From: a virus
Lineage: Duplodnaviria; Caudoviricetes
Direction: 5' to 3' (one strand)
Length of the DNA stretch: 64,000 nucleotides
IMG/VR virus record: IMGVR_UViG_3300032233_002329
Location: 2,427 to 66,426 of that record
Shown here: piece after piece, positions 1-64,000 of the stretch
Numbering within the stretch: the first letter of the stretch is position 1
Layout of the letters: the number at the start of each line of letters is the position of its first letter
The notes under the pieces: model-generated
Database searches by the model: none
What the model was told of the DNA's origin: nothing
What the model saw: only the letters and a program-made list of their open reading frames with translations
Made by a program: the position numbers and the translations under genes

Positions 1-267
1 GATGGATATGTCCATCAGGTGGCCTACCGCGTTGATGGATCCGAGAACGGTTTCTTTTCGTCCTTCACCAGCAAGGCGTTCCTCGCCCGCCCAGTTGATG
101 AACTCGTTCCATTCGAGGACCTAACAGAGGCACTTGTACTGAGCTGGATCCTAAATTCAATCGGCGCAGATGCTATCGCTGCGATCGAGAGGGGAATCGA
201 GGCCGAGCTGCAGGACCAACAATTCCCGCGAGTTGCTCACGGCCTCCCACCAGCATTCCACAGCTGA
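1..267 (+). CDS. conserved phage tail-region protein (DUF7936-like), 5'-truncated
   Basis: Frame 1 is open from base 1 (DGYVHQVAYRVDG...LVPFEDLTEALVLSW...IEAELQDQ); resembles a small family common downstream of aquatic phage fibre genes (recalled, not searched). Confidence 0.55.
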   Translation, partial: DGYVHQVAYRVDGSENGFFSSFTSKAFLARPVDELVPFEDLTEALVLSWILNSIGADAIAAIERGIEAELQDQQFPRVAHGLPPAFHS

Positions 268-341
268 AAACTCTTATCCAGATCTTCATTAACGACCCCT
301 AGAAGAGGGTCAGTAAACTAGGTCTATCAATCCTCATTTAG

Positions 342-479
342 ATGGATCCCACTACTCTGGCTATTGGCGCCATCCTCGTTAGTGCCATTTCTGAGATCTT
401 GCCGTTTACTCCGCTCAAAGCAAACGGCATTGTGCAGTTCATCCTGCAAGTTGCTCGCCTGACCTTCCCAAAGCGCTAA
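342..479 (+). CDS. holin-like small membrane protein (45 aa), below ORF-track cutoff
   Basis: ATG 342, TAA 477-479; MDPTTLAIGAILVSAISEILPFTPLKANGIVQFILQVARLTFPKR; hydrophobic helix plus amphipathic helix with basic tail; next to the endolysin. Confidence 0.6.
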   Translation: MDPTTLAIGAILVSAISEILPFTPLKANGIVQFILQVARLTFPKR

Positions 480-673
480 AGCGGGACATCGAGATTCAGG
501 TAGAGGTCACCGCTGCGATCGAGCAGTACGAAGCAAGCCTCCCGCCTGAACCCCCTGCAGTGCCTGCGCCGATCTACATCGAGCACGCAATAGATCCCGA
601 ACTTCAAACCGGGGATTCATTGGATTTGGGTGGAGCGATGGAGCTAAAAGCTCCCTGGCTAGACGAGCAGTAA
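467..673 (+). CDS. -1 frame extension of the holin-like gene (putative frameshift product)
   Basis: The open -1 frame PKALKRDIEIQVEVTAAIEQYE...GGAMELKAPWLDEQ has no upstream start codon and can be entered at the slippery heptamer C CCA AAG (467-473). Confidence 0.5.
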   Translation, partial: PKALKRDIEIQVEVTAAIEQYEASLPPEPPAVPAPIYIEHAIDPELQTGDSLDLGGAMELKAPWLDEQ

Positions 674-731
674 AAAGCAGCAATTAGCTTATGAACACCA
701 AAGCTAAACTGCTTACAGATGCGCCTGTCCA

Positions 732-980
732 GTGTCCAGCCCCGAGTCACCACAGGGGTTTTGGCGCGGCGTCAAACAAGAAGCAATAGCCGGACTAGCT
801 GTTTTAGCCATTGGCTCAGCCGCTGCTGGTATTTTTTACCTGGTTTACACAGTTCCTACCAAACTTGACGACGTTCTGAGCAATCAAGAAATCATTCAAA
901 AAAAAGTTGGTGATATAGAAGACACCGTGCACGACCACGATGTTCGCATCATTAAGTTAGAAATGGGTAGAAGCCGTTAA
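732..980 (+). CDS. membrane-anchored coiled-coil lysis-cassette protein
   Basis: One TM segment (AIAGLAVLAIGSAAAGIFYLVYTV) followed by a heptad-like tail; convergent with the endolysin. Confidence 0.55.
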   Translation: MSSPESPQGFWRGVKQEAIAGLAVLAIGSAAAGIFYLVYTVPTKLDDVLSNQEIIQKKVGDIEDTVHDHDVRIIKLEMGRSR

Positions 981-2134
981 TACGTCCACTCTGCCGAAGG
1001 AGAAGCACCAGCACCTGGAACAAAACCTCCGCCTCCACGAATATCCAAATGGATAAAGCCCAGGCGACGCCCATCACCAAGACCACCACTCCACCGCCTG
1101 CGGATCCACTGGTAGAAATCATCAATTGTCCGATTGGTTGGGTATACATCCATGGCCTCACCGGAAACATGCTTCGAGCCTGAAGCACCCCCAACCTGCG
1201 TGTTAATAGGTTCCGGACGGTAAAAACTTGTGATTCCCAGTGGTGCCCCCCACGCATCACAAATCTGTTGATACTCAGCAGCAGTCCTGAGCAACCGAGC
1301 CCGATTAGCCGACGTAGCGGGAGGAATCCGATGCTTGTCCCACTGAAGAATTTCACCCACCGACAAATCAGGAGTCACATGGCAGCCAAAGTCGGCCCAA
1401 TTCACCGAGGCCGCCACTCCTTTACCCCTGGCTAAAACTCGCTTCCAATGAGGCTTGAAGATGTACCAAATCCCAGCGCCTCCAGCCAGCTCGACCCGGG
1501 CATGGCCCGTAGCCGGCAATTCCGAGTAAGCAGAAACCCCATACTCCTTGCCTGCTTCCGCTTCTACCTTCTGATCTTCAGCAAGCCCAGCGACCTGCTC
1601 AGCTTTCTTCTTGAGCCACGTGTCCTGATTGGCCTTGATCTTGAAGAGCACTGGCCTAGCCTTCGACTGCGGCTTAGACGCTTGAGACTTGTTTTGAGAC
1701 TGCCCCTTGGGAGCTTTATCCGCCATCAACTTGATCAGCTTCGCGGCGTAGCCCGGGTCAGTGGCATAGCCCTGCTTGACCAGCTCCTGGGCAGCCAACT
1801 CCCGATCAGCTGCGCAGTTGACGCCCTTGTAACCCTTGAAATCCTTGTACCAGCGGGACACCAGATACGACACACATGCACCGAGGTCGACGAAGTCCTG
1901 GAACTCCGCGTCGATGTGCACCCGGGCACCATTGACGAACTCTGTCGTCATCTGCGTGGTGCCATTCCCCTTGATCCCGAAGTAGTTGTTCTTACCACTG
2001 GTGCTCTTGCCCCAGCCCGACTCCAGCGCCCACTGCGCAGCCACGAGCTCGGGGTACTTAGCGCCTGCTGCCGTAGCCGCCGCCGTCACGCCCTCCCACG
2101 TATTAGGGAAGTTAGCGCTGGGATTGGAAGCCAT
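977..2134 (-). CDS. endolysin: N-terminal glucosaminidase (GH73/FlgJ-like) plus C-terminal M15A peptidase
   Basis: AQWALESGWG, NYFGIK and YATDPGY (GH73); TSFYR...GGASGSKH...AMD...FIHLD (M15A Zn ligands). Confidence 0.88.
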   Translation of the reverse strand: MASNPSANFPNTWEGVTAAATAAGAKYPELVAAQWALESGWGKSTSGKNNYFGIKGNGTTQMTTEFVNGARVHIDAEFQDFVDLGACVSYLVSRWYKDFKGYKGVNCAADRELAAQELVKQGYATDPGYAAKLIKLMADKAPKGQSQNKSQASKPQSKARPVLFKIKANQDTWLKKKAEQVAGLAEDQKVEAEAGKEYGVSAYSELPATGHARVELAGGAGIWYIFKPHWKRVLARGKGVAASVNWADFGCHVTPDLSVGEILQWDKHRIPPATSANRARLLRTAAEYQQICDAWGAPLGITSFYRPEPINTQVGGASGSKHVSGEAMDVYPTNRTIDDFYQWIRRRWSGGLGDGRRLGFIHLDIRGGGGFVPGAGASPSAEWTY

Positions 2135-2241
2135 GAATAGAGCCGCTCATGGCCCATTTTATGTAGTGAACACACTAGTCAACAGCCACAACTGCAGATA
2201 TCAAATTGACTGCAGTACCAAGGCTCTCAGCCGAGTCAAAT

Positions 2242-2287
2242 CACTTTGGGGTAGTGGGGGTCGCAGGTTCAAATCCTGTCGCTCCGA
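2242..2287 (+). other. attP core: 3' part of cyanobacterial tRNA-Pro(GGG)
   Basis: CACTTTGGGGTAGTG-GGGGTCGCAGGTTCAAATCCTGTC-GCTCCGA gives an anticodon arm, T-arm and 3' acceptor strand; the 5' half and D-arm are absent; about 110 bp upstream of the integrase. Confidence 0.85.
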
Positions 2288-2289
2288 TT

Positions 2290-2314
2290 CAGTCACACCA
2301 GTCAATCCCAGTCA
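2290..2314 (+). repeat. three CAGTCA direct repeats beside the att core
   Basis: Copies at 2290, 2299 and 2309 (9-10 bp period). Confidence 0.6.
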
Positions 2315-2318
2315 CAGA

Positions 2319-2350
2319 GCCGCTTCTACCCGGGAGCGGCTTTTTTGTTT
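2319..2350 (+). terminator. intrinsic terminator for the reconstituted tRNA
   Basis: GCCGCTTC-TACCCG-GGAGCGGC stem followed by TTTTTTGTTT. Confidence 0.8.
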
Positions 2351-2394
2351 CGACCCTCGTTGGGCCTACTTAGACCTAGCCTGACCCCAGGTTT

Positions 2395-2417
2395 TAGTGA
2401 ACGCTCTAGTGAACGCT
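2395..2417 (+). repeat. tandem TAGTGAACGCT repeats (candidate integrase arm sites)
   Basis: Identical 11-mers at 2395 and 2407; a third copy, TAGTGAAC, lies at 2164 on the other side of the core. Confidence 0.6.
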
Positions 2418-3491
2418 GCGCCCCTGGAAGCGGCCCTCAAGGAGCTGAACGAGCGGCTGAAAACCGGCAAGCACCGAGCCCGCGTTGAGCAGCGACGGCA
2501 ACGGCTTTATGCCAGAGCAACCCTGCCCGATCGCAACGACGCCACCCTGCTCCGTCAGCAAAGCCTGCCCCTCGGCCTCGACGCCAGCCTCGAGGGTGTC
2601 AAGGAAGCCGAGATGCACGCCCTGCGGCTGAGCTTCCAACTAAGGGACAGCACCTTCAAGTGGGCTGACTGGGCTGACAAGAGCGCAGCTCACCCCGAGA
2701 GCGAATCCCGGATCACAGTCGAAGACTTCCAGAAAGCCGCCAAGAAGTTCCACGCCAGCAAGTACCGCACCTCCCCCGAGCGCGGTGCCAACGCCTGGGC
2801 CAAGAAGTGGGCCCCAGCCCTGAAGAAGATGCCGCCCTCTGGCCCTGTAAACGAGGCCGTCCTGCTCCGCATAATCCGCACCATGCCGGAGGGCTCTGCA
2901 GGCCGCAGGGACCAGGGCAACCTCCTCTGCTCCGTCGGAGAGTCCCTCGGACTGGACCTCCCCCAAGCTCGTGCGGCCAGCCGCGGTTACGGGGCCGCCC
3001 AGCTCACCCCCCGCGACATCCCCTCCGACACCGAGATCGAAGAAATCTGGGCACGGATCAAGCTCCCGCATTGGCGATGGATGTGGGGCGTTTGCGCCGC
3101 CTATGGCCTCCGCCCACATGAGGTCGCACACCTCGAGATCCGCCCAGATGGAAAGTGCGAGGTGGGGGACAACACCAAAACCGGTAGCCGCATCTGCTCG
3201 GCATGCCCCAGCAGATGGATCACCAAGTTCCAGCTGCATGACCTTCCGCGGCCAACACAAGCCCCCGCCAACCTTGCCAAGGTCTTCGGCGACGCTCTTG
3301 ATCGTGATGGGATTGAACTGCGCCCCTACGTCCTGCGGCACGCCTACGCCATCAGGCTGATTAGCAGGAAGATCCCGATCACCATTTCCGCGCTGATGAT
3401 GGGCCACTCGGTGGACGTCCACACCCGGACCTACCACCGGTGGATCACCAAGGAGCAGGTACTAGCCGCACTCGATGGTTTCAACCTGTAG
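2397..3491 (+). CDS. int: tyrosine integrase
   Basis: Catalytic set GLRPHE, KTG, YVLRH, MMGH and TYHRW; adjacent to the tRNA-derived att core. Confidence 0.93.
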   Translation: MNALVNAAPLEAALKELNERLKTGKHRARVEQRRQRLYARATLPDRNDATLLRQQSLPLGLDASLEGVKEAEMHALRLSFQLRDSTFKWADWADKSAAHPESESRITVEDFQKAAKKFHASKYRTSPERGANAWAKKWAPALKKMPPSGPVNEAVLLRIIRTMPEGSAGRRDQGNLLCSVGESLGLDLPQARAASRGYGAAQLTPRDIPSDTEIEEIWARIKLPHWRWMWGVCAAYGLRPHEVAHLEIRPDGKCEVGDNTKTGSRICSACPSRWITKFQLHDLPRPTQAPANLAKVFGDALDRDGIELRPYVLRHAYAIRLISRKIPITISALMMGHSVDVHTRTYHRWITKEQVLAALDGFNL

Positions 3492-3527
3492 AGGTTGCAG
3501 TAGGATCCATTCAGATCCAGATAGACC

Positions 3528-3809
3528 ATGACAGACGACCTGCTCAATCGCATTGACTCTCTGGAGCGCAAGCTCGACCGCCTTCTGGACCTGTCCGGTG
3601 CCAACACCACGGACGGGGACTGGGTTGACAGTACCGAGTTCTGTCGTCTAGTTGGCGTCAAAGATCGCAAAGCTTTGACTTACCAAATGGCCAAAGGCGT
3701 CATCAGAGGTGAAGCCCTGCGCAACATCGGCACCGTCCAGCGGCCTCGCTACCGGTTTCACCGCACAAAAGCGGTTGACCAATTCCTGAATAGGACAAAC
3801 AAGGCTTGA
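3528..3809 (+). CDS. excisionase-like HTH protein
   Basis: WVDSTEFCRLVGV...YRFH resembles a winged-helix Xis; directly after int. Confidence 0.55.
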   Translation: MTDDLLNRIDSLERKLDRLLDLSGANTTDGDWVDSTEFCRLVGVKDRKALTYQMAKGVIRGEALRNIGTVQRPRYRFHRTKAVDQFLNRTNKA

Positions 3810-4040
3810 TCACCGAGGGCGTCCAGCATCGATCCCCTTCCACCTCTTCTCCTCAGCCTTCTCCTGCCAGGCATGAAACTGCGAGACCCGAGCCGAAGCC
3901 CGGGCTTTTTTCTTGCCCATATTCCAGTCGCTGAAGAACTGAGCGTCCGAAACCAGACGCTGGAGCAGCCCATTAGGTAAACGCTCGGCAACCCTGATGA
4001 GCTGCTTCAGCAACTGGGCTCGGACTTCCCCAGGACTCAC
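3810..4040 (-). CDS. hypothetical protein
   Basis: Fills the gap and overlaps the AbrB stop by 4 bp. Confidence 0.5.
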   Translation of the reverse strand: MSPGEVRAQLLKQLIRVAERLPNGLLQRLVSDAQFFSDWNMGKKKARASARVSQFHAWQEKAEEKRWKGIDAGRPR

Positions 4041-4378
4041 GCTGCTGCTTTGGGCACCAAGCGGATGGCATCGTCATCGAGAACGATTTCGAGCACGTCA
4101 CCTGCGTTTAGACCGAACTTCTTGGAGTACGTCTTGCCCAGCAGGATGATGCCGCTCTTGTGGACAGCTGTTTCGTACTGAGCGGTCTTGCCAGGTGCCT
4201 TGCCAACCTCAATGGTCAGGCCCTGAGCAGCCAACAGAGCGTTGTAAAACTGCTTGACCAAGACATTTGTCCGACCACTGGTGGTGGTTTTGACATAGCC
4301 AGCACCTTCGGCCAGCTCGGTTTGATTCAATTGATCGTTGGCTTTGACGTAGTCAATCAACGCTTTTCCAACCAGCAT
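4037..4378 (-). CDS. cyanobacterial-type AbrB (cyAbrB) transcription regulator
   Basis: MLVGKAL...ELAEGAGY...FYNALLAAQG...VHKSGIILLGKTY...GDVLEI; likely ATG at 4378. Confidence 0.85.
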   Translation of the reverse strand: MLVGKALIDYVKANDQLNQTELAEGAGYVKTTTSGRTNVLVKQFYNALLAAQGLTIEVGKAPGKTAQYETAVHKSGIILLGKTYSKKFGLNAGDVLEIVLDDDAIRLVPKAAA

Positions 4379-4439
4379 GTGAACAAAAGAGAGTTCTATC
4401 CAGATTAGGTCAGGCGAAGTCAAAAGGTAAATCGGGGTT

Positions 4440-6389
4440 TTACTTGGCGTCTGCCCAGGTTGGCCCTCGTCCTACTTCTGCCACGATCGGAACATTGGTA
4501 CAGATCTGATTGCCTGCTGCTTCCATCGATTCCTTGAGGATCTGACCCCAACGCTCCCCGTGGCCTTCTTTCACCTCGAGGACGATTTCATCGTGCACCA
4601 TGGCAATCAGCTTGGCCTCACCCACCGGTGCTGCACAGATGTGCTTCCACAACAGGGCAATGGCGAGCTTGGCGATGTCCCCAGCCGTGCCTTGAACCTG
4701 GGTGTTGATCCTGGTGGTGAACTTGTCGTTGAAGCCAACCAACATCCGACGACGCCCAAGCTTGGTGAACACAGCTGCTGTGGTTTTGTTCCCCTCGAGG
4801 CACTGCCACTTGTAGAGATCGGGATAGGCAGCCCGAAATCCTTGAACGATGTCCTTGGCCTCCTCTAGTTCCATGTCAATGCCGTACTGAGCAACGGCTT
4901 GCTTCTGCAACGTGGCTGGCCCTGATCCGTAGAGCAACCCAAAATTTGCGATTTTGGCGCTGGTCCTGGCCTCTCGGGTCACCTCATTAGGGTCGCATTT
5001 GGTGATCAATGCCGCGGTCTCGGTGTGCAAATCCCTCCCAGCCTTGTAGGCGTTGATCATCCGTTCTTCGCCAGATAGGTCAGCAGCAACCCGGAGTTCC
5101 ACCTGGCTGAAGTCAGCGAGCACGAGTTCGTAGCCAGCGTCAGGAACGAACTTGGACCTGAAGTCCTTACCCCGATTGACCTGCTGGAGGTTCGGCGAGG
5201 CCGCTGATAGACGCCCCGTTTCCGTCCCCATCTGCCTGTAGTTGCAGTGGATCCGGCCATCCGGACCAATCGACTCCAGCAGTTTCTCCATGTTGGAGAC
5301 CTTGGTAACCGCTGCCTTCCACTCGAGGTACTGATCAATCAACGGGTAATGACTGCGCAGAAAGGCCAGCAAGTTCTGATCAAGGCTGGGAGTTCCCTTC
5401 TCATCCGGTGGCAACAGGATTCCCGCTTGATCAAAGCGCTCCGCCATCTGTTTTGGCGCCCTCGGGTTGAACCCCTTGTACTGCTTGGTCCCTAGCCGCT
5501 TGTAACCCGAGTCCTTTTCCCGGGTGTTGAAGGTCCCATCTGGATCCCTGGGCAACCAGATATGGGGATCATTTGGATTGTTAGCCCTGATCTCAGCGTC
5601 CAGGTTCTCCAGAAACGCTCTCTTCATCGCATCCGAGCGCTCGGTCAGTTCTCCTAACAGCTGCTTGGCTCCCTCTTCATCAAAGCCAAACCCGTGCCAC
5701 TGCATGGTGGCGATCGGACGCAACACGTCCATCTCGAGCTTGAAGATTTCCCAGAGAGTGAAGCCATCGCGAACAACCGACAGCCTGAGAGCGGCAGTCA
5801 ACTCCGGAACAAGCCGGGGCAGGCAGATCACATCCCGCGCTGCATAGTGCAGCATTTCCTGGGTCTTCTCCCCGCCCCAATCAGCCTTCTGCAGCTCCTT
5901 GGGCATGGGAGCTTTTAGTACCCTATTTACAATCGACCCCAAATCATTCTTAGCCCCAGTTCCATTGTTGACGATCTTCGCTGCGATCATCGTGTCGAAC
6001 AATCTGCCCCCAAGAACAACGCCCTCGGCACGCAGAAAGTTCAGATCAAATGCCGCATTCTGAAGTACCTTCGGGGTCTTCGACTCCAAGAAGTCCTTTA
6101 GCTGGGCCAAGCCACTGGTCTCCCAAGGGACTTCTCTTTCACCCTCTGCGCGCCAACCATCGAGGTCGACTATCAGGGCAAAATCCTCAGTCCCTATCTG
6201 AATTAAGCAAACCTTATCAGTCAGCGGATTAAGCCCAGTTGTTTCGGTGTCAACCCCAACAATGCAGTTCCGATCTGCAATCTCCTTGAGGCGACGTCTA
6301 AGCAATCCCTCTTGATGCGGACCTGATACATAGTCAAAATCGACACACGCGAGGGCGTGGATATGCGCTTCAGTCTTTAGCGATGGCAT
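4440..6389 (-). CDS. polA: family A DNA polymerase with 3'-5' exonuclease
   Basis: Exo motifs DTETTG, NAAFD and YAARD; motif A DFSQVELR, motif B RTSAKIANFGLLYG, motif C HDEI. Confidence 0.95.
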   Translation of the reverse strand: MPSLKTEAHIHALACVDFDYVSGPHQEGLLRRRLKEIADRNCIVGVDTETTGLNPLTDKVCLIQIGTEDFALIVDLDGWRAEGEREVPWETSGLAQLKDFLESKTPKVLQNAAFDLNFLRAEGVVLGGRLFDTMIAAKIVNNGTGAKNDLGSIVNRVLKAPMPKELQKADWGGEKTQEMLHYAARDVICLPRLVPELTAALRLSVVRDGFTLWEIFKLEMDVLRPIATMQWHGFGFDEEGAKQLLGELTERSDAMKRAFLENLDAEIRANNPNDPHIWLPRDPDGTFNTREKDSGYKRLGTKQYKGFNPRAPKQMAERFDQAGILLPPDEKGTPSLDQNLLAFLRSHYPLIDQYLEWKAAVTKVSNMEKLLESIGPDGRIHCNYRQMGTETGRLSAASPNLQQVNRGKDFRSKFVPDAGYELVLADFSQVELRVAADLSGEERMINAYKAGRDLHTETAALITKCDPNEVTREARTSAKIANFGLLYGSGPATLQKQAVAQYGIDMELEEAKDIVQGFRAAYPDLYKWQCLEGNKTTAAVFTKLGRRRMLVGFNDKFTTRINTQVQGTAGDIAKLAIALLWKHICAAPVGEAKLIAMVHDEIVLEVKEGHGERWGQILKESMEAAGNQICTNVPIVAEVGRGPTWADAK

Positions 6390-6412
6390 CGTGGTGTAAC
6401 CAGAGAACGTAA

Positions 6413-6640
6413 ATGGATAACCTCTCGCTCCAATTCGCAGAGGCCGCAGCTCTCCAAGACGTTGATAGGTGCACCAACCTCGAAGACCTGAAAAAACTGA
6501 CCAAGCTCCTGATCAAGGGTCATTTCCAATCCAGGGGCTTCATCGCCACACTCATGAAACAGAACCTTGACGAGATGACCCGCTCCGCATTGCAGAACGA
6601 GCCATCCAAATCATGCCTAGGTCAGGCGCCAGCCAACTGA
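6413..6640 (+). CDS. NblA-like two-helix protein (tentative)
   Basis: LSLQF...VDRCTNLEDLKKLTKLLI...LMKQ is colinear with the picocyanobacterial/cyanophage NblA-type pattern as recalled. Confidence 0.5.
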   Translation: MDNLSLQFAEAAALQDVDRCTNLEDLKKLTKLLIKGHFQSRGFIATLMKQNLDEMTRSALQNEPSKSCLGQAPAN

Positions 6641-7401
6641 GTCTTGAACTTGCTCAGGGTCTCGACCAACCAGGAGCGCCTGTAGCTCTTGACCTGACGG
6701 GGAGCACCATCCACAAACTGCTGACGCTTGGGTGGCTCAGTCCCGAAGTCTTCGCGATAGGCGTTGGCCACCAAAGTGCCTGCCGACTTGTACTGCGTCC
6801 TCGGTAATGCCTGCTGAAACACCTCCATCCAGGCATCACTCAGGGTCATTTCGTCATCGCCGGGCAGTGCAGGCACCGAGCCTGTGGTCAGCTTGAGCAG
6901 CTGATTGCGAGCGATGTCCTTGAACAGGAGCTGATCACGCTCATCGATCCCACCTAGCTCGCAATACAGGCTGGTGATATCCCGGACCAGAGCCATGGTG
7001 CGCTCAGCGGTCTCGAGAGGCAAAAGTGCTGAATAGGCAGGCTGAGTGTCCCGCACTTGGGACGCCTTAGCTTCCAGCTCTTGCCAAAACCACTCATCCA
7101 TCCAGACGGCAAAATCGGCGCTAATCCAGCGAGCAAAGTCAACCGCGAGTCGAGGGTGAATCCAGGTCCCTTCACCCGGCTTGGCGATGTAAAGAGCCGC
7201 TACACGGATTCCCGTGTTTGTTGACAAAGCCTCCAGGTATGCGCTAGCGCGATCGGTCTCCCTGTAGTGGGACCACTGCTTGCCGCTGGCCTTAGCCATA
7301 GCAGTCGCATTGACGTACCCATCGGTAGTCCTGCGGCTAATCGGAGTCCCATTCCATGAACGGGACACGAGCTTGTTGCTATCAGAAGAAAGGAAAGTCA
7401 T
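6622..7401 (-). CDS. KilA-N domain protein (antirepressor-like)
   Basis: DGYVNATAMAKA...GTWIHPRLAVDFARWISADF; likely ATG at 7401. Confidence 0.88.
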   Translation of the reverse strand: MTFLSSDSNKLVSRSWNGTPISRRTTDGYVNATAMAKASGKQWSHYRETDRASAYLEALSTNTGIRVAALYIAKPGEGTWIHPRLAVDFARWISADFAVWMDEWFWQELEAKASQVRDTQPAYSALLPLETAERTMALVRDITSLYCELGGIDERDQLLFKDIARNQLLKLTTGSVPALPGDDEMTLSDAWMEVFQQALPRTQYKSAGTLVANAYREDFGTEPPKRQQFVDGAPRQVKSYRRSWLVETLSKFKTQLAGA

Positions 7402-7478
7402 GTAGGTTGTGCGGAGCAATGCTCCGGTCTTGGTTGGCGGAGCGGCGCGACCACCAGCGGTGAACGGTGGTGTCGCAG

Positions 7479-7505
7479 AAGGAGGGGCTCCCCACCCCTC
7501 CTTTT
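7479..7505 (+). terminator. terminator-like hairpin antisense to the KilA-N leader
   Basis: AAGGAGGGG-CTCCCCA-CCCCTCCTT followed by TT. Confidence 0.5.
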
Positions 7506-7518
7506 GCCGTATCTGGGC

Positions 7519-7547
7519 ATCCTAAGAGGTATTCCTGATTTGGACAA
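7519..7547 (-). promoter_or_regulatory. sigma-70-type promoter for the KilA-N gene
   Basis: Minus strand TTGTCC-N17-TAGGAT. Confidence 0.6.
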
Positions 7548-7584
7548 CGCTGAGCGCTACAGATAGTGGCGCTGGTGGTGGGCG

Positions 7585-10308
7585 CTACCCAAATACAGCG
7601 TCATACCCCCCGTCTTCCTCGTCGTCGATCACGGCCTCGGGTTGCTCCTCCGCCTGCCTCGCGCGCGCGCACGTAGTGCCATTGTGCGTGTCTTTTGTCC
7701 GAACCACCCCGAGATCGCTGTCGTCCACTGCGGTCTTAGTTTGGACAGATTTCAGCGTGTCCGAACTAGGTTGAGCCTCCGCACGTGACAAATCCGGCAA
7801 GGCAGCAACGTCCTCGGTAACCACCGTTTGAGTTCGGACAACTTGCTCTTCGTCCGAATGTTTGTCCGAACTAGATCCCTTGCCCTGGAAGAACTCTGGG
7901 ATAGGTTCGGACAAAGGACACGAATTTAGAGACAACGCACGCGAGGTTCTGTAGATCAGATGGGCTCGGCCCTTGTTGTTGGGTACCCGATCACTAACCA
8001 TCAGTCCGTCCTCCACCCACCGATCCAGCCACCTGCCCACGGTCTTCTGTGAAGGCACCCGAGCTCGTTCTCCCTGTGCCCCCTGAACGCGCCCAAGCAG
8101 CTCCCTCCACACTTCCTCCCGGGTCATCCCCACCCGAGCCCGCTCCTCCGCCAACTGGGCCTTGCATCCTTGTTTGACGATGTCCAACACCAAAGTGAAC
8201 GGATCGGCATCCCCCTGCCCTTGGTCCTCGAGCCTCACCGTGGGTGTGTAGTCATCAACGGAGTACGCGAAGTTCTCGTCCCGCTTGACCTTGAGCAGAT
8301 CCCCTTCCCGTCCAGCCCTGGACTTCTTGATCTGGATCATCCGCACTGAGGACGGCGTCTCCCCTCTCTCCCTCAGGGTGTCCTTCTCGTCATCCGTGAG
8401 CTTCCTGAGGTGCCACTGCTCATCCACAGCATTGATCAGGTAGCGATTGCCCCTGACCTCGCCATTGGCGTTGTCGTGGTGGATCCAGATGATCGAGCAC
8501 GCCGGGAAGCCATCCTCAGCAGGGCTGCCATTTGCCTCGTTGTACCAGTACAGGGGCGTTGCGAAAGCCTTTTCGATTTCGGAGACCTGCATGCGACTTG
8601 AGCAGGATCCAATCGAATCCACGACAACCAAGACAGGCTTGTACTGCCTGACCCAATCCGCAAACTCCCGCATGTGGTTGAGCTGAAAGCCCCGGATCAC
8701 GTGGAAGTTCGGATCGGCTGGATCAATGTCGTTGTCCTGTAGGTCCCTCTTGAGCTTGGCCAGGGTCTGGTCGGACTGAATCCAAAGCACAGGGCCTTGG
8801 ACCACGTTCACATCGATGCCCCGGACACGCATGGCCCGCCCACTAAGGACCGCCTTAGCCAGGCCCATGCAGGCCGAGGTCTTACCCACACCACCAGAGG
8901 CATGCAGGATCACCTGCCCAGGCCGCACCAGCAGGTTGGGAATGATGTAGTTCTGATCGGCCACCTCGTCAAACCAGCGCGCCGAGGCGTTCTGGGCATC
9001 AGCCGACTTTTTGTACCGGTATTCCCCGAGGGCGGCTTCGCACTCCTTGCCGTTCATCCGGCGTCCGGTTTCAGCTGCTAGCTGACCCATCCGGTCAGAC
9101 CGCACCGAAGGATTGCGCTCCTTGTCGTAGATGCGCCCCAACTCCTCAAAGAAGTCGACCGAGCCCATCCGAACCAGAGGCGCCTCCTTGGTCACCTGGG
9201 CCCGGGCATCTTCCGGATAGTTGAAGCCAATCTCCTTGGCGATCTCCGCGACGTAGCGCTCGAGGTCCGGTCCCTGAGGCCGCTCGGCATGCAGATCGTT
9301 GACCGTGATCTTGTGGACGAAGTCCAAGGCATCACCCCCGACCCCACACGCCTTGCAATCCCAGCAGCCGCTCTCCTTGGAGTACTGAAAACTGGTACCG
9401 CTGCGTCCCCCATGCCATGGGCAACCACTCATGCCCTGGGGGTTGTCGCCGGCTCGCTCCTGCCAGCCGTACTTGTCGAACGTCGGGTGGTTGAAGATCA
9501 GATCAGCCAACCGAGGGCGAAGCCTTGCCTGTACCTCCTCTTTGAAGAACCAGCCGCGGATCTGCCTGCTGGGGATCGCTGTTTCTCCTAACTCGGCATC
9601 CAGCGCCTTCTGATCGGCATCACTCAGCCACTGGACCGGCTTGCGCTGCACCCGAAGCAGGTCCATGACCCACTCGGGAGCCATCGCGACTGCTCCACCG
9701 TTGTAGTTGAGGAACCGGTACCGCTTCTTGGTCTCCGGGTGGGGGCTGCCCGGCACCACGCTCTGGCAGGCGTTAAACCTGAGCACCACCTCTTGGTACT
9801 CCGGGTTGGTCTCGGCACCCGTCACCTTGCCGTCCTGGCGCTCCACATCGCTGTGGCCCATGTGCCAGACCCCATCAGCGCGCAGGATCAGGGTCTTGAC
9901 GTGGCGCAATTCAGGAACAACCGAGCCCGGCACCCGATACAGGATCTGCCTGCGCCCCTCACGCCCACTGGTCCAGGACATGGATGACTCCTGTCCGTAA
10001 GGCTCATAACCCGATCCAGCCGCGTCGCGGTACCTCTGGTCAGCCTCAGGACCATCAATATCCAAGGCAATCAGGCCACCACTGAATTCCCCGGTGACGA
10101 CACCGAGGCCGGCATAACCGGAATTGGCCTTGTACGCCTCGATGCACAGCTCCCTTGTGAGGGGCTTTTTGGCCCACTCTTTCACATAGGTGGCCTTGCC
10201 TGCCACTGGGATAAACGCCCACCAGGCCGGGAAAACGTCTCGGCGCAGCAGATCAATTGCCCTCCCCTCCAAATCAGGAGAAGGGCTTGCGGATGTTGTC
10301 GTGGTCAT
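7585..10308 (-). CDS. primase-polymerase / zinc finger / AAA helicase fusion
   Basis: Prim-Pol (GLGVVTG, LDIDG, VVPGSPHP); CPWH...CKACG zinc finger; Walker A ASGGVGKT and Walker B VVVDS; C-terminal helical/wHTH-like region. Confidence 0.88.
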   Translation of the reverse strand: MTTTTSASPSPDLEGRAIDLLRRDVFPAWWAFIPVAGKATYVKEWAKKPLTRELCIEAYKANSGYAGLGVVTGEFSGGLIALDIDGPEADQRYRDAAGSGYEPYGQESSMSWTSGREGRRQILYRVPGSVVPELRHVKTLILRADGVWHMGHSDVERQDGKVTGAETNPEYQEVVLRFNACQSVVPGSPHPETKKRYRFLNYNGGAVAMAPEWVMDLLRVQRKPVQWLSDADQKALDAELGETAIPSRQIRGWFFKEEVQARLRPRLADLIFNHPTFDKYGWQERAGDNPQGMSGCPWHGGRSGTSFQYSKESGCWDCKACGVGGDALDFVHKITVNDLHAERPQGPDLERYVAEIAKEIGFNYPEDARAQVTKEAPLVRMGSVDFFEELGRIYDKERNPSVRSDRMGQLAAETGRRMNGKECEAALGEYRYKKSADAQNASARWFDEVADQNYIIPNLLVRPGQVILHASGGVGKTSACMGLAKAVLSGRAMRVRGIDVNVVQGPVLWIQSDQTLAKLKRDLQDNDIDPADPNFHVIRGFQLNHMREFADWVRQYKPVLVVVDSIGSCSSRMQVSEIEKAFATPLYWYNEANGSPAEDGFPACSIIWIHHDNANGEVRGNRYLINAVDEQWHLRKLTDDEKDTLRERGETPSSVRMIQIKKSRAGREGDLLKVKRDENFAYSVDDYTPTVRLEDQGQGDADPFTLVLDIVKQGCKAQLAEERARVGMTREEVWRELLGRVQGAQGERARVPSQKTVGRWLDRWVEDGLMVSDRVPNNKGRAHLIYRTSRALSLNSCPLSEPIPEFFQGKGSSSDKHSDEEQVVRTQTVVTEDVAALPDLSRAEAQPSSDTLKSVQTKTAVDDSDLGVVRTKDTHNGTTCARARQAEEQPEAVIDDEEDGGYDAVFG

Positions 10309-10351
10309 CTAAGGTTGGGTCGCTTGAGACTCCAGTTGGAGCAACACTGTG

Positions 10352-10382
10352 GCCCTTCCCCTTGCAGCGGGGGAGGGCTTTT
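10352..10382 (+). terminator. terminator-like hairpin antisense to the primase leader
   Basis: 10-bp stem GCCCTTCCCC/GGGGGAGGGC followed by TTTT. Confidence 0.55.
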
Positions 10383-10476
10383 CTGTGTCGCTTTCCAACC
10401 AGCACAGAACACCGTAATGCCGCAACCGGAATCGGACAAGAGGCAACACTGCATCGTTCCGCTGAAAGGGTCTGGA

Positions 10477-10490
10477 CTTTCACGTGAAAG
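10477..10490. promoter_or_regulatory. perfect 14-bp palindrome in the divergent switch region
   Basis: CTTTCACGTGAAAG. Confidence 0.45.
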
Positions 10491-10558
10491 GTTTTAGTGT
10501 TCTCTCGAACAAAAGTGCTGCGTAGCCGCAGGTCTTTAACCCCAGGCGCCGTAACCCA

Positions 10559-11263
10559 ATGCTTCCAACACTGGCCGAAACAAAGACCCCCCTGGAGACT
10601 TTCGAACAGGGCAACCGGACCTTTGGCTTGCTGTTCACACGCTGGATGGACACCAACCGCTGGTCCCATCCGGTCATGGTCAACCTGGCCAAGTCATGCC
10701 TGGACAACGTGGGGTGGCTCCACTCCAGCCAGATCAGCGGCTTGCGGCACGTGAAACTGGCCAGCCCAGGTCCCCGGACGTTCGTGGCAATCGAACGGCT
10801 GAACTTCTACGTGCACCGGTACGCCACAACTAAAACACTGTTACCCAATACCTCCAGCAGCAACTTCTATTCGGAGGCGTACGCCATCACCGAGAACGAC
10901 GCTCCGCCTCCCCTTGGCTGGTGGGTAGAAGTCTTCTGTGGGCAGCGCATCCCCCAGGACATTGACCTCCACCAGAAATTCTTCAACGACGAGCAAGCCG
11001 AGAGCTTCTCGCTCCGCTGGGGGCACATGATTCGCCGTCTCATGATGCAGCGAGGGGTGGACGTGATCATGGAGCTCGAGAACGTAATCCGGACTAGCTA
11101 CGCGCCGCGCGATGCCGAACGGGTCAAACAGCTGATTGCTGTCATCCAAAACCGAGGCTTCTGGACCGCCACCCAATTGACCAACGAACTGCCGGCGATT
11201 ACAGCCTTGACCGCTGAAATGGGAGGTCCTGCAACGGAAAACGAATTGATGAGCGAGATTTAA
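10559..11263 (+). CDS. putative repressor-like protein (degenerate XRE-type N-terminus)
   Basis: Divergent from the replication block; WSHPVMVNLAK...LHSSQISGLRH...PGPRTF resembles an XRE HTH; no S24 peptidase motif seen. Confidence 0.45.
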   Translation: MLPTLAETKTPLETFEQGNRTFGLLFTRWMDTNRWSHPVMVNLAKSCLDNVGWLHSSQISGLRHVKLASPGPRTFVAIERLNFYVHRYATTKTLLPNTSSSNFYSEAYAITENDAPPPLGWWVEVFCGQRIPQDIDLHQKFFNDEQAESFSLRWGHMIRRLMMQRGVDVIMELENVIRTSYAPRDAERVKQLIAVIQNRGFWTATQLTNELPAITALTAEMGGPATENELMSEI

Positions 11264-11439
11264 GGGTGAAGGGCTGTATAGTGCTGCATAGCGCTGCACG
11301 CTCCTTTAATGCAAAATCCGCATAAAGCTTGCCAGCGCTGTCGATAGTGCCAGTAGCAGAAACTGCACTGCAGATGGTGGCAACGGGTGCTTGCACCCCC
11401 CAGCCATCCGGTTAGGGTCAGATTGCTGCAACTTGCAAC

Positions 11440-11814
11440 TTGACCATTTCTGCTACAGACGTCATCCCAATTACTTGGGATTACCTCGTGCTCAAGGCAA
11501 TCCACGTTTCCCCAGGTGTGATGAGGCCCCAAACACGCCTTATCTGCGAAGACGATGACGGTGGCTGGACTTCCGTGATTCGCTGTGACGACAGCTTCGC
11601 TGAGTACCTCAATCCATATGCCGAGCTACTCAACGCAGCCGAGGCTGGTCTTGACACCGAATACCCGGTGGTGCCCGTTGAGTTCAAAAACGGAAAGGGG
11701 GAGTTCAGCATCCAAGGAGCTGAGCTTGATTACCCCCACCTGCGCGACACACGCCTAAACAGGCTCCGCGCCATACACAGCGCCCTGACCATCCCAAAGA
11801 AACCGCTTTTCTGA
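11440..11814 (+). CDS. hypothetical protein
   Basis: 124-aa ORF with protein-like composition; start uncertain. Confidence 0.55.
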   Translation: MTISATDVIPITWDYLVLKAIHVSPGVMRPQTRLICEDDDGGWTSVIRCDDSFAEYLNPYAELLNAAEAGLDTEYPVVPVEFKNGKGEFSIQGAELDYPHLRDTRLNRLRAIHSALTIPKKPLF

Positions 11815-11820
11815 ATTTGG

Positions 11821-11849
11821 TTGACTCTTTCGGGAAACCCGTCTAGGAT
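11821..11849 (+). promoter_or_regulatory. sigma-70-type promoter
   Basis: TTGACT-N17-TAGGAT. Confidence 0.7.
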
Positions 11850-11870
11850 GGATTCAGTCGATCCCCAGGT

Positions 11871-12047
11871 TTGGGCACCAAGCACCGTCTCTACGGCCAG
11901 CCAAAGGCAAAGCGGCATCTGTATCTCACAGACACCGCTCACCAACACCTTGTCGACTTGGCATCCGGCTCCGGCACGTCTCCTTCTGAGGTCTGCGAGC
12001 AGATCATCAGGAATCACGCCACCGCCACCGCCATTCCATCCACCTAG
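11871..12047 (+). CDS. ribbon-helix-helix protein (58 aa, TTG start), missed by the ORF track
   Basis: MGTKHRLYGQPKAKRHLYLTDTAHQHLVDLASGSGTSPSEVCEQIIRNH...: beta strand, helix, GxS-x-SE turn, helix. Confidence 0.65.
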   Translation: MGTKHRLYGQPKAKRHLYLTDTAHQHLVDLASGSGTSPSEVCEQIIRNHATATAIPST

Positions 12048-12061
12048 GCACTTTTAGCCAC

Positions 12062-12601
12062 ATGACAACCGCATTTCTTTCCCGGGAACTCATTGAGGAA
12101 ATCTCAAAAGAGTCAACTGGTAACGGCCGCTATCTCAACCCAGCCAAGATCCAAGGCGAGGTCCGAGTTCGCTTGGTAGGCCGAGGCATAACCGGCTTCG
12201 GCTCCTGGACCCTCGACAAAAAGCCCATCCGCTGGCAGTCCCGCCCTTCCGAGCTTCCCGCCAACCTTGCCCCTGACCGCAACGGCAACGTCTCGGTCAA
12301 GCGCTTCATCGCGAGCCTGGTCTACGACTACTCGAGCGCTGACTTCAAGATCATGGAGATCACCCAGAAATCCTTGATGGACCAGCTGTTCAAGTTCGTC
12401 AAAGACGATGACTACGGCGACCCCAGCGGCTACGACATCAAGATCGGCCGGACCGGAGAGGGCCTCGACACGCAGTACACCCTGGTTGCTGCACCCCCCA
12501 AGCCCCTAACCAAGGAGATCGTTGCAGCCCTTGAAAAGCTCAACGTCAACATGGAAGCCCTGTTTGACGGAGACGACCCCTTCGCCAGTCCCGCTGCCTG
12601 A
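12062..12601 (+). CDS. putative single-stranded DNA-binding protein
   Basis: YDIKIGRTGEGLDTQYTL motif, acidic DGDDPF tail, located beside the exonuclease. Confidence 0.6.
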   Translation: MTTAFLSRELIEEISKESTGNGRYLNPAKIQGEVRVRLVGRGITGFGSWTLDKKPIRWQSRPSELPANLAPDRNGNVSVKRFIASLVYDYSSADFKIMEITQKSLMDQLFKFVKDDDYGDPSGYDIKIGRTGEGLDTQYTLVAAPPKPLTKEIVAALEKLNVNMEALFDGDDPFASPAA

Positions 12602-12619
12602 TTCATCCAATTCCTGAAC

Positions 12620-12646
12620 AGGGTGGGCCCCAACCCACCCTTTTTT
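12620..12646 (+). terminator. intrinsic terminator
   Basis: AGGGTGGG-CCCCAA-CCCACCCT followed by TTTTT. Confidence 0.8.
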
Positions 12647-12672
12647 GTAGGATTGCTCAAAGCTTTTCGACC

Positions 12673-12924
12673 ATGGCAACACAGCGGCCCAGTCTTCTCC
12701 ACGTTTATGCACGAAATGTGGAGCACTGCGCATTCAAACGCGGCTGGCCAACCCAAAAGCTTGCGCATGAGTTGGGCATCACGCTCAACACTCTCAACCG
12801 CATTCGCTTTGGTCGCAGCCGCTATTTAGACCCCGAAGTGTTTACCGCTCTAATCGAGCTATTTGCCTGCGAGCCCAACGACCTTTTGCTTCCCCAACCA
12901 GGCATCGACTACTTCAGTGACTAA
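12673..12924 (+). CDS. XRE/Cro HTH regulator
   Basis: TQKLAHELGITLNTLNRIRFG...LIELFACEPNDLL. Confidence 0.85.
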   Translation: MATQRPSLLHVYARNVEHCAFKRGWPTQKLAHELGITLNTLNRIRFGRSRYLDPEVFTALIELFACEPNDLLLPQPGIDYFSD

Positions 12925-13624
12925 CCCTCCCATTGAACAGCGCATCCGCGCCCTCCCGTTGTACGAACCCATCCGTTCACACGACGGCGACGAGCGCGCC
13001 TACGACACACCTGTAGGTAAGTGCCCGTCAGTCACCACCATCCTTTCCGGGTCCCGCGATCAATCCAGTCTCGAATCCTGGCGCGACGCTGTCGGTCACG
13101 AGCGCGCTGACTTCATCTCCTCGCTCGCCTGTTACCGCGGCACCAAGCATCACCTCTGGACAGAGGATTACCTCCGCGACGGCACCGAGCCCGGCTTCGA
13201 CTTCCTCAATACCCCGTATTGGAATTCGACCCGTTCATTCCTCGACACCATCGATAAAACATTGTTGATGGAGGGTGCTATTTGGCATCCAATGGGTTAT
13301 GCCGGGACCCTGGATTGCATTGCCTACCTAGCCGACGATGGCCTCCAACCAACCCTCTTAGACTGGAAGACGGCTGACAGCAAGCGCAAGCCCGACAAGA
13401 TCTACGAGTACTCGTTGCAGTGTGCTGCCTACGTCGCAGCCGCTAACTACGTGTACGGCCACATGGGTCTGTGCATAGGTCAGGCCAAGATCGTCGTCGC
13501 CTTACCCGATGACGAACCTCAGATCGAGACCTTCGATGCAAAGGCATTGGAGCAACTGTTCAAGCACTTCCAGGCTCGCTTCCAACGCTTCACCTTTGCC
13601 AAGTCAAGACGGAGGAAGAAGTGA
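12917..13624 (+). CDS. PD-(D/E)XK exonuclease (Cas4/lambda-exonuclease-like)
   Basis: PSVTTILS, GYAGTLDC, LDWKT, LQCAAY; GTG start at 12917. Confidence 0.85.
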   Translation: MTNPPIEQRIRALPLYEPIRSHDGDERAYDTPVGKCPSVTTILSGSRDQSSLESWRDAVGHERADFISSLACYRGTKHHLWTEDYLRDGTEPGFDFLNTPYWNSTRSFLDTIDKTLLMEGAIWHPMGYAGTLDCIAYLADDGLQPTLLDWKTADSKRKPDKIYEYSLQCAAYVAAANYVYGHMGLCIGQAKIVVALPDDEPQIETFDAKALEQLFKHFQARFQRFTFAKSRRRKK

Positions 13625-13998
13625 CGAAGAAAACATCGGCCAAAGTCGAGTACCTAAGCCATGCTCTCCTGGCAACACTTGTGGGCCAGGTTGCGGCTAC
13701 ACGTGATATTCCATTTGAGAATCTCCTCGACTACAAATCCCTTGAGGTAAAGGCTATAGAGAAAGAGCTGAACAATTTTGGCATCCATCCTGAAGGCTTG
13801 GCCCGCAATGTCTTATTGGCCCTTGGAATGTTGTTCAGCTCTCCCGAGACTGCTAACCGAATCGTCGACGTCTTGACAGAAGAACTCTGGGAAGTTTTGG
13901 GCGACCCCCAAAGCGGATCACCACCTGAGCTGTACCGGAAAGCCGGCGTTTCCATGTTTACCACGATCCTCGCAATCCTCCGCCCCAGTGATGACTGA
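13621..13998 (+). CDS. hypothetical protein
   Basis: Overlap-coupled to both neighbours. Confidence 0.6.
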   Translation: MTKKTSAKVEYLSHALLATLVGQVAATRDIPFENLLDYKSLEVKAIEKELNNFGIHPEGLARNVLLALGMLFSSPETANRIVDVLTEELWEVLGDPQSGSPPELYRKAGVSMFTTILAILRPSDD

Positions 13999-14578
13999 AC
14001 CCTTCATTCCACGCCTGATTGGCCTGTACAGCCCAGCCCCCCAATCAGGCAAATCCACAGTCGCCAGCTACCTCACCGAGCACGGCTTCTACAACATCCC
14101 ATTCGCCGCCCCACTCAAGCGGATGATCCGCACCTTCCTTGTACAAGTGGGCTACGGACCAGACGAAATTGATCGCTTGATTACCGAGCGTAAAGAAGAG
14201 CAGATCCCGGGGATCAACGTGACACCTCGCCACTTGATGCAAACCCTGGGCACCGAATGGGGCCGCACCTGTGTCCATCCAGATGTCTGGCTGCAGTGCT
14301 GGCAGATGACAGCCACCCGCTACATCAAATCCGGCACCCCCGTTGTTTGTGATGACGTCCGCTTCCCCAACGAAGCCAACCTGATCCGTTCCCTGGGTGG
14401 CGAACTCTGGCAAATCGAACGCTCCGAAGCCACCCGTAACTCCGAGCACGCCAGCGAAGGATCCCTCGATGGCTTCCCCTACTTCGACCGCCGGATCGAC
14501 AACAACGCTTCTCTGCTGGATCTGTACCAGCGCATCAACCGCGTGATTCAACCCACCCCTGCCGCTCTTAGCCACTAA
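13991..14578 (+). CDS. deoxynucleoside monophosphate kinase
   Basis: P-loop QSGKST, FAAPLK, PRHLMQTLGTEWGR, DDVRFPNE, HASE. Confidence 0.9.
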   Translation: MTEPFIPRLIGLYSPAPQSGKSTVASYLTEHGFYNIPFAAPLKRMIRTFLVQVGYGPDEIDRLITERKEEQIPGINVTPRHLMQTLGTEWGRTCVHPDVWLQCWQMTATRYIKSGTPVVCDDVRFPNEANLIRSLGGELWQIERSEATRNSEHASEGSLDGFPYFDRRIDNNASLLDLYQRINRVIQPTPAALSH

Positions 14579-14580
14579 CC

Positions 14581-14817
14581 ATGAAAACCATCCAACGCAC
14601 AGGCAAGATCCACTCCGAGCCCGGCCCCTTGGCACAGCATCCCTGGACCTATCGCCTCGGTCAAGACGTCTACGTAGCTGGTCATTCCCAGTTCAGTTAC
14701 AAGGTCACCGGTGGCGAACTGTGGCTGGGATTCCCCCACTACCACCTGCTGGATGCCGACGGCCACACCTGGCGGATCACACAGCTCCGGGTGTCTAGCA
14801 AGCCCATCCCGGTCTGA
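14581..14817 (+). CDS. hypothetical protein
   Basis: In-operon ORF, small and beta-rich. Confidence 0.6.
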   Translation: MKTIQRTGKIHSEPGPLAQHPWTYRLGQDVYVAGHSQFSYKVTGGELWLGFPHYHLLDADGHTWRITQLRVSSKPIPV

Positions 14818-14820
14818 GCA

Positions 14821-15540
14821 ATGGACCCCTATTTCCGCGTCAAAGTCCTATCCCGGACTCCATCCCCCCAAAGCTTGATCTGGTGGGCAATGCACACCGA
14901 TTATTCGGAGGAATTTGTCTACTCCGGAGGTCACCCTGGTGAAACCGAGGCCGGCGCCCTAGTCGTCAAACACCTCCTCGCAGGCGAACGTGGTCACTAC
15001 GGCCCACTCGAGCACCCCGCCATCACCTTCAACTGTGGCTGGTTCCCCCACTCGGTGATGCAGCAGGCTCGCACCCACCGTGTGGGCATCAGCTTCGATG
15101 TGCAATCCGGCCGGTACACGGGTAAGCGTGTTCTCGATGTCTGCGAAGGCATCCGTGACGTCGAGGAAGTCTTCTACCTACGCCCCGCCGGCCTCTACCG
15201 AGACCGTCAAGGCAAGAGCTATGAGTACACCGAAGACCAGCGCTTGGTGGACCGGTTGGTGTGCTGCGACCACGCCAGCCGTTACCTCCGGGCCATCAAC
15301 AATGGCTTCTCTGAAGAGCACGCCCGGGACATGCTCCCGTACTGCATCCGCCAACACTTCGTCGTCTCCTTCAACCTGCGAAGCGCCTGGCACTTCATGG
15401 ATTTGAGGGCCAAGCGCGACGCCCAGCTCGAGATCCAACAACTGTGTGACCTGATCTGGCCCCACCTGCAGGTTTGGGCCCCCGAGATCTGCGAGTGGTA
15501 CCACACCACACGCCTACACAAAGCCCGGTTAGCCCCATGA
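14821..15540 (+). CDS. thyX: FAD-dependent thymidylate synthase
   Basis: GHYGPLEH and RTHRVGISFDVQSGRY (ThyX signature). Confidence 0.95.
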   Translation: MDPYFRVKVLSRTPSPQSLIWWAMHTDYSEEFVYSGGHPGETEAGALVVKHLLAGERGHYGPLEHPAITFNCGWFPHSVMQQARTHRVGISFDVQSGRYTGKRVLDVCEGIRDVEEVFYLRPAGLYRDRQGKSYEYTEDQRLVDRLVCCDHASRYLRAINNGFSEEHARDMLPYCIRQHFVVSFNLRSAWHFMDLRAKRDAQLEIQQLCDLIWPHLQVWAPEICEWYHTTRLHKARLAP

Positions 15541-15710
15541 AACCCTTTCACCTAACCGTGAGCGCCACCGCGTCCGGTGATTACAAATGGACCCTGTATC
15601 ACGGCCCCGATGGGGTATTCACCGACTGCGGAACCTGCACTCAGCTTGAAGCGGTCTTCGAAGCAATCAAAGAAGCCGAGCTCGATCTGGCTCAGAGCTT
15701 GACCCCGTGA
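15537..15710 (+). CDS. hypothetical protein (57 aa)
   Basis: ATG overlaps the thyX stop. Confidence 0.55.
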   Translation: MKPFHLTVSATASGDYKWTLYHGPDGVFTDCGTCTQLEAVFEAIKEAELDLAQSLTP

Positions 15711-15946
15711 ACCTAAGCCGCTTCTACCTGGCACTCCTCACCCGGGTTTTTGGTCCCCTGGAAATCAAGCACGACTCGAAAGCCAGCCCCACCCTCGACC
15801 CGGCTCATCTTCCCTTGGACACGAAGCCCATCCACATCCATCCGGCCAATGGACGTCCACTCCCCATTCAACAAGACATCCCAGCCGGCCCCCATAACCA
15901 AAAGACCACCTCTTCCTATTACCTTGACTCAACCAGATTTGGTTGA
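15707..15946 (+). CDS. hypothetical protein
   Basis: GTG start overlapping the previous stop. Confidence 0.4.
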   Translation: MNLSRFYLALLTRVFGPLEIKHDSKASPTLDPAHLPLDTKPIHIHPANGRPLPIQQDIPAGPHNQKTTSSYYLDSTRFG

Positions 15947-15956
15947 CAATGCCTAA

Positions 15957-16826
15957 ATGGCCCAATCCGAAATCAACTCCTATCTATCCGAAATCGGACG
16001 GCACCCAGTCCTAGGGCGTGAAGCGCAACTGCGGCATTGTCGCCGCATCCACGCATGGATTCACCACGAGGGCGGGAAGACCCTGGCACCCTCTCATGTC
16101 CAACGCCATGGCAAACGTTCCATGGAAGTAATGATCCGCACCAACCTGCGGCTCGTCGTCTCCATCGCCAAGCGCTATCAGAACCGTGGCCTTGACCTGG
16201 CTGACCTCATCCAAGAAGGCAACCTTGGCCTGATGCGTGGCCTAGAGCTGTATGACCCAACCCGTGGCTACGCCGTATCCACCTACGCCTACTGGTGGAT
16301 CCGTCAGGCCATCAATCGTGCCATCCACAGCTACGCACGGGCCATTCGCCTACCCATTAACACCCACGAACTGCTGTCTCGTATTGACCGTTTCACCCGT
16401 GAATACAGCCTGCTGAACGGCCACGCTCCCAGCTCAGCTCAGATTGCCGAGTACGCAGGCACCAGCCCTGAGCGCATCCATCAAGTCCTGTTGACGCACA
16501 GCTTGACCACTTGTACCTCGTTGGACGTCACGACCAAGGAAAAAGGCAGCGCGATCGTCGATTTAATTGCCAGCCCAACACGTACAGACGTATCCGATCC
16601 AGACGATGCGCTGCAGCTCGCCTCAAATCGCGAAATCATCGAAAGAGCCCTTGCCCACTTAGCCGAGAACGAAGCAAAGGTCATCCAAGGTGTCTTCTTA
16701 CACAACCAAAGCTTGAAGGATCTGGCTATCGAGCTGGGAGTCAGCCGTTCCCGTGCCAGCCAACTACAGCAAACGGGGCTACGCAAACTACGTTTGATCC
16801 TGGCGATGCAAGGCAATGCCCCTTGA
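15957..16826 (+). CDS. RpoD/group-2-like sigma-70 factor
   Basis: Region 2 NLRLVVSIAKRY...DLIQEGNLGL...STYAYWWIRQAI; region 4 HTH LKDLAIELGVSRSRASQL. Confidence 0.93.
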   Translation: MAQSEINSYLSEIGRHPVLGREAQLRHCRRIHAWIHHEGGKTLAPSHVQRHGKRSMEVMIRTNLRLVVSIAKRYQNRGLDLADLIQEGNLGLMRGLELYDPTRGYAVSTYAYWWIRQAINRAIHSYARAIRLPINTHELLSRIDRFTREYSLLNGHAPSSAQIAEYAGTSPERIHQVLLTHSLTTCTSLDVTTKEKGSAIVDLIASPTRTDVSDPDDALQLASNREIIERALAHLAENEAKVIQGVFLHNQSLKDLAIELGVSRSRASQLQQTGLRKLRLILAMQGNAP

Positions 16827-17100
16827 ACCTGTCGATCACATAAACAGCGGGCTATTCCTGTATCCCAGGATTGTCTTCGACCCTGCTTTTATCGGCTGGG
16901 GACGCAGGCCGGGAGACCCTACTCCTATCACCATCTACGCCTATTTACCCTGTGTGAATGCCTGTATGAAGTGGTACAACATGAGCCATGAGGAAGCCGC
17001 CGAGTACGTCACAGCACAGGTAGAGAGTTACTGGCGCGGTCCCTCCACGCCAATGATCATTTCAACCGGAATCCCGGCCGATCTGGAGGCACTGCTGTGA
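16816..17100 (+). CDS. hypothetical protein
   Basis: Overlap-coupled ORF. Confidence 0.6.
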   Translation: MPLEPVDHINSGLFLYPRIVFDPAFIGWGRRPGDPTPITIYAYLPCVNACMKWYNMSHEEAAEYVTAQVESYWRGPSTPMIISTGIPADLEALL

Positions 17101-17282
17101 CACCACAACCCCTTGTCCCCCTGCGCTTCTACGAACTGTGGATGCTGAAGCTCCTGGCCCGCAGCCCCCGGATCGAACGCCTGCTGGTTTTCCAAAACTG
17201 CCCAGAGCCACCACCACCCCTGACCCACCCAGCGATCCACCAGCTCGAGCGCGCCTACGAAGCGCCTTCGGCGGGGGAGTAG
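17097..17282 (+). CDS. hypothetical protein
   Basis: GTGA overlap with the previous stop. Confidence 0.45.
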   Translation: MTPQPLVPLRFYELWMLKLLARSPRIERLLVFQNCPEPPPPLTHPAIHQLERAYEAPSAGE

Positions 17283-17309
17283 AGTGTCACAACTCAGAGT
17301 TTTTGTCAA

Positions 17310-17702
17310 TTGGCACCAGGACGGCCCCCAAAAACCGATCTGCAGCAACTGGTTCAGCTGTGCGAAGAGTTTTACCAGCGCGACGGATTTGTCAGCTGGA
17401 GTGACGTCGCCCGTGCCTTAGGCGTTTCCAGGCAAGCAGTTCATGCCCGGCTAAAGCAAGCGGTTGAGCGAAGCGAGCTGGACACCGAAACCTTTGAGCG
17501 TTTCCGCTCCATGTCCTCGAGGCGTGCCGCATCCAGGTACAAGGAAGAAGAGCGCCGCAACGAAGCCAAGCTGACTCTCCAGGTCAGGGTGACCCCCGAG
17601 AACGGAGCCTGGCTCCGGGCCCAATGCGAACTCCGCCGACTCACAGCAGTTGACATCATCAATGGTTTGTTGACAAAAGCTCGCGAAGAAGCAAGCAAAT
17701 AA
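17310..17702 (+). CDS. HTH DNA-binding protein
   Basis: WSDVARALGVSRQAVHARLK; the C-terminal LQVRVTPENGAWL...AVDIINGLL segment is RHH-like. Confidence 0.7.
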   Translation: MAPGRPPKTDLQQLVQLCEEFYQRDGFVSWSDVARALGVSRQAVHARLKQAVERSELDTETFERFRSMSSRRAASRYKEEERRNEAKLTLQVRVTPENGAWLRAQCELRRLTAVDIINGLLTKAREEASK

Positions 17703-17816
17703 GCCCGGATAAACAATACATATACATTAAATTTTCTTGGGGGCATATGTGTCCTTAAGCGGGTGAACCCTGTTCCAGGGCTGGGACGCATGAGACTCAC
17801 ATCCCGGCGGGATAGG

Positions 17817-17845
17817 TTGACAGGCTCCCCCAGGTGTGCAAGACT
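17817..17845 (+). promoter_or_regulatory. early promoter P1
   Basis: TTGACA-N17-AAGACT. Confidence 0.5.
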
Positions 17846-17914
17846 GAGCTCACGCGCGCGCCCACGTGCGCGGTTCCTTCCCTCCCAGCCTCTGGACCAA
17901 TCGCGCCGGATTGC

Positions 17915-17945
17915 TTGACAGGTAGCCGGTCGTATGGTTCATAAT
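17915..17945 (+). promoter_or_regulatory. early promoter P2
   Basis: TTGACA-N19-CATAAT (long spacer). Confidence 0.4.
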
Positions 17946-18082
17946 GGGGAGACCGGAGCGCAAGCTCTGGGGAACCTAGTCAACCGATCCCCCCGCCGCG
18001 CGATCCCCCCGGGCTTGCGAGCCTTGACCCATAGGGTCAGGCTCCCCCCGGGCCGCGCGTCAACCGATCGGTCGCCTAGCAC

Positions 18083-18112
18083 TTGACAGAATCCCCGATT
18101 CTGTGCAACACT
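18083..18112 (+). promoter_or_regulatory. early promoter P3 inside an inverted repeat
   Basis: TTGACA-N18-AACACT; TTGACAGAATC-CCC-GATTCTGTGCAA. Confidence 0.45.
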
Positions 18113-18118
18113 TCATTC

Positions 18119-18613
18119 AGTTCCAAACCACTCATGGATTGACCACAAGCGCAACCAAGCAAGCGCGGCCGGACGGGCGGATCCCGTAGCTATAGCTGCA
18201 GTGTGCCCAAACTGACTGGGCGCTAGCTCCTGCACCTCACGTACGGCTTGTTCGGGTCACACCGAACACGACGAACGGACCAACATGCCCAAACGCCAGA
18301 ACACTCGGCGATAGCGGGATGCGGTCTTAGTAGCCGATAGCTGGGGGCAGGTAGGCGAACGCGGAACCTCCTGCAGGAGGGCACGCTGCAAGTGTTTTTA
18401 TCGGACCCGCTTCTGCAGGGGGTCCAACGTTCGCTCCCGACAGGGAACCGGACGGGTGCGCCAGCCCCTTAACGCCTGGCCTGCAGATACGCCCTTAGGG
18501 CAGCCCGCCGCTCCGGCTTCACTAGGACGGTTAAGCCCTGACAATCGGCTCTGTCAGGCACAAAATCTCTCCCCCAGAAGTTCCCCCTGGCGCACTGCGT
18601 CCGGGGGTCTTTT
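18119..18613 (+). ncRNA. candidate large structured non-coding RNA
   Basis: At least 10 hand-found helices including long-range ones; follows P3; ends in a GC hairpin plus TCTTTT; no convincing CDS. Confidence 0.45.
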
Positions 18614-18655
18614 GGCTGAGGGACTTTCCCTCTCCACCCTCAAGCTGTAACCAGC

Positions 18656-18790
18656 ATGGAAACCCGAGAAACGCTCCAAGAACTGATCCACGACGGCCAC
18701 GCTGAGCATTTCGCCAGCGTCCTTGTCCAGCGAATGTCCCTTGCTGACTGCGAGGAATTCCTCGACGACTTTTACGCCGAGCGCGTGTAA
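18656..18790 (+). CDS. small acidic hypothetical protein (44 aa)
   Basis: METRETLQELIHDG...EEFLDDFYAERV; first gene of the early array. Confidence 0.55.
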   Translation: METRETLQELIHDGHAEHFASVLVQRMSLADCEEFLDDFYAERV

Positions 18791-18808
18791 CCCATTCAGG
18801 AACTGCAC

Positions 18809-19000
18809 ATGATTGACAGCAACTGGTTTCCCCCGACTAGCCTCAAAGGCAAGCACTGGCGCGTAGAAGTGCTCGGCATCGACGGCACTTGGTGCTGGTA
18901 CACCGAGCACATGCACCCCAGCCACGCAGAGAGTTTCTGCAAGTACAAGATCGAGTACCACCCCCACGACCAATGGCGCGTAGTGGAGGCATTCCGATGA
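18809..19000 (+). CDS. hypothetical protein
   Basis: Early array; tight spacing. Confidence 0.55.
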   Translation: MIDSNWFPPTSLKGKHWRVEVLGIDGTWCWYTEHMHPSHAESFCKYKIEYHPHDQWRVVEAFR

Positions 19001-19203
19001 TCCACCCCGGCTACGCCACCCCCGAGGACTTCGCCAACTGGCGGTCCCTCGCCGAAACCCTGGACATCCGAGCCCTGCGCTGGGTGATCCGTGACTGCCG
19101 CTCCGTTGCGGCCAACATGCGGCACTTCGACCCCATCCGTGAGGGCTACTACGAGGACCAAGCCTTCACCTACGCCGACGAGCTTGCCCGTCGCTCACGT
19201 TGA
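18997..19203 (+). CDS. hypothetical protein
   Basis: ATGA overlap; MIHPGYATPEDFANW... Confidence 0.6.
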   Translation: MIHPGYATPEDFANWRSLAETLDIRALRWVIRDCRSVAANMRHFDPIREGYYEDQAFTYADELARRSR

Positions 19204-19226
19204 CCCATTCATAAACTGCACGAACC

Positions 19227-19586
19227 ATGACCCCACACAGTCACGCCATCGTGGCCTTCACGTGGTCTGAGGGCCACGGGCCAGGCACCCGTATCAGCAA
19301 CGACCTCCAAGCCCGCATCGCTCAGGACTGGGACCGCTTCCGCGAAGCGGCCGAGGCCCTGGGCTTTGACGCGACCGAACACCGGGCCAGAGCCATAGAC
19401 CCCTTCGAGGGTGATGAATGGGGCTTCGCCGCCCACGACTTCATCCTGACCCGCAACCACCACGGTGCCGGGTTTTGGGATGGCGACTGGCACGACCCCT
19501 GGGGTGAGCGGCTAACCGAGCTGGCCCATACCTTCCCTCAACTTGAGGGCTACTTCGACGACGACCGCATCCTTCGCCTGCTTTGA
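19227..19586 (+). CDS. conserved phage protein
   Basis: AHDFILTRNHHGAGFWDGDW motif, recalled as common in phage early regions. Confidence 0.65.
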   Translation: MTPHSHAIVAFTWSEGHGPGTRISNDLQARIAQDWDRFREAAEALGFDATEHRARAIDPFEGDEWGFAAHDFILTRNHHGAGFWDGDWHDPWGERLTELAHTFPQLEGYFDDDRILRLL

Positions 19587-19589
19587 ACT

Positions 19590-19778
19590 ATGAACCTCGC
19601 CCATCACGTCGTGCTCGACCTCATGTCCGGCACCTTCTTTGACGCGACCAACGCCTACCTCGTTGACATGCGCAAGCTCTCCCCCGAGGAGATCGACACC
19701 TTTAACGATGGCACCGACTCGGACCGCCGCGAGCTGGCTGAGCGGTACGGCCTCGACCTTGAGCATCCACCCACCTGA
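19590..19778 (+). CDS. small acidic hypothetical protein
   Basis: Early array. Confidence 0.55.
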   Translation: MNLAHHVVLDLMSGTFFDATNAYLVDMRKLSPEEIDTFNDGTDSDRRELAERYGLDLEHPPT

Positions 19779-19786
19779 CATAACCC

Positions 19787-19999
19787 ATGCAAAACCTAGG
19801 CCGCATCACTAATCACCACCTCGTGATCTCAGACGCAGAGCAACTCCACTTGATCAATGCTCTGGCGTTCTTCCACGCAATGTTCGACCCGGCTCGTGAG
19901 GACTCCATTAAGGACCTCATTAGTGCCTGGCAGGACGTTGCCGATGACACTCACCTACCCCAAGTAGACGAACTCGCAACCCGTATTGCCCAGATCTAA
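19787..19999 (+). CDS. hypothetical protein
   Basis: Early array. Confidence 0.55.
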   Translation: MQNLGRITNHHLVISDAEQLHLINALAFFHAMFDPAREDSIKDLISAWQDVADDTHLPQVDELATRIAQI

Positions 20000-20001
20000 C
20001 A

Positions 20002-20274
20002 ATGAAACTCCACTTCACGGCTGACCCCGGCCATGGCTGGCTCCACGTCAAGCGAGCCGTCGCACTTGATGTGATGGGCATCGACTTCGTGCGGCTGTCC
20101 CCCTTCTCCTATCAGAGAGGCAAAACCCTCTACCTAGAGGAGGACTGCGACGCCCTGCTGTTCATGAACTGCGCCCGAGCCCGTGGCCTTGAGATCGACG
20201 TTGTCTACAAACACACAAACCGCTCAGCTCCCATTCGCTCCTACGAATCACTCACCCACTACGTCTGCTCCTAA
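20002..20274 (+). CDS. conserved phage protein
   Basis: DPGHGWL...SPFSYQ...YLEEDCD motif. Confidence 0.65.
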   Translation: MKLHFTADPGHGWLHVKRAVALDVMGIDFVRLSPFSYQRGKTLYLEEDCDALLFMNCARARGLEIDVVYKHTNRSAPIRSYESLTHYVCS

Positions 20275-20277
20275 GCC

Positions 20278-21006
20278 ATGACCAAACCCAACCCCAACGG
20301 GCGGGTCCTCTACGAGGGCCCGTCGATGCTTGATGGCGTCCCGATTGTGGTGATCGCCACCGGCTTTGACGAGCCATCCGCCAACGACAAAACCGGGCCA
20401 ATGATCCAAACCTGGATCCTTCGCCAGGACATTCCCCCGCACCACGCCTACCTCAACGGCGAGGGTGCTTCTGTCTGTGGTGACTGCTCCCACTTCCAGA
20501 ACAAAACCTGTTACGTCGAGTGGTGGCGCGCCCCGCTTGCCGTCTGGAACTGCTGGCACCACGGTGCCGGCTATGCCCAGGCCACTCCCGAGGACTTCGA
20601 CGATTGCCTCCTAAGAATGGGCTCTGGTGGTGACCCGGCTGCCGTCCCTCCCTGGGTCTGGCTCCCCGTCATCGTCCGAGCCCGTGGCCGCACCGGTTAC
20701 ACCCACCAATGGCGTGACCCTCGCTTCTCCTGGCTCAAGGGCCTGGTCATGGCGAGTTGTGACGGATTAGGTGACTATTTTGACGCAACCGAATCCGGTT
20801 GGACACCATACTTGGTGAAGCCGGAGCACGAGCCAGACCCGGCTGGCACCGTCCACTGCGCCGCCTCAGCCGAGCGCGGCAACAAAACCACCTGCTCAAA
20901 GTGCCTGCTATGCAACGGATCCAAAACCCCCGTGGTCATCAACGTCCACGGCAAAGGCGCCTCTCGTTTCGAGTGGCAACCAAATCACGAACTGGTGACG
21001 GCATGA
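20278..21006 (+). CDS. Cys-rich conserved phage protein (Gp88-like)
   Basis: NDKTGPMIQTWIL, CGDC-x7-CY, RMGSGGDP, GYTHQW, C-terminal CSKCLLC. Confidence 0.6.
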   Translation: MTKPNPNGRVLYEGPSMLDGVPIVVIATGFDEPSANDKTGPMIQTWILRQDIPPHHAYLNGEGASVCGDCSHFQNKTCYVEWWRAPLAVWNCWHHGAGYAQATPEDFDDCLLRMGSGGDPAAVPPWVWLPVIVRARGRTGYTHQWRDPRFSWLKGLVMASCDGLGDYFDATESGWTPYLVKPEHEPDPAGTVHCAASAERGNKTTCSKCLLCNGSKTPVVINVHGKGASRFEWQPNHELVTA

Positions 21007-21161
21007 CCCATTACCAAACCCCGCCCGCCCAGCGCCGCATGGAGCGGTTCTGCGGCCTGGTCTTCGGCCTCTGGCTGGGCCTCTACGTGATCGATACCGC
21101 CATGCACCCCAAGCCCTCCAACCTTCCCCACGCCCCCTATGCACTCTCACTTCACCCCTGA
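21003..21161 (+). CDS. small membrane protein
   Basis: One hydrophobic segment, FCGLVFGLWLGLYVI. Confidence 0.5.
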   Translation: MTHYQTPPAQRRMERFCGLVFGLWLGLYVIDTAMHPKPSNLPHAPYALSLHP

Positions 21162-21288
21162 TCCCAGGCCCCTCGATCCCCCCGAGTACTGGGAGGACAC
21201 CATCCCCGAGAACTTCGAGGAAGAACTCGACTTCCTTTGGTACCCCTGGTTTCCCGACCAGGAAGCCTTAGATCCGCGCCTCTATTGA
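21139..21288 (+). CDS. very acidic aromatic mini-protein (49 aa)
   Basis: MHSHFTPDPRPLDPPEYWEDTIPENFEEELDFLWYPWFPDQEALDPRLY. Confidence 0.45.
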   Translation: MHSHFTPDPRPLDPPEYWEDTIPENFEEELDFLWYPWFPDQEALDPRLY

Positions 21289-21317
21289 GCGCCCTCATCC
21301 CTCTCTCACTACCCGCT

Positions 21318-21713
21318 GTGACTACAACCACCCTTCGGTTGGTGCCCACCCCGGCGCGCACCACCATCAAGCCCAAGATCCGCAAAGACCGCGCTTACTC
21401 CCCCAGTGGAGGCATAGGCCGGCGCCTAGCTACAGCCCAAGCCCTGCAATTACAGATCCAACGCCTTACCGCCGAACTCGACGAACACCGAGCCTGGTTC
21501 CTGGCACACCTGACCAAGACCAACCTCGACACGCTTGAGCTGGGGGCCTTCACCGTCACCCGCAAGACCCGGCACAACTGGAGCTATTCCCCCGAGACCG
21601 AGCGCGAGATGCTCGGCTTACGTACCACCCAGAAGTGGGAGCAGTCCGAGGGCCTGGCTACCGACTCCCCCACCGTCTACGTGGCGATGACCACCAAGGA
21701 GGTGAAGGCGTGA
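21318..21713 (+). CDS. hypothetical protein (coiled-coil)
   Basis: Likely GTG start at 21318. Confidence 0.6.
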   Translation: MTTTTLRLVPTPARTTIKPKIRKDRAYSPSGGIGRRLATAQALQLQIQRLTAELDEHRAWFLAHLTKTNLDTLELGAFTVTRKTRHNWSYSPETEREMLGLRTTQKWEQSEGLATDSPTVYVAMTTKEVKA

Positions 21714-21997
21714 GCAACTTCCAAGCCACCGAGCACTTGCCTGGGTGCCCTCTGCCCGTTGTTCACCTCAACGGGACGGGCCGCGACACCCTGCTCCGGG
21801 AGTACCGCGAAGCGAGCAAAGCCTTCACGACTTTTAAGCAACGCTTTAGCGATACCACCTGCAACGGTCGGGATTACTACCCCCTAAGCAGTGACGCCTA
21901 CTCCGTTGCCCGGCGTACTCGAAACGCTGTGTTCTGCCTGCTCGACGAGATCGACACCTACCTCGATGACCACCTTGCACACATCGCCAATGACTGA
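21710..21997 (+). CDS. conserved phage protein
   Basis: PVVHLNGTG...NGRDYYP motif. Confidence 0.6.
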   Translation: MSNFQATEHLPGCPLPVVHLNGTGRDTLLREYREASKAFTTFKQRFSDTTCNGRDYYPLSSDAYSVARRTRNAVFCLLDEIDTYLDDHLAHIAND

Positions 21998-22268
21998 CGC
22001 CGCCTTCAACCTGTTTCAGCTCACGCAACGCCCCAACTGGTACCAACACCTAGGGCAAGCCGAGGCCGCCATGGTCGAGGAAGACCGCATTCACGACATC
22101 CGCTGGCGAGCCGGCTGGACTGCTGACGAAGGTGGCTGGTACAGCCCCTGCGGAACCCACGAATCCGACTGGGAGCTGGAGGGTCACCCCTTCCCCGAGG
22201 ACCCCGGCTACGCCGAGTGGGCCGATGCCTTCTGGCATTACGAGGCCCTCGACAACGCCATCGCCTGA
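21990..22268 (+). CDS. acidic Trp-rich hypothetical protein
   Basis: ATG at 21990 overlaps the previous gene. Confidence 0.55.
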   Translation: MTDAAFNLFQLTQRPNWYQHLGQAEAAMVEEDRIHDIRWRAGWTADEGGWYSPCGTHESDWELEGHPFPEDPGYAEWADAFWHYEALDNAIA

Positions 22269-22368
22269 AGTCCCCCCGCAGCCCTTCCCTTAATTGGGTG
22301 GGCTTCCTGGGGACCTCAGCGCTCTCAGCGCTTTTTACGTTTACCCACCTTTACCCACATGTAATTCC

Positions 22369-22632
22369 ATGACCCAATCCCACACCGACCGCATCGCACG
22401 GATGAAACGAGGACCTGTCCGGATCTCCATCACGCTCCCTTTCAGGACGTACAGCGAGCTGGAAAGAACAGCCCAGGCTGAAGGCAGAAGCCTCTCCAAC
22501 CTCAGTGCGTACCTCCTGGAGTGCGCCCTGCAAGCGCGGGCAGCCAAACCAACGCTCCCACCCATTGATTCCGTTCAACCTGTCCTGAATAGGTTGACCA
22601 TACCAACCAAACGCTTTATGGTTGGGCAGTGA
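22369..22632 (+). CDS. ribbon-helix-helix (CopG/Arc-like) regulator
   Basis: RISITLP...ELERTAQAEGRSLSNLSAYLLE. Confidence 0.75.
   Translation: MTQSHTDRIARMKRGPVRISITLPFRTYSELERTAQAEGRSLSNLSAYLLECALQARAAKPTLPPIDSVQPVLNRLTIPTKRFMVGQ
22594..22622 (+). promoter_or_regulatory. sigma-70-type promoter for the DUF932 gene
   Basis: TTGACC-N17-TATGGT; the -35 overlaps TCAACCT-N9-AGGTTGA. Confidence 0.6.
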
Positions 22633-22714
22633 CACCCCGGAGGGCTGCGCCTCCGTCAACAACGCACCTCATCCACGCCGGCGCTCCCCGAGCACTGGCT
22701 CTCTCACTCCACCC

Positions 22715-23800
22715 ATGCAACTAACTTCACCCGGCCCCAATGCCGTAAGCACCGCCTACGCCGCCAACGGTGAGGGCCCAATGGTTTACGGCCGCTACAG
22801 AGACCGCGGCTATTCAGTCAACCCTTTGATTGGCCGCGTGGGCACGATGGTCCCCGAGAACGCCTCCGCAAGCGAAGCCTTCGCCATCGCTGGCCTCAAC
22901 TGGACAGCCGAAAAGCGCCCCGCCTTCTTCATGGGTCCCGACGGCCCGCTCAACTCCCCCGATCACTGCTCCATCGTCCGGAGCGACAACAACCAGCTGC
23001 TCGGCATCCAAGGCGCTGGCTACACCCCAGTGCAGAACTCTGCCCTGATCAACCTTCTCGACTATCTCCGTGAGGACCTCTCAATTGAGAACGTCCTCTC
23101 AATCCGCGACGGCCGCAAAGTCTTCGCCACCGCCTCTATTTGTGCTGAGGAGGAAGTAGTCCCCGGTGACCGCGTCCGCCGTTACCTCCACGCCTTCAAC
23201 TCCTTCGACGGCTCCTCCTCCTTCGGCATCTTCTTCTCCGATGTCCGCCTCCGTTGTGCCAACCAGCTCAACTACCTCACAGGCAAAGCCGCAAGCCGTG
23301 CCCAATCCGAGGGCGCTGGCCTCCGCATGAAGCACACCCAGAGCGTGACCCGCTTCGCGGAGAACCTGCCCCACCTGATCGACCTCGAGCGCCGCAGCTT
23401 CCACCAATCCATCGACCAGCTGCGCGACCTGACCCAGGTCAAGCTCTCAGCCGAACTGGCCCGCCGGGTACTGGAAGCCACCTACGCCGACAAGCTCGCC
23501 ATCCCCACCAAGGACAAAACCAGTGGTGACAAGCGGGCCCGCACCCTCAACGACCTCCCCGAGATCGGCATCATCCGCGGACACCTCACTGGCAGCACTG
23601 GCCTAGGCATCCGCGACACCGAGGGCGTGGGCGGCACCGCCTACGGCTTATTCAACGCCATCACCCAGTTCGAAACCCACGACGCCGGCCGTGCAAAAGA
23701 CGAGACCGAGCGGGCCCGCACCCGTCTCGAGTCCCTCTGGGGTGGCGGTGCCTCCAAGCGCATCGAACGGGCCCGCGAAGCCTGCCTGGCCCTGGTCTGA
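22715..23800 (+). CDS. DUF932 family phage/plasmid protein
   Basis: AGLNWTAEK, YTPVQN, NSFDGSSS, VRLRCANQL, MKHT, YGLFNAITQF. Confidence 0.8.
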   Translation: MQLTSPGPNAVSTAYAANGEGPMVYGRYRDRGYSVNPLIGRVGTMVPENASASEAFAIAGLNWTAEKRPAFFMGPDGPLNSPDHCSIVRSDNNQLLGIQGAGYTPVQNSALINLLDYLREDLSIENVLSIRDGRKVFATASICAEEEVVPGDRVRRYLHAFNSFDGSSSFGIFFSDVRLRCANQLNYLTGKAASRAQSEGAGLRMKHTQSVTRFAENLPHLIDLERRSFHQSIDQLRDLTQVKLSAELARRVLEATYADKLAIPTKDKTSGDKRARTLNDLPEIGIIRGHLTGSTGLGIRDTEGVGGTAYGLFNAITQFETHDAGRAKDETERARTRLESLWGGGASKRIERAREACLALV

Positions 23801-23889
23801 CCAAAGAAAAAGGGTCTGGGCTCTCACACCCGGACCCACTCATCCACACACGTGGCGCTGTGCGACCACCTATGCCCTTCCATTTTCCC

Positions 23890-24111
23890 ATGACTGACTC
23901 CAACGACAAGCTCGAGCTGGCTGCGATCGAACTCAAAGCCACGAAGAACTACCTTCACCACATCGAAGTCAACTACTGCCACGCCCCGCTGCGTGCCGAG
24001 ATCCTCGAGCTACTCCGCTCTGCCCGGGCCTCCATCAATGCCGCAGTGCGAGAACTGCAGCACGACATCAACGACCGCACCGACACACTGATCCAGGGTC
24101 TTAGCAGTTGA
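23890..24111 (+). CDS. hypothetical helical protein
   Basis: ATG at 23890. Confidence 0.55.
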   Translation: MTDSNDKLELAAIELKATKNYLHHIEVNYCHAPLRAEILELLRSARASINAAVRELQHDINDRTDTLIQGLSS

Positions 24112-24147
24112 GCTGCCTCCGTACCCTGGATTAGACGGGCCCCTGCT

Positions 24148-24564
24148 GTGTTTATCCCTGACACCCCAGAGGGCCTTTTCGAAGCCCTTGCAGAGCCAAC
24201 CCTGCGAGAGCTGTACCCCCGTTTCGACGAGTTAGAACCTCGCAACCAGAAGATGGTGCGCTTGGTCCACACCGAACTCACCAAAGGTGAGCTAAGTGAT
24301 GCCACATTCCAGGAGTTTGTCGGTTTCACCCTTGTCCTCTGGCGCAGCTTTAACCACACGGCTCTAACTGCAATCCAAAACCGGATCGACACCGAGGACG
24401 AAATCGATACTGACTGGGTGGACTCCGCCTCCCACATGTCACGGATGGACCAGTTCCTTACGGGTCTGCTTGGAGTTCTAGAAACCCTTCCTGAGACAGC
24501 CTTCAACCCGCTGGATGAGGAACCTGCAAACCGCTATCTGATTCGAAGCCCCGACGAGCTTTAG
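24148..24564 (+). CDS. acidic hypothetical protein
   Basis: GTG start; helical composition. Confidence 0.6.
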   Translation: MFIPDTPEGLFEALAEPTLRELYPRFDELEPRNQKMVRLVHTELTKGELSDATFQEFVGFTLVLWRSFNHTALTAIQNRIDTEDEIDTDWVDSASHMSRMDQFLTGLLGVLETLPETAFNPLDEEPANRYLIRSPDEL

Positions 24565-24687
24565 CAACCTCGTCAACTCCGCTCTCGCCCTCCAAGGCAG
24601 ACTGGATTAGTCAGATGGCCCTGGCAACCAAAACAGGTTGCGGGCGTTGCTCACACTTCCTATCCCCGGCCCCGGGCCGTTTTTGAC

Positions 24688-24879
24688 ATGGACCTATCCA
24701 TGGGTGGCTTTGCTGCGTACGAACTCATGCACATCGAAACGGGCGTCCCCCTGTATCGCACTTGTGCGACTGAACACGAAATCCTCGAAGCTAATGCGAA
24801 CCTCAAAAACCGTGGCCTTCCCAACCGCTTTGTCCAGGCCGGAACCTTCACAGCGCCATCGCTTCACGATCCGGGCTGA
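24688..24879 (+). CDS. hypothetical protein
   Basis: Early array. Confidence 0.5.
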   Translation: MDLSMGGFAAYELMHIETGVPLYRTCATEHEILEANANLKNRGLPNRFVQAGTFTAPSLHDPG

Positions 24880-25081
24880 CGGCGGGTTCCTTTCCGCCTG
24901 CAACGGTGTAAGTGGTCCACCGGTTGCCCTAGTTCCAAACCCGGCTGAAGCCGTCCACTTTGTGGACCCCGACACCGCTGCCCACCGAGCCCGGCTAATG
25001 CTCGAGGTCGGTTGGACCAACCTCCGCGTGGTCGAAATCCTGCTTCCTTCTCTTATTACCCCCTCAACCACTCACTCATGA
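24794..25081 (+). CDS. hypothetical protein (start uncertain)
   Basis: The 3' part of ORF 24638-25081 looks protein-like; first ATG at 24794. Confidence 0.4.
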   Translation: MRTSKTVAFPTALSRPEPSQRHRFTIRADGGFLSACNGVSGPPVALVPNPAEAVHFVDPDTAAHRARLMLEVGWTNLRVVEILLPSLITPSTTHS

Positions 25082-25251
25082 AACGCAAAGACACTTTTGC
25101 CATCACAGAGACCTACAGTTTTGCCCTCGCCCCAGTCATTGGCCCCTTCTTCGAAGCCTTGGGAGCCCTTGCCCACAACTTGGGCGAAGCCCGCTCCTTC
25201 TTAAAGAGCGTGGACTATCTCTCCGCTTCCCCTGACGACAACGACGACTAG
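25078..25251 (+). CDS. hypothetical protein
   Basis: ATGA overlap. Confidence 0.5.
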   Translation: MKRKDTFAITETYSFALAPVIGPFFEALGALAHNLGEARSFLKSVDYLSASPDDNDD

Positions 25252-25255
25252 GCCA

Positions 25256-25519
25256 TTGACTTCCACCGTCCACATCAACCCCCTCGACCTCAGCGACGAG
25301 GACTTCCTTGCCAAAGCCCAGGAGATGTGTGCTGCTAAAGCGGCCTACACCACTCGCCCCGAAGCAGTCACCTTCGCCAAGCGCCGTGACTTCCCCGTCA
25401 CTCCCTACGCCTGCCCCTGGTGCGACCACTGGCACCTGACCAGCTACGACCGAGTCCGCGCCAAAGCCTTCAATCGTCGTCTCAAACGTCTCTTAAGAGA
25501 CCCAGAAGAGATTGACTGA
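25256..25519 (+). CDS. zinc-finger-like hypothetical protein
   Basis: YACPWCDHWHLTS. Confidence 0.6.
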   Translation: MTSTVHINPLDLSDEDFLAKAQEMCAAKAAYTTRPEAVTFAKRRDFPVTPYACPWCDHWHLTSYDRVRAKAFNRRLKRLLRDPEEID

Positions 25520-25563
25520 TTGCCACCCCGCTGCATTTAGTCTCGACTCACTCCAACCAATTC

Positions 25564-25764
25564 ATGAACAGCACAGCTAGCGCCCCAACCCAATACATGC
25601 CTGGGTGCAACCCGATCACCCAGCTGGCCCGTCAGCGCCGCCTTGATGCCCTTTACGAGCAAGACGGTCGCCACCTCTCCAGCCACCCCTTACGCGGCCG
25701 CTACACCGGCCTATGGGCCCAATACGTAGGCGAGCCCTGCACTGACGAGGTGACTGCGGCATGA
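25564..25764 (+). CDS. hypothetical protein
   Basis: LDALYEQDGR...GRYTGLW. Confidence 0.55.
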   Translation: MNSTASAPTQYMPGCNPITQLARQRRLDALYEQDGRHLSSHPLRGRYTGLWAQYVGEPCTDEVTAA

Positions 25765-26093
25765 CCTACGTAGCAACGCCCGCCTGCTCCTCCAAAGAGC
25801 TAGATCGCATCGAGCGGGCCTTCTGGGCATTCCACAAGGACAACCCCTTGGTCTACGAAAAGCTCCGCGATCTCGCTCTCGACCTGCGTCGCAAGGGCAT
25901 CGACCACTACGGCATCAAAGCCTTGTTTGAGGTGGTCCGCTTCCACCACGCACTGAGTACAAACGACGCGGATTACAAGTTGAACAACAACTTCACGTCG
26001 TTGTACAGCCGCCTCTTGATGGACAACGAACCCGACCTCCGTGGTTTCTTCCGCACCCGAGAACGGCTACCCAGTGCCTTACTCCGGCGATGA
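25761..26093 (+). CDS. conserved phage protein
   Basis: FHKDNPLVY...ALFEVVRFH...KLNNNFTSLYSRLLM. Confidence 0.65.
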   Translation: MTYVATPACSSKELDRIERAFWAFHKDNPLVYEKLRDLALDLRRKGIDHYGIKALFEVVRFHHALSTNDADYKLNNNFTSLYSRLLMDNEPDLRGFFRTRERLPSALLRR

Positions 26094-26254
26094 CTACGGA
26101 TGACATCACTGTGGAGCACTACATCGATAGCACTGGACAGGACTGTTACCAGATCTGCCTCCCAGATGGACCCTGCTCAATCGTTAGCTCTGCCCACCTA
26201 ATCGACGAGCGCAAAACCCAGCTACTGCGCTGGAATCAGACCACTGCCCAGTAA
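26090..26254 (+). CDS. hypothetical protein (54 aa)
   Basis: ATGA and TAATG coupling with neighbours. Confidence 0.5.
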   Translation: MTTDDITVEHYIDSTGQDCYQICLPDGPCSIVSSAHLIDERKTQLLRWNQTTAQ

Positions 26255-26376
26255 TGAAACGTATCCTCTTCACCTTCGTCGCCGGCTACTTCATTAGCCG
26301 TGCTGTTTACCGTGCCCTGAATGGCTCCGAGCAAGAAGGAGCCAGCACCCCTGAGATATGGGAGGAACATCAATGA
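26254..26376 (+). CDS. small membrane peptide (40 aa)
   Basis: MKRILFTFVAGYFISRAVY...; coupled on both sides. Confidence 0.4.
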   Translation: MKRILFTFVAGYFISRAVYRALNGSEQEGASTPEIWEEHQ

Positions 26377-26576
26377 CGCAGGTCAAATTGATCCGTCGTC
26401 TTGAGCGGGCCTACCAGGTTTGCAACGCCTGTGGCACCGAGTACGGCACACCTCGCGGTTATTTATCCACGATGTGGCAGGGCCAATGCGACGTCTGCGG
26501 CGACACAGCTGTAGTGACTGAAGCCCGCGACTACTGCTACCTGCGTCGTGGCATTACCAATCTGTCGGAGCGGTGA
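26373..26576 (+). CDS. zinc-finger protein
   Basis: CNAC...CDVC. Confidence 0.6.
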   Translation: MTQVKLIRRLERAYQVCNACGTEYGTPRGYLSTMWQGQCDVCGDTAVVTEARDYCYLRRGITNLSER

Positions 26577-26920
26577 TGCGCTGCTCTCAATGCCCCGGCA
26601 AAACCCGTGTTGTTGTTACCGAGCAGCGCAAAGACGGCACCCATCGGTGGCTTCGCTGCAACGAATGTAATGCCCTCACCCGCACCGTTGAGCGGTACCT
26701 CTACCGCAAGCCCGGCCCAAGACCTGGCAGTCCGCGCATTGGCCCGCGCGCCATCGGTTCCCGCAATGGGGCCTCCGTCCTCACCGAGTCCGATGTCGTC
26801 CGCCTCCGCGACCTCGCATCCCTTGGTTACCTCCAAAAGGAGATAGCCAAAGAGTATGGCGTCACCCCCACCACCGTCTCCAACATCGTCAACCGCAAAA
26901 CCTGGAGCCACGTCAAATGA
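26576..26920 (+). CDS. NrdR-like zinc ribbon plus C-terminal HTH
   Basis: MRCSQC...TRVVVT...RWLRCNEC...TVE; QKEIAKEYGVTPTTVSNIV. Confidence 0.7.
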   Translation: MRCSQCPGKTRVVVTEQRKDGTHRWLRCNECNALTRTVERYLYRKPGPRPGSPRIGPRAIGSRNGASVLTESDVVRLRDLASLGYLQKEIAKEYGVTPTTVSNIVNRKTWSHVK

Positions 26921-27384
26921 CCATCGACTTCCCCTACAACCTGAATCGCTTGGTCGACACGTTTCTCCGCGCGAGCCACGTCCCCGGCGACTATCCCAGC
27001 CCCATCCATGCCGGCCTTGCTGCTGCCCTGGCTGACATCACCAATGAAGCCCGCTACGCCATTGCCCGCAACCTTGAGCGCTACGACAATCGCTCGCTCT
27101 ATGAGTTCGCCGCCGCCTTGGACTACGCCATCCAGATCCGAAAAACAGATGAAGTAAGCTATAACCAGAATGAGTCGGAAGCTCCAGAGCCCCAATGCCA
27201 GGCCAACTCCGATCCGAAATCGACGGCCTCCGAGAGCGGGAGCGCATCGCTGTCGAACTCCTCGCCAGAGGAAAAACCTGCCGAGAAGTTGCCCGAAGCC
27301 TCAACATCTCCGAGCGAACTCTTTACACCTGGCGAAAGCGTCCAGCAGTCCAAAGAGCTGTGTATGGCCAACAGCAGGACTTAA
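26917..27384 (+). CDS. hypothetical protein overlapping terS
   Basis: The first ~80 aa look real; the tail overlaps terS by 190 nt. Confidence 0.45.
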   Translation: MTIDFPYNLNRLVDTFLRASHVPGDYPSPIHAGLAAALADITNEARYAIARNLERYDNRSLYEFAAALDYAIQIRKTDEVSYNQNESEAPEPQCQANSDPKSTASESGSASLSNSSPEEKPAEKLPEASTSPSELFTPGESVQQSKELCMANSRT

Positions 27385-27680
27385 TCGATGCAGGTGGTGG
27401 CCAAGGCATCACTGTTGTGCCGATGGCGGTCGCCACCTTGACCGAAATCATGAACAACCCCGAGGCTCGCGCCTCTGACCGCATCGCCGCCTCCCGAGCC
27501 CTGATCTCCGGAGCCCAAGCCTTCCAGGAACGCAAGATGCTCGAGCGCACCATCGCTGACCTCGAACAGCAGCTATTTGGACTAACAGAGGAAGCTCAGG
27601 CTGCAGAACCAGTCCCTGGCACAGATCTTCTGGACCCTGACCTCAGCCTCCTCTCCTCTGCTGATCCCGAGGCCGAGTGA
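27195..27680 (+). CDS. terS: terminase small subunit
   Basis: N-terminal HTH (CREVARSLNISERTLYTW) plus helical oligomerisation region; overlaps the terL start. Confidence 0.75.
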   Translation: MPGQLRSEIDGLRERERIAVELLARGKTCREVARSLNISERTLYTWRKRPAVQRAVYGQQQDLIDAGGGQGITVVPMAVATLTEIMNNPEARASDRIAASRALISGAQAFQERKMLERTIADLEQQLFGLTEEAQAAEPVPGTDLLDPDLSLLSSADPEAE

Positions 27681-29158
27681 CCGCCTCCTTCTCCCAACTG
27701 CAGCGCCGCGCCGAGAAGCTCCGCGATGAAATCGCCCGGCGCAAAGCTCGCTCTGCCAACTACACCGTCAGCCACCGGCTGACCCAACTCCCCGGTGTGG
27801 AGCAATGGCCAGCCTTCGCCCGTCGTACGTGGATACGTACGGCTGGAACCGTGGCCCCGTTCAACCCCTACCCCTATCAAGTCGATTTGGTGGAGAGCAT
27901 CAACGCCCACCCCAACACGATCATCAACAAGTCGCGCCAGATGGGCGCATCCGAGACCGTTTGCTCCTACCTGCTCTGCCGTGCCCTGACGGAGCGAGGC
28001 TTCGCTGCAGTGATCTTCTCCAAGACCCAGCAGGACGCCAGCGAGCTGGGCCGCCGTGTCCGTGCCATGGCCAACTCCATCGATGGGGAGTCAATCCGCT
28101 ACTTGACGGACTCCAACACCCAGATCGCTATCGAAGGGAGGGGCACCCTGTACTTCCTGCCTGCTTCCCCGAGAGCAGCTCGAGGTATCCCCAGTTGCTC
28201 AGTCCTGTTCATGGACGAGGGAGCCTTCCTAGACGGAGCAGCCGAGATCTACCGAGGTGCCATGCCCACCTTGTCCATGGTTGGAGACGCCGCCAAGGTG
28301 ATCGTCACCTCCACCCCAGATACCGAGCTTGATTGGTTCGGCCAGCTCTGGCACCAAGGCACACCAGCCGACTGGTATGAATACGTCAAACGCCGCCAGA
28401 TCGGACCGCTCAACGAGCGGCTAGCCAAGGTCAAGGACTCTTGGAACCGCGTAGCAATCCACTACAGCCAGCACCCGATCTACGGCCACGACCCCGAATG
28501 GGCAAAGCGCACCCGGGAGTCACGCCGTATGACCCAAGCCGCATGGGACTCCGAGTACGAGCTGGCCTTTGGTGCCACCGACACACAGATCTACCCCTCG
28601 GAACTGGTCCGCCGGGCTGGTCGGGGGTCGTTCCGCGAATGTGGCTCGGTGGGACGGAGCTACGTAATCGGTGTAGATCCGAACGCCGGCGGGAATGACT
28701 ATTTCACGGCAGTGGTTCTTGACATCACAGAAACTCCTTACGAAGTAGTAGGGATGTATCGCGAGAACGGCAAGAGCACTGACTACAGCTTGCGTCATGT
28801 TAAAAACTTGATTGAAGATTACCTTCCAGAGCGGGTAATCGTGGAAAAGCAGGCAATGGGCGCCGTAATTGCAGAGGCGCTTCAACATGTTCTGCCCTCC
28901 TATGCTATCGAAACATTTAATACCAGTCGTCCAAGTAAGACAGTCGCTACTGACCGTGTCCTGTACTTACTGGAGCGAGATGAGCTGATCTTCCCCGAGG
29001 GCGTGATCGGCGAAGAGTTGCGCGCCTTCCAGCAGAAGGAGTCCGGAGCAAGAGAGGCTGCATCCGGTGCCCATGACGACACTGTTATGGCCCTGGCGTT
29101 TGCAGTTTCACTCATTCCAGAGACACCTCAAACTGCAAGCTTCTTTGCTCACATCTAA
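27677..29158 (+). CDS. terL: terminase large subunit
   Basis: KSRQMGAS, FMDEGAF, IGVDP, HDDTVMALA. Confidence 0.95.
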   Translation: MTASFSQLQRRAEKLRDEIARRKARSANYTVSHRLTQLPGVEQWPAFARRTWIRTAGTVAPFNPYPYQVDLVESINAHPNTIINKSRQMGASETVCSYLLCRALTERGFAAVIFSKTQQDASELGRRVRAMANSIDGESIRYLTDSNTQIAIEGRGTLYFLPASPRAARGIPSCSVLFMDEGAFLDGAAEIYRGAMPTLSMVGDAAKVIVTSTPDTELDWFGQLWHQGTPADWYEYVKRRQIGPLNERLAKVKDSWNRVAIHYSQHPIYGHDPEWAKRTRESRRMTQAAWDSEYELAFGATDTQIYPSELVRRAGRGSFRECGSVGRSYVIGVDPNAGGNDYFTAVVLDITETPYEVVGMYRENGKSTDYSLRHVKNLIEDYLPERVIVEKQAMGAVIAEALQHVLPSYAIETFNTSRPSKTVATDRVLYLLERDELIFPEGVIGEELRAFQQKESGAREAASGAHDDTVMALAFAVSLIPETPQTASFFAHI

Positions 29159-29178
29159 AAACGCAATCAGGTTGCCAC

Positions 29179-29207
29179 TTGACCCTTTCCGAATCAGGTC
29201 GTAAGAT
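29179..29207 (+). promoter_or_regulatory. sigma-70-type moron promoter
   Basis: TTGACC-N17-TAAGAT immediately after terL. Confidence 0.65.
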
Positions 29208-29242
29208 TATGGGCGTCGATGGTCCTACCTTTCACCCTTCTA

Positions 29243-29413
29243 ATGGAGCATCCGATCACTCCACCGCCAGAGCTGATACCTCAATGGGTTCAAAACTGGC
29301 CGCATGGTGCTGATTTCGATTTGCATCTAGCCACACAAGCCGCCCGCTGGGGCTATCAGCAGGCCGTTGAAGAGCTTGGGGCGTTTCTGAGGAAAGGCCA
29401 TGACAAAGGCTGA
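29243..29413 (+). CDS. small cyanophage-type protein (HPITPPPEL family, N-terminal half)
   Basis: MEHPITPPPEL..QW...ATQAARWG. Confidence 0.6.
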   Translation: MEHPITPPPELIPQWVQNWPHGADFDLHLATQAARWGYQQAVEELGAFLRKGHDKG

Positions 29414-29891
29414 GATTGAGGTGCTGCGTGAGTACCTGCAACTTGATCCGACACTTCCTAGTGGGCTTCGCTGGATCAAGTCAACCAATGGACGAATCAG
29501 GGCGGGCCAGCCAGCGGGATCCCCAAACTCCGATGGCTACTACCAATTTCGGCTGCACCGCAAGCACTACAAATGCCATCGCGTGATTCTGCTCCTCAAT
29601 GGAATAGAGCCGCCAGCAGGGTGCATAGAGGTTGACCACCTCGACCGAAACCCTGCAAACAATCTTCTTTCCAACTTGAGGTGGGTAGATCGTGCGTCAA
29701 ACGTGCGCAACTGCGGCATCAAGGGGCGAATCCCATGGCGCTACGTCTCTCCTGCATTCGGTCGCTTGAAGTCTCAGTACGTCCATCCAGTCACCAAACG
29801 CAAGATTCACGTTGGAACCTATGACGATGCCTATGAAGCGCATTGCCAAGCACTTGCTCACCGCCTTGAAAATCACTGGATTTCACAATGA
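29400..29891 (+). CDS. HNH homing endonuclease
   Basis: GYY...YKCHRVI...VDHLDRNPANN..SNLRW. Confidence 0.85.
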   Translation: MTKAEIEVLREYLQLDPTLPSGLRWIKSTNGRIRAGQPAGSPNSDGYYQFRLHRKHYKCHRVILLLNGIEPPAGCIEVDHLDRNPANNLLSNLRWVDRASNVRNCGIKGRIPWRYVSPAFGRLKSQYVHPVTKRKIHVGTYDDAYEAHCQALAHRLENHWISQ

Positions 29892-30124
29892 AAACTGCTA
29901 CTGAACTTGCTCAACAGATTGCAGACCAGGAGCTGGAGGCGTGTTACTACTGGATTGAGAACTACCACGGCACCGACGCAGCAGATTCTCTGCAACACGG
30001 CCGGCGCCCCAAGCCGCCGACGCTGAAGGAGCAGGCGCTGGCACTGCTGGAAGTTGAAGTCGGTTTGAACGTGGAAGATCTTGATCTTCTGCGCCGCGCA
30101 TTGGAGGCATTGCCCAATGACTGA
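29888..30124 (+). CDS. small cyanophage-type protein (ADQELEAC...RRPKPP family)
   Basis: ADQELEAC, RRPKPPTLKEQALALL, RRALEALP. Confidence 0.6.
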   Translation: MKTATELAQQIADQELEACYYWIENYHGTDAADSLQHGRRPKPPTLKEQALALLEVEVGLNVEDLDLLRRALEALPND

Positions 30125-30332
30125 CCTCTCCCCCGCCGCGCAGGCACTGATCACTGCCAGTAATTGCGCTGGGTCACGCATTGTCCAGCTTCATATTGCT
30201 TACGCACTCCGCGCCTTAGCTGAGTACCGCACCCCACATTGGGATGGAACTGGCCCAGCCTGTCACTGGCACCCAACGCCTCAGGTGCGGCGTGAATTGC
30301 TCAACATCGCCGCCGAGCTGGAGGCCCAGTGA
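30117..30332 (+). CDS. small helical protein (LSPAAQ family)
   Basis: MTDLSPAAQA...ELLNIAAELE. Confidence 0.6.
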   Translation: MTDLSPAAQALITASNCAGSRIVQLHIAYALRALAEYRTPHWDGTGPACHWHPTPQVRRELLNIAAELEAQ

Positions 30333-30544
30333 CAACTCTTTCTCCTCAAGCACTAGAAATACTGGAGGCTGCGCAAAAGTACGAGATCAACCCTGAGTGC
30401 TATTCCCGTCAGATCGCAGCCACCACACTCCGCACTGCATCAGAGCATCTGAAAAAAGAAAAAGGATGGAGCCTTGGTGTCAGATGGAGTGCTGACGAAC
30501 TCCTTGCCATTGCCCACCAACTGGAACCCGAGCTCGATTGCTAA
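30329..30544 (+). CDS. small helical protein (LSPAAQ family paralogue)
   Basis: MTTLSPQALE...ELLAIAHQLE. Confidence 0.6.
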   Translation: MTTLSPQALEILEAAQKYEINPECYSRQIAATTLRTASEHLKKEKGWSLGVRWSADELLAIAHQLEPELDC

Positions 30545-30867
30545 CTCGCTTCCTCTTCCTCTTCAGAAAGCCAGTCATAGATCTCCACTTCCCTGTGAGC
30601 GCACCAAAAAGCCTGGTTCCTGTACCACTCTGACCAATCCAACGCACCCTTCCTCGAGTTGCAATCCAAGCAACAAGCCACAAGATTCCGGGGATGGGTC
30701 AATCCACCCTTAATCCTGGGAACCACGTGATCCAACGTGGCACACTTCCCAAGTTGGTCTCCGCAGTAAGCACAAGCTGAATCCCACCGCCTAAGAATGG
30801 CCTGCCGGAATCGCTCCTTGGCAGTTTTTTTAGGCAGGAGATTAGATCCATCGATTTGATGATCCAC
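30541..30867 (-). CDS. HNH endonuclease (McrA-like CxxC-HNH-CxxC)
   Basis: CAYC...TLDHVVP...GG....NLVACCLDCNSRKG. Confidence 0.85.
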   Translation of the reverse strand: MDHQIDGSNLLPKKTAKERFRQAILRRWDSACAYCGDQLGKCATLDHVVPRIKGGLTHPRNLVACCLDCNSRKGALDWSEWYRNQAFWCAHREVEIYDWLSEEEEEAS

Positions 30868-30956
30868 CGAGGACTAACAGCGCCATAACCGCAGGGTATC
30901 GACCTGGTTTTGCTTAGAAAAATAATGGTATAAGGCCAAAAGCCTGCATCCAAACA

Positions 30957-31069
30957 CGATCTTTCTGCATCATTTATCGATCTTCCTGCACAACCACTCG
31001 ATCTATCTGTTCAACCACACGATCTTTCTACACCAAAACTCGATCTTCCTGCACGATACAAAAAGATCG
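30957..31069. repeat. five direct repeats at exact 21-bp period plus a terminal inverted half-site
   Basis: CGATCT(T/A)(T/C)CT at 30957, 30978, 30999, 31020 and 31041; AAAGATCG at 31062-31069. Confidence 0.85.
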
Positions 31070-31091
31070 ACAAAACTCCATAAACTTGTAA

Positions 31092-32948
31092 GTGAGCCAG
31101 CGCCCCATAACCGTCGTGTCCCAAGCCACTTCCGAAGAATTCCGGAACGACGGAGCCCTAGTCAATGTTTTGACTGGAATGGGAATGTCTTCGAAGGATC
31201 GCACAACCTTTACGGGTATTGCCACACCTTCTTTCCTTGGACAATCAGACCTTGAGGCTCTGTACTCCCACGGAATCCCCCGACGTTATGTCGATGCCAT
31301 CTCTGACGAGATCTTGAGGCACCGTACAACCATCACTTTGGGAGGCGATGAAGATCCCAATGCCAACGACACCATCTCGGCATTTGAAGAATTTCTTAAG
31401 AACACTCAGTTCCACCAAGCCCTAGCTGAAGTCATCAAACTTCAACGTTTGTATGGAGGCGCCGGCCTGGTCCTCCTCATTGATGACGGAGTCGAAGATC
31501 CAGCCGAGCCTGTTAATACAAACAACATCCGCGGCATCAACGGCTACATCCCCCTCTCCCGTTGGGAACTTCTCCCAGAGGACTTCACGATCACGGACTG
31601 GTCCAAGCCCACCCACTACCGGATCACCACCAGCCAAAAGATCACAGACGACCAAAAATCCGCCTACGTCAACGTTCGAATCCACCACACCCGGGTTGCC
31701 CGCTTCGATGGTATGTACCTCCCTTGGCGTGTCCGAGCCCGGAACACCGGCTGGGGTCAGTCCGTCCTGCAACTGATCTGGGAGTCCTACAAGCGCTACG
31801 AGTCCGCCATGGCTGGCCTCGAGAACATGACCTCCGATGCGGACATGTTCGTCCACAAGATCCCAGGTCTGTTCCAGCGGATTGCTTCCGGAAACGAAAG
31901 CGATTTGCGCAAGCGCCTCGAGGCCAACAATCTGAGCCGCTCGGTCTATGGCGGCATGGTGGTCGACACCGAAGAGGAGCTGAGCTTCCTCAACCGAGCA
32001 CTCAGCAACATCGCTAACGCCACCGATCCCTTCGTGAAGGATCTGCAAGCAGCCACCGGCTGGCCCGCCTCGATCTTGATGGGTGACTCCCCGGGTGGCC
32101 TAGGCAAAGAAGGACGTTTCGAAGAACGGGTCTGGGCTTCCTTGGTCGAGCAATGGCAGGAGGTCTACTGCCGCACCCCGATCACAGAGATCTTCACGTA
32201 CATCCTGGCTAGTAAACAGGGGCCAACCCGAGGACGGATCCCACCCTCTTGGGCAGCCAGCTTCCCGAGCGTGTTCACGCAGACGGACAGTGAGAAAGCC
32301 GCCTTACGTCTCCAAATAGCGCAGGTGGACGCCCAGTACATCAATCTCGGGGTGCTCAACGCCCTCGAGGTACGCGAAGCGCGCTTCGGTGGCACCGAGT
32401 ACTCGCTTGAGACCACCCTGAACCAGGCAGTCACTGACCAGCTAATCGCCAGTGCTGATGCCCAGTTCCAATCCCAGATGATGGGTTACCAAGCCCAACA
32501 GGAAGCAGCCCTAAATCCTCCGGAACAGGCAGGGATACTCCCGGCCGGCGATACCACTGAAGAAGAGCAACCCCAGCCTGAAGAGAAGACCAAACAGGAC
32601 AAGTTCGACACCTACGAAGCCCAGGGCCTGCGCATCCGTGTTTCGCACGTAGTCGGTGACCTCAAAGCCGGATATCTGGTAGGTCCTGATGGCCAACGCA
32701 CCGATACCAGTGTCAACGCACCCTTGATGGTGTTCGGCCCCCACCGAGCCCGGAGCTACAAGCTCTACCGCGCTCGTTTCGTCTGTGACGGAGCCTTGCT
32801 TGATGGTCCCTACGCCACGGGTTTCGCCTCCCTCAAAGCAGCCAAAGCCGGAATTGCGACTTTCTTCCCTCGACAGAATGTGGCAGGGCTCTCCCCTGTC
32901 CCCGAGGGCGAAATTGAAGCTCTCCGTGCCGCCTGGGAGGTGTACTAA
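31092..32948 (+). CDS. portal protein (DUF1073/HI1409 family) with a C-terminal accessory domain
   Basis: QRLYGGAGLVL, IHHTRVARFDG, WGQSVLQ, LMGDSPGGL; first head gene after the terminase region. Confidence 0.88.
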   Translation: MSQRPITVVSQATSEEFRNDGALVNVLTGMGMSSKDRTTFTGIATPSFLGQSDLEALYSHGIPRRYVDAISDEILRHRTTITLGGDEDPNANDTISAFEEFLKNTQFHQALAEVIKLQRLYGGAGLVLLIDDGVEDPAEPVNTNNIRGINGYIPLSRWELLPEDFTITDWSKPTHYRITTSQKITDDQKSAYVNVRIHHTRVARFDGMYLPWRVRARNTGWGQSVLQLIWESYKRYESAMAGLENMTSDADMFVHKIPGLFQRIASGNESDLRKRLEANNLSRSVYGGMVVDTEEELSFLNRALSNIANATDPFVKDLQAATGWPASILMGDSPGGLGKEGRFEERVWASLVEQWQEVYCRTPITEIFTYILASKQGPTRGRIPPSWAASFPSVFTQTDSEKAALRLQIAQVDAQYINLGVLNALEVREARFGGTEYSLETTLNQAVTDQLIASADAQFQSQMMGYQAQQEAALNPPEQAGILPAGDTTEEEQPQPEEKTKQDKFDTYEAQGLRIRVSHVVGDLKAGYLVGPDGQRTDTSVNAPLMVFGPHRARSYKLYRARFVCDGALLDGPYATGFASLKAAKAGIATFFPRQNVAGLSPVPEGEIEALRAAWEVY

Positions 32949-35749
32949 TGGAAAACCATCAACAAGACACCTCCAGAGCAGCCGCTTACCTCGCAGCTAA
33001 GCATCGCTTAGATCTACGGGGTCCCAAATCGACTCGCACGGGTAAGACGCGGGGAACAGTCCAGTGCAAGCCACCCAATAAAAAGTGTGGTGGACGGTGC
33101 ATTCCACCCAACTGGGACTGCCGGCTTGAGGGGAAAGGCACAAACTCTGAGCTTGCAGCCCACAAGACCGACCCACTGGCAGGTATTGCTTCCATCCAAC
33201 GCGGCTCGAAAGACTTGTTCCAGGGTGTAGTCCGGGTCAACCCAGCCCAGGTTCAGCGAGGACGTAATTCACTGATCCGCGGCACAGTCAAGCTGGCACC
33301 AGGCAATAATCTCGAGCAGAAAAAACAACTTAAAAAGCAACTAACTGAAGCCAGCACACCAATCATGGCGGTGTTGGGAGTAACCCTGGTTGGCCTGGCT
33401 GGGCACGCCGGTCTGAAAAAAGGCTTCGCTGCTTATCGCAACGGTGTCGGGGCTCAAATTGACCGGGCTGCCACGACTGCTGTCGATTCAATCCTGGATC
33501 GAATGCCGGGAGTTGCCGGAAACCGTGCCGCAACTCGTGCTGCTGGTGCCTCCGCTGCAAATGAAATTGCTGGCGTCGTCACCCGTGGGCAGCGCCTTGT
33601 TCAAACCCGCGTAGCTACGTCAGGCAACGTTGGGCGTATTGGTCCCCTCAGCTTCCGCCCAAATGCAGCCAACACAGAAGCCAGCGGGCTGCGTTCCAGC
33701 CTTGACCAACTCAACGCACGAGCCCGAGCAGGCCAGCTCAGCTACGACGAATACCGCTCCTCTGCTGTGCAGACTCTCTACGGCGCACGTAGTCCAGGTA
33801 CCCGACCTAATGGTCAGCGTGGAAGCATCTTCTCCGAGCACGCAGCTAACGAGTTTCTGACTTCAAAATTTGGTCTCAATGGTGCGGGTGCTGTCGGGTC
33901 AAGCGGTGGCTATTCGATGGCTGCTCGCAACGCTCTTGTGGATACACAGGTAGCCGAACGACTTGGAGCTTGGGGTCAAGCAATGCGAAATGACATGCAG
34001 ATCCGTCGGATGACGGGTCCTCAAGGAAATATCCGTACACGTGACATCAATGAATACATCCGAACTGTTGGTGCAAATGCACTGGGACAACCCCTTGCAG
34101 GGATGAATGCAGCACAAAGACGCCAAGCCACTAGCGAAGCCAACCGCCTGATGCGCTCTGTTTTGAGTGGGAACAACCTCAACTTGGAAGCCCGATCTAT
34201 GCGTCGCTCCTTGGTAAGTGAGTTCGACACCTACTTCGAAAACACGGCCCAAATGATGCGGCGAAACGCAGCTGCATCCGATTCGCCATTCGGAGACGGA
34301 CTAACAGGTTTAGCTCGCTATGTACGCCGTACCACCAATAACCCGGGACCAATCCTGAGCCGAGACCACGCCGATCTGATCGTTCGCAATGACTATCACA
34401 CCCGGGTTATGCAACTGCGCAATGACTACACCATCGGTGAAAACACAGCGCGCCGCATTGCCCAACAGATCACCCGTAGCCCAAATCTGCCCGATGTGGA
34501 CTCTGCCTTCCGTGTCCTCAACCAGAACGGTTTCCCCCGTCTAAGCCGACGTGGACCAACCACTGGTCGTGCCCCCGCACAGTTGCGCAACCTCACCCAA
34601 CTAACCCGTGACATCCTGGCCCGCCCAGGAAACCAGGGCATGTCTCGAGCAGCAGCGGAGCGCGAAGCACGTCGCATCATTGAACAACGTGGTCGCACCG
34701 ATGCGGCAGGAGCGGAACGCCTGGGAAAGCCCTGTGGGGAGTCAAACATCCCCAAATCACACAAATGCAGCAAAAACGTAGCCCCAGCTAACGGTCAAGT
34801 TCTAAAAACAGCTGCGACAGTTGCCCTAGCTACCGGTGCTGTAGCCGGGGCTGCCGTACTGCTGTCTTCCACGGGCAAAAAAGCCGATCTTAACTCTCGT
34901 TTCGATATCCATCACGGGCTGGACCCCAATGACCCCGAGTACGGCCGTAAGCACTACGAGAAGATCCGGGACACCGCTCGCAATTACAGCCCAAAGGAGA
35001 TGGCTGATCAAATCCGTAAAGCCGGAGCTAACAAACTCACCGAGCCTGAAGCCGTTGAACTTTGCGCATCCTGGGTGGAGAAGCACAAGATCGGCCTAGA
35101 TCCCAAAGCCCTAGAAAAAGTCAAGAATGATGTGCACCCGGATGACTGGGAAGAGCTAGTCACAAGACCTATTAACTCTGGCGGCTATTTTGATGGACAT
35201 GGCAAGGAAATTTGGATCAGACGGCGCGGTCACTTAGATCGTTGGGATGGACGCGCAGTAGACAGTGCAATCGATGGGATTCACTTCAATTTGGACAAGA
35301 TCAAAGAGTTTCAAGGTTTATCGAGCCAAGAGCGATTCGGCAAAGAGGGCGTTTATATGCCAGCCATGAGTGTCTTTGGGGCGGGGATGCGCAACAGAAG
35401 TGGTCAAGATCTTGTTTCATTTCTGCATGAGGTTGGCCATTCCGTCCATTACGCGGCAAATCGCTTCTCCACAAAACCTTTTACCAGCATGGCCTTTGGG
35501 AAACCGAGGCTTATCAACCCAAAAGCCAGCGACTTCCAGAAACAGATTAAGAAAGTACTTTCAAACTATGGGACACAAGATTTGAGCGGAGAAATGGCCG
35601 AAGCTTTTGCTGAATCAAGCGTGCTATATGTATTAGCAAACAAGCGCTTGCTCCAGGACGCACCATTGGTCCATGCCTGGGTGGAATACACGTACCACCA
35701 GGCCCACACCAAGGCTGATAAAAAGCCCCTCATGAGGAACCTCTTCTAA
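32948..35749 (+). CDS. modular 933-aa head-region protein with two Cys modules and a C-terminal zincin metallopeptidase
   Basis: CGx3Ix5C at 33086 and 34733, each with a downstream hydrophobic helix; HEVGH at 35426 plus distal EAFAE. Confidence 0.7.
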   Translation: MENHQQDTSRAAAYLAAKHRLDLRGPKSTRTGKTRGTVQCKPPNKKCGGRCIPPNWDCRLEGKGTNSELAAHKTDPLAGIASIQRGSKDLFQGVVRVNPAQVQRGRNSLIRGTVKLAPGNNLEQKKQLKKQLTEASTPIMAVLGVTLVGLAGHAGLKKGFAAYRNGVGAQIDRAATTAVDSILDRMPGVAGNRAATRAAGASAANEIAGVVTRGQRLVQTRVATSGNVGRIGPLSFRPNAANTEASGLRSSLDQLNARARAGQLSYDEYRSSAVQTLYGARSPGTRPNGQRGSIFSEHAANEFLTSKFGLNGAGAVGSSGGYSMAARNALVDTQVAERLGAWGQAMRNDMQIRRMTGPQGNIRTRDINEYIRTVGANALGQPLAGMNAAQRRQATSEANRLMRSVLSGNNLNLEARSMRRSLVSEFDTYFENTAQMMRRNAAASDSPFGDGLTGLARYVRRTTNNPGPILSRDHADLIVRNDYHTRVMQLRNDYTIGENTARRIAQQITRSPNLPDVDSAFRVLNQNGFPRLSRRGPTTGRAPAQLRNLTQLTRDILARPGNQGMSRAAAEREARRIIEQRGRTDAAGAERLGKPCGESNIPKSHKCSKNVAPANGQVLKTAATVALATGAVAGAAVLLSSTGKKADLNSRFDIHHGLDPNDPEYGRKHYEKIRDTARNYSPKEMADQIRKAGANKLTEPEAVELCASWVEKHKIGLDPKALEKVKNDVHPDDWEELVTRPINSGGYFDGHGKEIWIRRRGHLDRWDGRAVDSAIDGIHFNLDKIKEFQGLSSQERFGKEGVYMPAMSVFGAGMRNRSGQDLVSFLHEVGHSVHYAANRFSTKPFTSMAFGKPRLINPKASDFQKQIKKVLSNYGTQDLSGEMAEAFAESSVLYVLANKRLLQDAPLVHAWVEYTYHQAHTKADKKPLMRNLF

Positions 35750-35949
35750 TGGACGGCCCGACCTACAAGAAGTACTCGGATCAGGTGGCTGCCTATGCAG
35801 CAGAAGGTAACACCAAGGCCATTGGCGAGCTATGTGATCGCCTGCTAGCCGAGGGCGAAGACTTTGACCTGGTCAGCACGCTTGGCGTGTACATCGAAGC
35901 CTCTGTCCTGCGTAACTCCCGCCTACGTAAGGCGGACAAAAAGCCCTAA
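35749..35949 (+). CDS. small hypothetical protein
   Basis: TAATG-coupled to the peptidase gene. Confidence 0.55.
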   Translation: MDGPTYKKYSDQVAAYAAEGNTKAIGELCDRLLAEGEDFDLVSTLGVYIEASVLRNSRLRKADKKP

Positions 35950-35955
35950 AGGTCC

Positions 35956-36840
35956 ATGGACCTGATTGAGGAGTACAACCAGATCCTCCGCACAACCGAG
36001 GACGGAACCATACGGCTGCTTAACCGCGTCCTTGATCAGTCCTTCAACCGCATCGTGCGCCGCACGCGCATCCAAATGAAGGCTGGGTACAGCGATGCCC
36101 AGCAACGGAACCTGGCTCTGCTTCAAGAATTCCGGAACCTCGTCCCTGCCTACCGCCCAGACCGGGTCGATGCCTATGACCGACTACTTCGCACCTTGTT
36201 AGGAGACGCAAGCCGCTCGGGCCTCGATGTGGCCAGCCAACTGACCGAGCAAATGACCCCGGGCAAGCCCAGGATCGATGTATCCATCCCCCTGGATGCC
36301 ACGGTCTCCGCCGCTGCCCAAGCCAAGGGCTACCTACGCAAACACGGTGAGACCTTTGCCACCAAAGCAGCCGAGGTCGTAGCCAAGGGCATTGCCGAAG
36401 GTCGTGCCACCGACTCCATGGTCCAGGACATGCGCCTGCGCCTGGGTGTGGTCAAGTCCAGAGCCGACGTCATCGTCCGCACCGAAACCCTGCGGGCCTA
36501 CAACGACGCCTCGAACAACTACTACGCCAACCAGGGCATCGATCTGGTGATGTACTACGCCACTGCAGACGATCGCAGCTGCCCTTACTGCGCACCGAGG
36601 GCGGGCAAGATCTACAAACGCCAGGAGATCAAGGTTCCTCTTCACCCCCGGTGCCGGTGCTTCCTATCCCCCTGGGACCCCGACATTGCCCAGATGGACC
36701 CGGACTACGCAGCAAAACGGGCCAAACACAGCAAAGAAGTCGCTCAAGCAATTAGCAAAAATGGCACTATAGAGCCCGTCAACCTCAGTCGTGCCGCTGT
36801 GTTTGAGCAAGTTGCTCCGACTCCTATTGCTTTAACTTGA
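35956..36840 (+). CDS. minor head protein, MuF/SPP1 gp7 family
   Basis: IVRTETLRAYN, ADDRSCPYC, PLHPRCRC. Confidence 0.9.
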   Translation: MDLIEEYNQILRTTEDGTIRLLNRVLDQSFNRIVRRTRIQMKAGYSDAQQRNLALLQEFRNLVPAYRPDRVDAYDRLLRTLLGDASRSGLDVASQLTEQMTPGKPRIDVSIPLDATVSAAAQAKGYLRKHGETFATKAAEVVAKGIAEGRATDSMVQDMRLRLGVVKSRADVIVRTETLRAYNDASNNYYANQGIDLVMYYATADDRSCPYCAPRAGKIYKRQEIKVPLHPRCRCFLSPWDPDIAQMDPDYAAKRAKHSKEVAQAISKNGTIEPVNLSRAAVFEQVAPTPIALT

Positions 36841-36942
36841 ACCAAGAACGTTAATAAGTACTCCGGCCTGCTATTCAGGCTGCTATTAGTAACCCTCGCT
36901 AAGCTGGCCTATACCGAGTGGGCCAAAGGTGCCCTCTTCGCC

Positions 36943-37875
36943 ATGGCACGCCCCACCAAACAGCGCCCCCCTGTAAAGCAGGAAGCAGAAGAGATGGAAG
37001 CCCAGGAAATGGGTGAAACTCCCGAAGAGGAAGCCCGTGAAGGCACCGAGGACGGAGTCTCTATGAAGAACAGCAGGAAGCGCAGCCCCAAAGGTGCCAA
37101 AAACACCAAGGCCCCGATGGACGCTGACTGCGGCATCTGTAAATCCAACAAGCCCTGCTCCTGTAAAGCCAAGAAAGACGGTGGCTGTGGTAGCTACGGC
37201 AAGAAGATGGACCGTAATGATGCCCTGACCCCTCAGGAATATCTCGCTGCATGCGATCTGGGTATCCAAGACCGCAGCCGCCCCTACATCCGCGCTCGTT
37301 TGGACAGCGCAGCACGCCTCGACCTCAAATGTGGAAACGGCTCCATTTCCGAGGGCGAGACATGCACCAAAGGGACGGCACAGAAAGCTCGACCAGCCAA
37401 TAAAGGTGGTGGAGTACGCGGTGCTCTAGAAAACGCAGCGATTCTCAGTGGTACTGCAGGGACATTATTCAGCACTGGACAAGCAATCGGGAAAACGATG
37501 TCGGGGGACTTTAAGGGAGCGGGGCGTGCTCTTCAACGTCAAGGTGCATTTGCAGCCCTAAGTGCTACTGGCATGGCTTCCAAAGGCGCCCGCACCAACA
37601 GTAAATTTATTAAGCAGCAGGCCAAACGTTCATTAGGTTCTGGTGCTGTATCCGCAGTTGTTGGGTCCGCACTCACTGGTGACTTGAACAAAGCAAATCT
37701 GTCAGGAGCCAAAAGCGCTGCTTCACAGGTAGGAGCAAAACTTCGGAACCTTGCCGGGGGTGCATCCGCAGCAAAGAGCAACGTGACCTTCCGCACCAAG
37801 AAGTCTCAATTTGAACGGATGTACAAGAGCCCCGGTCGTCGCGATTCCGTCTGGGCCCAGGGCTTCGAACCATGA
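36943..37875 (+). CDS. modular head-region protein with an acidic/Cys N-terminus and one Cys module
   Basis: EAEEMEAQEMGE..., CGICK..CSC, RLDLKCGNGSISEGETCTK, Ala/Gly-rich helices. Confidence 0.65.
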   Translation: MARPTKQRPPVKQEAEEMEAQEMGETPEEEAREGTEDGVSMKNSRKRSPKGAKNTKAPMDADCGICKSNKPCSCKAKKDGGCGSYGKKMDRNDALTPQEYLAACDLGIQDRSRPYIRARLDSAARLDLKCGNGSISEGETCTKGTAQKARPANKGGGVRGALENAAILSGTAGTLFSTGQAIGKTMSGDFKGAGRALQRQGAFAALSATGMASKGARTNSKFIKQQAKRSLGSGAVSAVVGSALTGDLNKANLSGAKSAASQVGAKLRNLAGGASAAKSNVTFRTKKSQFERMYKSPGRRDSVWAQGFEP

Positions 37876-38717
37876 CCCTGACCCCGCGCTCTATCCGTAT
37901 AGACCGGGCAGGTAATCCCTGCTGGGGAGGGTATGAGCAGTTGGGAATGAAGCGCCAAGGCAAGCGATCCGTTCCCAATTGTGTGCCGGTCCAGCAAAAA
38001 GCACAGAAGGACTCCGAGACCGACGGCAAAAAGTACACCAAGGTCGTCACCAACCCCGAAACCGGCCGCAAAAACAAGGTCCGTTACGGCGCCAAGGGCT
38101 ACCGCATCGCACCTGGCACTGACAAGGGTGATCGCTACTGCGCCCGCTCCTTCGGGGACATGAAATCCGAGGGCTACAACTGCGCCGGCGCAGAACGCAA
38201 CACCCCGCTTTGCCTCTCCCGTGCGAAATGGAAGTGCTCAGGAGAATCCAGCCGCCGCGATGCCAAAGGCCGGGCCTGTGGTCAAGGCCACATCGCTGCG
38301 TCTAAGCACTGCCAAAAGAAAGGAGCGTTCCCCACTGGTAAAGCCATCGCTGCAGGACTAACAGCCGGTGCCGTTGGTGCCGCACTATTACACAACGGCA
38401 GCCGAAAAGCCATCCTCAACGCACCCGGTGCTCTGCAACGCACAGCCCAAAAAGGCATCACCGAGGCCGTTCATCACGCCACTGCCCCGGCACCATCCAT
38501 GCGTTTGACCGGTCAAGCCATGCGCCAGACCATCAAAGGCATCAAAAAACAATCCACCAAGCGTCAGATGAAGCTGACCATGGAAGCCGCCCGCCGTAAA
38601 CACGAGCCCGGTTACCGCAAACCTCGTTTCCCCGACCGCAAGGACAACTACATCCAGCACTACGCCCCGGTTAAGCTCCAACCTCCGAACAAGCGTGACT
38701 GGAATCCAAACAGTTAG
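37872..38717 (+). CDS. modular head-region protein made of three Cys mini-domains
   Basis: PCWGGYEQLGMK..VPNCVP; YCARS..KWKC; CGQGHIAASKHC plus a TM-like helix. Confidence 0.7.
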   Translation: MTLTPRSIRIDRAGNPCWGGYEQLGMKRQGKRSVPNCVPVQQKAQKDSETDGKKYTKVVTNPETGRKNKVRYGAKGYRIAPGTDKGDRYCARSFGDMKSEGYNCAGAERNTPLCLSRAKWKCSGESSRRDAKGRACGQGHIAASKHCQKKGAFPTGKAIAAGLTAGAVGAALLHNGSRKAILNAPGALQRTAQKGITEAVHHATAPAPSMRLTGQAMRQTIKGIKKQSTKRQMKLTMEAARRKHEPGYRKPRFPDRKDNYIQHYAPVKLQPPNKRDWNPNS

Positions 38718-38929
38718 ATCCCTTTGATCAAATCTTGCAGCGTCATGCCATAAAGGTCGCTCAAACTAAACAACTTTGTAAGCGAAACCTCAACTTCCCC
38801 TTTTTCCAACCTCGAATAGGCCGCCTGACTCACACAAAGTACCTCTGCAACCTCCATTTGTGTCAGTCCAGCATGCTCCCTTAGGCCCCGCATGCGACGA
38901 CACAACATCAATTGCCTGTGGATCGCCAA
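38714..38929 (-). CDS. XRE HTH regulator
   Basis: LREHAGLTQMEVAEVLCVSQAAYSRLEKG. Confidence 0.85.
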   Translation of the reverse strand: MAIHRQLMLCRRMRGLREHAGLTQMEVAEVLCVSQAAYSRLEKGEVEVSLTKLFSLSDLYGMTLQDLIKGI

Positions 38930-38991
38930 AGAGCTTTAACCGCTTTCCGTTTAAGGCTACTCATTACATTCTGGGGTCGTAAAGTGGTGCT

Positions 38992-40284
38992 ATGGAAACA
39001 TCTGTTTCTCGCTACGATTTCGCGCCTATCACAGGTAGCGAAACCACCGAGGAGGGTTACCTCCGCGTGTGGTGTCGTGCGGCGCGTACGGGCACCCAGC
39101 TCTATCGACGTGCAGATGGTTCACAAGTCCGGGAATACAGACCCCCTGAAGAGGTCAGTAATCCCGACGCTCTCTCCACGTTCGGTATGAAAGCCGCTAC
39201 GTGGGGACACCCACCCGTCCTTCTCGACGCGGCAAACACAAAGCAGTTCCAGATTGGCTATTCAGGTAGCCAAGTTCGGTATAACGACGGCTTTGTAGAA
39301 GTTGCACTCGTCGTCACTGACGCCGATGCCATCGAGAAGATCAAGCGCAAAGATGCCACCGAGGTGTCCGCCGGCTACAAAGTCGACTTCGACCCCACCC
39401 CCGGAATCACACCCGAGGGCGAGGAGTATGCCGGTGTCCAACGCAACATCCGGGTAAACCACATCGCCATCGTTCCTCGTGGCCGGGCCGGTCCCGAGGT
39501 ACGCCTTCTGCTCGATCGCATGGATGCAGCCGATGCTGTCTCCTGCCCCGAGTACGAGTTGGCACTCCAGCCCAGTCAACCTGCATCTCCCGTTATGGCC
39601 ACCGTCAAACTGGACGGCCTGGAGATCGATCTGCCCGCAGAAGCAGCTACGGCGGTCCAGTCCTTCGCCCGGGACATGGAGCGCCAACTCAAAGCTGTTT
39701 CCACCGAGCGCGACGAGCTTTCTTCCAAGCTCGACTCCCTCCAAGCAGATTTCGACTCCATCGCCTACGAGAAAGAATCCGCCGAAGGTCGTGCCGACGC
39801 TCTCGAAGAGCGGCTGGCCGAATTCGACAACGGTTCTGCTCGCATTGACACAGCCGAACTCGACCAACTGGTCGCTGCTCGTCTGTCCACCCTGCAAAAC
39901 CTGGCTCCCGCCTTTGCCGACGATTTCAAATTCGACGGAATTGACGACGCCACCCTCTACACCCAGGCTTTCGAAAACCTGACCGGCAACGCCCCCCGCG
40001 AGGACGCTGAGCCTTCTTACATCCAAGGTGTAGTCGACGGCATTCTTGCCGCTCGTGCTGACTCCGAGGACGACGAAGAAGGTGAAGATGACGCCCCCGA
40101 GGGTGAAGGCGAAGTTGCCGAAGAAGGCGAAGCCAAAGAGGACGCCGCTGACGCTCGTTCGGACAGCTCTGCTGCCCTGCGCAACGCGCTGAAAGGCGCC
40201 GGCAGTGCAAACGCCACCCCCGAGAGCGTTTATCGCTCGAAGATGGCGGATGCCTGGAAGCGTCCCCTGACCGCCACTAAGTAA
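38992..40284 (+). CDS. DUF2213 family putative prohead protease/scaffold
   Basis: TEEGYL, ARTGTQLY, EVSAGY, NHIAIVPRGRAGPEVRL; acidic coiled-coil C-terminal half. Confidence 0.88.
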   Translation: METSVSRYDFAPITGSETTEEGYLRVWCRAARTGTQLYRRADGSQVREYRPPEEVSNPDALSTFGMKAATWGHPPVLLDAANTKQFQIGYSGSQVRYNDGFVEVALVVTDADAIEKIKRKDATEVSAGYKVDFDPTPGITPEGEEYAGVQRNIRVNHIAIVPRGRAGPEVRLLLDRMDAADAVSCPEYELALQPSQPASPVMATVKLDGLEIDLPAEAATAVQSFARDMERQLKAVSTERDELSSKLDSLQADFDSIAYEKESAEGRADALEERLAEFDNGSARIDTAELDQLVAARLSTLQNLAPAFADDFKFDGIDDATLYTQAFENLTGNAPREDAEPSYIQGVVDGILAARADSEDDEEGEDDAPEGEGEVAEEGEAKEDAADARSDSSAALRNALKGAGSANATPESVYRSKMADAWKRPLTATK

Positions 40285-40296
40285 GGAGTACCTTCC

Positions 40297-40905
40297 ATGG
40301 CCGTAACTTTCACCCCTACCACTGTCACCAACCCCACTGGTGCTCAAGGCAGCTATCCCCTTCGCGAGGTAGCTGGTCACGAGGGCATGGTGGCTGATCT
40401 GCAGGCTTATGTCTGCCGCAGCTACCGCAACCAGTCCGGCGCCGCCATCCCTTTCGGGAGCCTGGTGATGACGGACAACTCGCCCACCACCAACGACGCA
40501 CTCGCCGTTGAGCTTGCTTCCGGCACCACCCTGATTCAGGGCCTTGCTGTTAGCTCACAAGTTGCTGAGGGCACGACCCTCGGTGCTGCTTACACCCCCG
40601 TTCCGACTCCTTATTACTCCGATGGCCGCCTGGGCTACGCGGACAAGGAGACCGTCAACGTCGTCTCCAAAGGCGTTGTGTGGGTGTACTCCGTCGATGC
40701 AATTGCAATCGGCGACGCTGTCCGCTTTTACAAAGCTGACTACTCCGGCACCACCACCGGCGCTTTCCTGGGTCGCTTCGGCAAAACTGCCGTCGCCACC
40801 AAGACCATCGCGGTCGCAGGAGCTCGCTGGGTGTCGGAAACCACTGCCGGAGGTCTGGTTCTCCTCGAACTCGACATTCCTGGTCAGACCTACACCGCTG
40901 ACTGA
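40297..40905 (+). CDS. head decoration/cement protein
   Basis: IPFGSLV...VVSKGVVWV; position between the protease and the capsid gene. Confidence 0.75.
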   Translation: MAVTFTPTTVTNPTGAQGSYPLREVAGHEGMVADLQAYVCRSYRNQSGAAIPFGSLVMTDNSPTTNDALAVELASGTTLIQGLAVSSQVAEGTTLGAAYTPVPTPYYSDGRLGYADKETVNVVSKGVVWVYSVDAIAIGDAVRFYKADYSGTTTGAFLGRFGKTAVATKTIAVAGARWVSETTAGGLVLLELDIPGQTYTAD

Positions 40906-40920
40906 CGGAGATTCCTCATC

Positions 40921-41838
40921 ATGACCAACGAAATCCGTAACGACGAAGTCGGCGTGTTTCTCGCCAGGGAACTCGAGACAATCCTGTCTCGCACCTTTGA
41001 AGTCGAGTACGCCGACATCAAGTACAGCACCCTGATCCCGATTTCTTCGGAAGTCAATCCCGGCGCTGACTCCTACACCTTCCGAGTCTTCGACAAGCAA
41101 GGCTCGATGAAAGTGATCGGGGACAAGGCATCTGACCTGCCCCGCGCTGACGTGCTCCGCAAGGAAGTGACCTACCCGGTCCGTTCCTTGGGTGCCTCCT
41201 TCGCCTACACCATCCAGGAAACCCGTGCCGCCGCCATGGTGCCCGGCATGAACCTGGAGCAACGCCGCGCTAACGCAGTGCGTCGTGCTTATGAGGAGAA
41301 GGTTCAGGAAATCGCTTTCTACGGCGATGCCGCCTCCGGCATGAAGGGCTTCTTCAACAACGATCAGGTCGACAAAACCGTGCCTGATAAGTGGTTTGAC
41401 ACCGCTGGTGTTACCACCGATGAAATGCTGGCACTTTTGAACGAGGCACCCACCCGCCTGGTTCAAAACTCCAACATGAAGGAGAGCCCCAACACGATGT
41501 TGGTGCCCTACAACGTGTACCGCATCATTTCCACCACCCCCCGTTCGACCACCTCGGACACCACGGTGATGGAATTCTTCCTGCGCACCAACCCGATGAT
41601 CAGCTCGATCGAGCCGATCAACGAGCTGGAAGCCAGCAAGTCCAGCGGCTCACTGTCGAAGGACCGGATCCTGGTTTATGACCGGAGCCCCGACAAGCTG
41701 CAACTCCACGTGCCCCAGCCCCTGGAGTTCCTGCCTCCCGTCCGTCAAGCCCTCGAATTCTCGGTGGCAGCCCACGCACGTGTTGGCGGTCTTGCGCTCT
41801 ATTACCCCAAGAGCGCCATGGTGCTCGAAAAGGCATAA
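40921..41838 (+). CDS. major capsid protein (DUF2184 family)
   Basis: FLARELE, IAFYGD...G, PNTMLVP, GGLALYYP. Confidence 0.9.
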   Translation: MTNEIRNDEVGVFLARELETILSRTFEVEYADIKYSTLIPISSEVNPGADSYTFRVFDKQGSMKVIGDKASDLPRADVLRKEVTYPVRSLGASFAYTIQETRAAAMVPGMNLEQRRANAVRRAYEEKVQEIAFYGDAASGMKGFFNNDQVDKTVPDKWFDTAGVTTDEMLALLNEAPTRLVQNSNMKESPNTMLVPYNVYRIISTTPRSTTSDTTVMEFFLRTNPMISSIEPINELEASKSSGSLSKDRILVYDRSPDKLQLHVPQPLEFLPPVRQALEFSVAAHARVGGLALYYPKSAMVLEKA

Positions 41839-41895
41839 ACCTTTAGCCTTTTCCAACCCATTCAGAATGGGTTGATTCCCTCTCTTCACCTGATC

Positions 41896-42309
41896 ATGAT
41901 CATCGTTTACCGCCCGGAACTGGAAAACCCTCCGATGGACAAGGAGTGCACCATCGGATTCTCGTTCGTCAACGGCGGCGGCCTGACCGATCACATTCAA
42001 GTCCTCGCTGGGGTCACCCGTGACTTCCCCGAGGACGTTTGGGATCAAATCAAGGACTACGACGTGGTCAAAAACCTGCTGTCCCTCGGCGCTATGCGCG
42101 TCGAAACCGAAGCAGCGACACTGATCAAGCCGGTTACAGGCGAAGCCAGCGATTCCATTGCTGACCAGCCCCTCACCCAGGCCCTAAGCCTTGTTGAGGA
42201 CAGCTTCGATCTGAACCAGCTCAGTCAGTGGGATGCGAAAGACTCCCGCATCCGGGTGAAGAACGCCATTGCCAAGCGGATTACCGCGATTACTGAAGGC
42301 AAGGGTTGA
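41896..42309 (+). CDS. head-associated hypothetical protein
   Basis: Follows the MCP; ATG at 41896. Confidence 0.6.
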   Translation: MIIVYRPELENPPMDKECTIGFSFVNGGGLTDHIQVLAGVTRDFPEDVWDQIKDYDVVKNLLSLGAMRVETEAATLIKPVTGEASDSIADQPLTQALSLVEDSFDLNQLSQWDAKDSRIRVKNAIAKRITAITEGKG

Positions 42310-42617
42310 TGGCAGTCCCCAGCAGCAGCGAATTCCTCCTCCGCTTCCCCGAGTTCGGCGAGCAATCGTCAACAGTGGTAGCAAGGGCATTGGCTGAAGC
42401 CGAGCGCTATGCGCCCGCAACCAGCTGGGGAACTACCCAATTCGACGCCGTCGGTTACCTAGCGGCTCACATCTTGGCAAGTCGCACCATGCAGATCGGC
42501 CAACAGATTGGGATGCTTTCAGGTTCTCCTAACGGTGACCTGTTTAATTCCACTCTCTATGGCCAGGAATACAAAAGGCTGTTGGACAGCCTGACCCTTA
42601 GCGGTTTTGCCCTGTAA
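42309..42617 (+). CDS. head-tail adaptor (DUF4054-like)
   Basis: FLLRFPEF, YLAAH, STLYGQEY. Confidence 0.8.
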   Translation: MAVPSSSEFLLRFPEFGEQSSTVVARALAEAERYAPATSWGTTQFDAVGYLAAHILASRTMQIGQQIGMLSGSPNGDLFNSTLYGQEYKRLLDSLTLSGFAL

Positions 42618-42620
42618 ACC

Positions 42621-43019
42621 ATGGCGATCTCAGCTGGCCTTGTCGCTAAATATGCTCCTTGGGGTAATGCCCAATTGGCATTTGAGCTAGGCACTGGCTA
42701 CGCAACCACAGATCCAACCACCGGTAACGCAGTTCAAACCACCGAGGTCGTTGAGTATCTCGCCGCCCTCGCTATCCAGGCACCCGCTTGGAAGCCTGAA
42801 GCAGGCGTGGATAACACGACGTATTCCTGTAAAGGCCGACTGCTAAGTCCGGTCACTTTTGACCCTCGTATCACCAATGGCTCTCAAGCCAACTGTGTGA
42901 TCAATGGGTATCGAGGCCGGTTTGAGCTTGTCTTCGATCTGACGATGGACCTGAATTTCAGACGGGACCTGCGCCAGCAGATCGAAGGCATCTTTCGAGT
43001 AGTGGGAGGACCTGCCTAA
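42621..43019 (+). CDS. putative head-closure protein
   Basis: Neck position; beta-rich. Confidence 0.55.
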   Translation: MAISAGLVAKYAPWGNAQLAFELGTGYATTDPTTGNAVQTTEVVEYLAALAIQAPAWKPEAGVDNTTYSCKGRLLSPVTFDPRITNGSQANCVINGYRGRFELVFDLTMDLNFRRDLRQQIEGIFRVVGGPA

Positions 43020-43393
43020 TGGCGCGCTCTCAACCGTCTCTCAGCGCTGAGCTGAAAGCCGCCACTACCCAAGCCATGCAGCAACTCAGCACATGGCTTG
43101 ATGGGCGCTTCACCGAAGAAATCTCTTCAACGAAGTGGCCTTACCCGACACCTCCCAAGGTGCGGGACATCGTGGACACTGGCCGCCTGCGGGCAAGCCA
43201 ATCACGCTCTGTTAATGCGGACGGCTCAGTCACCTTCACCTGGCCCGTCGACTACGCACAACAGGTCCACGAGGGCGGCGTTGCCACTACTGGCCTGCGC
43301 TTTCCCGGCCGACCCTGGACAAAAGCTCCCCTCGCGGAAGCTTCTGACAAGTTCGGCAAATATCTGCGCTCCGCATTGGAGGCGCAGCAATGA
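43019..43393 (+). CDS. HK97 gp10-like neck/tail-completion protein
   Basis: IVDTGRLRAS, YAQQVHEG, GRPW. Confidence 0.75.
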   Translation: MARSQPSLSAELKAATTQAMQQLSTWLDGRFTEEISSTKWPYPTPPKVRDIVDTGRLRASQSRSVNADGSVTFTWPVDYAQQVHEGGVATTGLRFPGRPWTKAPLAEASDKFGKYLRSALEAQQ

Positions 43394-43863
43394 CGATCTC
43401 GACCAGCTACCCACCGGTAACCGTTCTCAGGAACAACATTGAGACCCACATCCTCGACCTCTACGAGGCCGATGGAACAACACTCAAGGCATATACCGCG
43501 TGGCCTGGTTACTACAACCTGCCTGACAACACCCGCATCCCCGCGGTTTATGTCGTTGGCACGTCGATGGTGCCCTCGAACTGGAACATCACCGGTATTG
43601 AGTGCACGATCGAAGAGGTTCCCGAGATCGCCAGCCCTGGCTCTGTAAGTGGTGTTATCTCATTCGAGACCTGGTCAGTCAGGTTCACCAATTACGGAAC
43701 CAAAGAGGGGACCCGCATGACCACGTCACTTCTGGACATCAGCAGGCGACTGGCACGGGCCTTCCCCAGGGACCAAGTCACGTACATGGCCCGAACAGAG
43801 GTCACCTTTGAGGCCCTCACGGCCCGCATCCGCGGAGTCGTAATGAACCCCCCGATCCCCTAA
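43390..43863 (+). CDS. putative tail terminator
   Basis: Position just before the major tail protein. Confidence 0.55.
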   Translation: MTISTSYPPVTVLRNNIETHILDLYEADGTTLKAYTAWPGYYNLPDNTRIPAVYVVGTSMVPSNWNITGIECTIEEVPEIASPGSVSGVISFETWSVRFTNYGTKEGTRMTTSLLDISRRLARAFPRDQVTYMARTEVTFEALTARIRGVVMNPPIP

Positions 43864-43875
43864 GGAGTCACCACC

Positions 43876-44886
43876 ATGGCCGACTATGCCATCGGGCTTT
43901 CATTCCACAAGGCTCACCGGACTCTCGTCCGCGCCGTGGAACTGACTGCTCCCAACCGCTACTTCGCTACCCGCGACGCCGCTGGCTTGATCACCCTGCC
44001 CACCCTGGACACCGGTGCAAGCTACCTGCAACTGGGTGGCCTGACTAAAGCCAACTTCCAAGTCAACGACAAGAACCAGGACTTCCGCCTCCTCGGTGAT
44101 GACGGCTGGTCCGATAGCGTCATTACTGGAGCCTCTGTGCAGGCTTCGGTGAGCGCCTATTTCGCCAAGGACACCGAAATCCCCGCCGGTACTACGGTCC
44201 CCGTTTTCCGCGGTAGCTACGACGAAGGATTCAACGTCATCCAACGTTGCCGCTACGACAAGACCTTCGAGGTCTACTTTGAGTTCCTCAAAGAGTTGGG
44301 TCAAGCCAACGGCACCACCGGCAACTTCATCTACGACTTCACTGGTTTCAACGCTGTTATCAGCAACTACCAGGAGTCGATGAGTGCAGAAGGTCTGACC
44401 GAAATCAGCTTCGACCTGATGTCCCGCGGTCGCCCTGTCTTTGGCCGCTACGACGCTGGTTCAACTGCCCTCAGCATTGGCAACATCCAATCTGCCCTGC
44501 TGTTCACCGCTCCTTCTTCTGGTACTCGTCGTTATGCGACTGTGCCTGCGGATAACTCGAGCGCGATTGTCACCACCGCCAACCTCACTGTTACCTACAC
44601 CAGTGATGGCACAACGGCCCTGACCCAGCTTGCCCTTGGTCAAACCGACGGCAGCGGCTTCCGCCTGGAAGTGGCTTCCACCGGGGTGGCAGTTCCCTGT
44701 GCTGTGAGCATCGCCTCCAACGTGGTCACCATTGACCCCAGCCCCACACTTGCAGCCGGTACGATCTACCGCCTGAGGGTGGCTGACGGTGCTCTAACCC
44801 AAGCTGTGGACGCAAGTGGAAACGCTTCTGCCTCTGGCTTCAAGCGTGGCCTTCAAGGGTTCACAACTGAATTCCGGACTGCCTAA
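43876..44886 (+). CDS. major tail protein with a C-terminal Ig-like (Big_5-type) domain
   Basis: Tube-like N-terminus (DDGWSDSVITG); VTIDPSPTLAAGTIYRLRV. Confidence 0.8.
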   Translation: MADYAIGLSFHKAHRTLVRAVELTAPNRYFATRDAAGLITLPTLDTGASYLQLGGLTKANFQVNDKNQDFRLLGDDGWSDSVITGASVQASVSAYFAKDTEIPAGTTVPVFRGSYDEGFNVIQRCRYDKTFEVYFEFLKELGQANGTTGNFIYDFTGFNAVISNYQESMSAEGLTEISFDLMSRGRPVFGRYDAGSTALSIGNIQSALLFTAPSSGTRRYATVPADNSSAIVTTANLTVTYTSDGTTALTQLALGQTDGSGFRLEVASTGVAVPCAVSIASNVVTIDPSPTLAAGTIYRLRVADGALTQAVDASGNASASGFKRGLQGFTTEFRTA

Positions 44887-44911
44887 GCTTCCGAGTTCGT
44901 CCCCAAATACC

Positions 44912-44936
44912 AAGGCCCCACACCGGGGCCTTTTTT
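44912..44936 (+). terminator. intrinsic terminator after the MTP
   Basis: AAGGCCCC-ACACC-GGGGCCTT followed by TTTT. Confidence 0.85.
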
Positions 44937-44942
44937 GTACCT

Positions 44943-45176
44943 ATGCACCACGATCTGTTAATAGACCCGATCAACACGGTCTTTGCAATCAACTGCCAAG
45001 AAGAAGGCGCCACCCTTCACTGCGGCGCCATCTACCTCGAACCCCTCGTCCAAAGCAGCACTATAACTTTAGCGTATAAAGAGGCTAAGATTGAGGTTGA
45101 ACTACCAGTCGAGCTCGTCAACCAGACAATGCCCTTTCGGGCCTGGTCGATAGATCTCCCAATCAAAGATGTCTAA
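44943..45176 (+). CDS. hypothetical protein
   Basis: Overlaps the start of the chaperone gene. Confidence 0.55.
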   Translation: MHHDLLIDPINTVFAINCQEEGATLHCGAIYLEPLVQSSTITLAYKEAKIEVELPVELVNQTMPFRAWSIDLPIKDV

Positions 45177-45714
45177 GTACGCCAGCATCCTTTTCGAGCC
45201 CAGCAAGTTTCACGAGATCGGACCGTTCCGTTTCCCGGTCTACAACGACCTCGTCCCAGGTGAAGCCAAGGGCATCGAAGAGATCGGGCGCAAACAGTCC
45301 AAGTCCACCTTCCGATCCATCAAGTTGGCACAGCGGATTGCGAAGGACAAAGGCATCACTACCAAAGAAGCGGTCAACCTCTTAGGCGAGGCCGGCAACG
45401 ACGAAAACCAAGAAATCCTGTTTGATTACGCAACCGAACTCGAGGAGCTGCAACGCGACACCCTAGGGGCAACTGAACAGCAAATCGCATTTGTCACCCT
45501 GTTCATCCGCTACCGCGGCGAGGTGAAGCTTCCCCGGGCAAAAGAGTGGACCCGTCTTAGCGACTGGACCGACGAAGACACCGAGAGCATGCCGTCCAAA
45601 ACCATGGAGGATGTCTTCAAGCTGCTGACCTGGGAGCGTGATGGTTGGCCCGAACCGGAATCAGAGGGAAACGACGAGGAGCAGGAGTTCAGCCCACCCC
45701 CGAGCAAATCCTGA
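45169..45714 (+). CDS. tail assembly chaperone (lambda gpG-like)
   Basis: Between MTP and TMP; contains G GGA AAC at 45666-45672. Confidence 0.75.
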   Translation: MSKYASILFEPSKFHEIGPFRFPVYNDLVPGEAKGIEEIGRKQSKSTFRSIKLAQRIAKDKGITTKEAVNLLGEAGNDENQEILFDYATELEELQRDTLGATEQQIAFVTLFIRYRGEVKLPRAKEWTRLSDWTDEDTESMPSKTMEDVFKLLTWERDGWPEPESEGNDEEQEFSPPPSKS

Positions 45715-46145
45715 AGCAATGTGAGGATCACCTCCGCACACCACTAACAGATTGGGACAGCGTCTATGTCAGGGTGCGCTGCTCCGAGATCGGGGCTGAT
45801 TACCCTGCAGAACGCTTTCTTCGCACTCCAATTAGCAGTATCCGTTGGCTCCTACGCCAACTGGATGACCGTGAAAAAGGTCAGGCCAACCTGGCCAGCG
45901 TCTCAACAGCACGCCTGGCCCACATTGTTCTGCAGGCAGCCCATGGGATGTCAGGCTCGAAGAGTCCAGCACCTAAGGTCCAACCCAAAGACTTCCTTCC
46001 CTACCCGGATTGGAGGCCCAGCACAGCCGAGGCCGACGGTCCGGATCAACCCACGAAGTTCATTCTTACGGAGCTGGTCAAGACCCGTCAGATCCCAATG
46101 CACGTGTTCGCTGCACTCATAACTCGAGCAGAGGAAGAGCGATAG
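45666..46145 (+). CDS. -1 frameshift extension (gpGT-like)
   Basis: The -1 frame GKRRGAGVQPTPEQILKQ... is open to 46145, just before the TMP. Confidence 0.75.
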   Translation, partial: GKRRGAGVQPTPEQILKQCEDHLRTPLTDWDSVYVRVRCSEIGADYPAERFLRTPISSIRWLLRQLDDREKGQANLASVSTARLAHIVLQAAHGMSGSKSPAPKVQPKDFLPYPDWRPSTAEADGPDQPTKFILTELVKTRQIPMHVFAALITRAEEER

Positions 46146-46178
46146 CATGCGTTTAGCGGATAGCTAACGAGCGCGAAC

Positions 46179-49100
46179 GTGGCTGACTTTAGGCTTAACG
46201 TCACTGCGGATACACGTGATGCCGAGAGTAAGCTCCAGGCCGTAGACAAAGCTGCAAATCAAGCCACAAAGCAGCGTACATTAAGAATAGACGTAAACGA
46301 GTTAAGCAAGAATTTCAAGGATATAGACAAGAATGTAAAAGAAGCTGGTAATACAATTCAGCAGTTTTACCGTATAAGCAAAAACATCCCTGGCATTGGG
46401 GATCGAGTACGGGAGTTTGAAGCGCTTACCAAAGGGGCTGCCAACCTCGCGAAAACAGCACCAAGTTCAGCTGCGGCATTGCGTGAAAATGCAAAAGCAG
46501 GGACAATTCTCGCAACATCGTTTGAAACAGCTGGCAGCGCAGCTGGGCGGTTAGTAGACAACCTAGCCAGGACCGGCCTTGCACTATTCGCAGTAAAGCA
46601 AGCTGTAGGTATTCTGCAAAGTGCATTTGGTGGTTTTTTTGATTCAACCATTGGCCGAGAAATCAAGCTTAGGGAGACCCTGCTCAAGACTCAGAGCACA
46701 CTCGCATCTAATAACAGGGTTTTCAGTAATGGCAAGGAACTTACTGATCCACTAGAAAAGATCAAAGCACTCCGAGCACCTGTCGTTGAAGCCATTGAAG
46801 ATATCCGCATTAAATCTCTTGAGTTATCAGGAACTACATCTGAACAAGTCATCGAGGTATTTGGAGTTGTTGCATCGCAAATCAGCCAAGTAGGAGGAGG
46901 AATCAAAGAAGCAAAGGATTTAGCAATCAGTTTCTCTGCTGCCCTGTCAACATTTGGCTTACCTTTTGAGCAAGCTCGGCAGGAAATTGGATCAATACTT
47001 CGCGGAGATGTCGGACCTGATTCGTACTTGGCAAAGGCCCTTGGAATTGACAACAATGCAATACAAAAAGCCAAAACTCAGGTAGGAGGAGTAGTCAAAT
47101 TTGTCGAAGACAAGCTCGCTACTGCAGTGGCGGGTCAAGCCATTGCAGCGCAGGGCTTTGCAGGTATTGCGAGCAACATCCAAGAAATTGCACAACTAGT
47201 ACAACAAAGTTTTGGCGCAGGACTCTTAGATCCGTTGCTGGGCGGGCTTACCAACGTCTATGCCTTCCTGTTCAAGATTGGATCAAAACTGCGAGATCTA
47301 TCCAAAGCAGCAGGCGAGGGCATTGGTGGGACTCTGGCAAGCATTGGATCCCAAATCGGTGGTGGATCATCCCTACTTCAAACAGTCACCGGCGGTGCAG
47401 GTGACTTCACAACCCAACTAACCGAGAGCGTTAAAAAAGCATTCGTCAGCCTGCAAGCCGATGCCAATCAGATCATCGGTCCGTTACGAAACATCATTGA
47501 ACAAATTGCACTGAGTATTGGTGTAGTGGCAAAAGGCTTGGCCGATCTCGCCAAAGGCTTCATCAGCATCAACATTGAAAACTTCAAAGCACTAGCACAA
47601 TTAGTATCGAACCTAATTGGCACCGTCACGGCTTTAGCTAGCGCTTTTGGTGGCTTGCTAAGCGCGTATGGGCAGATACTGCAGGCCCCCCTAGTTCAAT
47701 ACGTTAGTCAGATCACAGTTCAATTCCAGTTGCTAGAAAAGATCGGAGTGATGTCAGGTATAAAACTGGCAATTGCCGCCGTTGGCATTCTCGCGGCTTG
47801 GAAGCCAATAGTTGCTTTCTTCCAAATGTTGGCAGCAAGGATTGCTGCTTTGATAGGGGGTCTTGTAATTACGATTGGCGCAATAGTTAGCCAAGTAGGC
47901 CAGGTTATAGCAAGATTTGCTGCAACCCTAACAGCTAGCGTACCTGCAGTTGAACTACTAAAAAATGAGTTAATTGCGCTGTCGGGTGCACTAATCACAA
48001 CGGGTACATCCGCAAGCGCAGCAGGTACAAAGATTGCACAAATTGGAGGAGCAACAGCAGGCGCAGCGAGCAAAGTAAGCGGCTTTATATTAAACGCGAT
48101 AAAGCTCAACTTAATACTGTTTGCTATTCAAGCCGCTGTTGCCATTGCAGCAGATGCCTTTGGCCGTTATCAGCAGGAACAAGAAAAAATTGCCAAGGAC
48201 AAAAGGGCAGAGCAAGCCTTAAAAGAACTTCGCACTACATACAAAAATGTAGGTGATACCGCATCAGAATCGACAAAGAGAGCCAAGGAGTTTCGCGAGG
48301 CACTTGTAAATGCCCAATACACTGATGCTCTGGATCGTCTTGAAAAAATAAGAGTAAAACTCCAAGAAATAAACGACCTAACATCAGGCAAGAAAAAAGA
48401 CTTTGGCGATTACTTACGTCAGATTGCTCAGCTTTTCAATCCAGAAAATATGACTGTAAGCCAGAAGCCTGGCGAAACATTCTCAGATGCGGTTTACCGT
48501 CAAAAGCTTGCGGAAGAGAAGAAAATCATAGAGGAGCGTGATAAGTGGGCCAAAGAAGTCGACAAAAAAAGCCTGGGAGAAAAGATTACACTTGAAGCCA
48601 ACAAGCGTACAGATCTAAACAAGGAAATAGCCGACCTTGAGCGTGGTCACGCCTCCAAGCTCTTCGAACTACGCCAACAAGCCGCTTCCAAGGAAGTCGA
48701 GATCTTCCGCTTGGCAGGTGAACTGCGGATTGCCGAGGTCGAGCGCGCCAACGCCAAGATGCTCAAGGGCCAAGAAGGTGCCTCAGCAGTCGCCATCGAA
48801 GCTCTCAACAAGTACCTAGCCACCCGAGAGCGGGGTGAACTCGAGATCGAGGCCGCCAAGCAAGAGCTGCACATCGAATCCGCCAACCTCGACAAATCCG
48901 TAGCTGACTACCGAATTGCGATCGAGAAGCAGATTGCTGAAATTAAGAAGAAGTCAAACGAGAACGACATCGCCACGGCTGACTACCGCAAGCAACAACT
49001 GCTAGCTGGAGGAGCAACCGGTGCTGCAGGTAGCAATGACGCCATTAGTGCTGCAGTAACGGCCACCAAGAACCTAACTGGAGTCAATAATCAGTGCGCC

Positions 49101-51023
49101 GAAGCGGTCAAACGCTTCATGGCAGTGATCGGGGTCAACAGCTCGGTGATGAACCAAGCGGCAAAGAGTGCCGAGAAGATGGGCACGGTGATGACCGATT
49201 GGTCCAAGCTCCAGCCGGGGGACATCGTGGCTCGGGGTAGCAAGGGCGATCCGAGGCATGTTGGAGTTTTTACCGGGGGCCAAAACGTCTTTCACCAAAG
49301 TGCAGGTCGTGGCCTGACGGCTGGGAACTACCCCGACCTCGGGTACTTCAAACAACAGGGCTACTTCATCCGCCCTTCCGGGATGGCAGCCGGTGCTGGC
49401 CCTGTGGCTAAGCCTGTCCTGCAGGAAACACCCAGCTTTAAGGATCCAAAAGCCTATGGCAACGACGTAGCCGCAATCACAGGCAACATCAAGAACCTGA
49501 ACGCCCGGGTTGCCGATCTCAGAGCCCAAGCCACCAACGCGAACACCAAAGCAGCCTTCGACGCCATCCTCGATGGTCTCTTCCCTGAGGTACCTATCGA
49601 GGGCGCCCAGAACGACTTAATCGAGCGCTTCAACAAGATCAATGCCATGCTTCTGAACACAGGAGCAAATACGAGCGCGAACGCTGCTGAGCAGAAGTTT
49701 GCTGATATCAAGGCCGATACCCTCTCGCAGATTGAAGTCCTGAAGAGGGAAAAGGATCAGTTCCTGGCGGTCATTGAGCAGCGGAGAAAATCGAGTGATC
49801 CCAAGAACAAGCTCTCCGACAAGGAAGCTGATCGCATTAACGTTGAGACGGAAAAACGGCTAGATGCCCAAATCACCAAACTCAAGGAAGTCGAAAAGGT
49901 CAAGAAATCGGTTGCTGCCGCTGAGAACTACCAAGAGGCACTCACCCAACAGCAACAGCTCCTGATTCAGTTCAACCAGCAGACAGAGGCCATTAAAGAA
50001 GAGGCCGAAGCCCGAAGGCTTGCTAACAGGCTCCGCATGGAAGGCTTCTCCGAAGAAGCCATCCAGAACGAACTGCGCAAACTGAAGCTCGATCAGGATT
50101 TTGCCAAAGCGGCAGCGGTACTGGATGCCCAGTATCTGATCCTCCAAAACTCACTTGCTCAGTACAACCTCGAGCAAGCAAAAGGCGTTGTGCTGACAGG
50201 TGCTGCAAAACAAGCCTATGACGACCTCGTTAAGAAGCTGGATGAACTCAAGAGAAAAAGAGACGAGCTAGAAGGCAAAAAGGACAAGGCCAAAACCGAC
50301 GGAGACGCTGCCACCAAGGGTGCCAAGGAAACCCCTCGAGATGCACTTACCAAGAGGGCCGGCGATCTCAAGAAGGAACTAAGCGAACTCACCAAGTGGT
50401 CCACCATCGTGATGGGTGCCGCTGAAAGCATCGGTAGCGCCTTCTCCGCTTCCTTCAAAGGAGTGATCGATGGCTCCATGACGGCCCGCGAAGCCCTGGC
50501 GAGCTTCTTCAAGAGCATCGCGAACTACTTCATGGATATGGCGGCCAAGATCATTGCCAAGATGATCGAAATGGCAATTATCAACACCATTGTGGGCCTT
50601 CTCCCCGGGGCCGGTGGTGGCGGTGGGGGTGGCATCTTCGGTTCAGGTCAGTTCAAGCCAGGATCAGGACCACAACTCTCACCATCCTTGCCAGGCGCAA
50701 AGGATTACAGCGGAATCTTCAAACAACGCGCCTCAGGCGGTCCTGTCAACTATGGCTCCACCTACCTCGTGGGTGAGCAAGGCCCTGAACTCTTCCGCCC
50801 GAACAACAGCGGCACAATTGTCCCTAACCACCAGATGGGTGGCGGAGCAGGTGTTGGTGGTAGCCCAATGAACATCGTGGTGAACGTCGACGCCAAAGGC
50901 ACCCAGGTTGCTGGGAACGATGACAAGGGTGCCGCCCTCGGTCGTGTTGTCTCACAAGCAGTGCAGGCAGAATTAGTGAAACAACAGCGCCCAGGTGGGC
51001 TGCTGGCCGGTACTTCCCGCTAA
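46179..51023 (+). CDS. tape measure protein with an embedded NlpC/P60-like hydrolase
   Basis: 1614 aa, helical and Ala/Gly-rich; QCAEAV...LQPGDIV...RHVGVF; C-terminal RASGGPV...VGEQGPELF. Confidence 0.9.
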   Translation: MADFRLNVTADTRDAESKLQAVDKAANQATKQRTLRIDVNELSKNFKDIDKNVKEAGNTIQQFYRISKNIPGIGDRVREFEALTKGAANLAKTAPSSAAALRENAKAGTILATSFETAGSAAGRLVDNLARTGLALFAVKQAVGILQSAFGGFFDSTIGREIKLRETLLKTQSTLASNNRVFSNGKELTDPLEKIKALRAPVVEAIEDIRIKSLELSGTTSEQVIEVFGVVASQISQVGGGIKEAKDLAISFSAALSTFGLPFEQARQEIGSILRGDVGPDSYLAKALGIDNNAIQKAKTQVGGVVKFVEDKLATAVAGQAIAAQGFAGIASNIQEIAQLVQQSFGAGLLDPLLGGLTNVYAFLFKIGSKLRDLSKAAGEGIGGTLASIGSQIGGGSSLLQTVTGGAGDFTTQLTESVKKAFVSLQADANQIIGPLRNIIEQIALSIGVVAKGLADLAKGFISINIENFKALAQLVSNLIGTVTALASAFGGLLSAYGQILQAPLVQYVSQITVQFQLLEKIGVMSGIKLAIAAVGILAAWKPIVAFFQMLAARIAALIGGLVITIGAIVSQVGQVIARFAATLTASVPAVELLKNELIALSGALITTGTSASAAGTKIAQIGGATAGAASKVSGFILNAIKLNLILFAIQAAVAIAADAFGRYQQEQEKIAKDKRAEQALKELRTTYKNVGDTASESTKRAKEFREALVNAQYTDALDRLEKIRVKLQEINDLTSGKKKDFGDYLRQIAQLFNPENMTVSQKPGETFSDAVYRQKLAEEKKIIEERDKWAKEVDKKSLGEKITLEANKRTDLNKEIADLERGHASKLFELRQQAASKEVEIFRLAGELRIAEVERANAKMLKGQEGASAVAIEALNKYLATRERGELEIEAAKQELHIESANLDKSVADYRIAIEKQIAEIKKKSNENDIATADYRKQQLLAGGATGAAGSNDAISAAVTATKNLTGVNNQCAEAVKRFMAVIGVNSSVMNQAAKSAEKMGTVMTDWSKLQPGDIVARGSKGDPRHVGVFTGGQNVFHQSAGRGLTAGNYPDLGYFKQQGYFIRPSGMAAGAGPVAKPVLQETPSFKDPKAYGNDVAAITGNIKNLNARVADLRAQATNANTKAAFDAILDGLFPEVPIEGAQNDLIERFNKINAMLLNTGANTSANAAEQKFADIKADTLSQIEVLKREKDQFLAVIEQRRKSSDPKNKLSDKEADRINVETEKRLDAQITKLKEVEKVKKSVAAAENYQEALTQQQQLLIQFNQQTEAIKEEAEARRLANRLRMEGFSEEAIQNELRKLKLDQDFAKAAAVLDAQYLILQNSLAQYNLEQAKGVVLTGAAKQAYDDLVKKLDELKRKRDELEGKKDKAKTDGDAATKGAKETPRDALTKRAGDLKKELSELTKWSTIVMGAAESIGSAFSASFKGVIDGSMTAREALASFFKSIANYFMDMAAKIIAKMIEMAIINTIVGLLPGAGGGGGGGIFGSGQFKPGSGPQLSPSLPGAKDYSGIFKQRASGGPVNYGSTYLVGEQGPELFRPNNSGTIVPNHQMGGGAGVGGSPMNIVVNVDAKGTQVAGNDDKGAALGRVVSQAVQAELVKQQRPGGLLAGTSR

Positions 51024-51430
51024 TGAATTACTACAAGGGATATCAAGGTTTGGTCAAGTTTGACAGTGCAGGTGTCAGTGCGAGCACGGTTGCTCAAGTC
51101 ACTGACTGGAAGATGACTGTAGAAAAGGCAATGATTGATAATACTAGAATTGGCGACACTTATGGTAAAACAGTTGGTGGCTTGATCAAAGGCTCCGGAT
51201 CGATTACGTTTGTCTATTCTGCAAGCAGTGCCGTATCATTTGTAGAGGCAGTTGGCATTGTTGGCGACGCTGGTACTGCACTATTCGAACTGTACATTTC
51301 TAGTACCAATGCCAAACGCATCGTCTTTAACGGTCTGATCAGCAAAGCGTCATACTCAGCCAATAGCCAAGAAATAGCTACGATGACTTGTGATTTCGTG
51401 ACAACAGGCACTATCACGTTGGATCTCTAA
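51023..51430 (+). CDS. second tail-tube-like protein
   Basis: YKGYQGLVK...VTDWKMT...TRIGD...GSGSIT...FVTTG resembles short tail-tube families. Confidence 0.55.
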   Translation: MNYYKGYQGLVKFDSAGVSASTVAQVTDWKMTVEKAMIDNTRIGDTYGKTVGGLIKGSGSITFVYSASSAVSFVEAVGIVGDAGTALFELYISSTNAKRIVFNGLISKASYSANSQEIATMTCDFVTTGTITLDL

Positions 51431-51771
51431 TGGCCACATTCCCCTCCATAAGTCCTACGTATGGCGCTCAAAAGAGCAGCCAACCCAAGATCAAGGAAAC
51501 CCAGTTTGGAGACGGGTATAGCCAGCGCATTCGCTGGGGCTTGAACCAGAACCCAAAAAAATGGAACCTGACGTGGGAAGTCTCAGAAACCGAGGCCGAC
51601 ACCATCGAAACATTCCTAAATGCACGTGCGAACGACGGAGCTTCATTTGACTGGACACCACCGGATGACAGCACGTCCTACAAATGGACATGCTATCAAT
51701 GGCAAAAGAGTATTCCCTATTTGAATAGAGCGTCCATAACTGCAACTTTCAACCAAGTATTTGAGCCTTAG
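51430..51771 (+). CDS. lambda gpM-like distal tail protein
   Basis: QFGDGYSQR..GLN, FL.AR....SFDWTPP, ATFNQVFEP. Confidence 0.88.
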   Translation: MATFPSISPTYGAQKSSQPKIKETQFGDGYSQRIRWGLNQNPKKWNLTWEVSETEADTIETFLNARANDGASFDWTPPDDSTSYKWTCYQWQKSIPYLNRASITATFNQVFEP

Positions 51772-51773
51772 CC

Positions 51774-52754
51774 ATGGCAGTTCCTGTAGCTGAGCTTCAA
51801 TCCATAGCACCAAGCGCAATCATCGAGTTATTTGTGCTGGAGCTAAACACCAAAATGCACGGTGTCAGCGATATCTACCGGTTTCATGCCGGTACGAACG
51901 CTGTAGGTACCAATGGCAACGTGGTCTGGGCTGGCGCAACTTACTCGGCAATGCCCATCGAGGCCGAGGGCTTCGAATACAGCGGCAACGGTCAGCTTCC
52001 TCGCCCGAAGATCCGTGTATCAAACATCATGGGCACTATCTCCGCCATAATCCTGTCACTACCGAACGGCCTCGAGGGCGCAAAAGTCAGTCGTATTCGC
52101 ACGATGGCACGCTACCTCGATGCTGTGAACTTCAGTGGGGGCACAAACCCTTACGGCACGCCCGACTCAACCGCCGAATTTCCGCGCGAGGTCTACTACA
52201 TCGACCGCAAGTCAGCTGAAAATCGCGACGTAGTTGAGTTTGAGCTGGCTTGTGCATTTGACTTAGTGGGAGTCAGGGCGCCAAAACGGCAGTGCATTTC
52301 CAACGTCTGCCAATGGGGGTACAAATCAGCAGAGTGCGGATATGACCCAACCAGCACGGGCGTTGCGCCTCTTAGAGCGCATTACGCAAATAACGGCTAC
52401 GCGGAAGGCAGAAACATCAACAGTTCTGGTGGGTTCAACGCAACTTATTACCTGGCTGTATATCCAGACGTTGCAGCTCTCTATACCGCCGCAACCGCAA
52501 ATGAACACTACAGAAACTATGGAATATGGGAGTTGCGGGTTGGAAATGCTGGCGGAATTTTCAATTCTGGCTATTACCTGACAACTTATCCCGACCTGAA
52601 CATTTTGGTTTATTTCAACGAAAACGATGTGGGGCAAACGAGCCCTGCGCTTGACGTATGTGGCAAGCGATTAAGCAGCTGTAAGGCACGGTTTGGGTCG
52701 TTGGCACAGCTTCCCTTTGGCTCTTACCCCGGCGTCGGCACTTACTTCACATGA
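51774..52754 (+). CDS. lambda gpL-like tail tip protein with an internal repeat insertion
   Basis: [32 protein letters not shown]...[14 protein letters not shown]...PFGSYPG. Confidence 0.9.
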
Positions 52755-53479
52755 AAAGCACTATCCGCGCTACTGCACTTAAGCACGCCAAAGCCGAAGA
52801 TCCCCGCGAGGCTTGTGGGTTGGTCGTGGTTGTCAAAGGCCGTCAACGCTATTGGCCGTGTAAAAACCTCAGCCCCGAGCCTGGTGACTTCTTCACCCTC
52901 GACCCTGAAGACTTTGCAGCTGCAGAGGATGCAGGCGAGATCGTGGCCATTGTCCATAGCCATCCGACCACGCCACCACAACCATCACAAGCTGATCGTG
53001 TTGCTTGCGAAAAGTCCGGCCTACCTTGGTACATCGTTAACCCTAAAACAGAAAGCTGGGGCGAGTGCAAACCATCAGGATTCAAAGCGCCATTGATTGG
53101 CCGGGAATGGGTCTGGGGCGTTCAGGATTGTTGGAGTTTGGTACGGGATTGGTATCAGGAAGAGATGGGTGTCACGTTGCCGGACTGGGAGCGGCCGTTG
53201 ACCTATACCGAATTTGAAGCTGATCCAATGTTTGAGGGCTGCTGGCATGAAGCAGGATTTGAGCAAGTGGCTGAGGAAGACATTCAAGTCGGTGACGCGG
53301 TGTTGATGTGTGTCTCTGGCAGCGGCCTAAATCATGTCGGCGTCTACCTAGGCGACCAAATGTTGCTCCACCACCTCGGACCAAATCGGCTCTCTAGCCG
53401 TGATCTATATGGTGGATGGCTAATGAAATGCACCGGCTGGGTTGGGCGGCTTAAAATTGAGAAAGGGTCGGTGGTCTAA
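52751..53479 (+). CDS. lambda gpK-like protein (JAB plus NlpC/P60)
   Basis: REACG, VHSHP..PSQAD; DCWSL...NHVGVY..LHH. Confidence 0.92.
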
Positions 53480-54039
53480 TGCGCGAGATCAGGATCTACG
53501 GAGCATTGGCCAAGTTCCTTAAGCGTCGTGTCTTCCGCGCTGAAGTGGGAACTGCAGCCGAGGCCGTGCGCTTCTTGACGGCCAACTTCCCGCAGGTTGA
53601 GAAGCACATGGCGGATCAGCATTACCGGGTAAGCCTGGGCGAACGTGACCTTGCACTAGAAGAAATTCACGATCCTGCTGGTAAGCAGGTGATCAAGATC
53701 ATTCCGGTAGTCGCTGGTGCAGGTGCTGTGGGAAAGATCATCGCTGGGATTGCTCTGATCGCCTTATCTTTTATTCCAGGTATTGGTGCACTGGCTGTCA
53801 GCCTTATGGTCGGGCTTGGCACCTCACTCGTCCTAGGTGGCGTAGCCCAGCTCATCAGTCCTGTACCTAGGCCGCCTACAGGAGCAGACAGCACTGAAGA
53901 CCCACGCAAATCTTATAGCTTCAGCTCGATTCAGAACACGTCACGGCAGGGCACTCCAGTACCAATTGTCTATGGCGAAATGATTGTCGGGTCGATTGTT
54001 ATTAGCGCCGGCATTGACGTTGCGCAGGTGGCGGCATGA
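53479..54039 (+). CDS. lambda gpI-like tail assembly protein
   Basis: IIPVVAGAG, SYSFS, QGTPVPIVYG. Confidence 0.9.
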   Translation: MREIRIYGALAKFLKRRVFRAEVGTAAEAVRFLTANFPQVEKHMADQHYRVSLGERDLALEEIHDPAGKQVIKIIPVVAGAGAVGKIIAGIALIALSFIPGIGALAVSLMVGLGTSLVLGGVAQLISPVPRPPTGADSTEDPRKSYSFSSIQNTSRQGTPVPIVYGEMIVGSIVISAGIDVAQVAA

Positions 54040-57000
54040 CACGCATTGTTGGTTCTGGTGGCGGCGGTGGTTGTTTCCTAGGTCATACGCTTGTTCGCAC
54101 GCCTAACGGTGAGCAACGTATTGATGAGTTGAAGCCTGGCGATCAGGTCCTGAGTTTTGATGATCGTGGCACCCTCAGGCCGTCAAAGGTGCTCAAAGTG
54201 CATGAGCATGAAGGCGAGCGCGTTATCCGTTACACCCTCTGGGGCGGCGCAGTCCTGGATGCCACCCCCAACCATTGGGTGCTAAACCAGTTCAACGCCT
54301 TTGTTGAGATTGACAGCCTCGGCGCTGATGACTGCCTTGTTGACGCAAACAATCACCTGCGCCCAATCGTTGACAAGGCGGAACTGTGTACTGGCACCGT
54401 CTACAACCTTACCGTTGAGGGCCGCCACACATTTATTGCTGGTGGAATCCGTGTCCACAATGCTGGCCTAGGACTTGGCATCAGTGGCGCTGGCGGTGGT
54501 GGTGGCGGTGGCAAGGGCGGGGGCGGGACGCAACATACCCCAACTGAGGCAGCGCCGAGTCTGTTCTCTACTTCCTACGCCAAGGTGGTTGACCTGGTAA
54601 GTGAGGGTGAAATCTATGGATTGGTAGATAGCTACAGATCAATTTATCTTGATAACACCCCGTTACAAAATGCAGACGGCTCGTTCAACTTCCAACGTGT
54701 GACTGTTGACGGGCGCGGTGGAACGCAATCTCAGACTTATATCCCCGGTTTTGATGATATTGCGAACGAAGTTGCTGTGGGCGTGACGGTGCAACAGGCC
54801 ACACCAGTTGTTCGCACAATCACCAACCAATCCGTCAACGCAGTGCGGGTGACTGTTACCGTGCCGTCACTTCAACAAATACTAGACAACGGCGACGTTA
54901 TTGGTGCCAACATCATTCTTCGCATTTATGTACAGTACAACGGTGGCGGATACACTTTGGTTGCTGACGAAGGCATCAGTGGCCGCACATCACAACAATA
55001 CCAAAGGCAATATCTGATCGGCCTAGCCGGAGCATTTCCGGTAAACATTATGGTCAGTCGTGTAACGCCTGATAGTGGCAGCGTCAAGCTAAACGATGCG
55101 TTCAGCTGGAGTAGTTACACCGAAGTCACCTACGCAAAACTTGCATATCCAAACTCGGCATTGATATCCCTTCGTGTTGACGCAGAGCAATTCAACAGTA
55201 TTCCTAGCCGCGCCTATCGGATCCGGGGAATCAAGGTCAAGATCCCCAGCAACGGAACGGTCAATCCCTACACAGGGGCGATTACATACAGTGGAGTGTG
55301 GAATGGCATTTTTGGCGCGGCACAATGGACTTCAGATCCGGCTTGGTGTTTGTGGGATCTATTGACTTCAACCCGCTATGGCTTTGGCACTCACATCAAT
55401 ACAGCTCAGCTGGATAAATGGGCATTTTATTCCGCCAGTCAGTATTGCGGCGCCAGTGTAAGCAATGGCTTTGGTGGTACTGAACCTCGGTTCTCCTGCA
55501 ACGTCAACATCCAAACGGCTGAGGATGCCTACAAGCTGATCAATGATATGTGCTCGGTATTCCGGGCTATGCCGTACTGGAGCACCGGAGCGCTAACAGT
55601 CTCCCAGGACAAGCCATCAGACCCGGCGTACCTCTTCACTCTCGCTAATGTATCTGACGAGGGCTTTAGCTATAGCGGTTCAAGCTTAAAAACCAGGCCA
55701 AATGTGGCTGTGGTTCAGTACATGGATCTTGATCTGAGGAACACCGCTTACGAGGTGGTGGAGAATGCCGCAGCGATTGACAAGTACGGGGTTATCAAGA
55801 CTGAGATCACTGCCTTTGCCTGCACCTCTCGCGGACAAGCGCATCGCGTGGGTGATTGGTTGCTCTATACAGCCAACAATGAAGCAACTGAAACTGTTAC
55901 CTTTACCACGTCTATTGACGCTGGGGTTCTTGTTAGACCGGGCCAAGTTATTGAAATTAGCGATCCCATGCGTGCTGGCGCTAGGCGCGGTGGACGAATT
56001 CGCTCTGCGACAACAACCGTCATTACTGTTGACGACGTCACTGATCTGACAAACAGCGGAACGTACTCCAGGACTGGGAGTTCTGTTACAGTAACTTCTA
56101 CAGGGCATGGTCTGCTACCTGGGAATTCAGTCTGGCTTGATTTTACAAGTGGCCTAGCAACAGCCGACGGCTTTTACACTATTGTAACCGCAACAGTTAA
56201 TACGTTTACGGTTACAACTAGCGCAAGTGGAACTACAAGTGGAAACGTTTTGTGGGTAAGCAGTCCAAGCTTGTCAGTAATACTAAGCGATGGTTCTGTT
56301 CAGACACGCAGCGTTATATCCATTATTGGTAACAACATAACCGTTGCATCAGCATTTAGCTCGGCACCACTAACCAACAGTACTTGGATCTTTGAATCTC
56401 CAGATCTCCAGACAAGCACTTGGCGCGTCCTAAGCGTTACAGAGCAAGAAGATTGCAAATACGACATCACAGCACTGGCATATAACGTCGGTAAATACGA
56501 CTACATCGAGCGCGGCGCACCACTTCAGACTCGCTCAATCAGCAACCTCAATAAGGTCCCCGCTGCACCCACCAACCTGTCGCTTACAGAAGCGCTTTAT
56601 TCCTACCGCGACCAGATCAGCTCAAAGATCCTGATTGCTTGGCAAAGCATTCAAGGGGTCAATCAATACCTTGTCAAATACCGCAAGGATTCAGGCAACT
56701 GGACCACAGTTACACGGCAGAGCAATGAATACGAAATTCTCGACACCACGCCTGGCCTCTTTGAGATCAACGTTTACAGCCTGAGCGCTGGCGGGCAATC
56801 CTCGGCAACGGCTCTATCTGGAACAATTACAGCCCTTGGTAAAACCGCACCACCCAGCAACGTAACAACGTTTACGGCAACGCTTGATGCCAGCGTCGGG
56901 GTGACCCTGACATGGACTCCTGTCGCCGACCTGGACCTGCAGGGCTACGAAATCTGGCAGGGTCCTGCCTGGGGCACAGGCACATTGATTGGCCTATTTG

Positions 57001-58583
57001 CTGCCACCAGCAAAAAGCTGGCAATTCCGTCAGCGGGGACAACAACGTGGTGGATTAAGGCGCTTGACACCAGTGACATTTACAGCGCAACAGCGGCAAG
57101 TGCATCGCTAACACTTGTTGTGCCCCCCGCCCCAACTACGAGCGGCTCGTTCTCGGGTGCGGATTTTGTCCTTACCTGGGGCGCAGTTTCTGGCAGTCTG
57201 GCTACTGCTGTTTACGAAGTGCGTTACGGAACCACTTCCAGCACCTGGGCCACAGCAACCTCACTCGGCACAGTCAAAGGAACAACATTCAGCACCCAGG
57301 CCAATTGGGGTGGAACGCGCCGCTTTTTCGTCGCTGGCATTGACCTGAATGGGACAACGGGGATCAGCAACTATTTCGATGCTGTTATCACAGCCCCATC
57401 ACAACCAGTAATCAGTCAGCAAGTTATTGATAACAACGTGCTCCTTCAGTGGACCGATTCAACACAAACCTTGCCTATTGCCTCTTATGAGCTACGAAAA
57501 GGTGCAACTTTTTCTAGCGCAATTGTTATAGGAACCAAGTCGGGTAAGTTCACAAGTGTCTTTGAAACCACAGCAGGAACATACGTCTATTGGCTCGTGG
57601 GTATCGACACGGCGGGCAACTACGGCATTCCTGGCAGCGTTTCAGCGCAAGTCAATCAGCCGCCTGACTATGTGCTCAAGTTTGACCAAAACAGCACTTT
57701 TAGCGGGACCAAAACAAACTTGGCCGTCGAGGGTGGCCTTCTTTACGCCAGCATTAGCACCACAGAAACTTGGCAGAATCACTTCATCTCTCGCGGCTGG
57801 ACCTCACCACAATCGCAAATAACGGCTGGGTTCCCCTACTACGGAATGCCATCCCAGACAAGTGGGCAGTATTACGAAGACATCAACTACGGCACGGTGC
57901 TGGCCGGCACCAGGGTTTCCACCACGTTGACCAGCAACCTCATTGCGGGCGCCACAACAATCACGCCATCCATCAGCGTTCGCGGAGTCACAAGTACAGC
58001 AGCCACCTACTCGCAGACGCTGACCACCATCACTGTTACCTCAACGGCGCATGGGTTGTCGGCTGGAGCTTTGGTGTATTTGAACTTCACCACCGGCACG
58101 GCAACGACCGGCACCTACACAGTGGCGACAGCAGCGGCCAACACGTTCACGGTAACAAGCGCCACCAGCACAACCACCAGCGGCAACGTGTCATGGATCA
58201 AATGGACGGTTTACCCAGGCGTCAACACTGTTTTCGCCAACAACTTCCAGCACGTCCGGGTTCAATACGACTTTGCAAGCGCTGGCGGTGATGACCTGCT
58301 GCAGATCACAACCTTGAACACCAAGCTGGACTCCAAACTCCGCAACGACTCTGGCAATGGAACGGCCAACGCAGGCGATCCCAGCGGCACAACCGTGACC
58401 TTCAACGTCCCCTTTGTCGATGTAGACAGCATCAGCGTCACACCTGCGGGCACTACTACCCCAGTGATCGCCATCTATGACTTTGCGGATACGCCATATC
58501 CCACCACTTTCAAAGTACTGCTTTACAACACTGCAGGCGCTAGAGTTAGTGGAGCATTTAGCTGGAGTGCGCGAGGCGTCTAG
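54036..58583 (+). CDS. lambda gpJ-like central fibre with an N-terminal Hint domain
   Basis: LVSEGEIYG, YPNSA, DPAWC, EPRF; FN3-like repeats; Hint at aa 13-142. Confidence 0.9.
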   Translation: MTRIVGSGGGGGCFLGHTLVRTPNGEQRIDELKPGDQVLSFDDRGTLRPSKVLKVHEHEGERVIRYTLWGGAVLDATPNHWVLNQFNAFVEIDSLGADDCLVDANNHLRPIVDKAELCTGTVYNLTVEGRHTFIAGGIRVHNAGLGLGISGAGGGGGGGKGGGGTQHTPTEAAPSLFSTSYAKVVDLVSEGEIYGLVDSYRSIYLDNTPLQNADGSFNFQRVTVDGRGGTQSQTYIPGFDDIANEVAVGVTVQQATPVVRTITNQSVNAVRVTVTVPSLQQILDNGDVIGANIILRIYVQYNGGGYTLVADEGISGRTSQQYQRQYLIGLAGAFPVNIMVSRVTPDSGSVKLNDAFSWSSYTEVTYAKLAYPNSALISLRVDAEQFNSIPSRAYRIRGIKVKIPSNGTVNPYTGAITYSGVWNGIFGAAQWTSDPAWCLWDLLTSTRYGFGTHINTAQLDKWAFYSASQYCGASVSNGFGGTEPRFSCNVNIQTAEDAYKLINDMCSVFRAMPYWSTGALTVSQDKPSDPAYLFTLANVSDEGFSYSGSSLKTRPNVAVVQYMDLDLRNTAYEVVENAAAIDKYGVIKTEITAFACTSRGQAHRVGDWLLYTANNEATETVTFTTSIDAGVLVRPGQVIEISDPMRAGARRGGRIRSATTTVITVDDVTDLTNSGTYSRTGSSVTVTSTGHGLLPGNSVWLDFTSGLATADGFYTIVTATVNTFTVTTSASGTTSGNVLWVSSPSLSVILSDGSVQTRSVISIIGNNITVASAFSSAPLTNSTWIFESPDLQTSTWRVLSVTEQEDCKYDITALAYNVGKYDYIERGAPLQTRSISNLNKVPAAPTNLSLTEALYSYRDQISSKILIAWQSIQGVNQYLVKYRKDSGNWTTVTRQSNEYEILDTTPGLFEINVYSLSAGGQSSATALSGTITALGKTAPPSNVTTFTATLDASVGVTLTWTPVADLDLQGYEIWQGPAWGTGTLIGLFAATSKKLAIPSAGTTTWWIKALDTSDIYSATAASASLTLVVPPAPTTSGSFSGADFVLTWGAVSGSLATAVYEVRYGTTSSTWATATSLGTVKGTTFSTQANWGGTRRFFVAGIDLNGTTGISNYFDAVITAPSQPVISQQVIDNNVLLQWTDSTQTLPIASYELRKGATFSSAIVIGTKSGKFTSVFETTAGTYVYWLVGIDTAGNYGIPGSVSAQVNQPPDYVLKFDQNSTFSGTKTNLAVEGGLLYASISTTETWQNHFISRGWTSPQSQITAGFPYYGMPSQTSGQYYEDINYGTVLAGTRVSTTLTSNLIAGATTITPSISVRGVTSTAATYSQTLTTITVTSTAHGLSAGALVYLNFTTGTATTGTYTVATAAANTFTVTSATSTTTSGNVSWIKWTVYPGVNTVFANNFQHVRVQYDFASAGGDDLLQITTLNTKLDSKLRNDSGNGTANAGDPSGTTVTFNVPFVDVDSISVTPAGTTTPVIAIYDFADTPYPTTFKVLLYNTAGARVSGAFSWSARGV
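54072..54461 (+). mobile_element. 130-aa Hint (intein-like) domain, Cys1...His-Asn, with +1 = Ala
   Basis: CFLGHT, block B TPNH, block F/G VYNLTV...FIAGGIRVHN followed by A. Confidence 0.85.
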
Positions 58584-60248
58584 ATGGCTGATTGGACCCT
58601 GCCGGTTTTAACTAGCACCTACACCAACTTCCTAACAGAGGTCAAGAACCGCGACGTTGACCTGGCGCTCCAATTCGATGGGACGACCTCAACATCGATC
58701 CCCACCAATGCAATCCGCTGGGATTCGAGCGCGAACAGGTGGAAGAAATGGTCTGGCACTGCATGGGGTGAACTGACCAGCACCTATGCCCTGAATGCCT
58801 TAAGCGTCAGTGGCACTACAACACTCACAGGCGGCGGCACCAGTACCACAGCAGCAGTCGATAACAACAGCACCAACATCGCAACCACGGCTTATGTAGT
58901 TGGGCAGGCAGCCGGTACGGCCCCAATCGTGAATGGCACGGCAGCAATCGGCACGTCCCTGCGCTACGCCCGTCAGGATCACGTCCACCCAACCGACACC
59001 ACACGAGCCCCCCTCGCGTCGCCCACATTTACCGGCACGGTGACCATTCCCGCTGGTGCGAGTATCAGTGGCTATGCGACAACCACATCGCTGGGCAGCT
59101 ATGCGCCATTGGCTAGTCCAGCGCTGACTGGAACCCCGACTGTTCCGACTGCAGCCACAGGCACTAACACAACCCAAGCTGCAAGCACGGCTTACGTCGT
59201 AAGTCAGGCGGTCGCCAAAACAGGCGACACCATGTCTGGGAACCTCGTAATTCCTTCACTCAACGGGGGTCCACTAGCGGGAAATCGTAATCGCATTTTG
59301 AACGGCGATATGCTTTTCCAGCAACGTTTTACAGGAACCTATCCAATTTTTGGCGCTACACAAGGCTACGTTATGGATCGGTGGATAGGCTATACCACCA
59401 TTGCAGGTAATATGCGAATCTCGCAGTCATTAGATGCGCCTGCTGGTTTTAGAACTTCTCAAAAGGTTGAAGCTGTGACCGGAGCCACAATTGGCGCAGG
59501 TGATTACTTTCTCACAGCTCAAAAAATAGAAGGCTACAACGTTTCTGATTTTAACTTTGGGACAGCTAATGCAGTTACAGTCACACTTTCTTTTTGGGTA
59601 AAATGCTCAGTAACTGGAACCCATTCTGGTGTTTTAAGAAATAGTACTATAGCTCCAACCTATAGGGGTTATCCATTTACCTACTCAATTTCTGCTGCAA
59701 ACACTTGGGAAAAGAAATCGATTACAATTACTGGTGATACAACCGGCACATGGTCACGAGCAGGTGGAACTGGTCTAGAAATTGTATTTGACCTTGGCAC
59801 AGGTGCTACATACCGTGGTACAGCAGGAGCCTTTACAAGTTCCGTTTTGCTTGGCGTTACAGGTGCGGCATCACCTCTAGCTACAGCAGGTGCTACTTGG
59901 CTGATCACTGGTGTTCAACTTGAGCAGGGTACCGTTGCAACACCGTATGAACACACAAGCCTTGCGTCAACAGTGGTAAACCTCCAAAGGTATTATCAAG
60001 TTTTTGGCGAAAGTCCATTTTATTGGGGCACTGCTAGTTATGATGGAGCTAATTTCTATGTAACAGCGTATCTAAAGGTATCAATGCAGGGCACACCAAC
60101 AACAAATACATATTGGAGCGGAGGCTATCAAGCCGCTGGTGGAAGTATAACTTCGACTCCCAATTTAGTTCATGCTCAACTGTTGGCTACTACTTTTGGT
60201 AACTATGGTGCCCAATTAAACTTGGGCTGGTTTGAAGCGGAGCTGTAA
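58584..60248 (+). CDS. tail fibre with a C-terminal carbohydrate-binding-like domain
   Basis: ASPTFTG repeats; NRILNGDM...DRW...TLSFWVK...GVQLEQG..ATPYE...QRYY. Confidence 0.8.
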   Translation: MADWTLPVLTSTYTNFLTEVKNRDVDLALQFDGTTSTSIPTNAIRWDSSANRWKKWSGTAWGELTSTYALNALSVSGTTTLTGGGTSTTAAVDNNSTNIATTAYVVGQAAGTAPIVNGTAAIGTSLRYARQDHVHPTDTTRAPLASPTFTGTVTIPAGASISGYATTTSLGSYAPLASPALTGTPTVPTAATGTNTTQAASTAYVVSQAVAKTGDTMSGNLVIPSLNGGPLAGNRNRILNGDMLFQQRFTGTYPIFGATQGYVMDRWIGYTTIAGNMRISQSLDAPAGFRTSQKVEAVTGATIGAGDYFLTAQKIEGYNVSDFNFGTANAVTVTLSFWVKCSVTGTHSGVLRNSTIAPTYRGYPFTYSISAANTWEKKSITITGDTTGTWSRAGGTGLEIVFDLGTGATYRGTAGAFTSSVLLGVTGAASPLATAGATWLITGVQLEQGTVATPYEHTSLASTVVNLQRYYQVFGESPFYWGTASYDGANFYVTAYLKVSMQGTPTTNTYWSGGYQAAGGSITSTPNLVHAQLLATTFGNYGAQLNLGWFEAEL

Positions 60249-60254
60249 CTACTC

Positions 60255-60689
60255 ATGACTTACCAACTTACATCTGGCGACACTATCCTTCGCCTTGCCG
60301 ACAACGCTCTGATTCCCACAGATCCAGGTAACCGAGATTTCGTTGCTTACCTGGAATGGGTCGAAGCTGGCAACACCCCGGAGCCTGCACCTGAGCCTCC
60401 AGCACCATGGCCTGACTATCGCGGCTTCTACGACAGCCTGCTCATCAGCACGGCGTACCAGAACATTCGCACCCAAGCCGTTGCCAGCCTGCCGTTGACG
60501 CTCGCGGCTGTGGAGTTCAGCGCGGCCATGGGTGATGCAAAAGCTGGTGCCCCTAACCAAGCTGCACTCCAAGCCTGCATCGATAACATCGCCACCACTG
60601 CCACGGACCTTACCGAGGCCGACTGGACCGAGATCGGTGGGCTACTCGCCGCCAACAACCTGGCGGACCTTTACACCCTGCCTAGCTGA
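60255..60689 (+). CDS. fibre-associated protein
   Basis: IPTDPGNRDF..YLEWV..GNTPEPA motif typical of genes following fibres. Confidence 0.65.
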   Translation: MTYQLTSGDTILRLADNALIPTDPGNRDFVAYLEWVEAGNTPEPAPEPPAPWPDYRGFYDSLLISTAYQNIRTQAVASLPLTLAAVEFSAAMGDAKAGAPNQAALQACIDNIATTATDLTEADWTEIGGLLAANNLADLYTLPS

Positions 60690-60691
60690 CT

Positions 60692-60829
60692 ATGGCCGTT
60701 CGCTCTAAAACCGGTGTTGCTCGCATCGAGCACAAGCCCGGCCCACCGAAGACCACATCCCAAGGCCAGGGCCAGAACTCCCGCCCCCGCCGCCGAGGTC
60801 GTAAGCCCATGAGAGGTCAAGGACGCTAA
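60692..60829 (+). CDS. small highly basic protein (45 aa), missed by the ORF track
   Basis: MAVRSKTGVARIEHKPGPPKTTSQGQGQNSRPRRRGRKPMRGQGR. Confidence 0.65.
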   Translation: MAVRSKTGVARIEHKPGPPKTTSQGQGQNSRPRRRGRKPMRGQGR

Positions 60830-60886
60830 CCTTGCCTGACTTATTCATGAATAGGGCGCCGCTAATCTTGTTCCAGGAGAGAAACC

Positions 60887-61225
60887 ATGGCTGTAGCACC
60901 CGGCACCTATGACATCACGCTCCAGCGGAGAGCGGATCATGTGCTGCAGCTCCAGTTCAAAGACAGCACTGGGACTCCCATAAACCTGACCGGCTGGAGT
61001 GTGGCATCCCAAGTCTGGGATGAGGGACGAACTACAAAATTTGCAGATTTCACCGTTACCTACACGAACCGGGCGACAGGATTGGTCTCACTGGCATTGA
61101 CCGCAACTCAAACAACGCTATTTCCTGATTCCGCTTATTACGACGTATTACTGACCAATCCGTCAGGGTTGAAAGAATACTACCTCGAGGGCGCAATACG
61201 TACTTCAGAGGGCTACACAGCATGA
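60887..61225 (+). CDS. Ig-like fibre-attachment protein (BppU/collar-like)
   Basis: GTPINLTGW, GLVSLALTATQT, YYDVLLT. Confidence 0.65.
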   Translation: MAVAPGTYDITLQRRADHVLQLQFKDSTGTPINLTGWSVASQVWDEGRTTKFADFTVTYTNRATGLVSLALTATQTTLFPDSAYYDVLLTNPSGLKEYYLEGAIRTSEGYTA

Positions 61226-61509
61226 CTGCAGTAAACGTATCAGCAAGCTTTGTCACCATAGAAGCCTCTGATAGTAGTACTTCCACAATTATTCAAACTC
61301 CAACAGCGCCTGTTCTTGTTGATGTAATAACAGAAGGCCCTCAGGGTTCAGCTGGTGCTAGCGGTGCTTCAACATTTGCTGGGCTACAAGATGTAGATGC
61401 CACTTCAGTTCAGGATCAAGCTGTCGTGTACTACAACGCCATGTCCGCTAAATTTAAGGTCGATGGAACCAACACCATCCTGTCACTCACGGACGGGGGC
61501 AATTTTTAG
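61222..61509 (+). CDS. hypothetical fibre-region protein
   Basis: GPQG; FAGLQDVD; DGGNF terminus. Confidence 0.55.
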   Translation: MTAVNVSASFVTIEASDSSTSTIIQTPTAPVLVDVITEGPQGSAGASGASTFAGLQDVDATSVQDQAVVYYNAMSAKFKVDGTNTILSLTDGGNF

Positions 61510-61512
61510 AGC

Positions 61513-63288
61513 ATGGCAAACGTAGTACGGATTAAGCGTCGATTAGCCGGGGGTGCCGCAGGTGCTCCCAGCTCTCTCCAAAACGCAGAGTTAGCGTTTA
61601 ACGAGCAGGATTCGATTTGCTACTACGGTGTTGGAACGGGCGGCGCTGGCGGATCGGCCACATCCATCCTTGCGATTGCTGGACCCGGTGCTTATACGAC
61701 ACTCGGCACCGCCCAAACCGTTACAGGAAATAAGACTTTTTCAGGCTCTGTCGTACTCGGCAGCTCCGCAACTGCAACAACTCCAGGGACAGCGGACAAC
61801 AGCACTGCTGTTGCTACCACCGCCTACGTCAAAGCTCAGAGCTACCTGACCGCAAACCAGAGCATCACGGTCTCCGGTGATGCCAGCGGCACGGGCACGA
61901 CCTCCATCTCGCTGACGCTGGGTTCTGTTGGCACCGCCGGCACCTACACCAAAGTCACGACCGACGCTAAGGGTCGTGTCACCACCGGCACCACACTCGC
62001 TGCGACAGACATCCCGACGCTGACCGCCTCGAAGATCAGCGACTTCGACACCCAGGTTCGCACCAGCCGCCTGGATCAAATGGCGGTGCCGACTGCCGAT
62101 GTCAGTCACAACAACACCAAGATCACCAACCTGGCTGATCCTGTTAGCGCCCAAGACGCAGCAACCAAGAACTACGTTGATTCGACGGCCCAGGGCCTCG
62201 ACGTTAAGCAGTCGGTCAAAGCAGCCACCACTGCAAACATCACCCTCAGCGCAGCACAAACAATCGACGGCATCTCGCTGGTTGCCGGTGACCGTTGCCT
62301 GGTCAAGAACCAAACGACCACCAGCCAGAACGGCATCTATGTAGTCGCTGCCGGTGCATGGTCTCGTTCTACAGACCTTGATGCTTGGGCCGAGTTCCCC
62401 GGCGCCTTCACCTTCGTCGAGCAAGGCACAACTCAAGGCGACACCGGCTGGGTTTGCTCCTCCGATCAGGGCGGCACCCTCGGGACCACGGCAGTGACCT
62501 GGGCGCTGTTCTCCAGCCAGGGGAGCTATCTGGCAGGCAACGGCCTGGGCCTTGCAGGTAACACGTTCTCGGTCACCGGCACCGCCAACCGGATCAGCGT
62601 TTCTGGCACTGGCGTTGACATTGCCTCGACCTACGTCGGCCAAAACACGATCACGACCCTTGGCACCGTAGGCACCGGCACCTGGAACGGTTCCGTCATC
62701 GGATCTACCTACGGCGGCACAGGTGTAAACAACGGCTCCAACACGATCACACTCGGCGGCAACCTCACCACCTCCGGTGCCTTCGCCACGACGTTGACCG
62801 TCACCGGCGCAACGTCCGTGACTCTGCCCACCTCGGGCACCCTGGTCAACTCCGCGGTCAGCACCCTGTCGTCGCTGGCGTCAGTCGGCACGATCACAAC
62901 CGGCACCTGGAACGGCTCGGTTATCGGGGCGACCTACGGCGGCACCGGGGTAAACAACGGTTCCAACACCATCACCCTTGGCGGCAACCTCACCACCTCA
63001 GGTGCTTTTGCCACAACGCTGACTGTTACTGGCGCCACCAACGTCACGCTGCCCACCTCCGGCACGTTGGTGAACACGGGAGTCACCACCCTGTCGAGTT
63101 TGGCCTCGATTGGCACCATCACCACTGGTGTATGGAACGGCTCGACTATCGCTGTTGGTAATGGTGGAACAGGCGCAACATCGCTGACGGGCGTTTTGAA
63201 AGGCAACGGAACCTCCGCCTTCACCGCTGCCGTCGATGGCACCGACTTCCTCAGCCCGAACGCAACGATTGATGGGGGCACGTTCTAA
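61513..63288 (+). CDS. tail fibre protein with 75-aa tandem repeats
   Basis: Mtd-N-like start VRIKRR; DAATKNYVD; ATTANITL..RCLVKNQT..NGIY; Thr/Gly-rich; IDGGTF end. Confidence 0.8.
   Translation: MANVVRIKRRLAGGAAGAPSSLQNAELAFNEQDSICYYGVGTGGAGGSATSILAIAGPGAYTTLGTAQTVTGNKTFSGSVVLGSSATATTPGTADNSTAVATTAYVKAQSYLTANQSITVSGDASGTGTTSISLTLGSVGTAGTYTKVTTDAKGRVTTGTTLAATDIPTLTASKISDFDTQVRTSRLDQMAVPTADVSHNNTKITNLADPVSAQDAATKNYVDSTAQGLDVKQSVKAATTANITLSAAQTIDGISLVAGDRCLVKNQTTTSQNGIYVVAAGAWSRSTDLDAWAEFPGAFTFVEQGTTQGDTGWVCSSDQGGTLGTTAVTWALFSSQGSYLAGNGLGLAGNTFSVTGTANRISVSGTGVDIASTYVGQNTITTLGTVGTGTWNGSVIGSTYGGTGVNNGSNTITLGGNLTTSGAFATTLTVTGATSVTLPTSGTLVNSAVSTLSSLASVGTITTGTWNGSVIGATYGGTGVNNGSNTITLGGNLTTSGAFATTLTVTGATNVTLPTSGTLVNTGVTTLSSLASIGTITTGVWNGSTIAVGNGGTGATSLTGVLKGNGTSAFTAAVDGTDFLSPNATIDGGTF
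62674..63141 (+). repeat. 225-nt in-frame tandem repeat (two full copies plus a partial third)
   Basis: Trp codons of the TG(T/V)WNG motif at 62683, 62908 and 63133. Confidence 0.85.
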
Positions 63289-63353
63289 CCCTCATCACCC
63301 CCATACATATGGGGCCTAAACCCGGCTAGATAGCCACACAAACGGGTAGCCAA

Positions 63354-64000
63354 ATGGCAAACACAATAAAGATTCGTAGAAGCGCCACTGCTTCTGCAGT
63401 CCCGACAACGAGTCAGATCGCGTTGGGCGAACTCGCTGTCAACACGAATGACGGAAAGCTGTTCTTGAAGCGCTCGACCACTGGCGCCGAGACCGGAGCT
63501 GGGGTCACCGTCGTAGAAGTCGGGGGAACCACCACAACCGCCACCAACCTGGCAGGCGGCTCGGTCGGAACCCTGCCTTACCAGTCGGGCACTGGCGCAA
63601 CGGCAATGCTCGCGGTCGGCACCGCTGGTCAGGCATTGGTGTCTGCAGGAGCAGCAGCACCGGCCTGGACAACGCTGACGATGGAGAACATTCCAGACGC
63701 AGCATTTAAGAGGTCGGTTCTGGTAGCAACTACCGCGAACATCACACTCAGCGGCACCCAGACAATCGACGGTATTGCGGTCGTTGCGGGCAACCGAGTG
63801 CTGGTCAAAAACCAAAACACAACTGCTAACAACGGCATCTATGTAGTCGCAGCAGGTGCATGGTCCCGCGCAGCAGACGCCGACACCGCCAGTGAAATGG
63901 GAGGTGCGACGGTCAACGTTGACTCGGGCACCACGCAGGGCGGCCAACTCTGGAACACCAGTTTCAAAACTACCGACACGCTCGGTACAACCGCCATGAC
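63354..64000 (+). CDS. paralogous tail fibre protein, 3'-truncated
   Basis: ATG 63354: MANTIKIRRSATASAVP...GELAVNTNDGKLF...ATTANITLSGTQTIDG..RVLVKNQ..NGIYVV; open to the window end. Confidence 0.8.
   Translation, partial: MANTIKIRRSATASAVPTTSQIALGELAVNTNDGKLFLKRSTTGAETGAGVTVVEVGGTTTTATNLAGGSVGTLPYQSGTGATAMLAVGTAGQALVSAGAAAPAWTTLTMENIPDAAFKRSVLVATTANITLSGTQTIDGIAVVAGNRVLVKNQNTTANNGIYVVAAGAWSRAADADTASEMGGATVNVDSGTTQGGQLWNTSFKTTDTLGTTAM

Follow-up and report, generated by a model that had tools for sequence, protein, structure and literature searches.

Positions 342–673 of the DNA analysed here very likely form a single gene with two products, the longer one made by programmed −1 ribosomal frameshifting; no protein, ribosome-profiling or reporter data exist for it. 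The analysed stretch (64,000 nt, hereafter the window) comprises bases 2427–66426 of a 66,426-bp metagenome-derived virus record with direct terminal repeats; the virus is cyanobacterial, and besides structural genes of siphovirus type the window has genes for an integrase and an endolysin. The features of the locus and its surroundings are as follows:

342–479, + strand: ORF0, a 45-aa holin-like membrane protein (ATG at 342, stop codon TAA at 477–479)
467–473, + strand: slippery heptamer C CCA AAG in the X XXY YYZ register, 3 nt 5′ of the 0-frame stop
473–673, + strand: −1 frame extension, E, of 66 codons plus stop TAA at 671–673; first possible start GTG at 560
342–673, + strand: transframe product ORF0-E, 110 aa (44 from ORF0 and 66 from E), predicted and never observed as a protein
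732–980, + strand: ORF of 82 aa, hydrophobic at its N-terminus and coiled-coil-like in its tail, a possible further member of the lysis cassette
977–2134, − strand: endolysin gene, 385 aa (Pfam Glucosaminidase, 5e-20; Peptidase_M15_3, 4.9e-16; PHROG endolysin families)

The ORF0 product begins with MDPTT and ends with TFPKR, its last codons being TTC (465), CCA (468), AAG (471), CGC (474) and TAA (477). In the −1 frame, no stop occurs from 395, just after the TGA at 392–394, to the TAA at 671–673, which makes 68 codons counted from 467 or 66 codons counted from the last base of the heptamer, 473; there is no ATG, GTG or TTG in this frame between 395 and GTG 560. A first-pass annotation, made from the sequence alone, had reported the end of the 45-aa ORF, the heptamer at 467–473 with its register, and a 68-codon −1 frame reaching 673 without a start codon; all of this held exactly.

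In one genome alone, the combination of a heptamer and an open −1 frame is weak evidence. Among 559 mechanically defined ORFs of ≥40 aa in the window, 13 have an in-register XXXYYYZ within the last 30 nt, and five of the 13 (∼1% of 559) also have a −1 frame of ≥50 codons. As such a pattern is not rare in the window, the case rests on comparison with relatives. Elsewhere in the window, an ORF at 43390–43863, which precedes the major tail protein gene, has C CCC CCG in register 6 nt before its stop and a 64-codon open −1 frame; this site is probably a chance occurrence.

A search with the −1 product matched four viral contigs at 56–83% identity. All four had an in-register heptamer, a 0-frame stop one codon further on and an open −1 frame; in two of them C CCA AAA AAG replaced C CCA AAG. 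Profile-guided scans then provided 33 viral loci with the ORF0 gene and, among 294 relatives found, 80 metagenome loci with the extension; all loci were scored with HMMs of both parts (ORF0 and E). We saw ORF0 followed by E in the −1 relation, with the heptamer in register, in 57 loci (53 of them distinct); the exceptions were a metagenome contig (L100) and the isolate S-CBS2, both described below. Thus, the alignment of homologous loci, proposed at the first pass as a check of the two-product prediction, supported it, with heptamer and open −1 frame kept in 57 of 57 E-bearing loci. The heptamer itself takes three forms in the 53 distinct loci: AAAAAAG (30), CCCAAAG (16) and GGGAAAG (7). The distance from its end to the 0-frame stop is 3 nt in 48 loci, 0 nt in four and 6 nt in one.

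Slipperiness of these sites is set by synonymous choices: TTC CCA AAG; xxA AAA AAG after CCA, GGA, GCA or GTA; CCG GGA AAG. The 22 loci with ORF0 only read TTC CCC/CCT/CCG AAG, TTT CCC AAG or TTC CCC CGY, none of which is slippery; the heptamer is lost there through synonymous changes, the Pro codon being CCC, CCT or CCG. The two-by-two table of E and heptamer contains 57 loci with both, none with E and no heptamer, two with the heptamer and no E, and 22 with neither. The two heptamer-bearing loci without E are near-identical to an E-bearing relative save for a ∼195-nt deletion, and represent a recent loss of E. On the ORF0 tree, presence of E changes at least six times and presence of the heptamer at least five times. 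When the association was corrected for the tree, 3–4 of the four independent contrasts were concordant and none was opposite (sign test, p 0.125–0.25); with just four independent contrasts this test is underpowered, though its outcome is consistent with the association.

The arrangement is present in two cultured isolates. In S-CBS3 (L127, NC_015465), gp21 ends with G GGA AAA AAG CTC TAG, and its −1 frame runs on into gp22, the stop codon of which overlaps the endolysin start; in S-EIVl (L128, KJ410740), the same arrangement is built around G GGA AAG CGC TGA. An artefact of metagenome assembly is therefore excluded. In GenBank, both S-CBS3 gp22 and the S-EIVl protein AHV82131 start at an internal ATG or GTG. 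It is likely that these records under-annotate a transframe product, with conservation of coding beginning at the heptamer of the preceding 46-aa gene. The contig L100 (1013 nt, from a metagenome) stands alone in having E shifted by +1 against ORF0; its context is GCA AAA AAG GTC TGA, and a 1-nt length error or a variant is possible. A scan of genome contigs for prophage copies gave no match.

The −1 frame evolves as a protein under purifying selection from the heptamer onward. Homologous extensions are 58–95 codons long in the 57 loci; dN/dS of E in the −1 frame was 0.02–0.33 across 40 pairwise comparisons (0.14–0.21 within the clade of the window), with third-position changes dominating. In this clade the same third-position bias was observed for the first 29 codons after the heptamer, all of which are upstream of any possible internal start. 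On the other hand, signals for independent initiation are mostly missing. In 49 of the 53 distinct loci no ATG, GTG or TTG occurs in the −1 frame upstream of the heptamer, in 37 of the 53 none occurs between the upstream −1 stop and the conserved E domain, and no start codon for the −1 frame is conserved among the 53. An independent start of the downstream ORF in homologues had been named in advance as an observation that would refute frameshifting; one isolate, S-CBS2, does have such a start. Its gp048 begins with a GTG overlapping the stop of an ORF0-like gene. Having its own start and its own N-terminal helix, and no heptamer, this locus fits the frameshift reading rather than contradicting it.

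One could suppose that E is translated independently, by reinitiation after the ORF0 stop or from an internal start (GTG 560), to give a free soluble peptide. With the 0-frame stop only 3 nt past the heptamer, termination–reinitiation is geometrically possible; the GTG of S-CBS2 gp048 overlapping the upstream stop, and the internal starts annotated in GenBank for S-CBS3 gp22 and the S-EIVl protein, also speak for it. We nevertheless regard this explanation as unlikely. A conserved start is absent (37 of the 53 loci have no ATG, GTG or TTG ahead of the conserved domain), the codons following the stop in the window are CTA AAG CGG, and coding constraint begins at the heptamer, upstream of any internal start. 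Independent translation would also leave unexplained why the heptamer is retained in three forms and is lost exactly where E is absent; moreover, E proteins with starts of their own have their own N-terminal helix, which a reinitiated E would not have here.

Slippage of RNA polymerase on a run of A's, producing mRNAs with one A more or fewer, could be considered for the 30 of 53 distinct loci having six A's followed by G (xxA AAA AAG). The window and 22 other distinct loci, however, have three A's only (CCCAAAG or GGGAAAG), and three A's are too short for known transcriptional slippage; besides, each of the 53 sites keeps to the X XXY YYZ register, which is relevant to re-pairing of tRNAs and not to the polymerase, so that this mechanism appears very improbable. 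The least tenable alternative would treat the locus as a broken gene or a product of sequencing error (a 1-nt indel in a single ORF0-E gene), or else the −1 frame as an untranslated chance frame. The metagenomic origin of the window record, the occurrence of the bare pattern in ∼1% of mechanical ORFs by chance and the +1 relation in the short contig L100 could be cited in its favor. Against these stand 53 distinct sequences, from many samples and including two cultured isolates, which all keep the 0-frame stop and have E in the −1 relation; both parts in a single frame occur in no relative of the ORF0 type, and dN/dS of the −1 frame is 0.02–0.33. We consider this explanation practically ruled out.

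Programmed −1 frameshifting, the reading we favor, would work as follows. Most ribosomes would read the 0 frame to the TAA at 477–479 and make a 45-residue membrane protein with two helices. While their P site is on CCA and their A site on AAG, some ribosomes would slip back one base on C CCA AAG and read 66 codons in the −1 frame, giving the 110-residue protein: ORF0 without its last residue, then an acidic helix, a Pro-rich linker and a C-terminal strand–helix–strand motif. The common ground of the three heptamers would be tandem re-pairing of tRNAs with AAG (Lys) as the A-site codon. We found no convincingly conserved downstream stimulator (hairpin or pseudoknot), as minimum free energy folds and two RNAalifold runs gave weak, non-covarying hairpins only; an upstream Shine–Dalgarno (SD)-like sequence was not convincingly conserved either. 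The sole conserved neighbour of the heptamer is the 0-frame stop. By inference as to function, the long form would hold E at the membrane, in an amount that is low and fixed relative to the short form; that it acts as an accessory or regulatory lysis factor is likewise inferred, with much less certainty than the frameshift itself, and it could be an antiholin-like regulator, an envelope-spanning factor or a partner of the endolysin. In most relatives, where the stop of E overlaps the endolysin start, ribosomes that have slipped may also feed translation of the endolysin; such coupling is not applicable in the window, its endolysin gene being convergent.

Frameshifting of the −1 type is well described for the tail assembly chaperone genes G/GT (lambda, G GGA AAG) and E/E+E′ of P2 (Xu, Hendrix & Duda 2004, cited in PMC3091744). 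The gene described here resembles G/GT: a short upstream ORF has an X XXY YYZ heptamer close to its end, and the −1 extension lacks a start codon; in both cases (for ORF0-E, by prediction) there are two products with a common N-terminus in a fixed ratio, often without an obvious stimulatory RNA structure, and the position is conserved across very divergent phages. One of the heptamers of the ORF0-E family, G GGA AAG, is identical to that of lambda. It differs from G/GT in gene family and module, the short product being a 45-aa membrane protein and the gene (342–673) belonging to a lysis cassette. Identification of ORF0-E as the tail assembly chaperone pair was rejected, as it is not flanked by genes for the major tail protein and the tape measure. 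The genome has a separate tail pair: ORFs 45169–45714 and 45645–46145 with G GGA AAC at 45666–45672, flanked by the major tail protein gene (43876–44886) and a 1614-aa ORF of tape-measure size (46179–51023). The use of a heptamer in the tail at 45666, claimed at the first pass, held, the site being in register; it is the expected tail assembly chaperone frameshift site.

The same class of tandem-slippage heptamers, with AAG as the A-site codon, operates in E. coli dnaX (tau/gamma) and in OrfA-OrfAB of IS3/IS911; A AAA AAG, the dnaX/IS911 site, is the commonest form in the ORF0-E family (30/53). In dnaX and IS911, frameshifting relies on an SD-like element upstream together with a hairpin or pseudoknot downstream, whereas neither was convincingly conserved in ORF0-E; also, the frame entered by slippage ends immediately in dnaX but would lengthen the product by 58–95 residues here.

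What the short product does is less clear than how the long one would be made. The AF2 model of ORF0 (62 homologues) has a helix of transmembrane length at residues 3–22 and an amphipathic helix at residues 29–41; the first helix has a mean hydropathy of 1.89, the C-terminus is FPKR and the net charge is +2 (all predictions). Residues A15, S17, E18, N28 and Q32 are invariant. The family is represented by 3,996 clusters (at 90% identity), all of them annotated as ‘hypothetical’ and none with a Pfam domain. ORF0 had no match among Pfam families, PDB sequences or solved folds, and its single match in PHROG was phrog_22542, of unknown function; it thus matched no described holin family there. Weak ORF0 matches in P-SS2 and phage B23 were discarded, being longer proteins without this arrangement. 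A gene with dual starts for holin and antiholin was also ruled out, as ORF0 has a single ATG and begins with MDPTT. ORF0 does meet the holin criteria of size, transmembrane helix, charged C-terminus and a gene adjacent to an endolysin. It is possible that ORF0 is a holin-like membrane component of the lysis system; this is inferred from size, helices and position beside the endolysin, without lesion or lysis data. Designation of the short form as a holin, made at the first pass, remains such an inference, and so does that of the long form as an antiholin or a factor acting on the outer membrane, for which we have no supporting data.

The AF2 model of E (pLDDT 90.6) consists of a helix at residues 2–22, a Pro-rich linker and a strand–helix–strand motif carrying QTGDSLDLGGAMELKAPW (family consensus QTGxSxxLGGxMxxxAPW). 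No named family was found for E among Pfam, PHROG and PDB sequences; comparison of the model by Foldseek with PDB and by VIA-align wide gave nothing above noise (best Z 2.5), and in BFVD it matched homologues only. A profile search of 1.84 billion representatives returned 81 clusters with E, 31 of them at E ≤ 1e-10. Many of these are gene-caller ORFs in the −1 frame, with N-termini that are out-of-frame readings of ORF0 and with PK|AL, KK|AL or GK|AL at the junction. Others are true single ORFs, where E follows an N-terminal hydrophobic or amphipathic helix of the protein's own; examples are S-CBS2 gp048, phrog_3316 proteins (a Lys-rich N-terminus and a transmembrane helix ahead of E), a podovirus-like group and S-PM2 Q5GQH8. 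A membrane-seeking element at the N-terminus is thus the normal companion of E, and in the frameshift type it is supplied by ORF0. The E module is common to sipho-, podo- and myo-type cyanophages, with no known fold found for it.

Several observations concern E outside the frameshift type. A 138-aa protein with a transmembrane segment and E (phrog_3316; locus L108) is encoded next to thyX. Stand-alone E proteins of 83–109 aa with a W/K-rich N-terminal helix occur in L047, L052, L063, L067, L097, L110 and other loci; in podovirus-like contigs their genes directly follow a phrog_298 exonuclease gene and are not by an endolysin, which weakens a strict assignment of E to lysis. The BFVD match to S-PM2 ‘T4-like GC 852’ places the E module in cyanomyoviruses too. 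In the 218-aa database protein P0034, a C-terminal E motif is in one frame with Phage_lysozyme (PF00959, 3.1e-23); either the two were fused naturally, or the E stop, overlapping the endolysin start, has been read through. For the topology of the long form the indications conflict: the positive-inside rule would put the junction (FPK|ALKR) in the cytoplasm, while distant single-ORF homologues look N-in/C-out, with Cys pairs in E.

The surroundings of ORF0 bear on its assignment to lysis. The endolysin ORF begins no later than the E stop in 45 of 52 distinct frameshift-type loci, and in relatives with ORF0 only its start is overlapped or adjoined by the ORF0 stop; this adjacency supports a role of ORF0 in a lysis cassette and makes translational coupling possible. 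The endolysin gene of the window is convergent with the cassette, its end being ∼300 nt downstream, and its DNA resembles only lysozyme genes of Synechococcus phages. Endolysins of relatives (L014, L040, L049, L127 and others) share an N-terminal segment of ∼50 aa ahead of the catalytic domain, with the motif DLFRYYKxLPHQMAAIxELE, which the window's endolysin does not have. Between E and the endolysin gene the window has the 82-aa ORF. ORFs of the same architecture are found directly upstream of ORF0 in L002, L003 and S-CBS3 (gp20); similarity of the 82-aa ORF to such transmembrane plus coiled-coil ORFs beside ORF0 was merely marginal (E 0.017 and 0.28), and homology was not upheld. Just upstream of the integrase gene (2397–3491), a 46-nt segment at 2243–2288 is 93.5% identical to Planktothrix phage PaV-LD; ARAGORN found no tRNA there, and a terminator-like hairpin follows at 2316–2343. 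Conceivably, this segment is an attP core derived from the end of a host tRNA gene.

Among lysis systems, the closest in plan are lambda S105/S107 and phage 21 S68/S71, in which, as predicted for ORF0-E, one gene for a small lysis membrane protein is the source of two products with common membrane helices, made in a fixed ratio. The S forms differ by two to three N-terminal residues through alternative starts, whereas the ORF0-E forms would differ by a C-terminal domain of ∼65 residues through recoding; antagonism between the latter is hypothetical. In the RNA phage MS2, the lysis gene L is expressed only by way of frameshifting within the coat gene (Kastelein et al. 1982, cited in PMC10885494), so there too ribosomal frameshifting feeds expression of a lysis function; however, in MS2 the frameshift merely delivers ribosomes to a separate start, with no transframe effector and no canonical heptamer of this kind. 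Spanins (Rz/Rz1, T1 u-spanin gp11) and the T4 antiholin RI are, as the long form would be, small accessory lysis proteins from phages of diderm hosts, in which one membrane segment at the N-terminus precedes a short part, helical or rich in Pro, outside the membrane; their size (∼100 aa) is similar to that of the long form. Unlike these, E of the window lacks a lipobox and any Cys, and it has neither a long coiled coil nor a transmembrane domain at the C-terminus. We found no similarity of E to spanins or RI in sequence or fold; the likeness is in architecture only. A spanin identity of the long form was rejected, since it has neither a lipobox Cys nor a long coiled coil, E being a 21-residue helix, a Pro-rich linker and the strand–helix–strand motif.

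The first-pass annotation had also stated that such a frameshift was not known to be described for cyanophage lysis genes. The full-text literature searched contained no report of a frameshift in a holin gene or in a gene for a small lysis membrane protein; the search returned instead tail-chaperone sites, a vague note on Streptomyces BI2 phages, the MS2 L gene and an old case of a Lactococcus lysin. If mobile elements and dnaX are set aside, the conserved −1 frameshifts with good support in phages belong almost exclusively to capsid genes or the tail chaperone pair. Should the lysis cassette indeed have a second site of equal conservation, phage annotation would gain a new class of recoding. 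To our knowledge, cyanophages have no defined holin, antiholin or spanin; ORF0-E is a concrete two-product candidate for cyanophage lysis, with an ORF0 family that is very large yet wholly unannotated. As S-CBS3 and S-EIVl are in culture, the prediction is directly testable.

One could speculate further that the frameshift is the core of a design for lysis control in cyanophages that has gone unrecognised; as a whole, this bolder reading is less likely than not. In it, the short form would be the hole-former and the long form would anchor a pan-cyanophage E, which T4-like and T7-like cyanophages have as separate proteins, to time or complete lysis; with the endolysin start overlapping the E stop in most relatives, only ribosomes that have slipped would deliver coupled translation of the endolysin. 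If this were true, the efficiency of recoding would set both the dose of the regulator and the dose of the enzyme.

Follow-up and report, generated by a model that had tools for sequence, protein, structure and literature searches.

A large, conserved and intricately folded non-coding RNA ahead of the early genes of a virus that is most likely a siphovirus of freshwater picocyanobacteria

Immediately ahead of a run of early genes, on the plus strand of positions 18119–18655, lies a real, conserved and intricately folded non-coding RNA of ~540 bases. It was found in the window, a stretch of 64,000 nucleotides that makes up nearly the whole of an IMG/VR virus record of 66,426 bp (the ends of the record repeat), and it belongs to a family outside the Rfam catalogue. 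A first-pass annotation, made from the sequence alone, had marked 18119–18613 as a candidate large phage RNA, structured and not described before, that precedes the array of small early genes; conservation, covariation, the strand-specificity of the fold and the lack of any Rfam match all bear this out. New here are the structure of the type-A RNA, as we call the form present in this phage, the bistable 3′ module in which it ends and a mini-ORF close to its start.

A conserved RNA in a non-coding gap

Genes read in the window include a family-A DNA polymerase, a primase-helicase, a terminase and a portal, together with an SSB-like protein, an exonuclease, a dNMP kinase, a thymidylate synthase and a sigma factor. 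The portal shares 40% identity with its counterpart in Synechococcus phage S-CBS4, and the sigma factor ~36% with the sigma factors of the cyanosiphoviruses KBS-S-2A, S-CBS1 and S-CBS3; the phage is therefore most likely a siphovirus of freshwater picocyanobacteria. A cultured close relative appears not to exist: nucleotide searches with the region and 22 kb around it found no match in 50,697 GenBank phage records, and S-CBS4, the nearest cultured phage by portal, has a different layout over its first 7.4 kb, the part compared. The 19-nt core of the 3′ module (see below), searched against 185,579 prokaryote genomes, turned up only scattered matches in unrelated high-GC bacteria; these are taken as chance, and a prophage or host copy as absent.

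The RNA, present in one copy in the genome, occupies a 950-nt gap between the end of an HNH-like gene at 17702 and a run of small plus-strand ORFs that starts at the ATG at 18656. An AT-rich motif, CAATACATATACAT, stands at 17714–17727, immediately past the stop of the upstream gene. It is kept both in relative L181 and at L017, a distant locus of group B, and could mark a terminator, the end of the genome or an origin.

Homologues were collected by fetching loci around relatives of two neighbouring proteins, a set that was enlarged by pattern scans of viral and metagenome contigs. The segment 18103–18658 is 84% identical in two lineages and 72% identical in a third. Full or partial copies of the RNA (type A) occur on ~20 distinct viral or metagenome contigs, and many more phages conserve only the last ~110 nt, at 82–88%.

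As the first-pass annotation had said, the sequence holds no credible coding sequence. No credible ORF is present in the gap 17702–18656; the longest ORF with a start codon runs to 64 codons; substitutions relative to seven homologues are without codon periodicity (chi-square p 0.41–0.99) and indels are mostly of 1 nt. On the plus strand the folding energy has a z-score of −3.64 against dinucleotide shuffles, 0 of 100 of which fold as well; the minus strand reaches −1.36. A structure derived with RNAalifold from a 12-sequence alignment, curated domain by domain, comprises 114 pairs in 23 helices. Compensatory changes on both sides are seen in 45 of the 114 pairs, and 94.6% of cells pair. Column shuffles gave 20.4 ± 2.6 compensatory pairs with 86.5% of cells paired (0 of 500 reached the observed count), and slid controls 4–12 compensatory pairs with 35–44% of cells paired.

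These figures leave practically no probability for the view that the fold is a chance property of a GC-rich spacer, or the region an unrecognised coding gene. The GC content is indeed ~60%, and one frame is free of stops for 111 codons, but the compensatory changes stand far above the controls, which refutes chance folding, and the missing codon periodicity together with the 1-nt indels refutes coding. In addition, the 3′ module keeps 82–88% nucleotide identity in phages that are only 53–71% identical in their neighbouring proteins, namely a 242-residue protein and the sigma factor.

Nor does the RNA belong to a catalogued family. Neither the window nor 11 relatives matched any Rfam 15 model at the gathering score; the families thus ruled out include tRNA, tmRNA, RNase P, 6S, group I/II introns and riboswitches, and the large-RNA models GOLLD, ROOL, HEARO, OLE and raiA were part of the search. 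Extending the search of the region to E = 10 produced just two chance matches (E 1.3 and 3.3), six relatives gave nothing at E ≤ 5, and ARAGORN found no tRNA or tmRNA in the window or the relatives. The empty Rfam and ARAGORN searches agree with the first-pass annotation, which had recognised no tRNA, tmRNA, RNase P or intron; it had also called covariation essential, and this test the RNA passes.

Several pairs are G–U in 10–12 of the 12 sequences. Because many G–U pairs are conserved, the fold is strand-specific and RNA is favoured over DNA. This bears directly on an alternative in which the inverted repeats act in DNA, as part of a replication origin, a packaging site or a protein-binding array. 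The extreme conservation of the 3′ module, stems included, would suit such an element, as would a large non-coding gap with upstream repeats. We nonetheless hold it to be very improbable: the conserved G–U pairs become A–C mismatches on the opposite strand, long-range helices are nested over 200 nt, folding is asymmetric between strands, and the element stands directly past three promoters.

Promoters, mini-ORF and central fold

The features on the 5′ side of the RNA are as follows.

17817–17846, plus strand: promoter P1, TTGACA with an extended −10 (TGcAAGACT); box kept in all aligned relatives
17915–17945, plus strand: promoter P2, TTGACA with a CATAAT-like −10; TTGAC box invariant in the relatives' alignment
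17953–17970, plus strand: boxB-like hairpin CCGGAGC-GCAA-GCUCUGG, near the predicted start of the P2 transcript
17972–17983, plus strand: boxA-like motif GAACCUAGUCAA, directly after the GCAA-loop hairpin, ~20 nt from the P2 start and upstream of P3
18083–18112, plus strand: promoter P3, TTGACA, 18 nt, TGcAACACT (extended −10); predicted start ~18119
18134–18142, plus strand: mini-ORF AUG-GAU-UGA of two codons, ~15 nt past the predicted P3 start

The three promoters, arranged in tandem, are of the sigma-70 type. P3 is the sole match in the window to the promoter pattern of the family (0.03 expected) and is kept in relatives; P3 and the mini-ORF are found beyond type A, in many phages with the shared 3′ module. 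The first-pass annotation had bounded its element by a promoter and a terminator-like end. The promoter is there, as P3, and so is the hairpin with UCUUUU ending at 18613, but a simple terminator scan did not call this hairpin. The proposed extent would hold for transcripts from P3; two more promoters lie upstream, at 17817 and 17915, followed by a boxB/boxA-like element, and transcripts started at either of them would make a leader of ~0.7–0.8 kb, of which the flagged stretch is the rear part only. The phage encodes its own sigma-70-family factor at 15957–16826, just upstream of the leader, and either the host or the phage sigma factor may read P1–P3.

The mini-ORF is conserved as a layout rather than as a sequence. 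In 19 aligned sequences the ATG is invariant, the middle codon is variable and the stop is TGA, TAA or TAG; ~30 leaders contain 12 distinct versions with the layout kept, and L264 and group B read AUG-UGA. It looks like a minigene under selection. Because no Shine-Dalgarno sequence lies upstream, we go no further than to infer its translation; cyanobacteria often initiate translation without one. A two-codon minigene is familiar from lambda, where it is known as bar. Minigenes in long leaders have also been described, in the EHEC LEE1 leader (PMC3262186) and in axe-txe (PMC8708949).

Several further elements surround the promoters. The motif TGAGACTCA (as GCGACGCATGAGACTCA) has one copy here, at 17791–17799, and 2–5 copies upstream of P1 in L176, L165, L184 and L205; a factor that regulates the early promoters could use these repeats as an operator array. 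Directly past P1, within ~35 nt of the start, a conserved GC hairpin (CGCGCGC...GUGCGCG) is followed by a U-rich run (17853–17885), and this terminator-like element reads CACGCGCGCACAUCAUGCGCGUUUU in most relatives. Between P2 and P3, at 18017–18043, lies the hairpin GAGCCUUGACCC-AUA-GGGUCAGGCUC, the 5′ arm of which fits boxA at 9 of 12 positions; homologues of it (GGAGCCUAGGCC...GGUCAGCUCC) are present in nearly all relatives.

A pair of motifs follows P2. In L181 and L268 the boxB-like hairpin is preserved by compensatory changes (CCGAGGC/GCCUUGG). The boxA of the picocyanobacterial 16S–23S spacer is GAACCTTGACAA / GAACCTTGACAACTGCATAG, the reverse complement of a published primer (PMC9769826), and GAACCUAGUCAA matches it at 10 of 12 bases. 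The match rises to 11 of 12 in L181 and L268 and to 12 of 12 in L098, L096 and L183, which are more distant leaders with the same 3′ module and some of which carry it twice. Against this, the number of boxA-like sequences in the window is not above chance (10 matches, 5.5 expected), and the L176 group, the closest type-A relatives, has nothing within two mismatches of boxA. Antitermination of P1 and P2 transcripts in the style of rRNA operons is thus plausible but unproven for this phage; our literature search found no paper that describes cyanophage leaders of this kind, nor one on boxA in them.

The central fold of the type-A RNA consists of the following elements.

18149–18152/18163–18166 and 18173–18177/18183–18187, plus strand: two small 5′ hairpins; the closing pair of the second is A–U, C–G or U–A
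18195–18393, plus strand: Domain I, a ~200-nt rod closed by the long-range helix 18195–18208/18379–18393
18403–18425, plus strand: hairpin GGACCC/GGGUCC with conserved loop GCUUCUGCAG; four stem pairs covary
18428–18455, plus strand: stem around the hairpin UCCC-GACA-GGGA (helices 18 and 19); four pairs covary
18457–18485, plus strand: hairpin with the invariant 8-nt loop CCCUUAAC; supported by covariation
18491–18504, plus strand: hairpin GCCC-UUA-GGGC (helix 21); GGUGG-UUCUGAU-CCACC instead in some relatives

Domain I ends in a three-way junction that includes the hairpin 18249–18268, and 26 of its 65 pairs (helices 6–16) show compensatory changes. A likeness of the rod to 6S RNA was considered and rejected: there is no Rfam match, and the large central bubble is not seen. 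Two of the hairpins beyond the rod have invariant loops. In L184-type relatives the stem at 18403–18425 is wholly replaced (GAGCGC/GCGCUC) and the loop UUCUGCAG is kept; pair 18463/18477 is A–U in 7 sequences and G–C in 5, with zero broken, and the loop that it helps to present, CCCUUAAC, is invariant also in the L184, L185, L260, L267 and L268 types. Both invariant loops (18411–18417 and 18466–18473) have palindromic cores, CUGCAG and UUAA, which could mediate loop-loop contacts between molecules. We also tried CCCUUAAC as a boxA, and rejected it: the fit to the consensus is poor by eye and the sequence is enclosed in a hairpin loop.

About half of the helices that the first-pass annotation had drawn by hand hold, and the domain plan differs from its drawing. 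Those that hold are TGTTCGG/CCGAACA, GGACCC/GGGTCC, TCCC-GACA-GGGA, GCCC/GGGC, CTGACA/TGTCAG and the terminal hairpin. Three (ATCCCG/CGGGAT, GCGAACG/CGTTCGC and CTTAAC/GTTAAG) are unsupported, the partner strand being unconserved in relatives or a covarying alternative being available; GTGCCCA/TGGGCGC and CCTCC-TGCA-GGAGG are outcompeted by covarying long-range pairings, and GCCG/CGGC falls in a variable linker. Of the repeats it had listed, CCGGACGGG is unconserved in relatives, and three of the four copies of CTGCAG are conserved, the fourth not.

The 3′ module and exchange of the central part

The last part of the RNA (18538–18655) is near-invariant. It was recovered from 52 viral contigs, which reduce to 41 distinct sequences, and contains the following.

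18538–18557, plus strand: first module hairpin, loop (A)UCGGCUC conserved; 5 of 6 stem pairs covary across the 41 sequences
18566–18623, plus strand: long hairpin; 23 pairs, 99.6% of cells paired and 8 compensatory pairs in the 41 sequences
18566–18571/18618–18623, plus strand: outer helix of the long hairpin, UCUCUC/GAGGGA
18574–18580/18609–18615, plus strand: A-tract/U-tract pairing of the long hairpin
18583–18593/18597–18607, plus strand: terminator-like GC-rich stem CCCCCUGGCGC-ACU-GCGUCCGGGGG, then UCUUUU, the U-run ending at 18613
18618–18632, plus strand: alternative hairpin 2, GAGGGA-CUU-UCCCUC, which reuses the GAGG strand of the outer helix; covaries
18644–18658, plus strand: hairpin 3, GCUG-UAAC-CAGC, abutting the start codon (ATG 18656); covaries as GCAG/CUGC and GCUU/AAGC

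The linker GCACAAACC joins the first module hairpin to the long hairpin. Within the latter, the terminator-like stem has 10 bp and one mismatch (U18588 opposite C18602), and the U-run that follows it also pairs with the upstream A-rich strand; in the minimum-energy folds of relatives the long hairpin gains ~4 more pairs. It has the shape of an RNase III site: an irregular hairpin of at least about two helical turns, set between the leader and the first gene. We suggest that it is a terminator, a site of processing by a double-strand RNase, or both. Its stems too are near-invariant, which hints that a protein reads the sequence or that the DNA itself is under a further constraint; neither is part of the working proposed below.

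The strand GAGGUG, just past the U-run, covaries both with CAUCUC on its 5′ side and with CACCUC on its 3′ side. A base of this strand pairs with the 3′ partner as UA in 34 sequences, GC in 5 and AU in 1, and with the 5′ partner as AU in 35, CG in 5 and UA in 1. This three-way covariation defines two mutually exclusive structures. The two folds are isoenergetic (within 1.3 kcal/mol) in relatives L182, L201, L183 and L204; in this window, in the aligned register, they come to −39.3 and −35.0 kcal/mol. Because the alternative pairing involves sequence downstream of the U-run, the switch cannot decide termination; an effect on processing, on the stability of the mRNA or on translation of the first gene is more likely.

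A large, conserved and structured domain that precedes a terminator-like hairpin and a bistable element calls to mind a sensing leader of the riboswitch kind, in which the centre would bind a metabolite or factor and, by way of the alternative pairing, control either the terminator or how the first gene is translated. We think this improbable. The alternative strands come after the U-run, no riboswitch match was found in Rfam, and conservation is the reverse of what such a leader would show: the would-be platform is near-invariant and the would-be aptamer is exchanged for unrelated sequences.

Two other readings of the module were rejected. Insertions and deletions of 1, 2 and 3 nt between hairpins 2 and 3 rule out a small conserved protein across it, and the apparent stop codon is unconserved. 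A promoter-like site at 18538–18566 has a −35 box that lies inside a covarying hairpin stem and is lost in relatives. Since there is no conserved promoter between the long hairpin and the first ATG, the early genes would depend on read-through.

In phages that share the 3′ module, the upstream and central parts fall into unrelated groups, and the chimeras L207, L184, L185, L260 and L267 retain type-A sub-domains. By these comparisons the RNA is modular, with a conserved 5′ end, a swappable central part and a near-invariant 3′ module. The single non-coding RNA of the first-pass annotation is in this respect better described as a mosaic, with 5′ and 3′ ends shared with phages that have unrelated central parts. 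The central parts of the other groups have folding z-scores from −4.1 to 0, so not every one of these payloads is clearly structured. In L162 (13526–13590) and L258 (~600–665) a 64-nt insertion separates the central part from the 3′ module; it opens with a partial duplicate of the start of the module (GGGCACAAACCATCTCC...), which suggests recombination at the junction of the two.

Possible working and relation to known systems

Taken together, the position of the RNA and the elements that flank it lead us to favour, as somewhat better than an even bet, an untranslated and highly structured early leader of a picocyanobacterial siphovirus, with a terminator or processing hairpin at its end that is read through for the early genes. 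The promoters and the fold are features of the sequence and its alignment; transcript starts, termination, read-through and processing are all deduced from them. Host RNA polymerase would start at the three tandem near-consensus promoters. Transcripts from P3 would carry the mini-ORF, two small hairpins, the 200-nt rod and four more hairpins (two with invariant loops), a fold established by covariation; ribosome loading on the mini-ORF may serve as a 5′ stabiliser. All transcripts would then reach the 3′ module, where the GC-rich hairpin and UCUUUU may act as an intrinsic terminator, as a processing site, or as both; as a processing site the extended hairpin, of roughly 25–30 bp, would be cut by a double-strand RNase. 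Whether transcription ends at the long hairpin or the RNA is cut there, an abundant species of ~0.5 kb would be produced. Polymerases that read through would express the small early genes, and the boxB/boxA-like element may help those from P1 and P2 to do so, as in rRNA operons. Past read-through or cleavage, GAGGUG would swap its 5′ partner for its 3′ partner, forming a stem at the start of the mRNA.

The main rival takes the discrete RNA to be the product that matters: a mainly stand-alone, trans-acting non-coding RNA running from P3 to 18613, in which the shared ends are an expression cassette and activity resides in the swappable centre, which might serve as a decoy for a factor or defence of the host, as a protein scaffold or as a self-assembling RNA. 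Its own promoter and terminator-like end speak for this, as does the elaborate, covarying fold of its centre, whose invariant loops (CCCUUAAC, UUCUGCAG) suggest specific contacts. Phages also trade the centre but keep the ends, in the manner of accessory cargo, and the first downstream gene is not the same among phages that carry the same RNA. Against this, no partner protein or target was identified, some payloads fold no better than shuffles, and the downstream genes seem to lack a promoter of their own, in which case the same transcript must double as an mRNA leader. We consider it unlikely, at a distinctly lower level than the leader, as the whole story. A leader and a trans-acting product are nevertheless compatible, not exclusive.

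More speculative, and in our view doubtful, is an autonomous payload RNA that is issued from a conserved phage cassette as the very first product of infection and acts untranslated, alternative centres being alternative payloads. One possibility is that such RNAs assemble into dimers or larger rings through the invariant palindromic loops (CUGCAG, UUAA); another is that they serve as decoys for a host defence or a host RNA-binding factor.

New structured RNAs of at least 400 nt with many covarying helices are rare, and they have often proved to be catalytic or to form the core of a protein-RNA machine. For comparison, the candidates in a 2023 catalogue of phage RNAs are 29–151 nt long (PMC10690425). 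The RNA described here is located at the first transcript of the phage, in viruses of globally important freshwater picocyanobacteria, and its design combines a common start, an exchangeable middle and a common bistable end. It offers a test case for three questions: how a phage controls early read-through in a host thought to be without the Rho termination factor, whether phages borrow antitermination of the rRNA kind, and whether non-coding payload RNAs pass between phages like accessory genes.

In size and intricacy the RNA resembles GOLLD, ROOL, HEARO, OLE and raiA; like them it is 400–550 nt long, has many helices that covary as well as invariant loops, and occurs in a phage setting. It differs from them in that it does not match their Rfam models, is located in an mRNA leader and is a mosaic rather than one conserved fold. 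The mini-ORF, in turn, is like the two-codon minigenes of lambda bar, LEE1 and axe-txe in that a long leader conserves, at its 5′ end, an AUG followed by a single sense codon and a stop codon; unlike them it is without a Shine-Dalgarno sequence and stands only ~15 nt from the predicted 5′ end.

The overall layout recalls the lambdoid leaders (lambda pL-nutL-RNase III hairpin-N, HK022 put) and the early region of T7. In T7, promoters A1–A3 are followed by the RNase III site R0.3 ahead of gene 0.3. Here too, a structured leader that is not translated comes after strong early promoters, with a conserved hairpin just before the first early gene, and the genes would need read-through to be expressed. 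The present leader is, however, far longer and more ornate, has a swappable centre, and is without sequence or Rfam similarity to these systems; no N- or Q-like protein was identified.

The remaining comparison is with the leader and 16S–23S spacer of rRNA operons, which have tandem promoters, a boxB hairpin, a boxA (GAACCTTGA(C/A)AA in cyanobacterial rRNA operons), Nus-factor antitermination and RNase III processing stems. Unlike rRNA operons, the window has a boxA-like motif that fits boxA at only 10 of 12 positions and precedes the last promoter, and the motif is absent in the closest type-A relatives; the RNA has no similarity to rRNA, and it is protein genes that come after it. Related phage leaders, not this one, carry the exact picocyanobacterial boxA, as rRNA operons do. 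What this leader does share with them is a set of tandem strong promoters conserved in relatives and a hairpin followed by a boxA-like motif soon past a predicted start; a long folded untranslated RNA then follows, and its long irregular hairpin could be the counterpart of a processing stem.

Follow-up and report, generated by a model that had tools for sequence, protein, structure and literature searches.

Recurrent cysteine-loop headers in candidate head-carried effector polyproteins of a cyanophage-like head module

To our knowledge, only in a few models (T4, P1 and phiKZ-like phages) has it been worked out in detail how a phage selects proteins for its head and divides giant polyvalent proteins into functional pieces. 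The locus described here bears on both questions: what are three open reading frames (ORFs) of a head module for, when a short two-cysteine motif, C-G-x3-I-x5-C, recurs in all of them? The locus lies in a 64,000-nt stretch of Caudoviricetes DNA (the window; positions 2,427-66,426 of IMG/VR record IMGVR_UViG_3300032233_002329) from a cyanophage-like siphovirus with a lambda-like, tape-measure tail. We observed four matches to the motif in a six-frame translation of the window, all on the plus strand (33086, 34733, 37330 and 38277), compared with a mean of 0.42 and a maximum of 3 for the same strict pattern in 100 shuffled windows. The four 12-mers that an earlier note had placed in three head-module ORFs (32948-35749, 36943-37875 and 37872-38717) were all recovered, and so were the neighbors it had named, a portal, a MuF protein and a protease (PF06381, PF04233 and DUF2213), together with a PF09950 capsid protein among the Pfam and PHROG matches of the head module. 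The features of the locus are listed below.

31092..32948, plus strand: portal protein (PF06381 1.2e-57, phrog_146)
32948..35749, plus strand: 933-aa ORF, a predicted two-unit head polyprotein (ORF call)
33002..33013, plus strand: H-R-L-D, candidate protease site ending the N-terminal leader helix, aa 19-22 of the 933-aa ORF (orthologue alignment)
33065..33121, plus strand: Cys loop copy 1, four-Cys form, aa 40-58, with its 12-mer at 33086-33121 and C40, C47, C51 and C58 invariant
33122..34702, plus strand: conserved all-alpha 'Arg-rich' domain of unit 1, ending at R-T-D (34694-34702)
33359..33415, plus strand: hydrophobic Ala/Gly/Val/Leu stretch of unit 1, aa 138-156 (Kyte-Doolittle window)
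34733..34768, plus strand: Cys loop copy 2, aa 596-607, with R-T-D at -13
34808..34864, plus strand: hydrophobic helix of unit 2, aa 621-639 (sequence and Kyte-Doolittle)
34865..35746, plus strand: unit 2 cargo, a zincin-like HExxH domain with HEVGH at 35426-35440
35956..36840, plus strand: stand-alone MuF-like minor head protein without a Cys loop (PF04233 1.2e-12, phrog_115)
36943..37875, plus strand: 310-aa ORF with Cys loop copy 3
37129-37164, plus strand: CxxC-x5-CxC cluster of the 310-aa ORF
37297-37323, plus strand: double R-L-D of the 310-aa ORF
37330-37365, plus strand: Cys loop copy 3
37435-37470, plus strand: weak Ala/Gly stretch of the 310-aa ORF
37872..38717, plus strand: 281-aa two-unit ORF with Cys loop copy 4
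37878-37904, plus strand: leader M-T-LTPxxIRID of the 281-aa ORF
37920-38237, plus strand: six-Cys CWxGY/TDKGD domain of the 281-aa ORF
38253-38261, plus strand: R-R-D of the 281-aa ORF
38277-38312, plus strand: Cys loop copy 4
38343-38390, plus strand: hydrophobic helix of the 281-aa ORF, followed by basic helices
38992..40284, plus strand: DUF2213 head-maturation protease fused to a scaffold-like tail (PF09979 2.6e-41, phrog_530)

The stop codon of the portal gene and the start of the 933-aa ORF overlap in the junction TAATG. Orthologues of this ORF follow the portal in every related locus, the orthologue of the 310-aa ORF is always the first gene 3′ of MuF, and all long related loci share the order TerL, portal, giant ORF, MuF, motif ORFs, protease, capsid. 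The 933-aa ORF had no match in Pfam, PHROG or NCBIfam. Its unit 1 comprises the leader, the four-Cys loop and the conserved all-alpha domain, and its unit 2 a loop, a hydrophobic helix and the HExxH cargo. R20 and D22 are invariant in 41 orthologues; in an AF2 model, the leader forms a helix (6-21), loop copy 1 a beta-hairpin (45-47/50-52), and the hydrophobic stretch of unit 1 falls within a long predicted helix (122-159). The 'Arg-rich' domain, one single cargo cluster of 37, was modeled with a mean pLDDT of 78 and a pTM of 0.66 and gave no Foldseek match at E≤0.001 in PDB or BFVD (TM-scores ≤0.15). The earlier note had called the second cargo a zincin; the HEVGH motif is there, and beyond it the structural leads are weak Atlas matches to ATLF and Peptidase_M90 (TM 0.41-0.49); no relatives of 513-1633 aa were found. 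The 310-aa ORF has an acidic N-terminus and a Ser/Ala/Gly/Lys-rich tail. In most homologues of the 281-aa ORF, the unit order is reversed; its second, loop-helix unit was modeled at low confidence (pLDDT 61) as a tiny hairpin and helices, one of them at the hydrophobic stretch. The window proteins are very basic and largely helical with low-complexity tails, and neither the all-alpha and HExxH domains of the 933-aa ORF nor the six-Cys and helical units of the 281-aa ORF bear a Pfam name.

Among 1.84e9 representatives, a profile search for the loop recovered 609 protein clusters at E≤1e-3, of which 208 reached E≤1e-10. The consensus was C-G-x-[SG]-x-I-[PSA]-x-[GN]-x-[KT]-C. Both cysteines are invariant, and position 6 is Ile in 98% of the 563 non-redundant copies, a set collected with a pattern that permitted seven residues at this position. 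All 44 distinct complete portal-protease intervals from related IMG/VR head modules contained 3-9 copies in 2 to 6 loop genes, and every copy in these modules sat between the portal and the DUF2213 protease. Of the 274 C-x10-C pairs of portal-protease ORFs, 198 had G2 and I6; of the 23 pairs in other parts of these loci, none did. The loop is thus tied to head modules in all of these intervals and in two further lineages, as the earlier note had supposed. In lineage L143, loop proteins adjoin a phrog_530 protease and a capsid gene, and in L165, they adjoin MuF-like and portal-like genes. In L136, an unrelated phage with a Mu-type protease, they lie immediately upstream of this protease and the major head protein. 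The giant ORF of L136 is a bona fide polyvalent protein with InPase, ART-PolyVal and PolyA_pol domains and a loop at every domain junction; the L136 protease protein itself bears a loop in an N-terminal extension, which fits a targeting or processing role rather than an effector-only role.

The earlier note had not recognized the loop as a described element, and we found no description of it in Pfam, NCBIfam, PDB or the polyvalent-protein paper PMC5512222, whose text contains none of the words 'cysteine', 'transmembrane' and 'linker'. The loop profile had 0 matches to PDB sequences, 0 to NCBIfam and nothing similar in Pfam; no copy was found among the cultured phages of INPHARED, and the closest isolate, Synechococcus phage S-CBS4, has no Cys-loop proteins. 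We rejected the loop as a general polyvalent-protein feature, as the polyvalent proteins of Pag-Yong1, Tunturi_5 and F116 are without any C-x10-C. Single-protein locus searches of IMG/VR with P0157 and P0149, and a metagenome search with the P0157 + P0263 alignment, found nothing. A scan of bacterial genome contigs with the type-C alignment matched a single MAG contig of 1 kb, which indicates that these phages are essentially absent from sequenced bacterial genomes.

The cargo behind the loop is exchanged. Pfam matches in 95 non-redundant motif ORFs included kinases (13), LRAT/NlpC-P60 (9) and DnaJ (6), as well as ADP-ribosyltransferase, lipase and DUF5872 domains, and the cargo formed 21 clusters, several of them common to different loop subtypes. 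An LRAT/NlpC-P60 domain fills the syntenic slot of the window's HExxH domain in two related loci (L018 and L026), with the same loop subtype ahead; different cargo families thus stand behind the loop at syntenic positions. In relatives, single polypeptides carry at least two domains (kinase and DUF5872; InPase, ART-PolyVal and PolyA_pol).

The units are bounded by R-x-D, and the order of the same units is interchangeable among homologues. The R-x-D that had been noticed upstream of each loop lies at -27, -13, -5/-11 and -8 in copies 1-4, respectively. Across 315 copies, 277 (88%) have an R-x-D no more than 30 aa upstream, 155 of them at exactly -5, and its spacing to the loop is constant per subtype (-5, -8, -13 or -19). 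Of the 162 non-redundant ORFs that lie between MuF and the protease, 55 begin with an 11-residue leader, M-x-LTPxx-hydrophobic-RxD, an undercount because some ORF starts are mis-called; the 281-aa ORF of the window carries this pattern in its sequence. Conserved R-x-D also occurs nine times in the protease-scaffold protein and once each in the N-termini of the capsid protein (R6-x-D8) and the portal; TerL and the 202-aa protein have none. R-L-D is used in both DUF2213-type lineages, and the Mu-protease lineage has R-x-D in 0 of 11 cases and Asn at -3 to -8 in 11 of 11. The hydrophobic-R-x-D ahead of each loop is probably a protease site, for which the DUF2213 protease is a candidate enzyme. 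Our literature search turned up no cleavage specificity of this protease family; the polyvalent-protein paper proposes zincin domains as the processing agent (PMC5512222).

Each loop had also been said to precede an Ala/Gly-rich hydrophobic helix. This was true of copies 2 and 4, which have a clear Ala/Gly-rich stretch 10-13 residues past the loop, but not of copies 1 and 3: the helix of copy 1 lies ~80 residues downstream, and the stretch of copy 3, AAILSGTAGTLF, is too weakly hydrophobic for the Kyte-Doolittle threshold. Overall, a helix follows 63% of copies and is lacking after 37%, and it is missing throughout two other lineages with the loop, L136 among those without it. The helices are just moderately hydrophobic and show no positive-inside asymmetry; with equal net charge on both flanks (+2.3 vs. 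+2.3), their topology is unreadable. Since the helix is optional, 'membrane-insertion tag' is the weakest part of the earlier reading: the modular packaging and membrane-insertion tag proposed there is borne out as a portable, head-linked module, and its membrane half is less likely.

Each cassette runs from hydrophobic-R-x-D to the loop 2-27 residues on, in the window's clade usually to an Ala/Gly-rich hydrophobic helix, and then to the cargo. This pattern points to an undescribed address-and-processing tag for head-carried proteins. We put the chances at about even that the three ORFs encode head-internal, protease-processed effector polyproteins of the polyvalent or ejection kind, whose units bear a Cys-loop header. 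The precursors would be co-produced with the head proteins through translational coupling, and the leader and loop header would bring them into the procapsid, where the DUF2213 prohead protease would cleave after the Asp of R-x-D to give single units. These units would remain with the DNA in the head and exit via the tail at infection. The hydrophobic helix may then tether some of them to the host membrane, and their enzymatic cargo could act there (zincin-like here; kinase, LRAT/NlpC-P60, DnaJ, ADP-ribosyltransferase or lipase in relatives). More tentatively, the loop might be a portable capsid-loading header that, with a protease-matched junction residue (Asp with DUF2213, perhaps Asn with the Mu-type protease), addresses any downstream domain to the procapsid and sets the cut point, a general grammar, shared across lineages, by which delivered effectors would be loaded and released; its disulfide might close once the virion has been released and be reduced in the host cytoplasm. 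In several uncultured phage lineages, each cargo unit is marked by a short recognizable header whose junction residue varies with the protease family, and the cargo in picocyanobacterial phages is a set of enzymes that are probably injected: kinases, LRAT/NlpC-P60, zincins, DnaJ, ADP-ribosyltransferases and lipases. Should the header act in the proposed way, it would serve as a compact tag to load foreign proteins into siphovirus heads.

Could the loop instead be a processing mark alone, a small rigid hairpin that, as an exosite or structural stop, displays the adjacent upstream site to the prohead protease, with no targeting or membrane role and with a cargo-specific helix? The R-x-D-loop spacing fixed per subtype and the optional helix agree with such a role, as do the loops at all L136 domain junctions and in the L136 protease extension, where self-processing is expected. 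We nevertheless consider it unlikely: the loop is retained with both the DUF2213 and the Mu-like I protease family, even as the junction changes from Asp to Asn, and its persistence across unrelated proteases makes a shared exosite less likely than a shared non-protease partner; moreover, the protease-scaffold, capsid and portal proteins have conserved R-x-D without a loop. We give little credence to an assembly-only role, in which the proteins would form a core or scaffold that fills the procapsid, is cut at many R-x-D and is expelled before or during DNA packaging, with the enzymes acting in the producing cell. The position of the genes between portal and protease-scaffold, the abundance of R-x-D as in the scaffold part of the protease protein, and the helical, basic proteins with low-complexity tails would suit such a core. 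However, S-CBS4, with the same protease and capsid families, builds heads without loop proteins, which, together with a loop gene number of 2 to 6, marks the loop proteins as accessory. Kinase, ADP-ribosyltransferase, DnaJ, lipase and LRAT cargo is also typical of injected effectors and polyvalent proteins, and a polyvalent protein is present in mature phi24B virions (bioRxiv 10.64898/2026.04.10.717836).

Even less credence is due to zinc knuckles that bind packaged DNA or its ends, in internal DNA-condensing or pilot proteins whose helix serves oligomerization. The proteins are indeed very basic, the loop flanks are basic in the window's clade (K-x-C-G ... C-x-K-G), positions 5, 10 and 13 are often His, and L136 loops, often C-G-D-S-H-I-P-D-G-H-Q-C-H, bear His. 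Yet 307 of the 563 copies (55%) have C1 and C12 alone, with no His/Cys as third or fourth ligand, and so fall short of the four Cys/His ligands per module of zinc ribbons and knuckles; L136 flanks are acidic, and no zinc-finger family matched in Pfam or PDB. Cys at position 5 is always paired with Cys at -7/-8 (90 of 90 vs. 3 of 473), a pairing that recurs in L143, and this joint gain resembles a second disulfide. We therefore rejected a canonical zinc site, most copies being short of ligands; the loop chemistry is more likely that of a disulfide-closed hairpin. A lipobox was likewise rejected, as L-K-C-G comes without a signal peptide or lipobox residues. Finally, a short motif in proteins with low-complexity tails might arise by chance or as an artifact of mis-called ORFs, a negligible prospect that is refuted by the enrichment, the position-specific conservation and hundreds of orthologous copies, none of them outside the head interval.

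Polyproteins with a Cys-loop header on each unit can be set beside several known systems. MuF-fused polymorphic toxins have variable toxin domains fused to MuF. Such MuF-effector fusions have been discussed (PMC5512222), and variable effector domains are linked to a MuF neighborhood here too. The cargo here is not on MuF, however: MuF is a separate 294-aa ORF in which PF04233 covers residues 139-237 with no extra domain and no C-terminal toxin fusion, and the comparison drawn by the earlier note fails for this reason. A closer frame is that of phage-type polyvalent proteins combined with a leader and protease processing as in T4. Podovirus ejection proteins (T7 gp14-16, P22 gp7/16/20, N4) build a trans-envelope channel. 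The units described here would resemble them in being head-internal with hydrophobic segments that reach host membranes, but show no sequence or fold similarity to them (no PHROG match; no Foldseek match at E≤0.001) and carry enzymes, and a tape-measure tail means that no channel role is needed.

Phage-type polyvalent proteins are large and multi-domain, are encoded beside portal, MuF or terminase genes, and have been predicted to enter the head and be injected (PMC5512222; Iyer, Burroughs, Anand, de Souza, Aravind 2017); in phi24B, mass spectrometry finds one large member, gp47, to be abundant in the virion (bioRxiv 10.64898/2026.04.10.717836). The loop proteins share with them a position beside head and packaging genes, as seen from Pfam and PHROG neighbors in the same order in all related loci, and kinase-like, ADP-ribosyltransferase and putative zincin metallopeptidase effector types, and the loop-bearing L136 relative carries the InPase and ART-PolyVal Pfam domains of that family. 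The window proteins had no match to LPD, InPase, ART-PolyVal or other polyvalent Pfam models; loop proteins differ by their Cys-loop unit headers and putative prohead-protease site, and their units, by contrast, are often separate small ORFs.

Capsid-targeting sequences of T4 and protease-processed ejection proteins of SPN3US are established, and the T4 internal proteins IPI-III and Alt, like phiKZ/SPN3US-type ejection proteins, are head-carried and ejected (PMC9026906, PMC10052503). The likeness to the T4 targeting sequence, purely one of sequence pattern, is a short N-terminal leader ending at a (here putative) prohead-protease site, in this clade M-x-LTPxx-hydrophobic-RxD, and a scaffold full of the same sites as the leader. 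The protease differs (DUF2213/phrog_530), and so does the putative P1 residue, Asp rather than Glu: gp21-type enzymes cut after Glu in L/I-x-E, and the junction here is R-x-D. In further contrast to the T4 and phiKZ types, this phage is a siphovirus, the units are concatenated, and the Cys loop would stay on the mature unit. S-CBS4, with 54% capsid identity, has in common with the window the layout of portal, minus-strand repressor, protease, 200-aa protein and capsid; its portal-protease interval contains glycosyltransferases and small ORFs instead.

We read the system as putative head-internal, protease-processed effector polyproteins whose units are headed by a Cys loop, a 12-residue C-G-x3-I-x5-C motif. 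The Cys-loop header is previously undescribed; the proteins carrying it are of a known kind, the polyvalent or internal-head proteins. The genome is a single contig of 66,426 bp, of which the window spans 64 kb; we therefore read it as a phage genome. Synechococcus siphovirus S-CBS4 is the nearest cultured phage (54% capsid identity), which points to a picocyanobacterium as the probable host.

Head module of the window, from the large terminase (coordinates, strand, feature)
27677-29158, +, large terminase
between large terminase and portal, +, HNH endonuclease
31092-32948, +, portal (PF06381)
32948-35749, +, 933-aa ORF, directly after the portal (loop copies 1 and 2)
35749-35949, +, 66-aa ORF, between the 933-aa ORF and MuF
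35956-36840, +, MuF (PF04233)
36943-37875, +, 310-aa ORF, after MuF (copy 3)
37872-38717, +, 281-aa ORF, after the 310-aa ORF (copy 4)
38714-38929, -, small antisense XRE-type helix-turn-helix gene, after the head cargo genes and before the protease
38992-40284, +, DUF2213 head-maturation protease with a scaffold-like tail
between protease and major capsid protein, +, 202-aa ORF
40921-41838, +, major capsid protein (PF09950)

Head-module ORFs with overlapping junctions (TAATG at portal/933-aa and 933-aa/66-aa; ATGA at 310-aa/281-aa) are likely to be translationally coupled. The helix-turn-helix gene matches in position an S-CBS4 gene annotated as a transcriptional repressor. The 66-aa ORF, acidic, helical and TAATG-coupled to an HExxH cargo, had no homologue among 80 related loci other than the window itself, and may be a cargo-specific partner or inhibitor. 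In the 310-aa ORF, a CxxC-x5-CxC cluster (37129-37164) follows a strongly acidic N-terminus, M-P-A-x-x-K-K-R-P-P-x-E-M-E-P-G-E-G..., that is kept in all orthologues; this region could be a genuine zinc site or, alternatively, a scaffold-like propeptide.

The sequence observation of the earlier note, four 12-mers at 33086, 34733, 37330 and 38277, was confirmed with exact positions. The genome has no further in-frame copies, and shuffles of the window gave a mean of 0.42. An R-x-D does precede each loop as described, at -27, -13, -5/-11 and -8 for copies 1-4, respectively. The Ala/Gly-rich hydrophobic helix said to follow every loop was found within 13 residues of copies 2 and 4; it is weak after copy 3, and the hydrophobic stretch of copy 1 lies ∼80 residues downstream, within a long predicted helix.

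The loop is a conserved module. A 62-column profile built from 144 copies matched 609 clusters among 1.84 billion representatives at E<=1e-3, with up to six copies per protein and one false positive among the top 149. The consensus of 563 non-redundant copies is C1 G2 x [SG]4 x5 I6 [PSA]7 x [GN]9 x [KT]11 C12 [RTH]13 K14 G15, with Ile6 in 98% of copies at a position where the search pattern permitted seven residues. In a comparison independent of the motif pattern, Gly2 and Ile6 occurred together in 198 of 274 C-x10-C pairs from ORFs of the portal-to-protease interval, versus 0 of 23 in other ORFs of the same loci. The 281-aa ORF has 249 homologues, and the loop is present in 98 of the 120 matches listed, very often at residues 14-17 after M-x-LTPxx-hydrophobic-RxD. 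In IMG/VR, 207 loci encode the six-Cys domain of this ORF and 140 encode the commonest loop type. The gene order of the window recurs in all long related loci, whose loop-bearing ORFs are all situated between portal and protease. Complete intervals, 44 of them distinct and 4.8-11.5 kb long, each contain 2-6 loop ORFs and a total of 3-9 loops; as they were retrieved with queries from the window, they represent one clade. The loop subtypes are old and orthologous.

Loop subtypes
Four-Cys form: always the N-terminus of the post-portal giant ORF
G-K-P-C-G-A-S-H-I-P-K-A-H-E-C: middle of the post-portal giant ORF
R-L-D-L-K-C-G-K-G-x-I-S-E-G-E-K-C
C-G-Q-S-H-I-A type: followed by a nearly invariant helix
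Four-Cys 164-aa ORF

The units behind these loops carry exchangeable cargo, identified by a Pfam search of 95 non-redundant loop ORFs.

Cargo families (members)
Protein-kinase-like (Pkinase, APH, ABC1, RIO, Kdo): 13
LRAT / NlpC-P60: 9
DnaJ: 6
TCAD9: 2
ADP-ribosyltransferase: 1
Class-3 lipase: 1
Hydrolase_4: 1
DUF5872: 1

More distant profile matches added a PI3/4-kinase-like domain, a cutinase, an esterase and Rho_N. Cargo segments formed 21 clusters, several of them common to more than one loop subtype, and a syntenic slot after the same loop subtype and helix holds the HExxH domain in the window and LRAT/NlpC-P60 in two related loci (L018 and L026). The earlier interpretation is supported as regards modularity, linkage to head modules, exchange of cargo and the absence of an earlier description. 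The HExxH domain has no relatives of comparable protein length and gave weak structural leads alone, to anthrax-lethal-factor-like and M90 zincins, a kind of metallopeptidase reported for polyvalent proteins, whose processing by zincin domains has been proposed (PMC5512222). The conserved 530-aa all-alpha domain after the portal (33122-34702) was modeled with a confident fold (pLDDT 78, pTM 0.66), for which PDB and BFVD gave no structural relative.

We also followed the unit junctions. In homologues of the 281-aa ORF the two units, each delimited by R-x-D, appear in reversed order, and these ORFs often terminate just past R-R-D, sometimes with the beginning of the next LTP leader. Overall, 277 of 315 loops have an R-x-D in the 30 residues before them, and in 155 it is exactly at -5. 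Alignments of the core head proteins show R-x-D conserved at nine sites in the protease-scaffold protein, six of these in its scaffold-like tail, at one near the N-terminus of the capsid protein (R6-x-D8) and at one near that of the portal (R18-x-D20), but at none in the terminase or the 202-aa protein. This distribution is as expected for a candidate DUF2213 protease site cut after Asp, which would be analogous to the L/I-x-E site of T4 gp21 (PMC9026906). A comparison between lineages supports the assignment: a second lineage, whose protease is phrog_530 (DUF2213-type), has R-L-D ahead of every loop, whereas in an unrelated 105-kb phage (metagenome contig Ga0208966_1000005, L136:10001-22635), whose loop proteins immediately precede a Mu-like protease I domain, R-x-D precedes 0 of 11 loops and an Asn lies 3-8 residues upstream of all 11. 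Self-cleavage at the Asn-Gly and Asn-Ser junctions of this phage is also conceivable.

Membrane insertion is the weakest element of the earlier interpretation, and virion packaging and delivery of the loop proteins are putative and unsupported. The helix is rich in Ala and Gly and moderately hydrophobic, with basic flanks that show no asymmetry. Because it is missing after 37% of loops and throughout two other lineages, the loop is the core of the module and the helix an add-on of this clade. Of the 11 loops in the 105-kb phage, four lie in a 761-aa ORF, six in a giant ORF and one in an N-terminal extension of the Mu-like protease, where a role in procapsid entry or processing would fit better than a membrane role. 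Both AF2 models place a small beta-hairpin at the loop. Cys5 always comes with another Cys 7-8 positions before it (90 of 90 versus 3 of 473), in at least three contexts and a separate lineage, and in 55% of copies the two invariant Cys lack any further ligand. The paired gain of Cys favors two disulfides over a zinc site, although some subtypes have His at positions 5, 10 and 13, so that the loop could still bind metal.

The giant ORF of the 105-kb phage (>2000 aa) lies downstream of the capsid gene, and its six loops are placed between and around InPase, ART-PolyVal and PolyA_pol (PolyA-polymerase) domains; given these domains, it is a textbook polyvalent protein. The 2017 paper defining that class mentions no cysteine motifs, linkers or transmembrane segments (PMC5512222). 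C-x10-C is absent from the polyvalent proteins of Planktothrix phage Pag-Yong1, Tunturiibacter phage Tunturi_5 and Pseudomonas phage F116, which rules out the loop as a general feature of the class. A 2026 preprint reports the large phi24B polyvalent protein to be abundant in virions and missing from the cryo-EM map (bioRxiv 10.64898/2026.04.10.717836), a precedent for such proteins riding inside the capsid. S-CBS4 has the same head genes as the window but lacks loop proteins, so the cassette array is accessory and dispensable for head building.

The six-Cys CWxGY...TDKGD...KWKC domain of the 281-aa ORF (37920-38237) matches no Pfam family and is widely shared: it forms two small genes (gp066/gp065) beside virion structural genes in cyanomyovirus S-TIM5, ends a 511-aa, Lys-rich ORF that separates gp16 from gp17 in a T4-like cyanophage, and occurs in Roseobacter phage CRP-212 and Vibrio phages. 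Four IMG/VR loci (L143, L157, L165 and L141) represent a further lineage, with loops of the form G-Q-P-C-G-x-G-W-I-S-x-D-K-x-C and four-Cys C-x-T-G-Y-x-C-G-x-x-C-I-S, each preceded by a helical ...R-L-D-A-R... leader and then a Gly-rich spacer, with no hydrophobic helix after the loops. In L143 the loop ORFs have a phrog_530 protease and a capsid gene as neighbors; in L165 their neighbors are MuF-like and portal-like genes.
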